This document shows, piece by piece, positions 1 through 64,000 of a stretch of DNA of 64,000 nucleotides (positions are counted from its first letter, which is position 1; each line of letters begins with the position of its first letter). The DNA is from Stegostoma tigrinum (lineage: Eukaryota), in assembly GCF_030684315.1 (NCBI RefSeq), contig NC_081399.1:6186113-6250112 (forward strand), written 5' to 3'. Made by a program: the position numbers and the translations under genes. The notes beneath the pieces were generated by a model. That model was not told the origin of the DNA. It did no database searches and saw nothing but the letters and a program-made list of their open reading frames with translations.

Positions 1-2569
1 GCAGCGAGATCAATCTTGCCTCGGTCATGTTACAGGATGAGAATTGACTCCTCTTCCCCGCTTCCCATTCTGCCTCCAACCAAAAGCAGAATTTGCTGGA
101 GAAACTCAACGAGAATTTACCAACTGATAACCCAGTCTTTTCCTCTTACTGTCTTAAAAACCCGGTCTTTTACTGTGAACGCTTTGAGGAAAGATCACTG
201 ATGAAGCAGATGAAGGTGGTATGGCCTAGGGCACTAGCCTGATGCACTTCTGCCGAGCTGAGATATCCAGCCCTCAATCATGTTCCTCTGAACTCAGAAT
301 TAATCAAACCTGCCGTGACTTGTCTATCTATATTTCCTAATTACATTACTATCAGAATCGTTCGATGCCACAATCGGTCTACGGTAATCTTGATGCCAAG
401 GGCTGTCGACTCATTTCTTCCTCTCTTGAGTTCATATGCTTTTTTTTTACTCTCGCGTTCAGCTGTTTAGTGCATGTTTGGAACGAGGCTGCAATGAGGT
501 CAAGCGTTGAGTGTGCTTTACAAATTTTAACTGTTAAACAGGTTACTGTTTGAAAGTGTCATTTGGTAACGCTCTCATAGATTCGTTGAGTTATGCAGCA
601 CTGAAGCAGACCCTTCAGTGCAACTTGTCATTAACAAACAGATATTCTAAATTAGTTTTGTCCCATGTTCCAGCATATGGCCCATTTCCTTCTGAACCCT
701 TCCTATTCATGTACCCACCATGATGCCTCTTAAATTCATAATTACACCCACCTCGACCATCTCCTCTGGCAGTTTGCTTCATGCTAGTACCACCCTCTGC
801 ATGTCAAAGCTTCACCCAGATCGCTTTTACATATGTTCCCAACCATCTTAAACCTATGTGTTCTAGTTTCGGATTCCCCAACCCTGGGGAGAAAAATAAA
901 TGCCTTGGTATTTTACCCTATCCATGTCAATTTCACCCTCATTCTATTTGGGAAATTCTGACAGTGGATGGATGGGATGATAAATAGTCGGAATGGAATA
1001 GCTCTGCAATTTCTGGACCGGACATAATTGGGCAATCTTCCATATTGTAGTCTGGGTGCCGGGATTGTGGCTGTGAGAAAGCGTTTGCCTTTTCATCAAT
1101 GCTAGAACGTTAATTCTCATGCTCAGAAGCAGTAAAGTGTCAAGGCCCACAGCCTGCACACTATCATAGCATCCAACCATTTCCTGATGTCACATGGTAT
1201 GAATTGAATTGAATGCAGAAAGACGTCTGAGATGTACAAAACCTCAGAGGCGACAGAGATGGATTGTCCACTCACCAGTGGCTGTCGGTGCTTCCAAATG
1301 CTTTGCTTACACAGTGAGATTGTTTATTCCAATCAATATTTCATCGTACACCACTATCCACAAAACGTCGTGTAGGAGCATTGCTGAGCTTTGATGTGAT
1401 CTCTTGGTTGTGGGATCGATTAGTTCTATCCATTCGAGGCTGTTTTATACATGAATGTCCCTTTGTTTATACATGAGTGTCCCTACCACCTCATTTTCGG
1501 TAGGGAACAGCGTGCGGAGCTAGAGGAAATCAGCAGGGGCAGGCAGCATTAGAGGAGAAGGAAAGTTGACGTTTCGGGTAGGGACCCTTATCTCACACTC
1601 CAGCATCTGCAGTTCTTACTATCTCTGATTTTCCGTAAGTATTGTGTTAGTCCTGACGTGCGGTCCTGCAATCTTCATTGAATGGGTACTGATCCCACGG
1701 CTTGATTGCAATGTTAGACAAGGTGACATGCTGGGCCGTGAAGTATAGATCATGGTTGAATAAAATTCTGAAGGCCTAAAGTGCAGTTTTGGACCAAGTG
1801 TTGGCGTTACAGGGCTGGTGGAGAGATATGTGGAGAGGCAGAAGAATACACAACTTTCTTCCCATCATTACGTCAGGATCAATACTGAGGGGGTGATGTG
1901 AAAAGTGAAGCTATCATCTTAGTCAAAAACAGAAGGAGCAAATTAGGAAAATTTGAGCTGCCTCATTCCCGAGACTAAGTTAGCTGAAGGTCTGAGATAT
2001 AAGTCAAAGCTAATGTTGGTTTTTGCGGCGGCTTATGGAAGAAACTGTTTTCATTGAAAGTAGAGTTGGTAAACTCAAATTTGACCATATTCGTAGAGGG
2101 AAATGTAAAAGTTGAAGAAGTGATTCCTCCTGACCGCATCAGGAATTAGGATCCAGAGTATATTTCCTGCCAGGCCTAAGTAAGTAATTATGAGAAGATA
2201 TTTGGGGAGTTAGGTGAGCAAGAAATATTCGCCTCCCTTCGGGGAAGAGCAGCACTGAGCTAAAGTTTGAAATTTAACGTTATAGAGGCAGAATTGAATC
2301 ATTGATCCTGTAGGGTCTGCTCAACACTGTTCTCATTTTTTATTTATTGAGTAAGAAGTGATGCTTTGAATTTTGATTTACCACATTGAGAGTGATGAAT
2401 CATTGGAGGATCTCTGCATCACCTCAGCCAGTTTTATGCTAAATCTCTCACAGTTTTCAGCCGTAGCTGGCTGGATCAGGAATTATTGTCTACTACTTAT
2501 TACCCAGATGATACATGAAAGTCAGCCTCATTATTATTGATCTGAAATCACAAGTAGGATAGACCAAGC

Positions 2570-3400
2570 ACATAGATAAGCTGCAGAGCTGGGCGGAGAG
2601 GTGGCAAAAGGAGTTTAATGCAGACAAGTGTGAGGTGATGCACTTTGGTAGGAGTAACCAGAAGGCAAAGTACTGGGCTAATGGTAAGATTCTTGGTAGT
2701 GTAGATGAGCAGAGAGATCTCGGTGTCCATGTACACAGATCCTTGAAAGTTGCCACCCAGGTTGACAGGGCTGTTAAGAAGGCATACAGTGTTTTAGCTT
2801 TTATTAATAGAGGGATCGAGTTCCGGAGCCAACAGGTTATGGTGAAGCTGTACAAAACTCTGGTGCAGCCGCACTTGGAGTATTGTGTACAGTTCTGGTC
2901 ACCGCATTATAAGAAGGATGTGGAAGCTTTGGAAAGGGTGCAGAGGAGATTTACTAGGATATTGCCTGGTATGGAGGGAAGGTCTTACGAGGAAAGGCTG
3001 AGGGACTTGAGGCTGTTTTCGTTAGAGAGAAGAAGGTTGAGAGGTGACTTAATTGAAACATATAAAATAATCAGAGGGTTAGATAGGGTGGATAGGGAGA
3101 GCCTTTTTCCTAGGATGGTGACGGCGAGCACGAGGGGGCATAGCTTTAAATTGAGGGGTGAAGGATATAGGACAGATGTCAGAGGCAGTTTCTTTACTCA
3201 GAGAGTAGTAAGGGAATGGAAGGCTTTGCCTGCAACGGTAGTAGATTCGCCAACTTTAGGTACATTTAAGTCGTCATTGGATAAGTATATGGACGTACAT
3301 GGAATAGTGTAGGTTAGATGGGCTTGAGATCGGTATGACAGTCGGCACAACATCGAGGGCCGAAGGGCCTGTACTGTGCTGTAATGTTCTATGTTCTATG
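2570..3400 (+). mobile_element. 5'-truncated young CR1 LINE
   Basis: ORF 2635-3312 is the CR1 ORF2 C-terminus (PHLEYCVQFWSP, LFSLERRRLRGDL). It ends in (TTCTATG)n and is absent from the paralogous site at about 20495. Confidence 0.92.
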
Positions 3401-3687
3401 ACATATTGCCGATTTCTTTCCATAAAGGACCTGGTGAATCGGATGTTTTATATTTTTTTCTGACAATAGTTTCATGGCCATCATGAGATTCCTCATTCCA
3501 GATTTTTTTATTGAATTAAAATTGCACCATCTGTCATGCCAGGATTTAACCCGGGTCCGAGAATGTTACTAGACTCTCTCGATTAATAACTCAGTAGTAA
3601 TGCTGATAGAGCATTGCCTGTCCATCGTGAAGTTGTGTCATTGGAACTGAGACGAGCTACTTCGTTGAACAGGCTGATAATTTTAAA

Positions 3688-3840
3688 AGCCAAAAGAACT
3701 ACAGATGCTGTAAATCAGGAACAAAAACAAAGTTGCTGGAAAAGCTCAGCACGTCTGGCAGCATCTTGAGGAAGAAACAGAGTTAACATTTCGGATCCAG
3801 TGACCCTTCCTCAGAACTGATGGTAGCTGGGAAAACAGCA
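3688..3840 (-). mobile_element. Short Penelope-type pLTR of a second family
   Basis: CTGAGGAAGGGTCACTGGATCCGAAATGTTA hammerhead-like core at 3784-3814. Similar fragments at about 1520, 14870, 19330, 24170 and 35600. Confidence 0.55.
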
Positions 3841-4272
3841 GAGGCTGATCATTTTGATGACTGTATATATTTGAGCTATTCAATGTTTTGGTCTTACAAT
3901 GACACGGTGAAGAAGGGTTTGACACTGTTCTGAGCCTCTTTTGATCATTATGCTCACCAGCAGTTTAGTAATGAACCATTGTCTCCCATCTCTCCATATT
4001 CAGCCCTTTTCCGGGCTTCAGATCTTCTTACTAGCTTAAATTTGTCCTTCAACCCTTTTAAAGACAGGTGCCCAAGCAGGTAAAGGAGTTCACTGTCAGC
4101 TGCTACTCTTTGCCACCACACTAGCAACACCAGTACATACTTAAGCTGTGAATGAATTTCAGTTAATGTATACCAGCATCTTCTCCATTTACTTAAGTAT
4201 TCGTAAACAAAAGCTCTCCCAAAGCCAGCACAGAGGAAAACTGAGAAACAGACTGATCCAACAAGTACAGAT

Positions 4273-4585
4273 GGCACGGTGGCGCAGTGGTTAGTACCGC
4301 AGTCTCACAGCACCAGGGAGCCAGGTTCGATCCTGGCCTTGGGTGTCTGTCTGTGTGGAGTTTGCACATTCTCCCCGTATCTGCGTGGGTTTCCTCCGGG
4401 TGCTCCAGTTTCCTCCCACAGTCCAAAGATGTGCAGGTTAAGTGGATTGGCCATGCTAAATTGCCCATAGAGTTCAGGATGTGTAGGTGGGTTATAGAGG
4501 GAATGGGCCTGGGTCGGATGCACTGAGGTTTGATGTGGGGTTTTTGGTCTAAGGGCCTGTTTCCACACTGTAGGGGTTCTGTGAA
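4273..4585 (+). mobile_element. HE1-type tRNA-derived V-SINE
   Basis: A box GTGGCGCAGTGG, B box GGTTCGATCC, V-domain GTGGAGTTTGCACATTCTCCCCG...CCCACAGTCCAAAGA. Absent from the paralogous site at about 21146. Confidence 0.85.
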
Positions 4586-5680
4586 ATACTGATACAATGA
4601 GGATGGAGAAACGTCATCAGTCAGCACACACGAAAACTGCCATACATGCTCAGCTTAACAAAGTGTGAAGCTGGATGAACACAGCAGGCCAAGCAGCATC
4701 TCAGGACCACAAAATGCTCAGCTTGTTTTGTCTACAAAGAGTGGACACATGGCTGAATACCCAGTTATCAAAGCGAGTCCTTCATCCCATGCCAACGGAG
4801 TACACGTGGCCTTGTTACTGAATGGTGAAGGAGGCTGAATCTCGATCTTCTCACATACCATGCCACCAGCTCTGCCACAGTTGCCCCACCCTCTAGTCTA
4901 GTGATTGCTGTCCCTCACTGAGATGGGTCATGTGTCTAAATTCATGCCTAATCACTGATAGAGAGGGAGCAGGCTGTCTGGGCCAGTATATCTTTTCAAA
5001 CATCAAGAAATACATCGAGGTATATGAGGAATGTTCAGATGATGTCTGGCAAAAGCAGATATTCAGTGAGCTGTGCCCTGCCGAGAACGTTGAGAGGCTG
5101 TTTGAATTTCTCCTGGCTCTGTATTCCTTCCTGTGTGTAGGTTAGGCGGATTGGCCGTGCTAACTGGCCCCATCACGTCTAAAAATGTGTGGGTGGGTTA
5201 GCCATGATAAATATGGGATTTGGAGATATGTTGTGGTTGAGTCTGAGATTAAAAGCTCTTCGGAAGGTTTGTGCCAACTCGATGAGCAGAATTGCCTCTT
5301 TCTGCACGTAGGGGTTTTATGATTCTGCTGTGCTAAAACAGGATTAGATATATATTTAAACACGATAATGTTTGCTCCGTCCATGGAAAGGTTAAGTCGC
5401 AAAATTAAGCAGGACACAGTTTAGAAAACTAACAGCTCGGTCCTAATAGAACTCTCTGTCCTCTGCAAGTTATTATACTGCATGAGACTGTTACCTCTGT
5501 TCGGCGAGGGACCCTTTGACTTTGATTGGATAGTGAATCTCATCTAAAATTTTACAGGATTCTTTTACCCCATTGCAAAGTTACAGGAAAAAGTGTAGTC
5601 ATCAAAAAGGAGTAGTCGGTTTATGAACGCTGTGTACTCGAGCTTTCCAATCTATGTGGTCACAGTCTAACCGCTCGCTA

Positions 5681-5719
5681 GGTTTTTTCAACAACCCTGC
5701 ATTTGTTTGTTTCACTGTG
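5681..5719 (-). other. 23-RSS of V1
   Basis: Heptamer CACAGTG (5713-5719), 23-nt spacer, nonamer GAAAAAACC (5681-5689). Confidence 0.95.
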
Positions 5720-6021
5720 ATCACTAGCAGCGCAGAAATAAACCGCAGTATCAGCTGCCTCGAGCTTCAGGATTTTCAGGCTGCACGATTTAGTACTGTG
5801 CCTGGTGCCTTTGAATCCTTTATCGAAATCATCCTCGAAATTGGGCTCTGAGGTACCAGTTGAGGTTGCAACAAGCTGCGGGGCTGCTCCTTTGAGCTGG
5901 CGGTACCAGTACATGTGGGTATAGCTAGTGTAGTTTTGGTAACAGTGCATCTCCACTGTGTTTCCCTTTTGTAGAGACAAACGCTCTGGCCATTGGGAGA
6001 TGAGGGCGCTTCTACAAGTCG
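5720..6021 (-). CDS. TRBV: TCR V exon V1 (family A, likely TRBV), apparently functional
   Basis: Acceptor TTCTTCCTTTAG|CG. Open frame TCRSALISQWPERLSLQKGNTVEMHCYQNYTSYTHMYWYRQ...DTAVYFCAAS has Cys23, Trp41 and Cys104 and abuts a 23-RSS. The CxQ...MYWYRQ pattern and the promoter decamer favour the beta chain. Confidence 0.9.
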
Positions 6022-6638
6022 CTAAAGGAAGAAGATGGAGAGAAAAAGAATTCGTTTGAGGATGAATTATGAATTGTTTGCGGGAACTCAGATATGTCCT
6101 CTGGTTTCCATCTTAACACTCTTCTAACAACGCCCGCCTCACAAAGACACATCTTTTCCCCATTTTAGAGAGATACAGTGGCCGCAGTTGATCACTGGTG
6201 TGGGCATTGTGCTCGGTTATTTGGATGCTCAGCACTGCCAATTCTAATTGATAGACAACGAATGCGGCTCGTCAAATGCGGATCAAAAACAAAAGGAAGA
6301 TATGTACAGAAGCAGAGAATAATGCAGCTTCAAAAGGTGCATTGGCCCATTTAATTTCTCTCTCTGAACATCGTTCAAGCAATTTTCAGTTCCAATGTAT
6401 TCCACATTATCACCCGCAAATAATACCAATTTTGACGTTTATGTATCTCCTTGACATGCAGTACAATTGTAGCTGCTTCTCTGGCCATACAGAACATTCT
6501 GCAGCAAGACAATTTTGTTTTTTTTTTGACAGTAGACAAGAACAAAATATACAGCTGATCTGGCTGACCAAAAATCCACGACAGCACCAAAAGCGAATTA
6601 AGACCGTCTCAAATATTTCACCAAGGCTGGAAGGTTAC

Positions 6639-6684
6639 CTGGGAGCAGCAATAACAGGAGATGCAGAGAAAGTGTACCAAACAT
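6639..6684 (-). CDS. V1 leader exon (MFGTLSLHLLLLLLP)
   Basis: ATG at 6684; 46 nt; hydrophobic; donor CCAG|GTAACC. Phase 1 joins the V exon in frame across a 617-nt intron. Confidence 0.9.
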
Positions 6685-6766
6685 TTTCCCTCCCAGCGTG
6701 GGACAACTCTCACAAAAATGCAAATCCTCTCGCCCTGTTGTCGGATTCAGTGTTCAGCTGTGAATG

Positions 6767-6774
6767 TGACATCA
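6767..6774 (-). promoter_or_regulatory. CRE-like TRBV promoter decamer core upstream of V1
   Basis: TGACATCA/TGATGTCA about 83 bp 5' of the leader ATG, at the same position as in V2. Resembles the mammalian Vbeta decamer AGTGAYRTCA. A perfect ETS site ACCGGAAGTG lies at 6941-6950. Confidence 0.65.
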
Positions 6775-7045
6775 TTGTCAGAGCTTCCAGAAGACCTCCT
6801 TTGTTTCTATATAAGGAAAGGCAGCGTCTATCTTTGACTACACCGTAACTGGGAGATATAAGCCAGCCACTGCAGGATCACAGAGATTGTAATGATTTGC
6901 ATGTGTCTGTTTTCTTGGGGAGGGCGGGAGGAAAACAATTCACTTCCGGTCTAAGGACGGAACAATCGGTGAGATGTCGCAACACTGCTCCATTTTGTAT
7001 CTCGGGACAAACTCAGAGAAGAAAGTTAAACTGGGCAAAGTGTTG

Positions 7046-7485
7046 CGTCTGGACAACCAACAAGTCAGTGAAAGACACTCTTTTGTTTTTCCAGAACTTG
7101 TTGATCTTCCAGAACAAGGAGTTGACTTCGAAAGAATGTTGCAGATTGGCATACTCCAAGGTCAAGAATGACATGTTGGGGGACACACTCATGCCCGGCG
7201 CAGCTGCCACCAAAGCGCAGTGGAAAAAACTGTCTGAGATCTTCTTGCTTGAGTTAAATGGGGGTCTGTTAAGTTATTGAACTCTCCTGGTGTCGCAAGT
7301 GTGTGTAAATATAGTCTGGTTCATGTAAGGCTTGCCTTTCGTTTGTTTGTTAGATCGAGTCAAAATCCAATGTAATTTTTTCTTTTCTTCATATGCAACT
7401 GTACAGAACTAAGCCATGTTTACAAATATGGGAAGAATTTGTTAATGAATAAAACATATTGCTGAAATTCAAAAAAAGACTTTTC
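7046..7485 (+). mobile_element. Tx1/L1-like LINE 3' fragment
   Basis: VKDTLLFFQNLLIFQNKELTSKECCRLAYSKVK...AAATKAQW, then AATAAA and an A-tail. Absent from the paralogous V2 upstream region (about 10360). Confidence 0.65.
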
Positions 7486-9061
7486 CTCCCAGGGTCCGTT
7501 CAGTTCTCAAACCACCCTGTTGCCTCAGAATGGATGTAAATACCTTCCTGAACGGGCTGAAAACGCATCTATTTTCACAACTGCGAGGGTGATCTGAGAG
7601 ATATCGAATTCCAATGTGTTGCTTGGCGCTTTTTCCTGCCTACAGAAACAGTTTGATGACTTGTTGCACGCACATTTCTTTTCATCAATTAGAGATACTT
7701 TTGCAACATAAAAACTCTTCCACTTTTGGAGATTTTTTTTACAATACCTCAGGATCCTCCCAATCCCAAAACGTCAACTGGATTTGGAAGTGAGATGAAA
7801 TATTAGATATTATATAATTTTGAATGCACCCGTTTAGAAATGTTATTACTTATCTCTGGAGCAGATATGTATTCAACTCAGGCTTCCTGGCTCAGAGGTA
7901 GCGAGGCTATATCTTCTCCACAAGAGTTCGGAGTGTGATCACAGAGAAAAAGAAAGTGTCGCCATCGTTCACAGCTGACTCTAATTCAACGCGATAATCA
8001 ATGTGCATTGACAAAGTCTTTTTTTTTAATCTCTTGATTGACACAGTTACTGAGAGCTACCATGCAGTTCCCCAGAGCTGGAACAAGGAGATTGAAATCT
8101 TGAGAAGACATTTCGGAATTTTTCAGCAAGCAGTTGTAGCCCTTTGTGGAGAATGGAGTCGTGAAATTAAAGATACGCAATATACGAGCAGTTTAGTTCA
8201 TAAAATCTAATTCGTTTCATCTGGTTTTACTTGGAAGCTTATATGTTCTCCCAGGCTAATATGTCTACGTTGCCTTTCAGTATGAATGCAGGAGCTATTT
8301 TGACAGTTGCATGGACAATTTCAAAACAATTTAAAAGTTATCAGGGTCAGCAACCAGCAACTCGATGTTCGATTGCAAAAACCACCTCAGTTGCCCAAGT
8401 GCTGTTTCAGGAAGAAGGTAAAAGAGTGAATTGTTCGCTATGCTTTATTACAGGAGGAATAAATTAGAAGGATGGTATGAAGAAAGCTTGGACATGACTG
8501 AGATCGTTTTCCCCACGGCAGAGGAGATTGCGAATGGGCATAATCGAGATGTATAAGCTTATGAAGGGCATAAACACGTCAGACAAGAATGAATATTTTC
8601 TCTTGGTGGAGGAGTCAATGACTAGGGGAGTGGTTTTAAGTTAAGACACAGGAGGTTCGGGGGAGATGTGAAGAAATAACCTTCACACAGTTCAGGGAGA
8701 TAGTCTGAAACTCACTGACTGTACGTGTGGTAGAGGCAGAAACCACCATTACATTGAAGAAATAATTAGATGGGCACTTGAGATGCCATAGCATAGAATA
8801 GTTTGGGAAATGTACTGGAGAATGGGTTCTGAATACTTAGGCGATTGTTTTTAACCAGCTTAGACGCAATGGACTGAGGAATATTTTTCTATCCCATAGA
8901 CTTCAATGATTTTATCTATTGCTTCGGACACACTGGGAACTAATTCTGTTCACTCAGTGCGTTAGGTCGTGAGGCAAGGACGTCTACATGAATGACCAAC
9001 CAGTTGAAATCTGCCAGTAGAGGTTTCCCCATCGCATGGCTCATTGAATAACAGATTGGTA

Positions 9062-9100
9062 AGTTTTTGAACTAGTTCTGAGCCTGTTAGAATCGCTGTG
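9062..9100 (-). other. 23-RSS of V2
   Basis: CACAGCG (9094-9100), 23-nt spacer, TCAAAAACT (9062-9070). Confidence 0.92.
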
Positions 9101-9402
9101 ATCATTAGCAGCGCAGTAGTACATTGCAGTATCATTCGGCACCAAGCTCAGTATTTTTAGGCTGCACAACTTCTCACTGGGTCTAATAACTTCAATATGC
9201 CCATTGAAACCGTCTTCTGGCTTGCCCTCAGAGCCGTAAATGGAGTTGACAATAAGCTCAAGGCCTGCTCCTCCAATCTGGCGGTACCAATACATGTAGC
9301 TATTGCTAGTGTCGTTTTGGTAACAGTGCAACTCCGCTGTCTTCCCTTCTCCAACAGACAAGCGGTTGTCCCATTGGGAGACGAGAGCACTCCCGCAGCC
9401 AG
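9101..9402 (-). CDS. TRBV: TCR V exon V2 (family A), apparently functional
   Basis: Acceptor CCCTTTTCTCCTCAG|CT. Frame GCGSALVSQWDNRLSVGEGKTAELHCYQNDTSNSYMYWYRQ...DTAMYYCAAN. Confidence 0.9.
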
Positions 9403-9941
9403 CTGAGGAGAAAAGGGAGAACAGACATGGTCAAGTTTGAGCCACAATTCACTAGGAGAGGCAATGTCCACCGATGACACCAGGAACTCCCATCACACCA
9501 ATCACACCTACTCACAGCCGCTCGACTCCTTGACACTCTCAGATCAAGCAGCAGATCTCTGGTCACCCAATCACTCGGGAGCAAAACTGGGGCACACGCC
9601 TCATCACCATGATTGACTGCAATGTTGATTACTTGCGGAGACCCGGGTGCATTGTGTGGTCTCCTATATTCCACACCCTTGGAATTCCGCCCGCTTCAAA
9701 AAGACAATGCATTTCACCATTACGGAGACAGAGAGTGACCTTAACTGCTCACTGATGTGGGCATTGTGCCGCATTTCTTTGGAAGCTGGGCATTGTCAAT
9801 TTTATTCTGCTACGAGATAGACTTTTTTAAGGGCATAAACAAAGACGAAACTTGTAAATGATTTGACTGACCAAAGTTCGTCTACGTCGCCAAAAGCAGT
9901 TGAGACCGTCTCAAATAGATCAGCAAGGCTGAAAAAGATAC

Positions 9942-9987
9942 CTGGGAACAGCAGTAACAGGAGATGCAGAGAAAGAGCATAGAACAT
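9942..9987 (-). CDS. V2 leader exon (MFYALSLHLLLLLFP)
   Basis: 46 nt; donor CCAG|GTATC; phase 1; paralogous to the V1 leader. Confidence 0.9.
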
Positions 9988-10071
9988 TATCTCTCACAAC
10001 TTGGTTCAACTTCTCTCACGCACCAAAAACCCTCTCGCCCTGGCACCAGATTTAATGCTTCGCTTTAGATG

Positions 10072-10079
10072 TGACATCA
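10072..10079 (-). promoter_or_regulatory. CRE-like decamer core upstream of V2
   Basis: TGACATCA about 85 bp 5' of the leader ATG, conserved with V1. Confidence 0.65.
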
Positions 10080-13000
10080 TCACGAGAGCAGCCAATAGAC
10101 TTCCTCTGTTCCCATCCAATGAAAGCCAGATATCTTGTCTATGAATACCCAACCAGGTAGCCTTACAAGTTGAATGAAATTGCCCACCCCTTGCAGGCTC
10201 ATACAGATTGGATCGATGTACTTCAGTCTGTTTTCTTTTCTGGTGAAAGTCAAGTCATCTCACGTCAGAGGACTGAAAAATCGGTTAGATATTGTAGCAT
10301 CGGTCCATTTTGCATTTCAAGATGAATAAAAAAAAAAGTCAAATTGAGCAAGCTATTCCGAACAGGGTCCATTAAATTCTCAAACCACTCTGTTGTTTTA
10401 AAATGTATGTAAATATTTTGATACGCGGACAGGGGTGTAAAGGGGATGGCGGGTGTGCCTGTGTCTTTACATCTGCAAGAATGATCTGAAAGATGTCAAA
10501 TTGCAATTCATCGTTTGGCATTTCCGTTTTCTCTAGCAAAAACGTTGGAGAACAATTTGCAGCCCTTTTGTATCCGCATACTTTTTATGAATAAGATATA
10601 GTTTTTTTTCACTATAAAGATTGTTGCAATACAAATACAATCCTCCCTGTGCCAGAGAAGACAGATTTTCAGTCAAATAAAGTATTCTGGTAGACTGAAC
10701 ACGCAGGTAGGTATTTTGCAATGAACATATTCCAAAATGTTTTTACACAGCCCTGAAACAGGTATATAATGAACTCAGGCCTCTTGGCTCAGAGGTAGGG
10801 AAAATACAATTGTAACACAAGAGCCCTCCTCATTCATTCCAGATAGCTTCTGATCAATCTGCTCAGCGATGTCACCACACACCTCGGAAGAATTTGGGAA
10901 CTTAACCCGTTTCTCCTGGCCCAGGAATACTACCATGGCTCCAGAACAGGCCATGTGTGAATAGAAAAAAAGATTCCATTGTTGGAAGCCGACTCTAATT
11001 CCAAATGATTATCAACGAATATTAATGAAGTTTTGTTTTCTCTGTTGATTTTCTCTGTTATTGGGAACTTCCATGCAGCTTCTCAGAACTGCATCAAGAA
11101 AATTCCTAATCTTGAGAAGGCATTTTGGAAATTCATTATTTTATCCACAAACATTTACCGCCTCTGAGCAGAAAGAACTGGTGAGATTAACAAGACCTGA
11201 TCATCAGAAGTGAAATTTCGTTAATAAAAAGTAGTTTGCTTCATCTAGTCTGACTTCGAAACTTAATTTGAAACGCACGGTTATTACTCTAGTTCAATAC
11301 AGCTAAGATGTCATTCTGTATGAATGCAGGAGCGTTTTGCCCATGCAACGCAGGAAATCTCAAATAAAATTACAAAATTTGCAGGAGTAGCAGCCAGAAA
11401 ATTGATGTTTGATTGAAAGAGTCAACTCAATTGCTTAAGTGCTGCTTCGCGAAGATAAGAAAGTGAATGGGAGGCTATCTGTTAAAGCAGGAGGATTAAA
11501 AGGAAGGTGTTAATTATGAAGAGCGATTGGGCAGATTGGAGTTATTTTTCAGAGAACAGACAAGTTGAGGGGGTTACAACTGAGATGCATGAAATTATGA
11601 GGGGAATAAACAGAGTAGACAGTAAGAAATTCGAACGCTTGGTGGAGGGATCAATGACAAGCGGGTGTAACAACGGCTCCGCTGGCGCAGAGTAGGGTCA
11701 CCACCTCTGCACTACAAGAGTCGTTTTTCTGCTCGACTGTGTGTATTCCCACTTGAGGCATTGTTTCCGCAACTTCCACCTTAATTGAACATAGAAAGCG
11801 ACAAACACTGCCAAAGAACAACTGATAATCTTCAAAAAGATCTTGTTGTTCCTTTAACAACCAGAAGTTACATTGCTGGACAGTATCCCGGAAACATCAG
11901 TAACATTAGACACACATAGGCAGTCCACAGAATGATTCTGCAACCCAGTGCCGTCTCAAATCATTGTAGATCAGTTCCTGTTTTACAAGCTGCTTTGTTA
12001 CTGCTGCCATCTCTCACTTGGTGACTGAATGCGGAAGTTGCATCATTACAAGCGCTGCCGAAAGTATAGCTCTAAGCTACGCATCAGGCTCTCTCTTAAC
12101 AGTGCGGTTTGCTCGTATTTTGCCTTGATGGGTGCTTTGCAATTTATTTCATAAGTAAATAATAATTTAAGTATAATTTCATAAAGCTATGTACCTGCCT
12201 TGAGGAACTACGAATGATTCAAAGGCAGTCCTGCACAGATCACAGAAGCTGAATGCAGTGTTTAATACAAGTGTTCCAGGTGTTTGGCGCACTTTTGTTG
12301 CAGTTGTTCCTGGGCTGTGGTTTGGCCAGCAATTATTACCCATCCCAAAAAGACCTTGAGAAAGTAATGGTCTTGGGATATAGAAATGTAGAAAAAGGCC
12401 CTCGAGCCTGATACACCATGCAATGAGATTAAGGCTGATCTGTGGCCTAACTCCATATATCCTCCTTCGATCATTATCCCTTAATATTTTTGTTTAATAA
12501 GCATTTACCTATATCATATTTAAAATTAATAAGTGATTGTAAATTATCATAGTAACTGCCGTTTGTAGAATAGGCATCCCAACATCTGCCAGTTTTGATT
12601 GTCGAGCTGCTTCCTAACATATCTCGTGATGGCCGAGCCCCACCCTAGACTTCAGAACCTCTAACCAGTGCAAATGGTCAACCAATTACCGACCTTGCGT
12701 TTTCCTGTTAGTGTTTTGAAGACCTTGTCTTTTACTGTTAATGCTTTGAAGGAAAGTTGGTTGATGAAGCAAACGAAGATAGTTGGGCCAAGGACACGAC
12801 CAGATGAGCTGAGATATCTGAACTTCAATAATTTCCCTCCAAGCTCAGGATTAAGCAAATCTGCATTAACTGCTCCCCCCGGCATCATGTAGTTTCACTT
12901 TTAGTCGTGTCCTTCAATGCCACAATAGATCTACGACGACCTCGATGCCAAGGGCTGTCATTCATCGCTTATTCTCTAATGTTCAGATTTTTAGACCATG

Positions 13001-14334
13001 CATGTAAATAGGCCCAAATGAGGTTAGGCATTGAGAGTGCTGATAGATATCAACTGAGTGTTTGTAAACTGGTTATTCTCTAAAAGTGCCGCTGGGTAAC
13101 AATGTCATGGAGTCATTGAATTAAACAGCACAGAAACAGACTTTTCAGTCCAACTCATCCACGCCAACCAGATTTCCTCAACTGATCTTGTCCCATTTAC
13201 CAACATTTGGCCCAATTCCCTCGAAAAGCTTCCTATTCATATACTTATCATGATGCCTTTTAAATGCTGTAATTATACCCAGCTCCACAACCTCCTCTGG
13301 TACCTCGTTCCAATCACACACACTCTCTGCATGTAAAAGCTGCATCCAGGCCCTTTTTACTGTATTTAAGTTCTCAACTTAAACCTATGCTCTCTAGTTT
13401 TAGACTTGTCTACACTGAGAAAAAGACCTTGGCTATTCACCTTATCCATATCAATTTACACTTTCTCTCAATTTTGGGAAAGTCTGAGAGTCGACGGATG
13501 GTGTGGCAAAACATCCGAGTGGAATTGTTCTGCAATTTGTGGACAGGGCGTTAGTGGGCAATGTTCCAGATTGAAATCTGGATGTCAGGGTTCCGGCTGT
13601 GTGAAGGATCTTGTCTTGCAGCCAATGCTGGAACGCCAGAATATTATCAGATTAACGCCAAGAACAATATCCTGCACAGTAACATTGCATCCAGTTGTGT
13701 CCTGATATCATATGGAGTGAATTCAATTGATTGCAGATTGATGTCAGAAATCTCTAAAACATCAGAGGAGACAGAGATGGATCGTTTACTCGGCACTTCT
13801 GTCTGCAGGAGCTTCTACATGCCTCTCTTTTGTAATGAGGTACCATGTATCTCCACCATTGAGGACGATATAGTTTATTCTATTTGTTATTTACATATAC
13901 ACCACCATCCACAAATTGACGTGTTAGGGGCATTGCTGAGCTTTGATCCGATCACTTAGTTTTGAGACTGATTATTTCTGCCCATTCTGTGCTGTTAGGT
14001 ACATGAGTAGTTTTTTTTTGCAGTTTGAACGAGTTAACACCTCATTGTCCAGACATGGTCTCCTGCAATCTTTGTTGAAGCACTGCTGATGCCATTGATT
14101 CATTGCAATGTCAGACAAGGTGATCTGTTGAGCTGTAAAGTGTTCATTATGGATAAATAGAATTCTGATAATTCTGAAGGTCCATAGTGCAGTACTGGAA
14201 CTGCCACGTAAGTCCAGTGACGACAACAGCAGGTCAATGGCTAGAAATCCTGCAGTGAGTAACTTGCCTCCTGACTCCCCAAAGCCTGCATACCAGCTGC
14301 AAGGGATAATCAAGGGTATGGAACAGTTTCAACT

Positions 14335-14682
14335 GAACAAAGTGTGGAGCTGGATGAACACAACAGGCCAAGCAACATCTTAGGAGCATGAAGCTGATGT
14401 TCCTGGCCTAGACCCTTCATCAGAAAGCTTTACAAGAGAGTTGCAGTGGGAGAGCGATCCCCGAGGTTTGTCTGGAGGAAGGAGGGTAACTTCTTCAGGT
14501 TAGGCATCCCCGGAAGAGGCTTCGCTTTGAGGTTAAAATTGTGATCGGATATCTTGGGAACTGCAGATGCTGGAGAATCCGAGATAACAAAGTGCGGAGC
14601 TGGATGAACACAGCAGGCCAAGCAGCATCTTAGGAGCACAAAAGCTGACATTTCAGGCCTAGACTCTTCATCAGAAAGCTTT
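14335..14682 (-). mobile_element. Penelope fragment with tandem direct pLTR copies
   Basis: About 95-bp direct repeats (14337-14430, 14586-14681), each with a degenerate hammerhead core (14396-14423, 14647-14674). Confidence 0.7.
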
Positions 14683-16429
14683 CGACCTGCCTGAGTGAAG
14701 AAAGCTTCAAAAGGAGTCAACAATCTCGACACCATCCTCACTATTTGATCCACATCCGAATGCCAAAATTAAACATTCGCCCTCAGCAATACATGCTGTG
14801 TGTGTAAAGCTCAGAACCAAATAAAAGTCTCCCCGAATGCATCTCCAGCATATATACCAATCTTTTTCTAGCTGCTATCAGTTCTAAAGAAGCCTCACTA
14901 GACCCAAAATTGATTTCTCATTTCTGTCTACAGATGCTGTCAGACCTGATGCGTTCCTCCAGCAATTTCTATTTTTGTTTCAGATTTCCAGCATCCACAG
15001 CTGTTTTTTTTTTAAATTCATTTTATTGCACCAATACTGTCAATGCTTTTAGAGAAGGGTGGACAACACAAGGGGTGGACAGCGTCTTATCTCCCCTATA
15101 CAACTCCATTTTGATTCCACCTTCTACCTCTTTCCCCCTTATCGTTAATTGTACCTCCCCCAATCTACCTGTTCAAAGATAACATTGCATTCCATCTGAA
15201 GTCGAGAGGGAATGAAAACGGTCCTACTGGATAAGAGGTAGTGAATCTACCATGACGCAATAAGAGCTTTTCATCTTGGTTTTATTGCATTGCCCGTAAC
15301 GTGCACAAATTAAACAATTGGAAACATGAGCAATTTAATAGTCCAAATTGTCACCATGATTTAATGGCGGAAGGTCTATTCTATTGTGTGATAGTAATTG
15401 CAGATGTGGACAAATCAAAAAAGCACGCAGTATTGTCTTATATCTGCAATCCTGACACAGGATTTGGGATATTCATTAACAGTTGACCAGGACAATATAT
15501 CTGTGATTTCTGGAGAAAATAATGTGTCACCGTTCAGAAAGCCATCAAAAATAAAGTGAAACCAGAGGCAGTCTCTATTGCTCACAGACGTAGGAGAGAG
15601 TACAGTCCCACTTCACAGTCGCTAAGGGTACCTCATCGACCATAAGACCATGCGATTTAATAGCATAATTAAGCCATTCAGCCCATAGAATATGTTCTTC
15701 CTTCCATCCTGGCTGATATGCTTCTCAACCCCATTTTCCTGCCTTCTCCCCGTATACTTTGAACCCATTATTAATCAAGAGCCTATCTATCTCTGTCTTA
15801 AATACACTCAATAGATTATGATCAAAAATTGCTAGGCTTTAATTTAGGTAATGGGGACATCATCCTTATATAAGCCATTATGTTAGCAATGAGAAGGCTC
15901 AAATCGAAGGTGACACATGAAAGGTGAACTGGAAATAAGGGGACACAATTCCCTTTGAAGACGTCCAAAGTTGTCAGGAGCACCAATGCATCGATTTCAA
16001 TGGAGGCCAGAACCAAGGGCCACAGTCTAGACAGATGGCATAGCCCATTTATGACTAAGACAGAATGAAAAGTTTTCAACCAAAGAGTGATGAACTTGCA
16101 GAATTCTCTTCAATTGAAAACAGGTGAGACCAAAATAATGAATGATTTCAAAAAGCATTTCAATTTCTCACTTACAGCTAAAGCAATGAAAAGGTACTTG
16201 GAGAGAGGGAGGACAAGAGACTGAGTTGGATGATCAGACGTAAAAACATTGAATGCCAGAGTAGTTTCCAAGGACCGAATCGCATACACATGCTGCTATT
16301 CTCTATGCTTCGGACTCACAATTCTTTGTCCAACCTATGCTGATGCGTGTCTTGTGTATTTCAATGTGAGAGTAATCAACATGGTGGGCAGACTTAAAAT
16401 GAGCAGCCTGTTTTGGATACTTTAAAAAA

Positions 16430-18090
16430 AACTATTCATTTATGACCAGCGCATATTACTGGTCCCTAGATGCCTTTGAAACATTGGTGGTGAACTGCAT
16501 TCGTGAACCACGACAGTCCAATTGTATTGGCCCACAAAGCCCTTGGTGGGGGGAACATTCCAGAATTATCTTCCAGCGACATTGAAGGAGCAACAATATG
16601 TTTCAAACCCAAGATGGTGAGTAGCTTGGAAGAGAACTTGAATGTGATGCCATTCCATATATATGCTGTCCTTGTCCTTTTAGATGGAAGTGGTCATGGT
16701 TTTGAAGGCAACATCAAAAGGTATTTGTTGAAGTTCTGCAGTTCATCTTTTAGATGGTACAGATTGTTGCGACTGAGCGTCAGTGCTGGAGGAAGTGGAT
16801 GCTTGTGAATGCAATGTCAAACAAAATGACTTTGTTGTCTAGGATAATGTGACTCTTCTTGAGTGTTGTTGTGGTCGTACTCATCCAGGCAAATGAAGAG
16901 TATTCCATCACACTCCTGACTTGTGCTTTAGTCAAGAAGTGAGTTACTCGCCGCAGTATTACTAGCCTCTGTGCTGCTCTTGTTGCCACCATTGTTATGT
17001 GGTGACTCCAGTTAAGTTCCTGTCAATGACATACTCGCAGGATTTTGATAGTTGGGAATTCAAAGAGGGCAACATCATTCATTGTCAAGGAATGGTGGTT
17101 ATATTGTTTCATATTGGTGATGGTCAGTTGCGTGGAGCGAATGTTACTTCCTACTTGTCGGTCCAAGCCTGGATATTGTCCATAACCCATTGCATTTGAG
17201 TATGGACTGCTCTAAAGAGTCGTGAATGATGTTAAACATTGTGAAATCATCGGCATTCATTTCCATTTCTGATTGTATGATGGACGGAAGGTCGTTAGTA
17301 ACGGAGCTGCAGATGGCTGGGCCTAGGACACTACCATGCAGAACTCCTGCAGGGATGTCCAATAGATGGGATGACTTACCTCCAACCACCACGATGATCT
17401 GTATATATATCAGATAGAACTCCAACCATAGGAGAATTTGCTCCCAATACTCATTGATTCCAGTTTTGTTTGGGCACCTTGATGTTACACTGCACCAAAT
17501 GCAACTGAAATGTCAAGGGCTGTCATTCTCACTTCACCTCAGGAATTTATATATTTTATATATGTTTAAACCAAGACTGTCATGAAGTCAGGAAATGGCT
17601 GGCCCTGGTGGAACCCAAGCTTAGCATTATTAAACAGGTTATTGTTGAACAGGTGCAATTTCATAGTGCGATTGATGATACCTTCCATCACTTTACTGAT
17701 GATTAAGAGTAGACCAATGGGGCAGTTGTTGTCAGGTTTGTATTTGTTCTGCTTTCTATACATAGGGCATATCTGGGCAATTTTCCACATTGTTGGGCAG
17801 ATGCCAGTGTTGTAACTGTATAGGAGCAGCACGTTATGGAGCACAAGTCTTCAATATTATTGCCGGAGTGTTGTCAGGGCCTGTAGCCTTTGGAGTATCC
17901 ATTGTCTCCCAGTGTTTCTTGATATCTCTTGGAGTGAATCAAATTGACTCAAGATGAGTGACTGTAATGCTGGGGACAACAGCAGCAGGCCGAGATGGCA
18001 GTTCTGGCTGAAGGCTGCTGTGAAAGCTTCAGCCTTATCTTTTGCACTGATGTGCACGGCTCTCCCATCAATGACATTGAGAATATTTGC
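16430..18090 (-). mobile_element. Decayed CR1/L2-clade LINE
   Basis: RT fragments WKIAQICPMYRK, GVLHGSVLGP...NDLP...ADD and KAQVRSVMEYS. Boundaries are approximate. Confidence 0.7.
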
Positions 18091-21000
18091 TGGTGCGTTT
18101 CAAATTATGGTAATGTTGCACAAATCAATGTTTTCTGGTGAAACCGAGAGACAAATGACATTAGACACTACAGCAGCACTGGCTTAATGAAAATCTGAAG
18201 GTTCTTTGGAGTTCTGATAGTTCTGCTCAATATGTTGGTAGTGTTTGAATTGGAGAATTAAGAGTGCTCTGTCTCCCTCGGCAGTAATATTGATGACACA
18301 TATTGGCTATGGCTCCAACATAGCCTGGCAGCATTTTGTTTGCTTTTTTTTTGTTTTGATCATTGAAAATATTTCAGCTTGAATGGGTGGCGATTGCAGC
18401 AGATTGATAGTGTGCCTGCCTCGGACACAAAATATCTAATTTCAAGCCCGACTTGTCCAAGAATATTATCCAAAGTTGACTGAACAGGTATGGAAAGGAT
18501 GTTTGTGTTCAGGTGTTCACATACAAAAAATTGTGATGTAGTTTCTGACACGATGACAGAAGCAGATTTAGCAGCACTTCTGAGATAAGAACACAAAACT
18601 GGAAATGTATTTTGAGAGGATATAACTGCTGTCCATTGAGAAAAGAGGAGGAAGATGAACTATGAAACCGACTCAGAAGATTGAATCTTCCACATAACCA
18701 TTTCCATACAACCCCAGGATTTTCTCCTCTGTGTAAACAAAAAGATCACGAAAAACAAAAGTAGGCCATTCAGCCACTCGATGCTCCTCCACCACTATGT
18801 ATGATCACAACTTGTGTGGCACTTGTCAAATCCTAATTGTTTCCTTTCCTTGTCATCCTTAATTGCCTACCAATCAAGCATGTGCTTGTCTGAGCCTTAA
18901 ATATACACAAGAACTCAGCTCTCTGTGCCACAGTTCCAAACATTCTCAACCATCTGAGAGATTAAATTCCTCCTTATCTCAGTTTTAAATTGGTGTATCT
19001 GTACTCCAAGAATATGCAATCTAGTTTTAAACTCTCTCATGTGCTATTGTCCTTTCAGCATTTACCCTATCCGGTTCCTCAAGGATCCTACCTATCTTGG
19101 GGACTTGCATTTAGAATTGTTCGCCAGTCAATGTTTGGGAAGCTATACTAACCTGTTCTCCTGTCAGGACAGTGTTTGTAAAATTGGACAAATTTCAACA
19201 TTCAGCCAGTAAAATTGATGCTCTTGAGTTTTCCAATCTGCTGGCTCACATGCTGACAGGGCTTTAAGAGGTTGACCCATTCAAACAGACTAAATGTTTT
19301 GAGAATGGCATGAATCTTTTCAGAGCTCTTCTTCTGGGGAAGAGTCATTGGGCTTGAAATGTTAACTAAGTTTCTGTTTTTGGAATTGCTGATTTTCTTC
19401 AGCTATTTCCATCTTTCAGTTCATTATTTCTCCTGAGGGGCTGTTACCATTGTGTCACTGCACACTATTTCAACAAGATTTCAATTTAATCCCATTTCCG
19501 CTGCAAAAGCAAACACAATAAAGCACGATGTCCGAATTTGTGCAGTCCTTTCAAAATTCAGACTGGCCATGTGTGGAAATGACTCAAAAACAAAATGCAA
19601 TATGACTCTCACTTCTTTGTTGAAGACAATAATAGGAAGATTCAATTCCCTTTGTGGCGGTAATTTTGCCAGGCAGCATGCTATCCATTACAGAAAATGT
19701 GGATGCTCCTCAAAATGGGAACTTTTGGCATCACTAGGGCTTGTGGTGAGATATCTGGAGAGGCAGAACAATATGCTAAGTTCTCTCTATTTCTCCAGTC
19801 AGGTTGTTCAGAATCAACATCCAGGAGAAAGCGAAGGATTAAGCTATCCCCTTAGTCGACAAAAGGATGAGCAATATAGGAAAAGTGGAATTGCTCCATT
19901 CCCAACAGAAAGCCAACAGGAGGCCTGATCTGATCAAAACTGACATTGGGTTTTGATGGTATTCATGAGGAGGAACTGTTTCCATTGATATAGTTGTTAG
20001 TAAACTCAAATTAAAGGCAAATCTTAGAAGGAAAAGGTGGAAGGTGAAGAAACATTTCTTTCTAACTGCACAAGGAATGAGGATCTGGTTTATATCTCCT
20101 GCCAGGTCAAAAGGACCAATTGTGAGGAGATGTTTGTAAAGGCATATGAACACAAAATATTTGTTTCCGTTTGGCAAAACAGAAAGACTGAGTTGAGACA
20201 TAAAGTTTAGTGTTATAGAGGCTGAATTGAATCTTTGACCCCATGGGACCCAGTCAAGATTGCTCTCATTGTTTAGAAGGTACGGAAGTGGACGTTAAAT
20301 TTTGATTGGCCACACTAGCAGTGATGAATCATTAGAAGATCCTCCCATCCTCTCAGCTATGTTTTTTTTTCATTCTGTCTCAGTAAGTATGCATTTGTGT
20401 TGACCAGCATTTATTTCCCACTCCTGTTTGTCCAGAGAGCAATTAAGTGTCACTGTCATTGCCGGGGGTCTGGAGTCACAAGTAGGCCAGATCAAGGAAC
20501 AATTGCACATTGCCTTCGCTGAAGGATAAAATTGAATCAGATGGCTTTTTTTGTTCATACAACAACAGTTTCGTGGCCATCATTAGATGCACAATTCCAG
20601 ATTTTTATTGAATTTAAATTCAAGCATCTGCCATGGCCGCAACATCGCTGGTGATTCTGGTTAATAGTTCAGCGATAATAGTACATTGGCGTTGTCTCCC
20701 TCTGTTGCGTTATTGCTACCTGAAACAAGCTATATCAATGAACAGGCTGTTCAATTTGAAATATTCGAGTTTTACCATGTTTTCCTCTAACAGAGTGACA
20801 GTGCAGAAGGTTTTACACTGTTCTGAGCTGGTTGTGATCAACGTATCATCATCAGTTTAGTAATGAACTGCCCATCTCCACGTTCAGTCTTTTCTGCGGT
20901 CTCCAGATCTTATTCTTGGTTTAAACACCTCCTTGAAACCCTCTTAGAGAAAGGTCCCAGAGGCAGAAGAGGAGTTCACTGCATGCTGCTACTCTTTGCC

Positions 21001-22172
21001 ACCACACTAGCAAGAACAGTTTATGCTTAAATTATTAGTGTCTTCAACTGGAATATACGCCCATCTCTTCCATTTTCCAAAGCACTGCGAAAGTACTGAA
21101 AGCAGCCTAGAAACAGACTGAGAAACGCGTTGATCAAACAAGTACCGCCATTATGATGATGGAGACAAATTTTCTATCAGCGCACGAGGTGATTACCAAA
21201 CAGACTCTAATTGTTTTGTCATCAAAGAGTGCAGTCATAGTTGAACACACGTTTGCAGATGACTGGAACTGGTCACATACCAATGAAATACTGTTGGTGA
21301 AGCAGGCTGAATCTCAGTCAGTTTCTAGCACTCCATGCCACTCACTCCTCCGAAGATACACTGCCGATGAGTCAAGCGAGTCTGACTGGTCTCCTTAATG
21401 AGCTGGGTGATCTGTCCAGTTCTATGCCAAAGCACTGGTACCATTGACAAAGTGGGAGCTGACTAGGACAATATATATATTTTTAAAAAGCAAGAAATGT
21501 GTGTGGGTAAATGCAGAATATTCTGATTATGACTGGCAAAAGTGGGCATTCGAAGAATTTTGATATGTCGACTTCATTTAGAACCCATTTCAATCGTCCC
21601 TGTTCTTGTATTCTGTGCTGTGTGCAGTACAGGTGATTTGGACAGGCTAAACTGTCTGGTAGTGTCCATGGTTAGCCATGGTAAATGTGGGGGCCTGGGC
21701 CTGAGGCGGGACTGTCTTCTGAGGGTATGTGCAGACTTGATGGGCTGAATGCCTCTTTCTGCACTGTATGTTTTATGGTTCTTCGCTGCCACAAGATGTG
21801 TGTGAACCTGATCAGATTCATCGTGCTTCGGACGGGATAAGTCATAAAATTAAACAGGAAGCAGTTCAGAAAAGTAAAGCGCTTTCCCAAACTGAACCTT
21901 CTGTAGTCCACAAATTATTATTCTTTTTGAGACTGTCCGCTCTGCTCAATGAGTACTGAACAGGGTCTTTTGATCTTGGATTGGATATGTTGCGCGTCTA
22001 TAAAGTTACAAAACGTTTTTAGCCCTTTTGGAGGTTTTAGGAAAAGGCCTAATCATTATTAAGGTGCGGGTGTATTTACGAATGTTGTCCACCCGAACTT
22101 TCTAATGGGTCTGTTTACAATCTAACCGCTCGCTATATTTCTGCTAGCTTTCAACCCGCTACGTGTTTGTAT

Positions 22173-22229
22173 CGCCGTGATCAGGGCAGTGTAGAAACAA
22201 ATCGCATTATCTGATGCCTCCAGCTCGAG
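22173..22229 (-). pseudogene. 3'-only relic of a V1-like segment
   Basis: Reads LELEASDNAICFYTA (vs V1 LKLEAADTAVYFCAA; Cys104 lost), with degenerate heptamer CACGGCG (22173-22179) and a decayed nonamer. The 3' flank is paralogous to that of V1; the 5' part is replaced by LINE-like sequence. Confidence 0.75.
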
Positions 22230-25084
22230 TTCAGGGCAACTCCCTCCCGACTGTACACCATTATGCTGCCAACTCTGCTAGGTCTTCCCTGCTGGTGTCA
22301 TAGAACATGTTCAGTGATGGTGATTGTGGCGCTGGGGACATTGTCTGGCAAGTATGAAGCCATAAGTATGACTATGTCAGGCTATTTTCTAGTCGGTGAG
22401 ACAGCTCTGGCAATTTTGGCACAGGGCTCCAGATGTTAGAAACGCGGACCTTGGAGAGCCAACACAGTTGTTTGTGCTGTTAATTTTTTGCGGTGTTTCT
22501 GTTGATGCCACGTGACCCGACTCGTCCCATGCCTTTGAGACTTTGCAATGATTGGTACAACTGAATATCTTGCTAACCCATTTTAGAGGGCAACATTGTT
22601 GTAAGCCTAGAATCAAATCGAAGCCAGGCCTGGTAAGAATTGCAGATTTCCTTCTCCAAAGGACATGAGTGAACCAGATGAGATATTTTTTCGACAATGG
22701 ACAACAAATTTCTCAGTCATCAATGGTTTGTTAATTCGCCATATGTCTTTTCATATTACTGAATTTAACTTACACCATCTGCCGTGGCTAATTCGAAACT
22801 TAGTACATTGGCTAAGTACCCGGATGAATAAACTAACCAAAAATATTGCGAGGGCATGCTTCCACACATTGTTGGAAACCGAGACAAGTTACATTGGTGA
22901 ACAGTCTGTTAATTTTGAAGACTGCATATATGAGTTTTGCCATGCTGTCATCTCACAGTGTGACTGTGCAGACGGCTTTGACACTGATCTGAGTCAGTTT
23001 GATCATTGTGATCACCAGCAGTACATCTCTCTGCATTCCACAATTTCTTCAGTCCCCGACCTTCTTACCGGTTTAAACCTGTCCTTGAAATCCTCCTGAA
23101 AACAGTTTTCAGAGGTGGCAACAAATGTCAATGTGAGCTATTACTCTTTGTCACCACACTAGGAATACCGGTGCATGATTGTTATTAGTTCCCTTTAGTT
23201 AATACACACCTACATCTCTTCAGTTTTTCAAGGCACTGTGAAGCAAGAACTGTCCTGAAGTCAGTAGAAAGGAAGACTGAGAAGCAGTCTAATCAAGCAA
23301 GTACTGCTCTAATGAGGATAGGGAGACATTATCTGATAGCACACATGATGAATACTTTGTCAACAAACAGAGCAGTCATGGTTGAAGACACAGTTACCAA
23401 GGAGTGTAACTATTCCCGTGCCAACGGAGTGCAGTTGCTCTCATTATTCATTAGTGAAAGTGACTGAATCTCTGTCAGTTTCTCATATTCTATGCCACCA
23501 ACTCTCCCACAGTTGCATCATCTGCTAATCTAGCAACTCCAACGGTGTCAAAATTGAGCAGGGCCATGTACCTAGTTCCATGCCAAGCATTGGCATCATC
23601 ATGTTATTAAATGGGATCAGGCTGGCAGGATCAATACATTATCAAAATAAAAGAAAATAAAGATGCATCTGAACAAAAGAAAACAAGGAACAATACAGCA
23701 CAAGAACATTCTGCCCTCCGAGCCTGTGCCAATAAATCCTGCCCATCCATACTAAAACTGTCGTCGCTTACTGGATCCATACCCCTCTGTTCTATTCCTA
23801 CGGATACATTCATCTAGCTGATTCATGAATACAATTGTAACTTCTTCCACCACCTTCTCTGACTGCACATTCCTGGTACTTGCCACTCTTTATGCAAAAA
23901 ATTGTCTCGCACGTCTTTTTAACCCCCACCCCACAACACTGAATGTGTGTCTCCTCGTAATTGACCCCTCCACCCTGGAAAAAACAGCTCCATACTTTCC
24001 ACTCCATCTATGTCGTTCACAAACTTACAAAATTCTGTCTAGGACAAAGAACAAAGAAAAATACAGCACAGGAACAGGACCTTTGGCCCTCCAAGCTTGC
24101 GCCGATCTAGTCATCCCTCAACCTCCTGTGTACCAATGAAAATAAACTCACTCTCTCCATAGTCAGCAAGAACTGCAGATGCTCACGTCAGCGATAACAA
24201 AGTGTGGAGCTGGGGGAACACAGCAGGCCAGGCAGCACTAGTCGAACAGGAATGCTGGCGTTTTCAAAGGTTCCCGACCCAAAACGTCAACTTTCCTCTT
24301 CCTCTGATGCTGACTGGCCTATTGTGCTCCTCCAGCTCCACACTTTGTTATCTCAGACTACCCAAACATTTTTGTCCATAATTAAAATACCCCATTCCAG
24401 ACGACATCCTGCAAAATATTTTCTGTATCCTCTCCGAAGCACCCACATCCTTCTGGTGGTGTGGTGACCAGAACTGCACACAATTTTCTAAGTTTGGCCA
24501 TGGGTAGGTACAGACTGTTCAAACATTAACTGGCAGAAGGGCGCATTCACTGAATCACACCTTGTTCAGATCATCCGGAAGGCGTTTCTATTATCCCTGC
24601 TACTGCATTCTTTACTGTTTGCATTGTAGTTGGTTTGACCTTGTTAAATTGCCCGGAATATCCAAGGAGTTGTAAGCGGTTTAGCCATGAGAAATGAGGA
24701 GTTCTGGGGCTAGTGTAGTGGTCTGGTTAAAGGGCAGGACTCTCTTCGACCGGGCCGGTGCAGACTCGATGATCTGAACGGCCTCTTTGTTAATTCGTTC
24801 AAGATTTGTCATTAAACAGGAAGCAGATGAGAAAAATAACAGTTCTTCCCTGATGAAAATCTCTGTCCCCGACAATTTATCATTCGACATGAGACAATCC
24901 CGTCTGTCAGTGATTACTGAACGGAGGCCTTTGTCCTTTGACTGGATAATGAAACGTATCTAAAAAAATCACAGAGTGTTTTTACCCATTTGAGAGGTTG
25001 TAAATGGGTGCGATCTTCAGTAGCCAGCCAATGTATTTTGGGCTTTTCCCACTCGCGCTTTCCAATCTATCTGCTAACCCATGA

Positions 25085-25123
25085 GGTTTTTGCAGGAACC
25101 TCATGCTTGTTTGTATCTCTGTG
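25085..25123 (-). other. Intact orphan 23-RSS
   Basis: CACAGAG (25117-25123), 23-nt spacer, GCAAAAACC (25085-25093). Confidence 0.88.
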
Positions 25124-25186
25124 ATCGCTGGCAACACAGAAATAAACTGCATTATCGGGCGCCTGCACCTTCAGAATTTTCAGGCT
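25124..25186 (-). pseudogene. 3'-only relic of a family A V segment
   Basis: SLKILKVQAPDNAVYFCVAS; everything 5' is replaced by an old plus-strand CR1 fragment starting about 25187. Confidence 0.85.
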
Positions 25187-25520
25187 CGATGGATTAGTTG
25201 AATGGGAAAAGAAAAGTGACAGATGGATTTTAATAAAAACAAGTGTGTGGTGATCCATTGCAGGCAGAAAACAAAGTACAGATCAAAATATGTTTTAGAA
25301 GGCACAAATTTAAATACAGTGAATGTCCGACAAGATTCCAGGGCATAGCTTTGTTTTTAAGATGCCACAAATATGTGCACAAATTAGTCAAGAGGCTTTG
25401 GAATGCTGGCCTTCTTATCTAAAAGGCTTACATAGAACATAGAACATAGAACAGTACAGCACAGAACAGGCCCTTCAGCCCACAATGTTGTGCCGACCAT
25501 TGATCCTCATGTATGCACCC

Positions 25521-28407
25521 TCAAATTTCTGTGACCATATGCATGTCCAGCAGTCTCTTAAATGACCCCAATGACCTTGCTTCCACAACTGCTGCTGGCA
25601 ACGCATTCCATGCTCTCACAACTCTCTGCGTAAAGAACCTGCCTCTGACATCCCCTCTATACTTTCCACCAACCAGCTTAAAACTATGACCCCTCGTGCT
25701 AGCCATTTCTGCCCTGGGAAATAGTCTCTGGTTATCAACTCTATCCATGCCTCTCATTATCTTGTATACCTCAATTAGGTCACCTCTCCTCCTCCTTTTC
25801 TCCAATGAAAAGAGACCGAGCTCAGTCAACCTCTCTTCATAAGATAAGCCCTCCAGTCCAGGCAGCATCCTGGTAAACCTCCTCTGAACCCTCTCCAAAG
25901 CATCCACATCTTTCCTATAATAGGGCGCCCAGAACTGGACGCAGTATTCCAAGTGCGGTCTAACCAAAGTTTTATAGAGCTGCAACAAGATCTCACGACT
26001 CTTAAACTCAATCCCCCTGTTAATGAAAGCCAAAACACCATATGCTTTCTTAACAACCCTGTCCACTTGGCTGGTCATTTTAAGGGATCTATGTATCTGC
26101 ACACCAACATCCCTCTGTTCCTCCACACTGCCAAGAATCCTATCCTTAATCCTGTACTCAGCTTTCAAATTCGACCTTCCAAAATGCATCACCTCGCATT
26201 TATCCAGGTTGAACTCCATCTGCCACCTCTCAGCCCATCTCTGCATCCTGTCAATGTCCCGCTGCAGCCTACAACAGCCCTCTACACTGTCAACGACACC
26301 TCCGACCTTTGTGTCGTCTGCAAACTTGCTGACCCATCCTTCAATTCCCTCGTCCAAGTCATTAATAAAAATTACAAACAGTAGAGGCCCAAGGACAGAG
26401 CCCTGTGGAACCCCACTCACCACTGACTTCCAGGCAGAATATTTTCCTTCTACTACCACTCGCTGTCTTCTGTTGGCCAGCCAATTCTGTATCCAAGCAG
26501 CTAAGTTCCCCTGTATCCCATTCCTCCTGACCTTCTGAATGAGCCTTCCATGGGGAACCTTATCAAATGCCTTACTGAAGTCCATATACACCACATCCAC
26601 AGCTCGACCCTCATCAACCTTTCTAGTCACATCCTCAAAAAACTCGATAGGGTTTGTAAGGCATGGCCTACCCCTCACAAAGCCGTGTTGACTGTATTTG
26701 ATCAAGCCATGCTCTTCCAGATGGTCATAAATCTTATCCCTCAGAATCCTTTCTAACACCTTGCAGACGAAAGACGTGAGACTTACCGGTCTATAATTGC
26801 CGGGGATTTCCCTATTTCCTTTCTTGAAGAGAGGAATTACATTTGCCTCTCTCCAGTCCTCAGGTACGACTCCAGTGGACAGCGAGGATGCAAAGATCTT
26901 CGCAAGTGGCGAAGCAATTGCATTTCTCGCCTCCCAAAGCAGCCGAGGACAAATCTGATCCGGGCCTGGCGACTTGTCAATCTTAATGTTTGACAAAATT
27001 TTCAGCACATCAGCTTCCTCTATCTCTATCCATTCCAGCATGCACACCTGCTCTTCAAAGGTTTCATTCACTACAAAGTTGGTTTCTTTCGTAAAGACAG
27101 AAGCAAAAAACTCATTTAGGGCTTCCCCTACCTCCTCAGGCTCCACACACAAGTTCCCTATGCTATCCCTGATCGGCCCTACTCTTTCTTTGACCATTCT
27201 CTTATTCCTCACGTAAGTGTAAAATGCCTTTGTGTTTTCCCGGATTCCTTCTGCCAAGCCTTTCTCGTGCCCCCTTCTGGCTCTCCTCAGACCATTTTTG
27301 AGCTCCTTCCTTGCCTGCATGTAATCCTCTCTAGCTGAACTTGACCCTAGCTTCCTCCACCTTATGTAAGCTACCTTCTTCCTTTTCACTAGAAGCTCCA
27401 CCGCTCTCGTCATCCAAGGTTCCTTAATCTTACCCCTTCTTGCCTGTCTCAGAGGGACATATTTACTCATCACTCCCAACAACTGTTCCTTAAACCATCT
27501 CCACATGTCTATAGTTCCCTTACCATGGAACAACTGCTCCCAGTCCATGCTTCCTAACTCATGTCTAATCGCATCATAGTTTCCTCTTCCCCAATTAAAT
27601 ATCCTCCCATTCTGCCTAATCCTCTCCTTCTCCATAGCTATGTAAAATGTGAGGCAGTTATGGTCACTATCACCAAAATGCTCCCCCACCACAAGATCTG
27701 ATACCTGCCCCGGCTCGTTTCCGAGCACCAAGTCTAGAATGGCCTCTCCCCTCGTCGGCCTGTCAACGTACTGCGTTAGGAAACCCTCCTGAACACACCT
27801 TACAAAAACAGCTCCATTCAAATCTTCTGCTCGAAGGAGGTTCCAATCAATATTAGGAAAGTTAAAGTCACCCATTACAACAACCATACTGCGTCCACAC
27901 TTTTCCAAAATCTGTCGACCTATGCTTTCTTCAATCTCCCTGCTGCTATTGGGGGGCCTGTAGTAAACCCCTAACGAGGTGACTACTCCCTTGCTGTTCC
28001 TAATTTCCACCCATACTGACTCGGTAGGCAGATCTTCCTCGACAAAGGAAGCTTCTGTAGCTGTGATACCCTCTCTGATTAGTAGTGCTACACCGCCTCC
28101 TCTTTTCCCCCCTCCCTATTCTTTTTAAATGTTCTAAACCCTGGAACATCCAGCAACCATTCCTGCCCATGAGAAACCCATGTCTCTGTTATGGCCACAA
28201 CATCATAGCACCAGGTACTGATCCATGCTCTAAGTTCATCACTTTTATTCCTGATACTCCTTGCATTAAAGCAAACACACTTTAACTGATCCCTTGGTTC
28301 CTTCCCAGGAAAATCCTTCCCACTAGCTGGTCTACCTCTTGCTACTGCCTCACCTGCATCAACGCTCACCTCTGGTATACAGCTCAGGTTCCCACCCCCC
28401 TGCCATA
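25521..28407 (-). pseudogene. CR1 ORF2p (APE endonuclease + reverse transcriptase) with one 1-bp frameshift at 28103-28106
   Basis: NARS, ITETW, GDFN and SDH endonuclease motifs; GVPQGSVLGP and FADD RT motifs; 829-aa open frame after the frameshift. Confidence 0.9.
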
Positions 28408-29343
28408 CTAGTTTAAACCCTCTCGAACTACTCGAGCAAACCTTCCACCCTGGACATTGGTCCCCTTCCAGTTCAGATGCAACCCGTCCTTCTTGTACAG
28501 GTCCCACCTTCCCCAGAAGGCATCCCAATTATCAACATATCTGAAGCCCTCCCTCCTACACCAGCTGCGTAGCCACGTGTTCAGCTGCGCCCGCTCCCTG
28601 TTCCTCACCTCGCTATCTCGTGGCACCGGTAGTAAACCAGAGAACACTACTCTGTTCGTCCTGCTCTGCAGCTTCCATCCTAACTCCCTGAAATCACTTT
28701 TTATATCCTCAAACCTATTTCTGGCTATATCATTTGTGCCAATATGTAACACGATTTCTGGCTGTTCGCCCTCCCCTTTCAGAACTTTATACACCCGATC
28801 GGAGACGTCCCGGACCCTGGCACCAGGGAGGCAACATACCTTCCGGGAATCCCGATCTTGCCCACAAAATCTCCTGTCGATTCCCCTAACTATCGAGTCC
28901 CCTACCACGAGTACTTTTCTATTCTGCCCCCTTCCCTTCTTTGCCACAGTGTCAGGCTCAGTGCCAGAGAACTGACTACTATGGCTTTCCTCTGGTAGGT
29001 CATCCCCCCCAGCAGTATCCAAAACGGTATACTTATTGCTGAGGGGAATGCCCACAGGGGATCTCTGCACTGTCTGTCTGTCCCCTTTCCTCCCCCTAAC
29101 TGTAACCCATCTATCGTTGTCCTGAGCCTTAGGAGTGACCAACTCCCGATAACTCCTCTCAATTACCGCCTCTGCCTCCCGAATGATCCGTAGTTCATCC
29201 AGCTCCAGCTCCATTTCCCTAACACGGTTTTCAAGGAGCTGTAGCTGGGTGCACTTCCCGCAGATGTAGCCAGCGGAGACGTGTGCCACATCTCCCAACT
29301 GCCACATACTGCAGGAGGAGCAAGCAACTGCCCTAGCATCCAT
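28408..29343 (-). CDS. CR1 ORF1p: zinc finger + coiled coil + SGNH esterase
   Basis: CxxC...CxxC, heptad LENRVREMELELDEL, and GDSIVRG / GTND / DGLHL motifs. Confidence 0.9.
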   Translation of the reverse strand: MDARAVACSSCSMWQLGDVAHVSAGYICGKCTQLQLLENRVREMELELDELRIIREAEAVIERSYRELVTPKAQDNDRWVTVRGRKGDRQTVQRSPVGIPLSNKYTVLDTAGGDDLPEESHSSQFSGTEPDTVAKKGRGQNRKVLVVGDSIVRGIDRRFCGQDRDSRKVCCLPGARVRDVSDRVYKVLKGEGEQPEIVLHIGTNDIARNRFEDIKSDFRELGWKLQSRTNRVVFSGLLPVPRDSEVRNRERAQLNTWLRSWCRREGFRYVDNWDAFWGRWDLYKKDGLHLNWKGTNVQGGRFARVVREGLN

Positions 29344-30173
29344 ACCCCACTTACCAGACCTGGGCACTACACCGTAGGAAGGATGTCATGGCCCTGTTCG
29401 GAGTTCTATACAGGTTTAAAAGAATGATACCTGGATTTCAGGGATTTAGTTATGAGGAAAGATTAGACAAATTCGGCTTCTATTGTCAAGAATTTAGAAG
29501 ATTGAGGTGGTGACCCATTCGAAATTTTCAGTGTATTAACAGGGAAAGGCATGTTAAATAAAGATAAACCGTTTCCACTGGAGCAGTCTAAGAATTAGGT
29601 TTAAGCTGTTAGAAATTCTTCTGCATGCAAAGACTAGTGGAAAGGTGGGGAGTGGAGGGTGGTTATTAAAGTGGATAAGGAAGTTCAGAAAAGTCACCAA
29701 AACTATCCTCTGAAAGAATGCTACTTTTATGTAAAGAAAACATTATCAAGTCGAGCACAGAATTTGGAGCGAAGGTATTTGTTCTTTATCTCGCTGCACT
29801 ATAGGAACGTGACTTATCTGTACCTTAACGCATGCCCCTTCCCCCCACATTCAGCCATGGAACGTGAACTCCAATTCATATTTTTTCATGTCTGTTGGAT
29901 CACAAAAATCTCAGTCACAGTTTGGAAGTTAACATTTTTTTTCATCAGTTTCCATCAATGTAAACTGCTGTTAGATCTCCTTTCAGCCTTCTTCTTTTCA
30001 AAGGGAACAGTCTCAAATTCTTCAATCTATTTATATTAATTAAGTTTCTCATCCCTGGAAGCAGTTTCGATTTGTTTTGTTTCAGGACAAGTTTTAAGTT
30101 GAAGCGTAGGCGACTGAAACTAGGTGATTTGAAACAAAGGAAGCAGATCTGGGTTGATTGACTGCGGTGGGTC

Positions 30174-30212
30174 TTTTTTTGTCACTGTGCCAGATGAGTT
30201 TGTAGCGCTGTG
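30174..30212 (-). other. 23-RSS of V3 with a nested second heptamer
   Basis: CACAGCG (30206-30212), 23-nt spacer ending in CACAGTG (30183-30189), nonamer ACAAAAAAA (30174-30182). Confidence 0.88.
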
Positions 30213-30521
30213 CCCTATCTCCAGTCCCGCAGTGATAGACCGCCATGTCCTTTAACAGCACTCTCTCCAACTTGAGCTTTAACATTCTGTCATTGCTGGT
30301 CCGGCTGATGTCAAATCCATGTTTGAATCCCTTTCCATACTCAGGCTTTCCACCACTGTAAAAGTACCCAACTAAAGTGAGTGCCTGCCCAGGTCTCTGT
30401 TGGTACCAGAACATGTTGTCCTGGACTGTTCCATTTTGATAGCAATGGAACTCGACCGATTTCCCTTCTTCAGAGACGACCCGGTGAGGCCACTGATACA
30501 GCAGATCTCGCTGGACACTGC
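30213..30521 (-). CDS. TRBV: TCR V exon V3 (divergent family A-related), apparently functional
   Basis: Acceptor CTTTTGCAG|GC. Frame SVQRDLLYQWPHRVVSEEGKSVEFHCYQNGTVQDNMFWYQQRPGQ...DMAVYHCGTGD. Confidence 0.88.
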
Positions 30522-30907
30522 CTGCAAAAGTCGGATAAGCAGATCAATGGATTCATTCACAGTCAGACACCCAGACTCATCCCGCTTTGAGATCATGGAG
30601 AGTGCATTTACGGGTTAATAAACTCGGAGGTAACTCGTTAATATGGACAAGCTACAAAGTCGTTTAGAAATAATTTTCTTGCAAAAGACGCCTTCATCCC
30701 GTGAAAGAAATGCAACATATAAAACACCTTAAAGAAGACTTTACATTAAGCTAGCCTTTCAATTTACGTAAAATATAGATACACGATTTGGACGCACGAC
30801 AATGTTGAGGTAATTTCACGGCAGATGTTTCAAGACATCTACGATTTCTCGATGTAAAAGTAAGACATTCTTTATTACTAAGGATAAACTCTATTATCGA
30901 TTCTTAC

Positions 30908-30953
30908 ATGGAATCAGTAACAGAACTAAAAACTGCAATAAACTCGAAAGCAT
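30908..30953 (-). CDS. V3 leader exon (MLSSLLQFLVLLLIP)
   Basis: 46 nt; donor CCAT|GTAAG; T+GC gives an in-frame Cys. Confidence 0.88.
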
Positions 30954-31479
30954 CCTCCAGCAAGGTTTAGTTCAGTAGCGACTCTCTTTGCAGTTCAGGA
31001 TTTAATCTTGTCCTGGTCTTGACTTACTAAGCCGTTTTATCAGGAAGGCAAAAATGCCGCACACTGCTACTGCTCTGGAGATTGCCACAGTGTAACTAAC
31101 AAGACCTCTACCTCTGTCCTCATCTCCTCACCACACCCCCACCTCCAATCCAGGATGTGGCATCAGTCCACCCCAAAAAATCAAGTGTTCATGTAACTAC
31201 TCCGGCAAAAGTCATCGACTGCCAAGAAATTACCATTTTCCTAAAGGTAGGATTTAACCGACGTCCCCTTGACGTTTAATGTCAGTCAGCTTGCTCGTTA
31301 ATATTGTGGGAACTTCGATTGACCAGAAACTGGGCTAGAAAGCCATGTCAATTCTATAGCTATGTAAGGGCTGAGACGTTGAGAATCCTGCAGGGAAGTA
31401 AGAGCTCAGCTCTACATGCGTAAAGCATAAAGCAGGTCTGCTTTGGAATTATCAAACTCGCCTGGATCAATGTACGATC

Positions 31480-31870
31480 TGCAACGGTCAGAGTACACGA
31501 TCTACGAAGTGCATTTTACACTATCTACAAGGTGAAGTAGACACCTTATACAAAACACGACGTGAATATTCCAAAAGTTGCACTGGGCCAGGAGGTTGCA
31601 CCATCTATAAAATACAGTGTGCACAATGTACAAAATCCAGTGCGCATCATGTACGAAGTGTCATGTGCATGATGATGTGCACAAGATGAAGTGTGCACCA
31701 TAAAAACCGTTCAGTGAGCAATATCCATAAAGTTCAGCATGTGTAAGTTCTAGTGTGCACCATCTACAAAGTGTAATGGGGCGCAAGTGTGCACAATTTC
31801 AAAGCACAATGGGGTACGAGTGTGCAACCTGAACAAAGTGCAATAGGGTAGGATTGTACACTTTCTTCAC
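31480..31870. repeat. Degenerate ~20-22-bp minisatellite (GTGCACCATCTACAAAGTGCA-like)
   Basis: Many imperfect copies directly following a LINE fragment. Confidence 0.6.
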
Positions 31871-33759
31871 GGCGATTCCAATCTTATAGTGAATATATCT
31901 CAACGAGGTAATTCCAATCCTTTAGTGAATATATCTCTGAAATGGTATGAGAAAAGACATTCAATTTAGACGCATTCAGGATCACCAATAAATTGTGTCT
32001 TTGTCAGGAGTACAAATGTGCCAAGATTTAACTATATATTTTCCGCAAGTAAACCGCAAATCTTTCCTTTCACTCCTTTCCTCACCCACCTTTGTCTTTC
32101 TATTTTTGGAATCCTCTTCAATATTAAACAATCGTCTACTTTAGTCAATCACAAGAAGAATGTGCACCATGGCCCTGTACACAAGCATTCTTAAGTCATT
32201 TGTGGACATAGCCAAAGTGAAAAATCAGTGGAGAGGCTGTAGATTTGCTCCATGAGGCCGCTAGACCTGCTGTTATGTTATCAATCTCTGTCCAAGCGTT
32301 TCGGCCCTCTATCTCAATGAGCCTTCAGCGCCTCCTACTGATAGGAGTGAAAATCTACCATTTATGAAATGAAGAGTACCATAGAGTCATTTTGAAATTG
32401 CTGCATAAGAATACAAGTCGATAAGACATGAGAGCAGAGTTAGCCCAATCATCCCATCGAGTTTGTTCTGCCATTCAATGAGATAGGGTTGATCTGATAA
32501 TGATCAAATCCAATATTTTGCCCTTTTCCCGTAAACTTTGATTCTCTTCCTGATTGCAAATCTGTCCATCTCAGTCTGAATATGTTTAGTGGCTCAGACT
32601 CGACGGCTCTCAGCAGGAAAAACAAAATTCCAAAGATTCACTACCCTCCTTCTCATATGTGTCTTAAATGAACAATTCATTACTCTGAAATTATGCCCTC
32701 TGGTCCTCAACTGTCCCAAAAGGGGGAAACAACTTTTACAAATCTTCCTGTCAAGTTTGCAAAGAACCTTTAAGTCTTAATTAGGACGCTCTCCTCCTAA
32801 ACTGAAATGTGCACATGTCCAATCTACTCAACCTCTCCTCAAAAGATAATCCTTCCCCGTCTGGAATCAATCTCGTGTACTTTCTCTAAACTGCCTTCAG
32901 TACCTGTTTATCCTTCCTTAGATAAAGAGCTTAAAACTGTTCATAGAATTCTAAGTAAAGTTTTGGGTTGATGATACAGCAACAGTAAAAAAATGGCAAT
33001 ATAATTCCAAGCCAGGATGGTGAATGGCTTGGGGGAAATTAGCAGAGTGTGTTGTTCCCTTGTATCTGCTGCCCCTGTCCTTCTAATTGATAAAGTTCAT
33101 CAGACTTGGACTTCAGTACCTGTGTAGTTCTGAATGGCGCACAAGATAATAGAAGCTTCAGCAACCATTCCTCTCTCGTAAAATTGGAACAGTGTAGAAG
33201 GAGAGTATTCATCCCATTGTTCCTGTGCCCACCCTATTGACTAATGCCAATCTCATGCCTTTTCCCGGTATCCCTGCACACTATTTCTATGCAAATAACT
33301 ATCCACTGCCCCTCTTGAATGCTTCTGAATAGATTCTACCCCTCCCACTTTTCAGGCAGTGCATTGCACACCCTAACTACTCGCTGTGTGAACAATCTTC
33401 TTTTCTCACATCATCTTTGTTTCACAATTGCATCACTCTAAACCTAGGTTCTCCTTCCTATTATGAATTTCTCCTTATCTGTTCTATCCAGCTATCTCTT
33501 TTTTTTTTCAGTTTATGATGGTGTGAACAACATTGATGAAGCAACTGCACATGGTTGGGTCCTCTGCTCCAAGGGGGTATTGCAGTGATGTCGGGGCCTG
33601 CAATGGTTGATTTGAAATGGTTATAATTTTTGTCCTATCTTCTCGTAATGACTCCAACCAGCGAAGACAATTACACTCTGATTCACCCAGAGCCCACTTT
33701 ATTGGGACCTTTGCTGCCATGCTCAAATGCTGCCTTTGTATAGAAAGGCAGACACACTT

Positions 33760-35520
33760 AGCTAGTCCCCGTGTTTCAAAAGGGTAGCATGGATAATCCA
33801 GGAAATTACAGTCCAGTGAAACTCACGTCAGTGCTAGGAAAATTATTGGAAATTATTTGTAAGAATTTGGAAGCAGATGGACTGATTGGCGATAAACAAC
33901 ATGGATGTGCAAGGGTGGTCATGTCTCATTAACTTGAATGAGTTGTTTGAGGAGGTGATGAAGATTATTAATGAGGAAAAAACGATTGAAGTTGTCTACA
34001 TGGACTTCAGTAAAGCCTTTGACAAGGTTCTTCCTGGCAGACTGGTACAAAAAGGTTGAAGTCACATGGCATCAGGGGTGAGCTGGAAAATGGATACAGA
34101 ACTGGTTTAGCCATTGGAGACAGAGGGTGGAAGAATTCTTTTGCAAGTAAACCGCTAATCTTTCCATTCTTGCCTTCCCACCCACCTTTGTCTCTCTATT
34201 TTTTGTATCCTCTTCAATATTAAAAAATCGTCTACTTTCGTCAATCACAAGAAGGACGTGCACCATGGCCCTGTACACAAGCAATCCTAAGTCATTTGTG
34301 GAAATAGCCAAAGTGAAAAATCAGTGGAGAGGCTGTAGATTTGCTCCATGAGACTGCTAGAGTTGCGCTTGTGTTATCAATCTCTGTCCAAGTGCTTTGT
34401 TGCTCTATCTCAATAAGCCTTCAGCGCCCCGCACTGATACGAGTGGCAATCTATATAGAGGCCTGTGACTCATGGTGTTCGACAGCAATCAGCGCTTTGA
34501 CCTCTGCTTTTCATGATCCATGTAAAAGATTTGGGTGCAATGTCAATGACCAAGATTTGGTGCAACTGAAAATTAATTAGTAATGTTGCAGATGATACAA
34601 AAATTGCTGCAGTTGCGTATAGTGAGGAGGATTGTCAGAGGATACCTCAGGATAAAGATCAGTTGGAGGCATGGGCAGAAAAAGAAAATGGACGATGGAG
34701 TTTAATCCAGACAAATGTGAGGGGATGCATTTTGGAAGGTTAGGTACAAGTGGAAATTATACAGCGAATGACAGAACCCTTAGGAATATTGATTTGAAGA
34801 TAGATCTTGTTGTGCAGGTCCACAGATCCTTGAATGTGCCAGCACGGGTAGGTAAAGAAGTAAAGAAAAAGGCCTGTGACATTTGTGCCTCCGTTGGAAA
34901 GAGCGTTGAACATGTAAGGATAGATAGGTTATGCTGTAGCTTTGTAGAACTTTATTTAGGCCACACTTGAAATACTATGTACGTTTCTGGTCACCACACT
35001 ACCAGAAGGATGTGGATGCTTTGGACAGGTACAGAAAAATTTCAACCCGATGCTGTCTGGTCTGGGAAATTTCAGCTATGAAGAACAGTTAGATCAATTG
35101 GGCTTTTTATCACTGGAATGCAGGAGGTTGAGGGGTGATTTGAAAGAAACTCAGAGGGCGATCTGATAGAAGTTGATAAAATTGCGAATGGCATAGATAT
35201 AGTGGAAAGTAAAAAGTTTCTTCCCAAGTTGGAGGTGTTAATTACTAGGGCACACAGTTTCAGGGTATAAATTAGGAAATTTAAAAGGGATGTGTGAGGT
35301 GTGTTTTTCACACAAAGAGTGGTGAACACCTGGAATATGCTGCCAGAAGAGGTGGCAGAGGCAGGCAAAATAGCAAAGTTCAAGAGCTGCCTGATTGAAT
35401 CCATGAATAGGAAGCAAATAGAGGGATATGGATTCTTTAAGGGAAGGCAGTTTTAATATGGAAGGACACGAAGGGTTGGTGCAGTCCTGGAGGGACGAAA
35501 GGGTTATTCCTGTATTGTGC
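33760..35520 (+). mobile_element. Old CR1 fragment interrupted by a duplicated 311-bp segment
   Basis: YMDFSKAFDKV-like sequence, WTMEFNPDKCEGMHFGR, decayed 3' end. Confidence 0.75.
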
Positions 35521-36229
35521 TCTTCTTTGTTCTTTGTTCTAAGTAAGTGTAAAGTGTTGCAGATGTAGTCAAAATAAGATGCATGAAGACCACTTTGAAG
35601 AATAAGCATTACCTCTTTAACTCTCTCCACAGACACTTTCAGACCTGCTGAGTTTCTCCAGCATTATCTGTCTTGTTTCAGATTTACAATATCCACAATA
35701 TTTTGGACGTAATTGAAGACTAGAATGGAATCAATACTCCAAAACCAAAGTATCTGAACATCATAGGTGCAGTCTCATGAAGGTGCCTACAGGCCAGACT
35801 GTGCAGAATGCTCCAGATGTGGAGGTCTAGAAATAATGACCAGAAAACAGTGCTGGCGAATTTGTGGCGATTCTGTCTCTGAGCTTGAAGACCTGAGTTC
35901 AAGTCCCTGATCCAGAGGGTGTAAAGGCAGTTCTGAACTGTTTGATTAAGAATTTGCGCAAGGAGAGCAGACATGTGCACCATCTGCCATTGATCAACAG
36001 TGCTAGTGAAGTGGAGTGACGTTGGCATTTGTGGTGCAACTGAAAATTCAGCGGCCTTACAGTTGTGGGGATCAGAGATGAGCTTTATGGATATCTAACA
36101 GGTTACCACTTGCTTCCAAAGGGTGAAGACGGGATTGGGTACACTAGTTCCTATCATTTCTGCTATTTTTTTCAGACTGGACATCTGAATGAAGAGTAAG
36201 TCAGATGAGATTAAGGGACAATGGATGCA

Positions 36230-37640
36230 TTAAGACATTGGTATCCTAGTAAAGAATAAAATAAAATCCAAATTTAGATATAGGCAAGTTTTTTTTTTCA
36301 ATGAACGTCTTAATCAATGTTTAGAGTGCAGTGGCATTCTTGAGAAATAAATTAACAAGGTACAGAGGGATACGACATAATATAGTCAGATAATGTTAAA
36401 GATAATCCAAAGAGATTGAACAAATTCAGTGAGAGCAAAAAGGGTAGAACCCCACAAATATCAATGAGGTTGTCTTCGTGTTGAACCCCAGGAGATGGGA
36501 GAGACAATGAATAAATGTTACGTGACAGTGTTTACTGTGGAGAAAGAAATTGAGTCTAGAGAATGCAGAGAATGTATGATGGCTTCTAACATTACAGAAG
36601 AAGAAGTACTAGAGGCCTTAGAGAAAGCAAAGGTGGGATAAATTTCCAGCTCCTGATCAAAATGTATCTCAGAACCATGTGGGAAATAAGGAAGGAAATT
36701 ACAAGATAAAAAACATCTCCATCATTTATAGCTATGCGTGAGGTGCCTGATGATGGGACGGTGGCTAATGTTGTATCTTTTTACAGAAAGGTTTTCAGGG
36801 GAAACTGGGGAACTATAGCCTGTAAGTCTGACTTCCATTCTGGATAAATTGTTAGAGCTGATTGCAAATTTTAGGATTTGTGGAGATTTCAAGAGGTAAA
36901 AATTGATTAAGGATAGTCAGCATGGGTTTTGCGAGGAAAATCTTGTATCACAAACTTGACTGAGTTTTTTTTGAGAACATTGCTGGAAGGTTTGATGAGG
37001 CAAAGCAGTATGCATTGTTTACTTTGACTTTAGTAAAGGCTTCAAGTAGGATCTGCATGCTGGCAAAATTAGTAAAGTTAGGTAACAGTGCTCTTGCAAA
37101 GAGACATTAAATTGGGTTGACAGCAGGAAACAGTAATTTGGATGAGAATATAGAAGGCATGATCAATAAGTTTGCCGACGACACTAAGATTGGTGGTATA
37201 GTAGACAGTGAAAAAGGTTATCCAAAGTTTCAAAGGGATGTTGATCAAATGAGTCAATGGGTTGAAAAATTGCAGATGGAGGTATTGCATTTTGGTACAA
37301 TAAGCAAAGGTAGGTCTTATACAATTTTTGGTAGGGCCTTGGGAGCTATGTAAAATAGAGGGACTGAGGAGACCATGCACTTAATTTTTTTTAACAAAGA
37401 TCTTAAAGGGGGAGAGGACAATCTTTAACACAGGCAGTGGTTTGTGTGTGGAATGAACTTCCTAAGGAAATGGTGGATGTGAGAACAATTACAACGTTTA
37501 AAATACATTTGGTAAGTGCATGAACAAGAAAGGTTTGGAGGGTTATGCGCTAAGAGCAGGCAGCTTGGTCTAGTTTAGTTTGAGATTATGTTCGGTATGG
37601 ACTAGTCGAATGGAAGTGTCTGTTCCGGGCTATATGACTC
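36230..37640 (+). mobile_element. Old CR1 fragment
   Basis: INKFADDTKIGG motif; many indels. Confidence 0.7.
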
Positions 37641-40102
37641 TGAATTTATTACCATAAGATATTGGAACATAATCAGGTCTTTCAGACCATCAAATCTGTT
37701 CCACTATTCGATCATAGCTGATATGTTTCTCAATCCATTCTTTTTCCTTTACTAATCAAGAACGCATCTATCTCTGTCTTAAAAGATACTCAATGATTTG
37801 GCCTACAGTTCCTCTGCAGCAATGTGTTTTACAGATTCATCACCCTCTGGCTGGAGAAATTCCTCCTCACCTGGATTCTAAAGTGTCGCACCTTCACACG
37901 TGCCCTGTCTCCTCGTGGAAATATTGTCTCCAATTGTAGAAGCGAATGTGGCCACATGAGGTTGCCATTCACCACGTGTTCCCTGAAATGTAACCGTCCC
38001 TCAGCACAGGGGACATGGATTATTTTCAAAGCATGCATTGACTGCTGGAAACACTGATTCCTGAAAAGGCTATGGAATCTGACAACATTTCAGCCTGAAG
38101 ACTGGTGCTCCAGAAATTGCTGCTCCCCTAGCCAAACTGTCAAGTATAGTTACTGACATCACTCTGACAATGTGGAACGTTGCCCAGGTATGTCCTACGC
38201 ATAATAAAAAGGGGGAATCCAAGACAAAAAATTGTGACCTGTTATTCTTGATCATCAATAATGCGGTGCTAAGTGTCATCATCACTGCTGTCAAACAGAT
38301 CCCAGTCAAAATAACCTGCTCATTGACTCCCAGTTTGCGTTCTGCTGGGGTGCCATCTTCTGACCTCATTACAGTCTTGGTTCAAACATGGACAAAAGAA
38401 CTGAATTCCCCAGGTGAGTTGAAAGTGACGGCCCTTGATATCAATGCTGCATTTGATCGACTGCGGCAGCACGCAGCCCGAGTAAAACTGAAATGAGAAA
38501 CCACTCTTAGGGTTTTTTCTCAGTGTTGTTCAACATGGAGGAGTACTGATTCATTGGATGAGGGAGGACTGTATGTGATAATCAGAAGACGGTTTCCTTG
38601 CCCATATATAACCTGTAACCGCGAGATTTCATGGAGTCTGCAGCAAATGTTGAGAACTCCCTGGACATATAAAGGTAAAATCATTCTGGCGCGCGGGACA
38701 TTTTCCATAAGGTATGATTCTGTGAGCATGACTAATTCAGGCTGTTGTTAGACTAGCCTCTGAGACAGCTCTCCCAATTTTGGCAATAGGTGCGGATGTT
38801 ACTAAGGACGATTTTACAGGGTTGTTTTTGATAGTTCACAGAAATGTCTAAAGGACTTAACCTCCAACGCCACCCCCACCTTCCCACCGCATTCCTGAAA
38901 AAAGGGAATGGAGAAAGGAGCCATGCATTGAAGAATTGTTATGTTTCCACAATTGCTTGACTTAGATCCTTAAGCACCTCTCTACGTTGGTTAAATACAC
39001 AGCAGTTATTACAACTGGAGTTTCACATCAGCATTGTCAGAGTATATATGGTAGAATCGATTTTTAAACCATAAGGAGCAAATGTGGGCCATTCACCCCA
39101 TCGAGTTTGTTCCACCATTCAATGAAATCATGGTTGATCTTATTATCCTCAACTCTGTTTTACTGCCCTTTTCCCATAACACTTGATTCCCTTCCTGATT
39201 AACAATCCATCTGCTCGATTATAGACATGCATTTACAGTGCATTTATGAGGCTTTCTGCGTGATGTTTCATGTTTCAAGGAAAGACCCAGGCACATACTT
39301 TCAGTGGATGTAACAACAGCATAACCATAAACGTCGTCCCTACTGGTAAATTGTGATTTATTGTTTCCACATCCGCTGTGTCCTGCTTTCATTACCTCCT
39401 TCCTTCTGTTCTCCAATTCCCACAGAATTCTCCTCTTACTTGTTGGTTCATCGTGATTTCCTCCACTACATTGTCTCTCATGCCAGAGACTGAGATTTTT
39501 GGTATCCTGTTTGAGCAGTTTTGTTTTAAGGATGCAGAATGCTTTTTGGTCATGCTCGAGATACCTGTGATTCCCATGTATACCATCCCAATTGCTTCCA
39601 GCACTTCAACGCTCAATATAATCAGGACCCCATCTCCCAAAGCCGTGTTGATTTAAAATTCCATTTGAAAACCCTTTTCGTGCTGAGCTTTTTACCTGAT
39701 AAATGTGATTCCTTGCACAGTGTTTCAGTAATATCAGAGTGCCATGCAGGAATTTCTTATGAATAAAGGTTAATCAGATTGAGATTATACTCACTGGAGT
39801 TTAGAAGAATAAGAGATGATCTCATTGAAATTTAAAGGATTCTTAATGGGCTTGACAGCGTGAATACTGAGAGGATGATTCCCCTCATGGGAGAGTCCAG
39901 GACCACAGTGCATTTTCCCCGAATAAAGGAACACTAATTTACGACTGAGGAGGAGGAATTTCTTCTCTGAAAGGGTTGTAAATCTTTTGAATTCCTTGTC
40001 ACATGGAGCTCTATGATGGATCCTTGCAAGTATTTATGATTGAAAGCGATAGATTCTTGATCAGTTGGAGAATTAAGGGTTACGGGAAATGATCAGGAAT
40101 GT

Positions 40103-41133
40103 ACCTATCCAGGTACATTCCTAAGGCCCTTGCTCCCTTGTACAGTTGCATTCTTTACTCACCTGCACAGGTACATTATACTAAACTCCCTACTCTCAAT
40201 AACACTTATCCCTTCAATTGAATTACAACTTTTCATGATAAGTTTCAAGGGAAAAATGTTTAAATGATTAAATAAAGATAAAATTGAGAATAGCTGGCAC
40301 TTGAAGATCTGACTCAGATTCGATGGTCATCTCACTAGGTCGAGCCCGATGGGAATAACCCAACGAGTGCGATCAAGTGCCTGATATTAGTACCATTCTG
40401 CTACTTCATAATTAACGCTACTTCATAATCCTTTCAGAACCTTTTCAAACATTCCTTTCTGCAGAACATCTTAGTTTGTCACTTCGAGGCGGCTTCGTGA
40501 TGAATACAATGCTGCAAAATAATCAGGCGTGGGCACCTTCAGATGTTTTATTATGTGACAGATAGGTTCTGGAGTTTTAATTCAAATAATTAAAAAAGCC
40601 TCAAACTTGAACAAGTTTTACATTTTTTGACGTGTTATATTAAGCATAATCAATATTCTTCTTCAAGCTGAAATGGTGCGTTTGTTGCTGCAGCTGCAAT
40701 TTAGATGGGCTGTGAGCGATGCTGCCCTTCTTTACACTGAATCCCTGGCACGTTTACACCTCAAATAGGATAGCAGTGCCCAACCACTGACCCAGGGAAG
40801 GCCTTAATATCCATCTGTTTAATACACAAACACAGAAACAACTTTGAGGGAGAAAGATGTTGAAATGTCTTTTCATTCATTCATCCTGAGACCACATAGC
40901 TTTTATTTCTGCACCCAAAATTGGTTTAGTTCCTAACGTTACATTTTACCTTTATTTTGTCCCCGTAATTATTTAAACATTTGTCCCTTGAAACTCATCA
41001 TGAAAAGTTGTAATTCAATTGAAGGAATGAGTGTTATTGTGAGGAGGGAATTTAGTACAATATACCTGTGCAGGTGAGTGAAGAATGCAACTGCACAGGA
41101 GAGCAAGGGCTTTAGGAATGTACCTGGATAGGT
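40103..41133. repeat. 168-bp inverted repeat pair (40103-40270 / 40966-41133)
   Basis: The arms align by eye as reverse complements with scattered mismatches. Confidence 0.85.
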
Positions 41134-41249
41134 GATTAAAGGTGCTGTGAAGTTGCCTGTACAGGTGAGTGAGGTGTTTGGAAATACACCTTCATGTTTA
41201 ATTGAGAAAGAGATAAATATGAACAGCAGTTCAGCAGGTCATGGGGAAC

Positions 41250-43380
41250 AAAAGGCCATTACAGATTATACGGTGAAAAATAAAATACTTTGACAGAGGC
41301 ATACAAGTTACATTGCACTGGGCGATGCGAGGCAAAATCAATATTAAAACGTTCAGCATTATTGAAAGTTAGAGAGTCCTTTCATCAGTCTAATAACAGC
41401 AGGGAAGAAGCCGTTCTTTAACCTGCTCTTGCGTATATTCAAGTTTCTATATCTTCTGCCTGATCAAAAAAGTTGTAGGCGAGGATTATCGAGGTGAGAT
41501 AGGGCTTTGATTTTGTTGACAGCCTTTCCACGACAGCGAGAAGTGAAAATGGAGGCCATGTGTGGGAGGTTGACTTCTGTGATGGTCTGGCCTGTGCACA
41601 CAACCTCCTGAAGTTTCTTACTGTCCTGGGCAGAGCAGTTGCCATACCAGGCTGTCATGCACCTGGACAATATGCTTTCTATTGCAATGGAAAGTTGGTG
41701 ACTGCCATTATGGGCATACCAAATTTCCTCAGCCACTTGAAGATGAATAGGCATCGTTGTGCTTTCCTGACTGTCACATCTATGTGGAAAGTCCAGGACA
41801 GGTTGTCAGTTAACGTCACTCCTAGGAATTTGAATCTCTCAAACCTCTTAACCTCTGCTCTGTTGACATTTTGGGCATATGTTGTCCTCCTTTCTTTCTA
41901 AGGTCAATGATCTTTAGTTTTGCCAACGTCAAGAGAGGTGTTGTTATCACTGCACCAAGCCACCAAGCCCTCTATCTCTTTTCTGCATTCATATTAATCA
42001 TTGTTTGCTATCCATTCTAACATGGTGGTGTCGTCAACAAACTTGTCGGCGGTGTCCATTTGGAATTTGGCAACATGGTCGCTGGTGTACTGGGAGTACA
42101 GCCGATGGACTGAGGCATCCCTGGGAGGTTCCAGTGTTGACTGTTACTGCGTAAGAGGTTCAGTTGTCTATATTCACGTATTGTGATCTTTGGGTCAGAA
42201 AACTGAGAATCCAGTTCATTGGACGGAGCTGAAATCTCGGTGCCAGACTTTTGAGATGAGTCTGGAGGAGATTAGATTAGATTCCCTGCAATGTGGAAAC
42301 AGGCCCTTCGGCCCAACAAGTCCGCACTGCCCCTTGAAGCATCCCACCCTGACCCATCCTCCTTTCACCCACACACCTCTGAACACTACGGGACAATTTA
42401 GCATGGCCAATCCACCTAGCCTGCACATCTTTGGACTGTGGGAGGAAACCGGAGCACCCAGAGGAAACCCACGCAGACACAGGGAGAATGTGCAAACTCC
42501 ACACAGACAGTCGGCCGAGGTTGGAATTGAACCCAGGTCCCTGGTGCTGTGAGGCTACAGTGCAAACCACTGAGCCACCATAGATATTGGTGTTGAATGC
42601 AGAGTAGTCTGTGAGCAAGGCTTTGACAGAGGTGTCGTTGCTGTCCAGCTACTCCAGGCAATGGCGTCCTCTGTGGACCTGTTACATTTGTAGGCAAATT
42701 GTAGGGGACCGAGACAGGCTGGGTTACTGGAATTGATGTGGGTCATGACGAGCCTCTTGAAGCACTTCATGATTATACAGGCCACAGCCACTGGTCGCTT
42801 GTATAAAGGCACATTGCACATGCTTTCCTATGTACTGTGATCATGGTGATCTTCTCGAAGCAGGTGGGTATTTCAGCTCGTGGGTTGGTGTGTTTGAGGA
42901 TTTCAGTGCATACATCTGTTATTTCGTCCACACAGGACCTACGTGGTCAGCTGAAGCCTGTTGCTTTCCTTGGATTGACTCCCATGAAGACTGATCTGAT
43001 GTTTGCATCAGTGACAGTGGGCACAGGTCATCTGGAGCTATTGGGGCAGATAACACCACACCGCTGGCATTCTGCTGGAATCGAGCATAGAAGGTACTGA
43101 GCATAGCAGGGAGGAACGTGTCTCTATCTGCCATTGTGTTCTGCTTTATTTTGCATTCCATTATATTCTTTCAGCTTTGCCACGGGGTGGCAGAAGTCTG
43201 CCTTGTTAGTTTGGGCCTCTAACCTGGCCCGGTTATGCTTCTTGGCATCCCTGATAAATTTGCAGAGGTCATTTCTGGAGTTTCTGTATGTATCTGGGTC
43301 GTGTGACTTAATTGTTGTGAACATACTGATACAGGAGACTGAGGGATTGGTAATATGCTTCAACATGTCAGTCAATGCAT
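41250..43380 (-). mobile_element. Decayed Rex1/Babar-type LINE
   Basis: Fragments [33 protein letters not shown] and IESILSRCMTAWYGNCS. Boundaries are approximate. Confidence 0.7.
42270..42580 (-). mobile_element. HE1-type V-SINE inserted into a Rex1/Babar LINE
   Basis: Reverse complement of the 4273 SINE family, with an (AATCT)n tail. Confidence 0.85.
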
Positions 43381-43399
43381 CGTGAATGCATTTCTACAA

Positions 43400-44010
43400 G
43401 TGAATGGGGGATTTGAGAATGAATCTGAGCAGGTGAGTGAAGGTGCTGTGAATATAATATACAGGTTAATGAAAGGATTAGCAATGTACCAGCATGGCTG
43501 GGTGAGACATTTCAGAATGTACCTATTCAGGTGAGCAAGGTGGTCGCAAATGTACCTGTGCAGGTGTAGGAGGGTGTTAGGAATAATCTTGTACTGGTGA
43601 ATGAGACTGTTGGGAATGTACTGATCAGGTGAGTGCACGAATGAGAATGTACCTTAACTGGGTAGTAAAGGTGTTGTGAGCTTGCTTATTCAAGTCAGTG
43701 AACACATTTTGAATACACATGTGCAATACGTGAGGGAGTTGGAAATGTACCTGCACAGGTGGGTGCTGGAGTTGTGAATGTGCCTGTACAGGTCAGTCAG
43801 GGAGGCTAAGATTTAACTGTACACAACAGTGAGGTGTTTGGGGATGAACCTGTACAAGTGAATTAAAGGTTTGGGAATATATTTGTACAGCTGAATAAGG
43901 GGGTTATGAATGTGACAGTACAGGTGAATGAAGGGCTTTTGAACCTACCTGTACATAAGAGTGGTGGAGCTAAGTTGTTTTTCCAGGTGTTCAAGTGGGT
44001 TGGAATGCTC
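43400..44010. repeat. Degenerate ~32-33-bp tandem repeat (GGAATGTACCTGTACAGGTGAGTGAGGGTGTT-like); further copies at 41040-41200
   Basis: Recurring AATGTACCTG..CAGGTGAG. The array is split by the Rex LINE. Confidence 0.7.
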
Positions 44011-45681
44011 CAGAATTGAAAATTTAATACTTGGTCGTCATTACATTGGGAAGTTAAGGTGTTCAAGCTTCTTCTCCAGGCTGAACATCCCCTGGAGAAT
44101 TGTGACTGCTGGGTTGAAAATTCACCAGAACATATTGGGCATTGGTTTAACATAAAAAGCATAAAGGAAACTTTATTTGCTCACCACAGCCGTGACAATT
44201 ATTTCTCCCTCTCAGCTCTGAGTTTCAAGAGCACAAAATCTTTTTGATTGGTCCACCACTTGTGCTGAGCCAGAATTTTCAATACACCAATGCTAATATC
44301 GAAAATACATGTCCCCAGAAGTGTGTGAGTAGTTCAATTAGTTAAAACTTGATCAAGGAATGAAGAAGGTGTTTTGAAAAATACTCAAAGCAGTTTGAGT
44401 CTGCATGCATTGATTTTTTTTTGCTATTGACCAGAACCTTCCTCAAGGCACCGTTTGATTTGATTTATTATTATCACATATACCTAGATACGGTGAAAAG
44501 TGTTGCTTGTGTGCTAGCGAGGCAAATCATACCTTACTTTAGCACATCAGAATAAGACAATAGAATGCAGAATATAGTGTAACAGCAACAGAGAAGGCAC
44601 AGAGAAAGAACAACTTCAAATTATGAGATATTTGCTCAAAACTCATATAACAGCGGGGAAGAAGCCGTTCTTCGATATGTTGGTAAGTGTTTTCAAATTT
44701 CTGCATCTTCTGACCAGTGGAAGAGGGTGGAATAGAATCGAAATGGTGCTGTCGAAAACTGAGTCCTGAGAATGGCGTGGAGGGCATGGGCGGTGATGAT
44801 GGACTGTCATTGACTCGAGAATCCTTACCAAGAGCTGAGAGTGAAAAGATGTGTTGAATGCTATTTCTCTGCACTCCCCATTCTCTGATTATATACCTGG
44901 TCGCAGGAAACATATAATGAGCAACTTCCGGTCAAGGTGGTGGCAGAGTAGGAGTTCCTACACTCCTGTTTATTTCTCGTTTCCTCCTGTTCCTTTCCCT
45001 TTTCTCTCCTTTTTCATGTTTTCCGCTCTTTTGGTGTTCGCCTCCCCAGTGGCAGGTCATTGCTGGTCTCGGAGGCTCGCCGTCAGTCATGGCTTGGCCT
45101 CTTATCAGCTTGTGGCAGGTCCCAGTTTGGCCTTGGGGTAGCTCTTATCCCAGTCTCTCGGCGATCCGTGGCGAAGTCTCCGCTCGGCTTTTGAGAGGAT
45201 CCGGCCCGGATATTTTCCTGGAACTCCGGAGAGTTTGGAGAGGCAGTAGCTTCAGCAAAAATGGCGATGCCTGCAGAAGCGTCATCAGGAACAACTGCTG
45301 AGATCGACTGGAAACAGAGACATGTGGAGGACTCATCAAAGGCTGTCGAAGTTTTAACGTTTTCCTTCATTTTCCTTGTTTAAACGGCTAAAGGCATTAA
45401 TGTTAACTATTACATTAGTTTTCAACTATTCTTTGAAATAATGTTAAACATTTTAACTCTCGTTTCTCTTAACACTTGTCTCCTCAGTTTTGTTCGCACT
45501 GAAGCATCTTGGTACCTAAGAAGGCACTCTGTGTGGCGATGTGTTACAGTTTTTTCCGTACTCCTGCATTTCTGTAGCTGAGAACAAGCGACAATTAAAT
45601 CAAAATAATGATATGAATACAATCGTCTGGCCCCATCTGTTGGTGGAGAATGCGAAATGAATTCCACTGGGATTGGATGCA

Positions 45682-45720
45682 GGTTTTTGCAGCTACCGAG
45701 ACACGTCCTCAAACGTTGTG
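45682..45720 (-). other. 23-RSS of V4
   Basis: CACAACG (45714-45720), 23-nt spacer, GCAAAAACC. Confidence 0.9.
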
Positions 45721-46012
45721 CTGCTACGCGCGCAATAATAGACAGCAGCGTGAGATTGAGAGGCGTCTCTCAGTTCCAAATTAAACTGTGTTTCACTGGT
45801 TCGTTTACCCTGGTAAGGCTCAGATGTGTAATTTGTAACAGCTCCTGTTGTAGCAGAGTAGAATAAAGCTTCTATTGCCCGGTCTGCCTTCTGTCTGTAC
45901 CAGTACATAGATCTGTAATCGATATTCTTCAGCATGCATTTGATTGTTACCGAGTCCCCTTCTGCAACTGAAACGGTGGATGGTGACTGCTCCACATAGG
46001 AGGCCAGATTCC
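45721..46012 (-). CDS. TRBV: TCR V exon V4 (family B)
   Basis: Acceptor TTCGACAG|GG. Frame NLASYVEQSPSTVSVAEGDSVTIKCMLKNIDYRSMYWYRQ...HAAVYYCARS. Confidence 0.9.
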
Positions 46013-46554
46013 CTGTCGAATATAAATGGGACTTGATTCAAACTTCTGACAAGAATTCATCAGGACATCTCAACAGAGAATTTCCAAACCCATAAAACCT
46101 GATACAATAAAAGAAAAAGGTAAAGCACATTTCAAGCATTTTGTATTCAGGTTGCGTAATTGTCAGGTTACTGTGAAAATTCATGCCAACAGTTTTAAGC
46201 AAATCCAGATCCAATCACAGCAATGCTTAATGACAAGTGCATATGTTCTTCTTAAAACGTTGTTCCAGGTTGAAATTTTGGATCAGCACCGGCTTTTGTC
46301 CAAAGAGGCCTTCTTAACGTTTCTCTCGGATTGAAGGGCACAGTTCGGTTTAACGTTATGTGTTCACAATGAATCTTGCAAATGTAAAAGGTTCTTTCGG
46401 TAATGACGCGCATAATGTCAGACTTGACTTCCAGCTGCAGGACCTGGACTGAGAATCGGTCCTATGATTCAAGAACAGACGAGCGAATGCAACCAAGTGA
46501 ACTATAGCACATTCGACAATACGCTATTCCATTCAAGTTGTGACCTTAACTAAC

Positions 46555-46624
46555 CTGTGAACAGTGGAACTATGCAGGTGAGCCAACAGACTTCGTACAA
46601 TATGATTCTGTTGTTTAACTCCAT
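46555..46624 (-). CDS. V4 leader exon; ancestral ATG changed to ATA (46603), in-frame upstream ATG at 46624
   Basis: MELNNRI-ILYEVCWLTCIVPLFT; donor ACAG|GTTAGT; aligns with the V5 and V7 leaders. Confidence 0.75.
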
Positions 46625-46696
46625 CTCCTTCTGTTTGCAGAGTTCAGTCCAATGACACCTGTGAAGGCACCTTATCTGATGCGTCTGATTAAATAC

Positions 46697-46705
46697 ACCA
46701 CATCC
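46697..46705 (-). promoter_or_regulatory. ETS:RUNX composite site in the V4 promoter
   Basis: GGATGTGGT directly 5' of TATA-like GTATTTAATC. Homologous sites: ACCGGATGTGAT at 60105-60116 (V7) and ACCGAATGTGAG at 53166-53177 (V5). Confidence 0.5.
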
Positions 46706-48164
46706 AGTTGTTGTCTCTTATTCAAAATAATTTGCTGCGAAACTTAAACCCCAGTTCACTATAGTTCTTGAAGACTCATTGGATGGTAGATGACTGGGCG
46801 GAGTTTATAGCAGAGCTCGAATTCCAAGAGGTTTTGTAGTCTGTTGTCAGTAAGAAAATTCTGACATTGAAGATGACGCAGGATAAGCTGTTTAGAGTGT
46901 AATCTGTGCAAGAAGATAGATGTTTGCCTATTGAAATATTCAGATCTGAAATGCATGGTCTGAAAGTATGGCCTGACCAGAAAGTCAACAAATTTCAAAA
47001 CAGATTTTGATGAATATGTGAAACAAGAAATGACAGGAATGGGGGAGAATGGTGTGGGGAGAAATGAAATGAATACCCTGAGCAAGACTGGTACTATGAA
47101 TACGTACCAGAACTGATAAACCTGATATTTAAGGGAGAAACAATCTTTGACAAGAGTTTGGTGAGCACTTCTTTAATTCTTCCTTGGGGTGTGGCTGAGC
47201 TAGCATTTATTGCGCATCCGGATTTTGTTATTTTTACTAAATCACAGACTGAGGGCATCGCCAGCTCAGCAGGATTTATCACATCTCTAATTTTCTGGAG
47301 GACTTCCAGTGAAAATTATTTTGCAATAGGTAAGAAGTCACATGGAAGTCAGAGGAAGGAATGGCATTTGTGAAACAGTTGGGTTATTCCAAAAGTAGAC
47401 AATTGCTTCATGGTCATCCTTAGACCCCTAATTCCAGATTCCTATTCATTGAACTCGAACTATAACATTTGCTGTGGTCGGATTGAACCAGAGTGCAGAG
47501 GCATCTCTGTTTCTCCCAGAACAGTCCAGCTGTAATACCATGAGGCGTGGACGCACTGTTTGGTGAGACAAATCTGCAAGAAAGATGAGATGCTCTGGTA
47601 TTCTGGGTACAGAGCTTGCATTATTTGACACACTGTGGAGTGTCTGGATGATCTGCACATTTTGAGAGCAGTACGACAGGCGAGAACATAGCAAACTGAT
47701 TTCAGTTGGACAAGGGATGGTCATCAAAGGCACAGATTTCCACTAATTTGAAAAGTAATTAGATATTGGAGGGAGATCATGTGATTCTCGAGAGTTACTG
47801 AAGGAATAGGCTGGGAATTTTCTTTGTGAACAACAATTTGTAATGAACTTTCAAGCATGCTGAAAGTCTTGGAAGCAGGAACAATGATAATGTTAGAAAG
47901 GTGCAAGGAAGTATGTGAAAGGAAACGATTCACTGAATCGTAAGTCAAGAACAAAGGGAGGTTGAGATCAACAGAATAGTTTTCCGAAACATCTGGGAAA
48001 GAAAATATGGCGTAACTTCCATTTTGTGTACTTCCTCTTCTCTAATTATCAATCTGGCGATACAAAATGTGCCATGAACATCAATCGCCTGCCCCCACCT
48101 TGTGGGGGGGGGGCGGGGGGGGTGGGTTGGAAATGGGTCCTAAACGTGCCCGGAATCGAATGCA

Positions 48165-48203
48165 GGTTTTTATAGCTGCAAAGACATTTCCTCAAACGCT
48201 GTG
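48165..48203 (-). other. 23-RSS of V5
   Basis: CACAGCG (48197-48203), 23-nt spacer, ATAAAAACC. Confidence 0.92.
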
Positions 48204-48495
48204 CTGCTGCACGCACAATAATAGACAGCCATGTGAGATGGAGAGGCCTCTCTCACTTCCAAACTAAACAGTGTTTCACCGGGTCTTTTAGCCTGGTAAG
48301 GCTCGGACGTGTAATTTGTAACGAAATCTTTTCCAGCAGAGTAGAACAAAGCTTCTATTGCCTGGTCCGGTTTCTGTCTGTACCAGTACATGCAGCTGTA
48401 AGCTGTATCTTTCAGCTTGCATCTGAGTGTAGACGAATGTCCTGCTGAAATCGACACAATGGATGGAGACTGCTCCACGTAGAAGGCCAGAATTC
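48204..48495 (-). CDS. TRBV: TCR V exon V5 (family B)
   Basis: Acceptor ATTCTTCAG|GA. Frame ILAFYVEQSPSIVSISAGHSSTLRCKLKDTAYSCMYWYRQ...HMAVYYCACS. Confidence 0.9.
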
Positions 48496-48640
48496 CTGAA
48501 GAATGTAAAGTAGAATACATTCAAATTTATAGCAATAATTCACCAAGACAACGGCTGGTTTAAATGGAGTAAATCCAGTAGCATATAACCTGTCAAAATA
48601 AAAGCACGTTTTAAACCAGGTTCCAAGCACTTATCATTTT

Positions 48641-51600
48641 AGAACATAGAACATAGAACAGTACAGCACAGAACAGGCCCTTCAGCCCACGACGTTGTGC
48701 CGACCATTTATCCTCATGTATGCACCCTCAAATTTCTGTGACCATATGCATGTCCAGCAGTCTCTTAAATGACCCCAATGACCTTGCTTCCACAACTGCT
48801 GCTGGCAACGCATTCCATGCTCTCACAACTCTCTGTGCAAAGAACCCGCCTCTGACATCCCCTCTATACTTTACTCCAACCAGCTTAAAACTATGACCCC
48901 TCGTGTTAGCCATTTCTGCCCTGGGAAATAGTCTCTGGCTATCAACTCTATCTATGCCTCTCATTATCTTGTGTACCTCAATTAGGTCCCCTCTCCTCCT
49001 CCTTTTCTCCAATGAAAAAAGTCCGAGCTCAGTCAACCTCTCTTCATAAAATAAGCCCTCCAGTCCAGGCAGCATCCTGGTAAACCTCCTCTGAACCCTC
49101 TCCAAAGCATCCACATCTTTCCTATAATAGGGCGTCCAGAACTGGACGCAGTATTCCAAGTGCGGTCTAACCAAAGTTTTATAGAGCTGCAACAAGATCT
49201 CACGACTCTGAAACTCAATCCCCCTGTTAATGAAAGCCAAAACACCATATGCTTTCGTAACAACCCTGTCCACTCGGGTGGCCATTTTAAGGGATCTATG
49301 TATCTGCACACCAAGATCCCTCTGTTCCTCCACACTGCCATGAATCTTATCCTTAATCCTGTACTCAGCTTTCAAATTCGACCTTCCAAAATGCATCACC
49401 TCGCATTTATCCAGGTTGAACTCCATCTGCCACCTCTCAGCCCATCTCTGCATCCTGTCAATGTCCCGCTGCAGCCTACAACAGCCCTCTATACTGTCCA
49501 CGACACCTCCAACCTTCGTGTCATTTGCAAACCTGCTGACCCATCCTTCAATCCCCTCATCCAAGTCATTAATAAAAATTACAAACAGTGGAGGCCCAAG
49601 GACAGAGCCCTGTGGAACACCACTCACCACTGACTTCCAGGCAGAATATTTTCCTTCAACTACCACTCGCTGCCTTCTGATGGCCAGCCAATTCTGTATC
49701 CAGACAGCTAAGTTCCCCTGTATCCCATTCCTCCTGACCTTCTGAATGAGTCTACCATGGGGAACCTTATCAAATGCCTTACTGAAGTCCATATACACCA
49801 CATCCACAGCTCGACCCTCATCAACTTTTCTAGTCACATCCTCAAAGAACTCGATAAGGTTTGTGAGGCATGACCTGCCCCTTCACAAAGCCATGTTGAC
49901 TGCATTTGATCAAGCCATGCTCTTCCAGATGGTCATAAATCCTATCCCTCAGAATCCTTTCTAACACCTTGCAGACGACAGACGTGAGACTTACTGGTCT
50001 GTAATTGCCGGGGATTTCCCTATTTCCTTTCTTGAAGAGAGGAATTACATTTGCCTCTCTCCAGTCCTCAGGTACGACTCCAGTGGACAGCGAGGATGCA
50101 AAGATCTTCGCAAGTGGCGAAGCAATTGCATTTCTCGCTTCCCAAAGCAGCCGAGGACAAATCTGGTCCGGGCCTGGCGACTTGTCAATTGTAATGTTTG
50201 ACAAAATTTTCAGCACATCAGCTTCCTCTATCTCTATCCATTCCAGCATGCACACCTGCTCTTCAAAGGTTTCATTCACTAAAAAGTTCGTTTCTTTCGT
50301 AAAGACAGAAGCAAAAAACTCATTTCGGGCTTCCCCTACCTCCTCAGACTCCACACACAAGTTCCTTATGCTATCCCTGATTGGCCCTACTCTTTCTTTG
50401 ACCATTCTCTTATTCCTCACATAAGTGTAAAATGCCTTTGTGTTCTCCCTAATTCGTTCTGCCAAGCCTTTCTCGTGCCCCCTCCTGGCTCTCCTCAGAC
50501 CATTTTTGAGCTCATTCCTTGCCTGCGTGTAATCCTCTCTAGCTGAACTTGACCCTAGCTTCCTCCACCTTATGTAAGCTGTCTTCTTCCTTTTCACAAG
50601 AAGCTCCACCGCTCTCATCATCCAAGGTCCCTTTATCTTACCCCTTCTTGCCTGTCTCAGAGGGACATATTTACTCATCACTCGCAACATCTGTTCCTTA
50701 AACAGTCTCCACATGTCTATAGTGCCCTTACCATGGAACAATTGCTCCCAGTCCATGCTTCCTAACTCATGTCTAATCGCGTCATAGTTTCCTCTTCCCC
50801 AATTAAATATCCTCCCATTTTGCCTAATCCTCTCCTTCTCCATAGCAATGTAGAATGTGAGGCAGTTATGGTCACTATCACCAAAATGCTCTCCCACCAC
50901 AAGATCTGATACCTGCCCCGGCTCGTTTCCGAGCACCAAGTCTAGAATGGCCTCGCCCCTTGTCGGCCTGTCAACGTACTGAGTTAGGAAACCCTCCTGA
51001 ACACACCTTACAAAAACAGCTCCATTCAAATCTTCTGCTCGAAGGAGGTTCCAATCAATATTAGGAAAGTTAAAGTCACCCATTACAACAACCCTACTAC
51101 GTCCACACTTTTCCAAAATCTGTCGACCTATGCTTTCTTCAATCTCCCTGCTGCTATTGGGGGGCCTGTAGTAAACCCCTAACGAGGTGACCACTCCCTT
51201 GCTGTTCCTAATTTCCACCCATACTGACTCAGTAGGCAGATCTTCCTCGACAATGGAAGCTTCTGTAGCTGTCATACCCTCTCTGATTACTGGTGCTACA
51301 CCCCCTCCTCTTTTTCCCCCCTCCCTATTCTTTTTAAATGTTCTAAACCCTGGAACATCCAGCAACCATTCCTGCCCATGAGAAACCCATGTCTCTGTTA
51401 TGGCCACAACATCATAGCACCAGGTACTGATCCATGCTCTAGGTTCATCACTTTAATTCCTGATACTCCTTGCATTAAAGCAAACACACTTTAACTGATC
51501 CCTTGGTTCCTTCCCAGGAAAATCCTTCCCACGAACTGGTCTACCTCTTGCTACTGCCTCACCTGCATCAACTCTCACCTCCGGTATACAGCTCAGGTTC

Positions 51601-52656
51601 CCAGCCCCCTGCCATACTAATTTAAACCCTCTCGAACTACTCGAGAAAACCTTCCACCCAGGACATTGGTCCCCTTCCAGTTCAGATGCAACCCGTCCTT
51701 CTTGTACAGGTCCCACCTTCCCCAGAAGGCATCCCAATTATCTACATATCTGAAGCCCTCCCTCCTACACCAGCTGCGTAGCCACGTGTTAAGCTGCGCC
51801 CGCTCCCTGTTCCTCACCTCGCTATCTCGTGGCACTGGTAGTAAACCAGAGAACAGTACTCTGTTCGTCCTGCTTTGCAGCTTCCATCCTAACTCCCTGA
51901 AATCACTTTTTATCTCCTCAATCCTATTTCTGGCTATATCATTAGTGCCAATATGTAACACGATTTCTGGCTGTTCGCCCTCCCCTTTTAGAACCTTATA
52001 CACCCGATTGGAGACGTCCCGGACCCTGGCACCAGGGAGGCAACATACCTTCCGGGAATCCCGATCCTGACCACAAAATCTCCTGTCAATTCCCCTAACG
52101 ATCGAGTCCCCTATCACGAGTACTTTTCTATTCTGCCCCCTTCCCTTCTTTGCCACAGTGTCAGGCTCAGTGCCAGAGAACTGACTACTATGGCTTTCCT
52201 CTGGTAGGTCATTCCCTGCCGCCCCCCAACCCCCCAGCAGTATCCAAAACGGTCTACTTATTGCTGAGGGGAATGCCCACAGGGGATCTCTGCACTGTCT
52301 GTCTGTCCCCTTTCCTCCCCCTAGCTGTAACCCATCTATCCTTGTCCTGAAACTTAGGAGTGACCAACTCCCGGTAACTCCTCTCAATTACCCCCTCTGC
52401 CTCCCGAATGATCCGTAGTTCATCCAGCTCCAGCTCCAGCTCCATTTCCCTAACATGGTTGCTCATATATATGGTCACTGCTTTCCTTCCCGGCTGCCCC
52501 TCTGGTCCTTGTCACTTCCTCCGCTGCTCCCGCTCCTTCTGTGAAAGAGAAAAACACCGCTGCCCGCTCCCGGTAAGTAATTTTAAAAATAAACTGCTTT
52601 ACCTTAGCTGCAGTCTTCCGAGTCCGTCTTACCTCCGCTGCTGCTCGCACTCAAAA
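48641..52656 (-). mobile_element. CR1 LINE copy 2, retains the 5' UTR, inactivated, inside the V5 intron
   Basis: Near-identical to copy 1. ORF1 zinc finger deleted plus frameshift; ORF2 nonsense codon at 51453, frameshift about 49882, FADD>FAND. Possible ATTTT target-site duplication (48636-48640 / 52657-52661). Confidence 0.93.
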
Positions 52657-53023
52657 ATTTTGTTTACTTAATTGTCAGGTTACTTTTAAAATTTATCCCA
52701 ACAGTTCTGAGCGAACCTAGATCCAATCACAGCGTCACGTCTGTTCTTTTTAAAGCTTTGTTCCAAGTTGGAATTTAGGAGGAGGGGTTGCTTTTCCCCA
52801 AAGAAAAGTTGATATTCGTTTTCTCCGACGGAAGAGTGCAGTTCTGTTTAACACTATGTGCTCGCTGTGAAACTTGTAAACTCTGTAATGACAGCTTCAA
52901 TTTCCAGCTTCAGGATCTGGAGTGAGAGTCGGAGCAATGACTCCGAGATGGGAGAGTGTTAACGAGTCAATGACAGCTCATTTGACAATGTATTGTTGTG
53001 TTCACTCTGTGACATTGACTGAC

Positions 53024-53072
53024 CTCGGGACAGTGCAAACATCCAGATGAGGTAGTCGGCTTCATGCAGCAT
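53024..53072 (-). CDS. V5 leader exon (MLHEADYLIWMFALSR), separated from the V exon by a 4.5-kb LINE-containing intron
   Basis: 49 nt; donor CGAG|GTCAGT. Intron sequence on both sides of the CR1 is collinear with the V4 intron. Confidence 0.85.
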
Positions 53073-53371
53073 GATCCTGTCACTTCGCTCTGGCTCCCTC
53101 TGTGAATATAATGCTGTTCAATGACAGCAGAGTAAGCAAATTATCTGTTCCATTTGATTGAATACCTCACATTCGGTGGCTATTGCTTTCTGTGACACCA
53201 TTTGCTGAGAGGCATAAACTCCATGGCACTATATTTTTCAGTGACACATTAATTTGAGAAATCACAGGGCGGTGTGAATAGCAAGACTTAAACTTCAAGA
53301 AAGATGAGATAATAAAATATGAGGCTGGATGAACACAGCAGGCCAAGCAGCATCTCAGGAGCACAAAAGCT

Positions 53372-53399
53372 GACGTTTCGGGCCTAGACCCTTCATCAG
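53372..53399 (-). ncRNA. Minimal hammerhead ribozyme core (Penelope pLTR)
   Basis: Same 28-nt motif on the minus strand. Confidence 0.7.
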
Positions 53400-54242
53400 A
53401 GAGGGGGATGGGGAGAGGGAACTGGAATAAATAGGGAGAGAGGGGGAGGCGGACCAAAGATGGAGAGTAAAGAAGATAGGTGGAGAGAGTGTAGGTGGGG
53501 AGGTAGGGAGGGGATAGGTCAGTCCAGGGAAGACGGACAGGTCAAGGAGGTGGGATGAGGTTAGTAGGTAGCTGGGGGTGCGGCTTGGGGTGGGAGGAGG
53601 GGATGGGTGAGAGGAAGAACCGATTAGGGAGGCAGAGACAGGTTGGACTGGTTTTGGGATGCAGTGGGTGGGGGGGAAGAGCTGGGCTGGTTGTGTGGTG
53701 CAGTGGGGGGAGGGGACGAACTGGGCTGGTTTAGGGATGCAGTAGGGAAAGGGGAGATTTTGAAACTGGTGAAGTCCACATTGATACCATATGGCTGCAG
53801 GGTTCCCAGGCGGAATATGAGTTGCTGTTCCTGTAACCTTCGGGTGGCATCATTGTGGCACTGCAGGAGGCCCATGATGGACATGTCATCTAGAGAATGG
53901 GAGGGGGAGTGGAAATGGTTTGCGACTGGGAGGTGCAGTTGTTTGTTGCGAACTGAGCGGAGGTGTTCTGCAAAGCGGTCCCCAAGCCTCCGCTTGGTCT
54001 CCGTCTCTGCCTCCCTAACCGGTTCTTCCTCTCACCCATCCCTTCCTCCCACCCCAAGCCGCACCCCCAGCTACCTACTAACCTCATCCCACCTCCTTGA
54101 CCTGTCCGTCTTCCCTGGACTGACCTATCCCCTCCCTACCTCCCCACCTACACTCTCTCCACCTATCTTCTTTACTCTCCATCTTCGGTCCGCCTCCCCC
54201 TCTCTCCCTATTTATTCCAGTTCCCTCTCCCCATCCCCCTCT

Positions 54243-54270
54243 CTGATGAAGGGTCTAGGCCCGAAACGTC
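54243..54270 (+). ncRNA. Minimal hammerhead ribozyme core (Penelope pLTR)
   Basis: CUGAUGA-A-GGG(UCUAGG)CCC-GAAAC-GUC. Confidence 0.7.
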
Positions 54271-55279
54271 AGCTTTTGTGCTCCTGAGATGTTGCTTGGC
54301 CTGCTGTGTTCATCCAGCCTCACATTTTATTATCTTGGATTCCAAGCATCTGCAGTTCCCATTATCTCAGAAAGATGAGATAGTTTGGATTGTAGACATT
54401 AAAGGCGATGCACGATAAGTCGCTTTATGTGTAAATTGGAAACGAAGACACCTTTTCGTACATCGACATGCTCTGACCTGAAATCCGTTGTCTGAAAACG
54501 TGGTTTGAGTGGAAAAGCAGCAAATTTCAAAACATCTTTCAATAAATAGATGTACAGAGGAATGAGAAGATTGAAGGAGAGAGTAGATGGAGAGAGATGA
54601 AGTGAGTACTGTAACAATTTCGAAGAATTGTACATACATTGGGAATCTGATATTTCAGGATGAAATATTCCTTCAAAACACAATGAAGACTTTTTTTAAA
54701 ATTCATTCTCGGTGTGTGGGTGTCCTGGCTAGGCTAAAGTCTTTTATACATCCTCAATTTCAAAAAAAAATTATTCACGGTATGAGGGCCTTGCCAACTT
54801 AGCCAGAATTTATTCCCCATCGTTAATTGCCGAGAGGACAGTTCAGAGGCAATCACTTTGCTTTTAGTCTGCAGTCATATGTAAGGCAGGCCAGGTAAGG
54901 ACAGTAGTGCACCAGTTGATCACGTATTCCCAGAAAATTCCTGCGGTTCTGGCTGAACAGAGCAATGATAATACCACTGAGCCATCGCCGACACTTATAC
55001 TAGACAGGTGGTGGTGAGATGCCTTCTTGAAATTTCGTGGTCTGTTTTTTTATGGCTCTGCAGAAGTGATGGTTTGCTGGGACACTTCAGAGGCACTTCA
55101 CAGTTAGCCTCAATGAAGTCTTCAGGACGGCAGATTATCTTCCTAAAAGGGCATCCATGAAGCAGATATGTGAAATTTAATCTCAGTTTCGTGCTCACAA
55201 TAACATTTAACAGGCTTTGATCTGCTCATTTTTAATGTATAATTAGTTTCTCGAAACGACACTTAATGATACAAACTTT

Positions 55280-56580
55280 GATTCAGCAAGGTTGTAAGGA
55301 GAAATAGGGGAACAATAGACCTCTGAGTCTGACTTCAGTTTTGGGTAAATTGTTGGAGATGATTATAGAATGTAAAATTTATGGACATTAAGGGAGGCAA
55401 AAATTGATTAGGGACAGTCATCATGATTTTCTGAGAGGAACATTGTGTCTCCTGATTGAATTTTTGAGCAAGTTACGAAAAAGATCGATGATGGCAGAGC
55501 AATGGGTGTTGCTTATTTGGATTTAGCAAAGCCTTTGACGCGCTTCTGCATGGTGGGCAAAACAGTAATAACAGATCACATGGGATTCGTGATGAGCTTA
55601 CCAGTTGGATGCATAATTGGCTCAAAGGCAGCCGACAGAGTGTAGTGATAGAGGTGGTGCTTTTCGGCCTGGTTGTCTGTCTGCAGCGGTTTTCCACAGG
55701 GATCAATTCTGAGACCTCTTTTGTTTGTCATTCACTTAAATGAAATGGATGAGAATACAGCGGAATAGTTAGTGCGGGAGAACCAAAACTGGGGGCATAG
55801 TAGGCAGTCAAGAATGTTCTCTAAGATTACAAAGGGATCTTGATCAAATAGGTCAACGGTCTGAAAAATGACACATTCAGTTCAATGTGGAAAATTCCGA
55901 GGTATTGCATTTTGGTACATCAAACAAGGGCACGCATTGTACAATTGATGGTAGGACCTTGCGTAGTGTGGTGAAATAGAGGGACCTAAGGGATGCAGAT
56001 GCATAATTATTTGAGGTTTGCATCACTTGTAGACATGGTCGTTTAAAAGGCATTTACCGTGATTGCCTTCACTGTTCAGTCCTTTGAGTAAAGAAGTTGA
56101 GAAATCATGCTGAGGTTGTACAGAGAAGCCGTTCGGGGAAAACTGTGTCTAGTTTTGGTCGCCCAGTCGGGGTATTTTCACTGGTAGCATAGCAGGTTGA
56201 GAGGCGACCTCAAAGAAGTTCATTCAATAATGAGAGATATACATAGAGCCAATTGTACTTGTCTTTTCCCTAGGATTGGGGATTTCAAGAATGAAGGCAC
56301 TTTTTAAGGTATGAGGATAGAGATTTAGCAAAGACATGAGAGGCATTTTTTTCACGCAGGTGTTGATTAGCGTGTGTAATGACCCTGACGTGAACCTGAG
56401 GAAATGGTGGATGTGCATACAATTACAATATTTTTAAGACATTTGGATAAGTACGTGAATAGGAAACTTTTGGATGGATTATGGGCCCAGGAACAGGCAA
56501 GTGAGATCAGTTTAATTTGGGATCATTTCCAGTATGAACTGCTTGGACCAAAATGTTTCTTTCTCTGCTGTATGACTATT
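55280..56580 (+). mobile_element. Old CR1 fragment
   Basis: Decayed RT C-terminal homology, same subfamily as 36230-37640. Confidence 0.65.
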
Positions 56581-57582
56581 TAAAACGACAATACATACTA
56601 GCACGAGGAAGGTGACACTGGGAGGTTACTTTCACAGGGTACAATGGACTGTGCTGATCTCATTTCAAGAGTTTAAGTTGCCAGGATCACCCTCGTAGTC
56701 CTCTTACGTTGGGTTGGATCCTGTGCTTTCATGAAACATGCAACATTTTCTGGTCAAAGAGCTTCCTTGTTCCATACAGTGAGGCTGATTCCACAACTTT
56801 GTGTGAAAATGTGTTCCTTCAAATTACTTCAGTGGACGACAGCTGAGGGATTGCTGGACTGCCGTGAAAAGTAACACAGACGGAGTGCTGCTGCACTGTT
56901 TGACACGTTGATGTTGAAATGAGTCTTCTCTCAAAAAAAATGTCATGACTTGAATCTTCTGACTGCAGTTTTGCTCAATTGCGGGTTTGGAGTGTGGTGA
57001 GACTCGTCCGTGAATGTCACAGAATGGTTAACTCACACATTTCAGTGGAACGTTCATGATGAATAGTATTGACGTACGACTGGAATTACCCATGGGCCAG
57101 ACCAATTTGTTGAAGTTAGCTTTTAATCTGCCAGTCACAGATACTCAACTGAACTTAATTTCAAGAAAGTAGAGAAAAAAATGCAAGAATCGGCAGTGCA
57201 TTGGAATAGAGATTTTGTGAGTTTTGTGAGCGAGTGATTTCGAAATGCTTTAACAGTCAGTTTCATTTCATTGAGTTCAACAGTGGCCACTGGAAATTCG
57301 CACATTACTGCGAGTTGCTATTTTTGTGGGCGGGGGACCTTTCAGATTCGCGCAGCAATCATCTACCTCTCTGCTGGAGAGAATGGAAATGGGATAGTTT
57401 TAAGTTACTGACTAAATCTCATCATTACTCGCCAGATAGCGAAGCAATCTGTTTTACGGCCCGGAGAAAGGTGCCCTGAACGTTTCTCGTCTGTCCCCAC
57501 CTGCCGATGGGAAATGGGTCCTGAAAATATTTGGGGTCGGATGCAGGGTTTTGTGGCTGCAAAGACTTTCTCAAATGATGCG

Positions 57583-57869
57583 CACTGCTACACGCACAGA
57601 AATAGAGAACTGTGTGAGATGGTGAGACACCTGTCAGTTCTGAAGCGTTTGACTGCGTTTTACAGCCCAATAAGACTCGGATGTGTAATTTGCAACAGCT
57701 GTTGCTGCATCAGAATTGAATAAAACTTCCATTGCCCGATCGGGTTACTGTCTCTATCAATACCTTTGGAGACAGCTGGCGTACTTCAGCGTACTTTTAA
57801 CTTTAGCCGAGTCTCTTTCAGAAATCGACACCAAAAAAGGAGACTGCTTCACATCGCAGACCAGAACTC
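57583..57869 (-). pseudogene. V6 pseudogene (family B)
   Basis: Cys23 changed to Ser; the WYRQ region reads TGA TAG AGA CAG TAA; FR3 frameshift; degraded heptamer (nonamer ACAAAACCC at 57546-57554). No leader found, and intron homology ends about 58280. Confidence 0.9.
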
Positions 57870-59206
57870 CTGTCGAATGTGAAATTTAAAAAGACACGCA
57901 AAATTCTGACAATACTTCAACAAAACAACGGCTGCATTTCAACAAAGGGTTTGCATTGATGTACAAAGTGCCATAATCCAGAAACATATCTCAAACACAG
58001 GAACAGAAACAAAATACTTACTATGAAATGTATCGTCACTGTTAAAATGTAGTTTCCTGCAAAGCAGTGTTCAGTAACAGCAGCGTGACAATGACCACGA
58101 CAATGTGTTCTTTTCAAACATTGCCTCAGTCTGATATTTTGGAGCAGGACCTGCTTTGCTCTTGCGAGGGGATTGTGATTAGAGACACCAACTGTAAAGA
58201 AAAGCGTTCTGTTTAGTATTTTGCATTCTCTGTAAACCTTGTATAAGTGCAGGGTGCCTTCAATCTATATAGTGACGCGAGTAAAAGAAAACTGAGATAT
58301 GGTGTTCACTGGGTACAGTGAACTGTGCTGATATCATCTAAAATGTTGACATTGGCAAGAACACCCTCATGGCCATCTTCCGTTCTGTAGAATCCTTTTC
58401 TTGTGTAAAATATGCAACATCATTGTATCAAAGTTCTCCCTTGTGCCATGCCACAAGATTTATTCCGAAAATGTGTGATTGCCTGTTTCTTCAAATTAAT
58501 TCACCGTGTGTGGGCTGAGGGAAAGATGCACTGTCATAGATGCAATGCACAGGGGGCGTTGATGTGCTATTTGACAAGTGACGTGGGGAGAAGTCTTCTC
58601 TCAAATAAACTCTTCCACAGTTTGAATGTTGTGCCTGCACTTTGGCTTAAAAATGTGATTGGATTGTGGTGACACACCCCATGAATGTCACTGAGGTGTG
58701 TACACTCAGCTATCAGTGAAAGATAATGGTGACCAGCAGTGAGTCTACATTTACATGTAAATCAGATTGGGGAAGAATGGGCAAAATCAGCTTGGAATTT
58801 GTCAGTCAAAGATGCTCAACTGAGCCACAGTTTGCAGAAAGGGGGTATTAAATGCAGCAGTAGGGTGTGTACTGGAAGAGAGTGAATTCCGAGTTTTCTG
58901 AGCAATTGACTCCAAACATTTTGCCAGTCAGTTTCATTTCATTAAACCCAGTATCGTCTGCTGGAAATTCGCTCATAAATGCGATATGTTGTTTTCAGTG
59001 ATCTTTCAGACTGTTCCAAAATTATCACTCTCTCTGCCGGAAAGAATGAGGTTAGGATACTGAAGTTAATGACAAAATTTGGCTCTTTCGCTACCATTTA
59101 ATAAGGTTGTCTCTCTTGACACAAAAGAAATGTGTCCTGAACATCAATGGTCTGTCCCCACCAGCTGGTGGAAAATGAAACGGGAACGTTTATGGAGTCC
59201 AAAGCA

Positions 59207-59245
59207 GGTTTTTGCAGCTGCAACGACAACTTCTCAAACACTGTG
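59207..59245 (-). other. 23-RSS of V7
   Basis: CACAGTG (59239-59245), 23-nt spacer, GCAAAAACC. Confidence 0.95.
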
Positions 59246-59539
59246 CATTACTACACGCACAGAAATAGACAGCCGTGTGAGATGAAGAGGCGCTTCTCAG
59301 ATCCAAGGTAAATAGCGTTTGGGTCGGTCTGTTGGCCTGATAATTCTCAGATGTGTAATTTTCAGGGGGTCCTGTTGTAACAGAGTAAAACAAAGCTTCT
59401 ATTGCCCGGTTTGGTTGCTGTCTGTACCAGTACATTTGGAGATAGCTTGTATCCTTCAGACTACACTTGATTGTCTTCGACTCTCCTTCTGCAATAGAGA
59501 TGATGTATGGAGACTGTTCCACATAGGAAGCCAGAATTC
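59246..59539 (-). CDS. TRBV: TCR V exon V7 (family B), apparently functional
   Basis: Acceptor TTTGACAG|GA. Frame ILASYVEQSPYIISIAEGESKTIKCSLKDTSYLQMYWYRQ...HTAVYFCACS. Confidence 0.92.
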
Positions 59540-59973
59540 CTGTCAAATGTAAAGTGGAACCGATTCAAATTTCTGACAATCATTCATCAGAGCAAGGTCT
59601 GCATTTAACTAAAGGGCTTGCATTTACATAGAACCTGCCACAATCCAGAAACATACCTCATTTAAGGAAATGCAATAATCTTACTTAAATTTCAGTTCAT
59701 GATTAAAATTCACGTCGGCCATGTTGAGCAAGAGTTTGATATTTTGGAGCAAGACCTGCTTTTCTTTGAATAGGCCACTGTTATCACTGTCTCCAATATG
59801 AACGTTGTAAAACATAGAGTGCTCTCTCAATAGTGACATGTGGGTTATCAGCCTTGTTTTCCAGCTCCAAGGTCTGGAGTGAGAATTTCTAATCCAGATA
59901 GGCGAATGCTAAGAAATAAATTACAGTTCATTTGACAACGTGCTATTTCATTCGCGGTGAGCTTGTGACTAAC

Positions 59974-60022
59974 CTGGGGACAGTATAAAAATCCAGATGA
60001 GATAATAGGCTTCATGCAACAT
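59974..60022 (-). CDS. V7 leader exon (MLHEAYYLIWIFILSP)
   Basis: 49 nt; donor CCAG|GTTAGT; phase 1. Confidence 0.88.
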
Positions 60023-60974
60023 GATCCTGTTACTTCACACTTGCTCCCTCTGTGCAGGAATATCACCTTTGAAGGCAGTTTCTCTGTTCGATCCGATTAA
60101 ATACATCACATCCGGTTGCTATCTCGTTGCCTCGAAGCCATTTGCTGTCAAACCTAAGCTCCACCTCCCTCTATTCCTCAACGACGCATTGGATTGATAG
60201 GCGGCAGGTCGGTGTGAATAACGGGGCTCAAAATGCGAGAGAGATTGCATAGTTTAAATTAACAAAAACAATTATTCCATTGGGTTGTTAATAACACGAG
60301 TCTAGACATTGAAGGTGAGAAAGGTAATCAACTGAAAGCGAAAATGGGAGATACAGAGAGCCTTTGATACATCGAGATTTTCTGATCCGAAATGCATTTT
60401 CTGAATGTGTAGTCTAAGCGGGATACAATTCACTTTCCAACAGATTTAGATGAATACCAGAAATGAGAAACGGTAGAAATGTAGGCAAAAAAAACGCGTG
60501 GCGAGAGATGGACGTATGCAGAGACAAAGTTTCAGGATCATAAATACAAGACGACACTGCCAAACCAGAGGCTTCAGCGAGAAGCAATCTTTCACAAGAG
60601 ATCGTGACCACATGTTTAAATCTTTCCTGGAATGTGGATGTCACTTTGCGGGGTAATAGTTATAGTCCACCTGGAACTGATTCTGTGAAGGTGGTGTTGA
60701 AGTGCGTTCTTGAATCTACCTGCTCGATTCTGTCACTGTTGTTTGTAAATAATGTTTTTTCTGGTCCTTTTCAGGGGCTATTTCAGAATCAGTCCTGTAG
60801 CTCTGTGTCTGACGACAAATCGACTCCAGACCAGGTCAAAATGACAGATTTCCTTACTTGAAGGGAGCAGTGAAAAAAATGCATGATTCTTCGAGTGGCA
60901 ATTTTGTGAGCACTATGAAGACAACATGCTTTGAAATGATACTTAAAAAATGAAAAATGCATAATGCCTTACTT

Positions 60975-61446
60975 GACATGAACAACTTCAAAATCTCCCC
61001 TTCCCCCACCGCATCCCAAAACCAGCCCAGTTCGTCCCCTACCCCCACTGCACCACACAACCAGCCCAGCTCTTCCCCTCCACCCACTGCATCCCAAAAC
61101 CAGTCCAACCTGTCTCTGCCTCCCTAACCTGTTCTTCCTCTCACCCATCCCTTCCTCCCACCCCAAGCCGCACCTCCATCTCCTACCTACCAACCTCATC
61201 CCACCTCCTTGACCTGTCCGTCTTCCCTGGACTGACCTATCCCCTCCCTACCTCCCCATCTATACTCTCTCCACCTATCTTCTTTTCTCTCCATCTTCGG
61301 TCCGCCTCCCCCTCTCTCCCTATTTATTCTAGAACCCTCACCCCATCCCCCTCTCTGATGAAGGGTCTAGGCCCGAAACGTCAGCTTTTGTGCTCCTGAG
61401 ATGCTGCTGGGCCTGCTGTGTTCATCCAGCCTCACATTTTATTATC
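60975..61446 (+). mobile_element. Penelope 3' fragment with a hammerhead core at 61355-61382
   Basis: Same family as 53307-54368; contains CTGATGAAGGGTCTAGGCCCGAAACGTC. Confidence 0.8.
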
Positions 61447-63566
61447 ATGAACAGTAATGACGCGGTTAAACGACATAGTACGTTGTTATGAGAAAGACAA
61501 AACACAGAGTGTCCTTTGAAAGTGTACAAAGACCTACACTGACCCCATCTCGGGAGTTGACATTGACAGGAAGGGCCTAATTGTCTTCATGCATTCTGTA
61601 GGGTCCCTTGTTTTGGTGAAATACGCAACATTCTTGGGGCAAAATGCTACATTGTTCCGTGCAGCGAGGCTTTTTCCATCAATGTTTGACTGTGTGTTTC
61701 TTTAAAATAATACACTGGAAATGGGCTGAAGCAGCGATGCATGCCAGAGGAGCCACAGAGGAGTGCTGATCTGCCAGTAGTGCGCTGTTTGCGAGTTGGC
61801 ACCAAAACGAGTAATCTCTCGAGTAAATAATCACAGATTTGACCCAGTCCTTTTGTTTAAGAGCACGTCAGTGTTGAAACGCTTTCATGAATGTCACTGA
61901 GTGGCTTGGCTGTCCATTTCAGGGGAGGTTAATGGTGCATCGCAATGTTGTGCGTCTGGTATCGCATATGGTCGACATTGGGGTAAGATGGGTAAATTTG
62001 GGTGTCATTCGAGCAGAAAGAATGGTTCATCTGAATCTCAGTGCATAGAAGGATTAAATAAATGTACTAACACGGGATGTATTGGAATTGAAAGAGTTAT
62101 TCTGTGTTTTGTGAGTGTGTTGTTTCCTGAGATTATAACAGTCATTCACTTTCCATCAAATATAGAATTGCTTGCTATTAAACTTTGATGGTGATATCCA
62201 GTTTCAAGGCCACATCAGACTTCAGCATGACTCTAATGTCTCTTCTGGAGTGAATGAGTAAAAGATAACTGAGTTTTGGAATGAATTTGTTTCTTCACCT
62301 GCCAGATCGTGAAGTCACCCAAATCTCAGCGGTGTAAATAGGAAATGTGCATTTGTGTGGATGTATTGAAGCGGACGTGAAACACTGAGAGTGGTGAGTA
62401 AAGGATGTTGCTGTGAAGAGGAAGAAGGCGTTGTTTTCACTCTGGCTGCTGCACAGCCCTGGAGGCCAGCAGATGAAATATTGCTCGAGAGGGTTGATTC
62501 CAAACAACAAGGAAAGAATCACACAGAGGACATCAGTGGATATAATGTTTGGTGAGACAGATCTGCGGGAGAGATGAGATGCTCTGGTATCCTGGATACA
62601 GGACATGAATTATTTGGGAGATTGTAGAGTATCTGGGTGATTTGGAGACTTTGGGAATAATACAGGGGGTCTCCAGTGGAGATAGGCTTGAGTTTTTCAC
62701 AACAATGAAATATTCCTTGGAGTGAACACAGGAAACTCATTTCAATAAGATAAGTGACGTTCCTCAGAGACACAGTTTTCCACTCATTTGAGAAGTGAAT
62801 AACTAGTCGGGGTGGGGGCGGGAGTCAGGTGAGTTTTAAGAGTTCCACGTGGAAGAAGGTGGACTCTTCCATGTGATGAAAAAAAATGTATCGATTGTAT
62901 CGAACTTTAAAGCACGGCTCTATGAGACAAAGGTTTGGAAGCGGATTTAAAAATGACATTAGAAAGTTGATCAGAGTAAGGATGTGAATGGAAACGATTC
63001 TCTAGTTACTAGACCAAGATCAAAAGGAGATGGAGATGACACAAGTCCTTGAAAACCATTGTGAAAATCTGTGACCGTCACTGAGTGGTTAAACTCGCCC
63101 ATTTCAGTAGAAAACTAATGGCTAACAACATAGCAGTGTGAGTAGATTTACAGTTAGACCACATGGGCGAAACAAGCTTTGAATCTGCCATTCAAACATG
63201 CCCATCAGAACCTCGTTTTGAAGAAAATGGATATTAAATATCAGAGAAACTCTTCTGAGTTTTGTGAGCAAGTCGTTTCCAAACATTTTAACAGTCAATT
63301 TCATTTCATTAAACCCAGCATTGCCTGTGAGAAATTCGCACACAAATATAATTTTCTCTTCTGGGGGATCTTTCAGACTCGTTCTGGAGTTATCGCTCCC
63401 TTTGCTGGAAAGGCTAAGGATAAGAGATTGAGGTTACTGGCTAAATTGTTCCCTGCGAGATAGTAAAGTCATCTGTCCTTTAACAGAATATGTGTCCTGA
63501 ACATCAATCGTCTAACCCCACCTGCTGGTGAGAAATGAATCCTGAACATCCCTGGTGTCGAATGCA

Positions 63567-63605
63567 GGTTTTTGTAGCTGCAAAGACAATAACTTCAACA
63601 ATGTG
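63567..63605 (-). other. 23-RSS of V8
   Basis: CACATTG (63599-63605), 23-nt spacer, perfect nonamer ACAAAAACC. Confidence 0.9.
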
Positions 63606-63899
63606 TATTACCGCATGCGCAGAAATAGACAGCCGTGTGAGATGGAGAGGTATCTTTCAGTTCTAAAGTAAACGTCGTTTCACTGGGTCTTTTAGCCTGA
63701 TAAGATTCGGATGTATAACTTGTAATTAAACCTTCACCAGCAGAGTAGAATAAAGCTTCTATTGCCCTGCTGGGTTGCTGTCTGTGCCAGTACCTATCTC
63801 TGTAAACTGTATTCTTCAGAATGCGTCTAAGTGTATTTGAGTCCTCTCTCTTAATCGAAACACTAGAAGGAGACTGCTCCACGTAGAAGGACAGATTTC
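63606..63899 (-). CDS. TRBV: TCR V exon V8 (family B): open frame but Cys23>Arg; leader outside the window
   Basis: NLSFYVEQSPSSVSIKREDSNTLRRILKNTVYRDRYWHRQ...HTAVYFCACG. CGC at 63823-63825 replaces TGC. Confidence 0.85.
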
Positions 63900-64000
63900 C
63901 TGTCGAATATAAAATGAAAAAAGTCACATTTTTGACATTAATTAATCAGGACAAAGGGTGCATTTTACTAGAACATTTCCAGTCATGTAAAACCTGTTAC

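What the first reader, a model, noticed from the sequence alone, without database searches (positions are those of the whole stretch)
45630..63528. CTCF-like/E-box motif at a fixed 38 bp past the nonamer of family B RSSs
Seen (minus strand): CCAACAGATGGGGC 45630-45643, CCACAAGGTGGGGG 48092-48105, TCGGCAGGTGGGGA 57494-57507, CCAGCTGGTGGGGA 59155-59168, CCAGCAGGTGGGGT 63515-63528. The spacing is 38 bp in four copies (59 in V5 because of a G-run). A second CTCF-like motif lies about 110-130 bp further on (CCAGCAAAGGGAGC 63395-63408; 59027-59040; 57364-57377). All point toward the presumed D-J-C. Established: RSS-adjacent CTCF elements regulate RAG scanning at mouse proximal VH genes, and E-proteins bind CANNTG at Vbeta. 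Inference: loop-extrusion or E2A accessibility control may be ancestral to jawed vertebrates. Caveats: the core GGC reads GGG, and the flanks are duplicated anyway.
Basis: partly seen in the sequence, partly recalled or inferred. Interest (0 to 1): 0.7.

Follow-up and report, generated by a model that had tools for sequence, protein, structure and literature searches.

The report
Weak CTCF-like site behind shark V-beta
One family of shark T-cell-receptor beta gene segments carries, 38 letters behind its DNA-cutting signal, a modestly conserved 45-letter stretch that starts with an imperfect match to the site of the genome-folding protein CTCF; it likely helps these segments get picked for rearrangement, as in mouse antibody genes, but binding is untested and the other segments checked lack it.

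Summary
Observation confirmed: all eight strings, the 38/59-bp spacing and the orientation toward D-J-C are right; the locus is shark TCR-beta. The five copies belong to one 14-copy V family, so the repeat is one inherited event. The family consensus scores 13.8 bits on a recalled CTCF matrix (8 of 12 copies p<1e-4, 1 of 12 above 13 bits), but no copy has the near-invariant core C, both intact genes carry a damaging core change, and the substitutions are not CTCF-shaped. What is conserved is a ~45-bp block (+36 to +80; 85% vs 78-80%, P 0.0006-0.007; held-out copies 0.002-0.016; boundaries chosen afterwards), of which the motif is the 5' end. Motif 2 is weak and confined to one four-copy subgroup. 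None of 46 other V-RSSs in this genome has a forward hit, so 'ancestral to jawed vertebrates' is unsupported here. Best reading: a weak, family-specific CTCF-type site (0.4); neutral co-duplicated flank (0.35); E-protein/composite element (0.22). The scan has noted similar, often stronger, motifs in other sharks (unchecked).

The parts
63606..63899 (-). TCR-beta V exon, family B; pseudogene (stop in leader, which lies just right of the window; first Cys lost)
63567..63605 (-). 23-RSS
63487..63531 (-). ~45-bp conserved block; motif 1 at 63515-63528 (12.8 bits, E-box CAGGTG)
63395..63408 (-). motif 2, 9.6 bits, subgroup-specific flank
59974..60022 (-). leader exon of the intact V 59245
59246..59539 (-). 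intact TCR-beta V exon; 84% identical to a nurse shark TCR beta chain record
59207..59245 (-). 23-RSS
59127..59171 (-). conserved block; motif 1 at 59155-59168 (8.3 bits; A-to-T at a key CTCF position, which leaves a CAGCTG E-box 3 bp upstream)
59027..59040 (-). motif 2, 3.6 bits
57583..57869 (-). V pseudogene (stops)
57546..57582 (-). broken RSS (no CAC, 21-bp spacer)
57466..57510 (-). conserved block; motif 1 at 57494-57507 (5.8 bits, CAGGTG)
57364..57377 (-). motif 2, -1.3 bits
53024..53072 (-). leader exon of V 48203, 4.5 kb from its V exon
48640..52660 (-). ~4-kb reverse-transcriptase-coding (LINE-type) insertion in the intron of V 48203; ends approximate; carries the strongest CTCF matches of the interval (50491, 17.8 bits; 49686, 15.9 bits)
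48204..48495 (-). open V exon; 86% identical to a nurse shark TCR beta chain record
48165..48203 (-). 23-RSS
48064..48108 (-). conserved block displaced by a 21-bp C-run; motif 1 at 48092-48105 (12.3 bits, no E-box)
46555..46603 (-). leader of V 45720; start codon reads ATA, so likely a recent pseudogene
45721..46012 (-). open V exon; orthologue-like whale shark record P0004 (83 of 96 residues)
45682..45720 (-). 23-RSS
45602..45646 (-). conserved block (3' part diverged); motif 1 at 45630-45643 (12.1 bits, CAGATG)

Best explanation
The motif is the 5' end of a modestly conserved ~45-bp stretch that the ancestor of one shark TCR-beta V family carried 36-80 bp behind its RSS and passed to all copies by duplication; it is likely a weak CTCF site that would briefly pause cohesin loop extrusion from the D-J end and so would hold the neighbouring V RSS near RAG. 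Shown: the family, the shared flank, the orientation, the matrix score, the excess conservation of the block. Inferred: selection on the block, CTCF as the binder, and the pausing mechanism (by analogy with mouse VH and V-kappa). Most copies are now pseudogenes and the site is decaying. It is family-specific in this genome, so at most a parallel to the mammalian layout, not evidence of common descent.
For: Family consensus 13.8 bits, p=5e-6; 8 of 12 copies p<1e-4 (matrix recalled). Hits that good: 20 of 8848 background windows. Points toward D-J-C like all bound mouse V-beta sites; a reverse motif of 16.7 bits lies 33 kb beyond the C exon. Score retained better than neutral columns predict: P 0.016-0.039 in 11 copies, deletion copy left out. 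Identity drops to background at +1 to +25 and rises to 85-88% from the motif on, like the nonamer window; block 450 of 528 vs 78-80%, P 0.0006-0.007; held-out 7 copies 258 of 304, P 0.002-0.016; motif alone in held-out copies P 0.03-0.09. In the 7-copy flank lineage 0 of 263 overlapping 45-bp windows beyond +80 reach it, in the 4-copy lineage 5 of 306. Key G columns 10, 13 and 16 unchanged in 11 of 11. Whale shark read-through record keeps 7 of 7 motif codons and 4 of 4 after. CTCF motif is conserved to lamprey and orientation-biased at skate TAD borders.
Against: No copy has the core C (G in 10, T in 1), which the matrix penalises most; the whale shark codons imply G too. 0 of 12 copies are within the 2 mismatches used to call mouse VH sites. 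Only 1 of 12 copies, a pseudogene, exceeds the 13-bit cut used for reliable sites in PMC11153149. Both intact genes carry a damaging core change. Direction-of-change test: P 0.03 falls to 0.24-0.55 when one hypervariable column is dropped; CTCF-only columns are not significantly conserved (P 0.25-0.39); score retention in the 6 held-out copies P 0.11-0.25. The next 26 bp are as conserved as the motif, which CTCF does not require. 68 of 1093 upstream 19-bp windows match the motif's conservation in the four open-frame genes. No upstream motif (4 of 9). Open-frame vs pseudogene scores 11.6 vs 7.0, P 0.107. The whale shark match has no power (87% background).
Confidence: 0.4

Rival explanations
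1. Neutral passenger: the ancestral V happened to have a CTCF-like/E-box string in its flank, duplication copied it, and the small excess of identity comes from chance, local mutation rate or gene conversion.
For: More than 1.3 kb of flank aligns between copies at 65-73%. Raw identity: motif 83%, next 30 bp 84%, spacer 78.5%, intron 80%, V exon 81%. About 6% of upstream windows do as well; 4 of 78 relabelled-matrix noncoding windows reach the motif's score. Substitutions are not CTCF-shaped. 3 of 12 copies have indels in or through the motif. 0 of 46 other V-RSSs have it. Block boundaries were chosen after seeing the data.
Confidence: 0.35
2. The block is a small composite accessibility element whose active core is the E-box (E2A/HEB-type), with other factors on the 3' half; the CTCF likeness is incidental because CAGGTG overlaps the CTCF core.
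For: CANNTG in 9 of 12 copies vs 5.1 expected, P 0.022. Both intact genes keep an E2A-type box although each has a CTCF-damaging change. The columns shared by both motifs are the best conserved (P 0.004-0.02). The conserved unit is 45 bp, longer than a CTCF core. E2A sites act as extrusion impediments at mouse V-kappa (PMC11153149).
Against: E-box-only columns are not significant (P 0.14-0.24); the open V 48203 has lost the box; six-base boxes are common; the flanking CCAG and G-run fit CTCF beyond what an E-box needs; no passage found for E-boxes just 3' of V-beta RSSs.
Confidence: 0.22

Closest known systems
RSS-associated CTCF sites of mouse D-proximal VH and human IGHV genes (PMC6746451, passages read; PMC5859386, passages and Table 2)
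   Same: Downstream of a V RSS, fixed distance, family-restricted, oriented toward D-J-C.
   Different: TCR-beta not IgH; 38 bp not 17-19 (mouse) or 19/48 (human); 3-6 mismatches to the mouse VH consensus and no core C; conservation only slightly above the spacer and extending ~26 bp past the motif; binding not shown.
CTCF elements of mouse Tcrb (PMC5859386; PMC10772921, passages read)
   Same: Same locus type; V-side sites face D-J-C, with a convergent candidate beyond C.
   Different: Mouse has 18 bound sites, several at promoters and only 2 near an RSS; Tcrb folding is bidirectional and not pure RAG scanning. The shark V-to-D span is only about 116 kb.
E2A-bound V-kappa sites as weak extrusion impediments (PMC11153149, passages read)
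   Same: E-box near a V segment could play the same pausing role.
   Different: Defined there by ChIP signal, not by a fixed RSS distance; nothing measured here.

Membership tests
TCR-beta V array | V with 23-RSS, D with 12/23 RSSs, J with 12-RSS, C exon; similarity to TCR beta chains | tested here: met
   the C exon's PDB hits are mixed Ig/TCR C domains, so the label rests on RSS layout and the V matches
RSS-associated CTCF element | fixed distance 3' of the V RSS | tested here: met
   38 bp in 6 copies checked directly (63605, 59245, 57574, 45720, 85123, 80819); shifted or broken by indels in 4 of 12; distance differs from mammals
RSS-associated CTCF element | oriented toward D-J-C | tested here: met
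RSS-associated CTCF element | canonical core (within 2 mismatches of the VH consensus; core C present) | tested here: not met
   0 of 12 within 2 mismatches; core C in 0 of 11; 8 of 12 still pass p<1e-4 on the recalled matrix
RSS-associated CTCF element | as conserved as the RSS and much more than the spacer | tested here: inconclusive
   19-mer 85%, nonamer 89%, spacer 78.5%, next 26 bp 85.5%; not CTCF-shaped
RSS-associated CTCF element | kept in functional, lost in non-functional members | tested here: inconclusive
   11.6 vs 7.0 bits, P 0.107; best copy is a pseudogene; only 2 genes fully intact
RSS-associated CTCF element | upstream motif for fingers 9-11 (optional) | tested here: not met
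   best 4 of 9 to the optimum given in PMC10287918
RSS-associated CTCF element | CTCF occupancy and effect on V usage | not testable with these tools
   no ChIP run was listed
E-protein site | CANNTG | tested here: met
   9 of 12 copies
E-protein site | E2A/HEB binding | not testable with these tools
   no binding data

The most novel reading that the evidence does not exclude
A cartilaginous-fish V-beta family carries a working, non-canonical CTCF site (GGG for GGC) fused to an E-box inside a 45-bp composite element behind its RSS, so CTCF/E-protein pausing of loop extrusion was recruited to TCR V segments in sharks, independently of or long before the mammalian VH sites.
Probability: 0.3. 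Interest if true: 0.65.

Novelty: new variant of a known kind. Interest (0 to 1): 0.35.

Why it matters
How V segments are brought to RAG has been worked out in mouse; whether the oldest jawed vertebrates use RSS-adjacent CTCF or E-protein sites is open. Four literature searches (listings only) showed no paper on such sites in sharks. If bound, this gives a small natural series (12 variants, intact and decayed) that can be tested by EMSA and repertoire data. If neutral, it is a caution: fixed spacing and shared orientation among paralogues count as one event.

Tried and rejected
Public runs with 'ChIP' in the library description: none was listed; this is no evidence either way, and no reads were laid. 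The 2018 shark genome paper was not held. A measured CTCF energy matrix in the supplement of PMC5694663 is a picture and could not be read, so scores rest on a recalled JASPAR MA0139.1 count matrix (column sums consistent), cross-checked only against published consensus strings. Genome-wide patterns for RSS plus canonical GGC core at 10-40 bp: 0 hits; the GGG control pattern returned the 3 expected family copies and nothing else. Motif 2 as a second conserved site: rejected (4 of 12 flanks, 1 of 4 with p<1e-4, no more conserved than neighbours). Direction-of-change test as support: rejected after dropping one column. Upstream motif: rejected. Read-through proteins: two word-index searches found nothing; the HMMER search gave 1 usable record among 151 proteins held. 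Look-ups of earlier notes by place and by sequence found nothing, so homology to sites noted in other sharks is untested. Two of 14 family copies (V exons cut by insertions) have no flank and were left out; 8 of 20 spot stretches had no V-RSS; one search used only 9 of 12 rows and omitted two weak copies, so its lower P values are not relied on.
Full report
Locus. The window is G000:C59:6186113-6250112. With 100 kb on each side it resolves into a minus-strand V array with 23-RSSs (window-relative 102.9 kb to -3.7 kb), a D flanked by 12- and 23-RSSs at -13.6 kb, five J-like segments and a C exon at -31 kb. V 59245 and V 48203 are 84% and 86% identical to nurse shark TCR beta records. This is a shark TCR-beta locus and the motifs face D-J-C.

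Observation. All eight strings are exact and the spacings are as stated. The tree is star-like with about 0.13-0.33 changes per site per copy, and more than 1.3 kb of upstream flank aligns at 65-73%. Recurrence, spacing and orientation are therefore one inherited event. Only V 85123 (outside the window) and V 59245 are fully intact; V 48203 has a 4-kb reverse-transcriptase element in its intron, V 45720 has lost its start codon, the rest are broken.

CTCF match. The family consensus scores 13.8 bits (p 5e-6); 8 of 12 copies pass p<1e-4 and 1 of 12 exceeds 13 bits. The near-invariant core C is G in 10 and T in 1 of 11 copies; no copy is within two mismatches of the mouse VH consensus; the upstream motif is absent (4 of 9). 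A forward hit of 13.8 bits or more occurs in 20 of 8848 background windows.

Conservation, for. Raw identity to consensus hardly differs (motif 83%, next 30 bp 84%, spacer 78.5%, intron 80%, exon 81%), but G/C columns decay faster (74% vs 84%), so the motif is 6 points above expectation, the nonamer 8. Matrix score is retained better than bootstrapped neutral columns in 11 copies (P 0.016-0.039). A sliding profile falls to background at +1 to +25 and holds 85-88% from the motif to +80. CANNTG survives in 9 of 12 copies against 5.1 expected (P 0.022). A whale shark record that reads through the RSS (P0004) keeps 11 of 11 residues over the block's start against 83 of 96 in the exon: compatible, not significant, and it implies the same G in place of the core C.

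Conservation, against. Boundaries were chosen after looking. Score retention in the six held-out copies is not significant (P 0.11-0.25). The apparent bias toward mild substitutions (P 0.03) vanishes without one hypervariable column (P 0.24-0.55), and CTCF-only columns are unremarkable (P 0.25-0.39); the signal sits in columns shared with the E-box. Both intact genes have a CTCF-damaging change yet keep an E2A-type box. The 3' half of the block is as conserved as the motif. 68 of 1093 upstream windows equal the motif in the four open-frame genes. Power is low: likely promoter motifs reach only 83-85% in the same copies.

Generality. Within 150 bp of the RSS, no forward hit at p<1e-4 was found for 11 V on C5, 18 V on C55, 12 V in 20 spot stretches, or 5 other V-beta: 0 of 46, with 2 reverse hits, about chance. 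My labels for those loci (TCR-gamma, TCR-alpha/delta, Ig) are inferred from sequence ends and were not tested, and they are a sample of 150 scored from 986 V-set candidates. Genome-wide strict patterns found no RSS with a canonical core at 10-40 bp, while the GGG control found only this family. The strongest CTCF matches in the interval lie in the inserted retroelement.

Comparison. Mouse RSS-associated VH sites lie 17-19 bp from the nonamer, human 19 or 48 bp, are far more conserved than their spacer and bind CTCF (PMC6746451, passages). Mouse Tcrb has 18 bound V-side sites facing D-J-C, only 2 near an RSS (PMC5859386, passages), and folds bidirectionally (PMC10772921, passages). E2A sites can also impede extrusion at V-kappa, and 13 bits plus a ChIP peak was used for reliable sites (PMC11153149, passages). 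The CTCF motif is the same in lamprey, though motif scanning alone predicted binding poorly there (PMC5504073, passages), and skate TAD borders show the orientation code (PMC10115646, passages). Defective cores fall to non-specific binding whatever the flank (PMC10287918, section 16). PMC8199221 and PMC7696796 (passages) gave nothing on E-boxes behind V-beta RSSs. The shark element works, if at all, like these sites but fails the canonical-core test and should not be filed as one.

Earlier notes. The scan holds 25 unchecked findings in at least 11 genomes on CTCF motifs behind shark TCR RSSs, some about 35 bp behind V-beta. They suggested the read-through test; I could not link them to this block by sequence and do not count them as support.

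Verdict. Real string, one event, probably part of a weakly constrained 45-bp element. Weak CTCF site 0.40, neutral flank 0.35, E-protein or composite element 0.22. The claim of ancestry in jawed vertebrates is not supported by this locus. Interest 0.35.

Noticed in passing
window 50491 and 49686; 27283 and 26479 (minus strand); also G000:C55:1005996: The strongest CTCF matches in the window (13.6-18.5 bits) lie in the coding region of a LINE-type element and its copies, about 805 bp apart, facing D-J-C in the two window copies.
   Followed up: partly
window about 48640-52660: A 4-kb retroelement with long open frames sits in the intron of the otherwise open V 48203, making the intron 4528 bp instead of about 540.
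   Followed up: partly
e.g. window 4680, 14609, 53334 (+); 54308, 61420 (-): An abundant short repeat reads like a cryptic RSS (CACAGCA, 22-bp spacer, nonamer with 2 mismatches); 23 rows in 264 kb on both strands.
   Followed up: no
about 104 and 58 bp upstream of family B leaders, e.g. window 46690-46706 and 46657-46662: Shared promoter block with an ETS/RUNX-like motif and a CAGGTG E-box (labels recalled), 83-85% conserved, damaged in V 48203.
   Followed up: partly
G000:C59 near 6121866 (+), 33 kb beyond the C exon: A 16.7-bit CTCF motif facing back toward the V array, a candidate counterpart of the mouse 3' Tcrb site; chance of such a hit in that span is not small.
   Followed up: no
window 32344 and 38366 (-), 43177 and 31585 (+): Further CTCF matches of 13-15 bits between V families, in both orientations; not checked for repeat origin.
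   Followed up: no
G000:C5:3010860, 3049740, 3109726 and 3003675, 3023279, 3073057, 3101538: Two likely TCR-gamma V families have an E-box 46 bp (CAGGTG) or 76 bp (CAGCTG) behind the nonamer; recent duplicates, so two events.
   Followed up: no
L090 (12-RSS V) and window V 9100: Reverse-facing CTCF matches 10 bp (9.2 bits) and 32 bp (10.2 bits) behind the nonamer.
   Followed up: no
about 85 bp behind the nonamer of family B: The flanks split into two unrelated lineages (7 and 4 copies) just where the conserved block ends; V 45720 diverges slightly earlier. Cause unexplained.
   Followed up: partly
G000:C59 near 6172493-6172505 (-): The single D segment begins GGGACAGGG, like mammalian D-beta 1 (recalled).
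   Followed up: no
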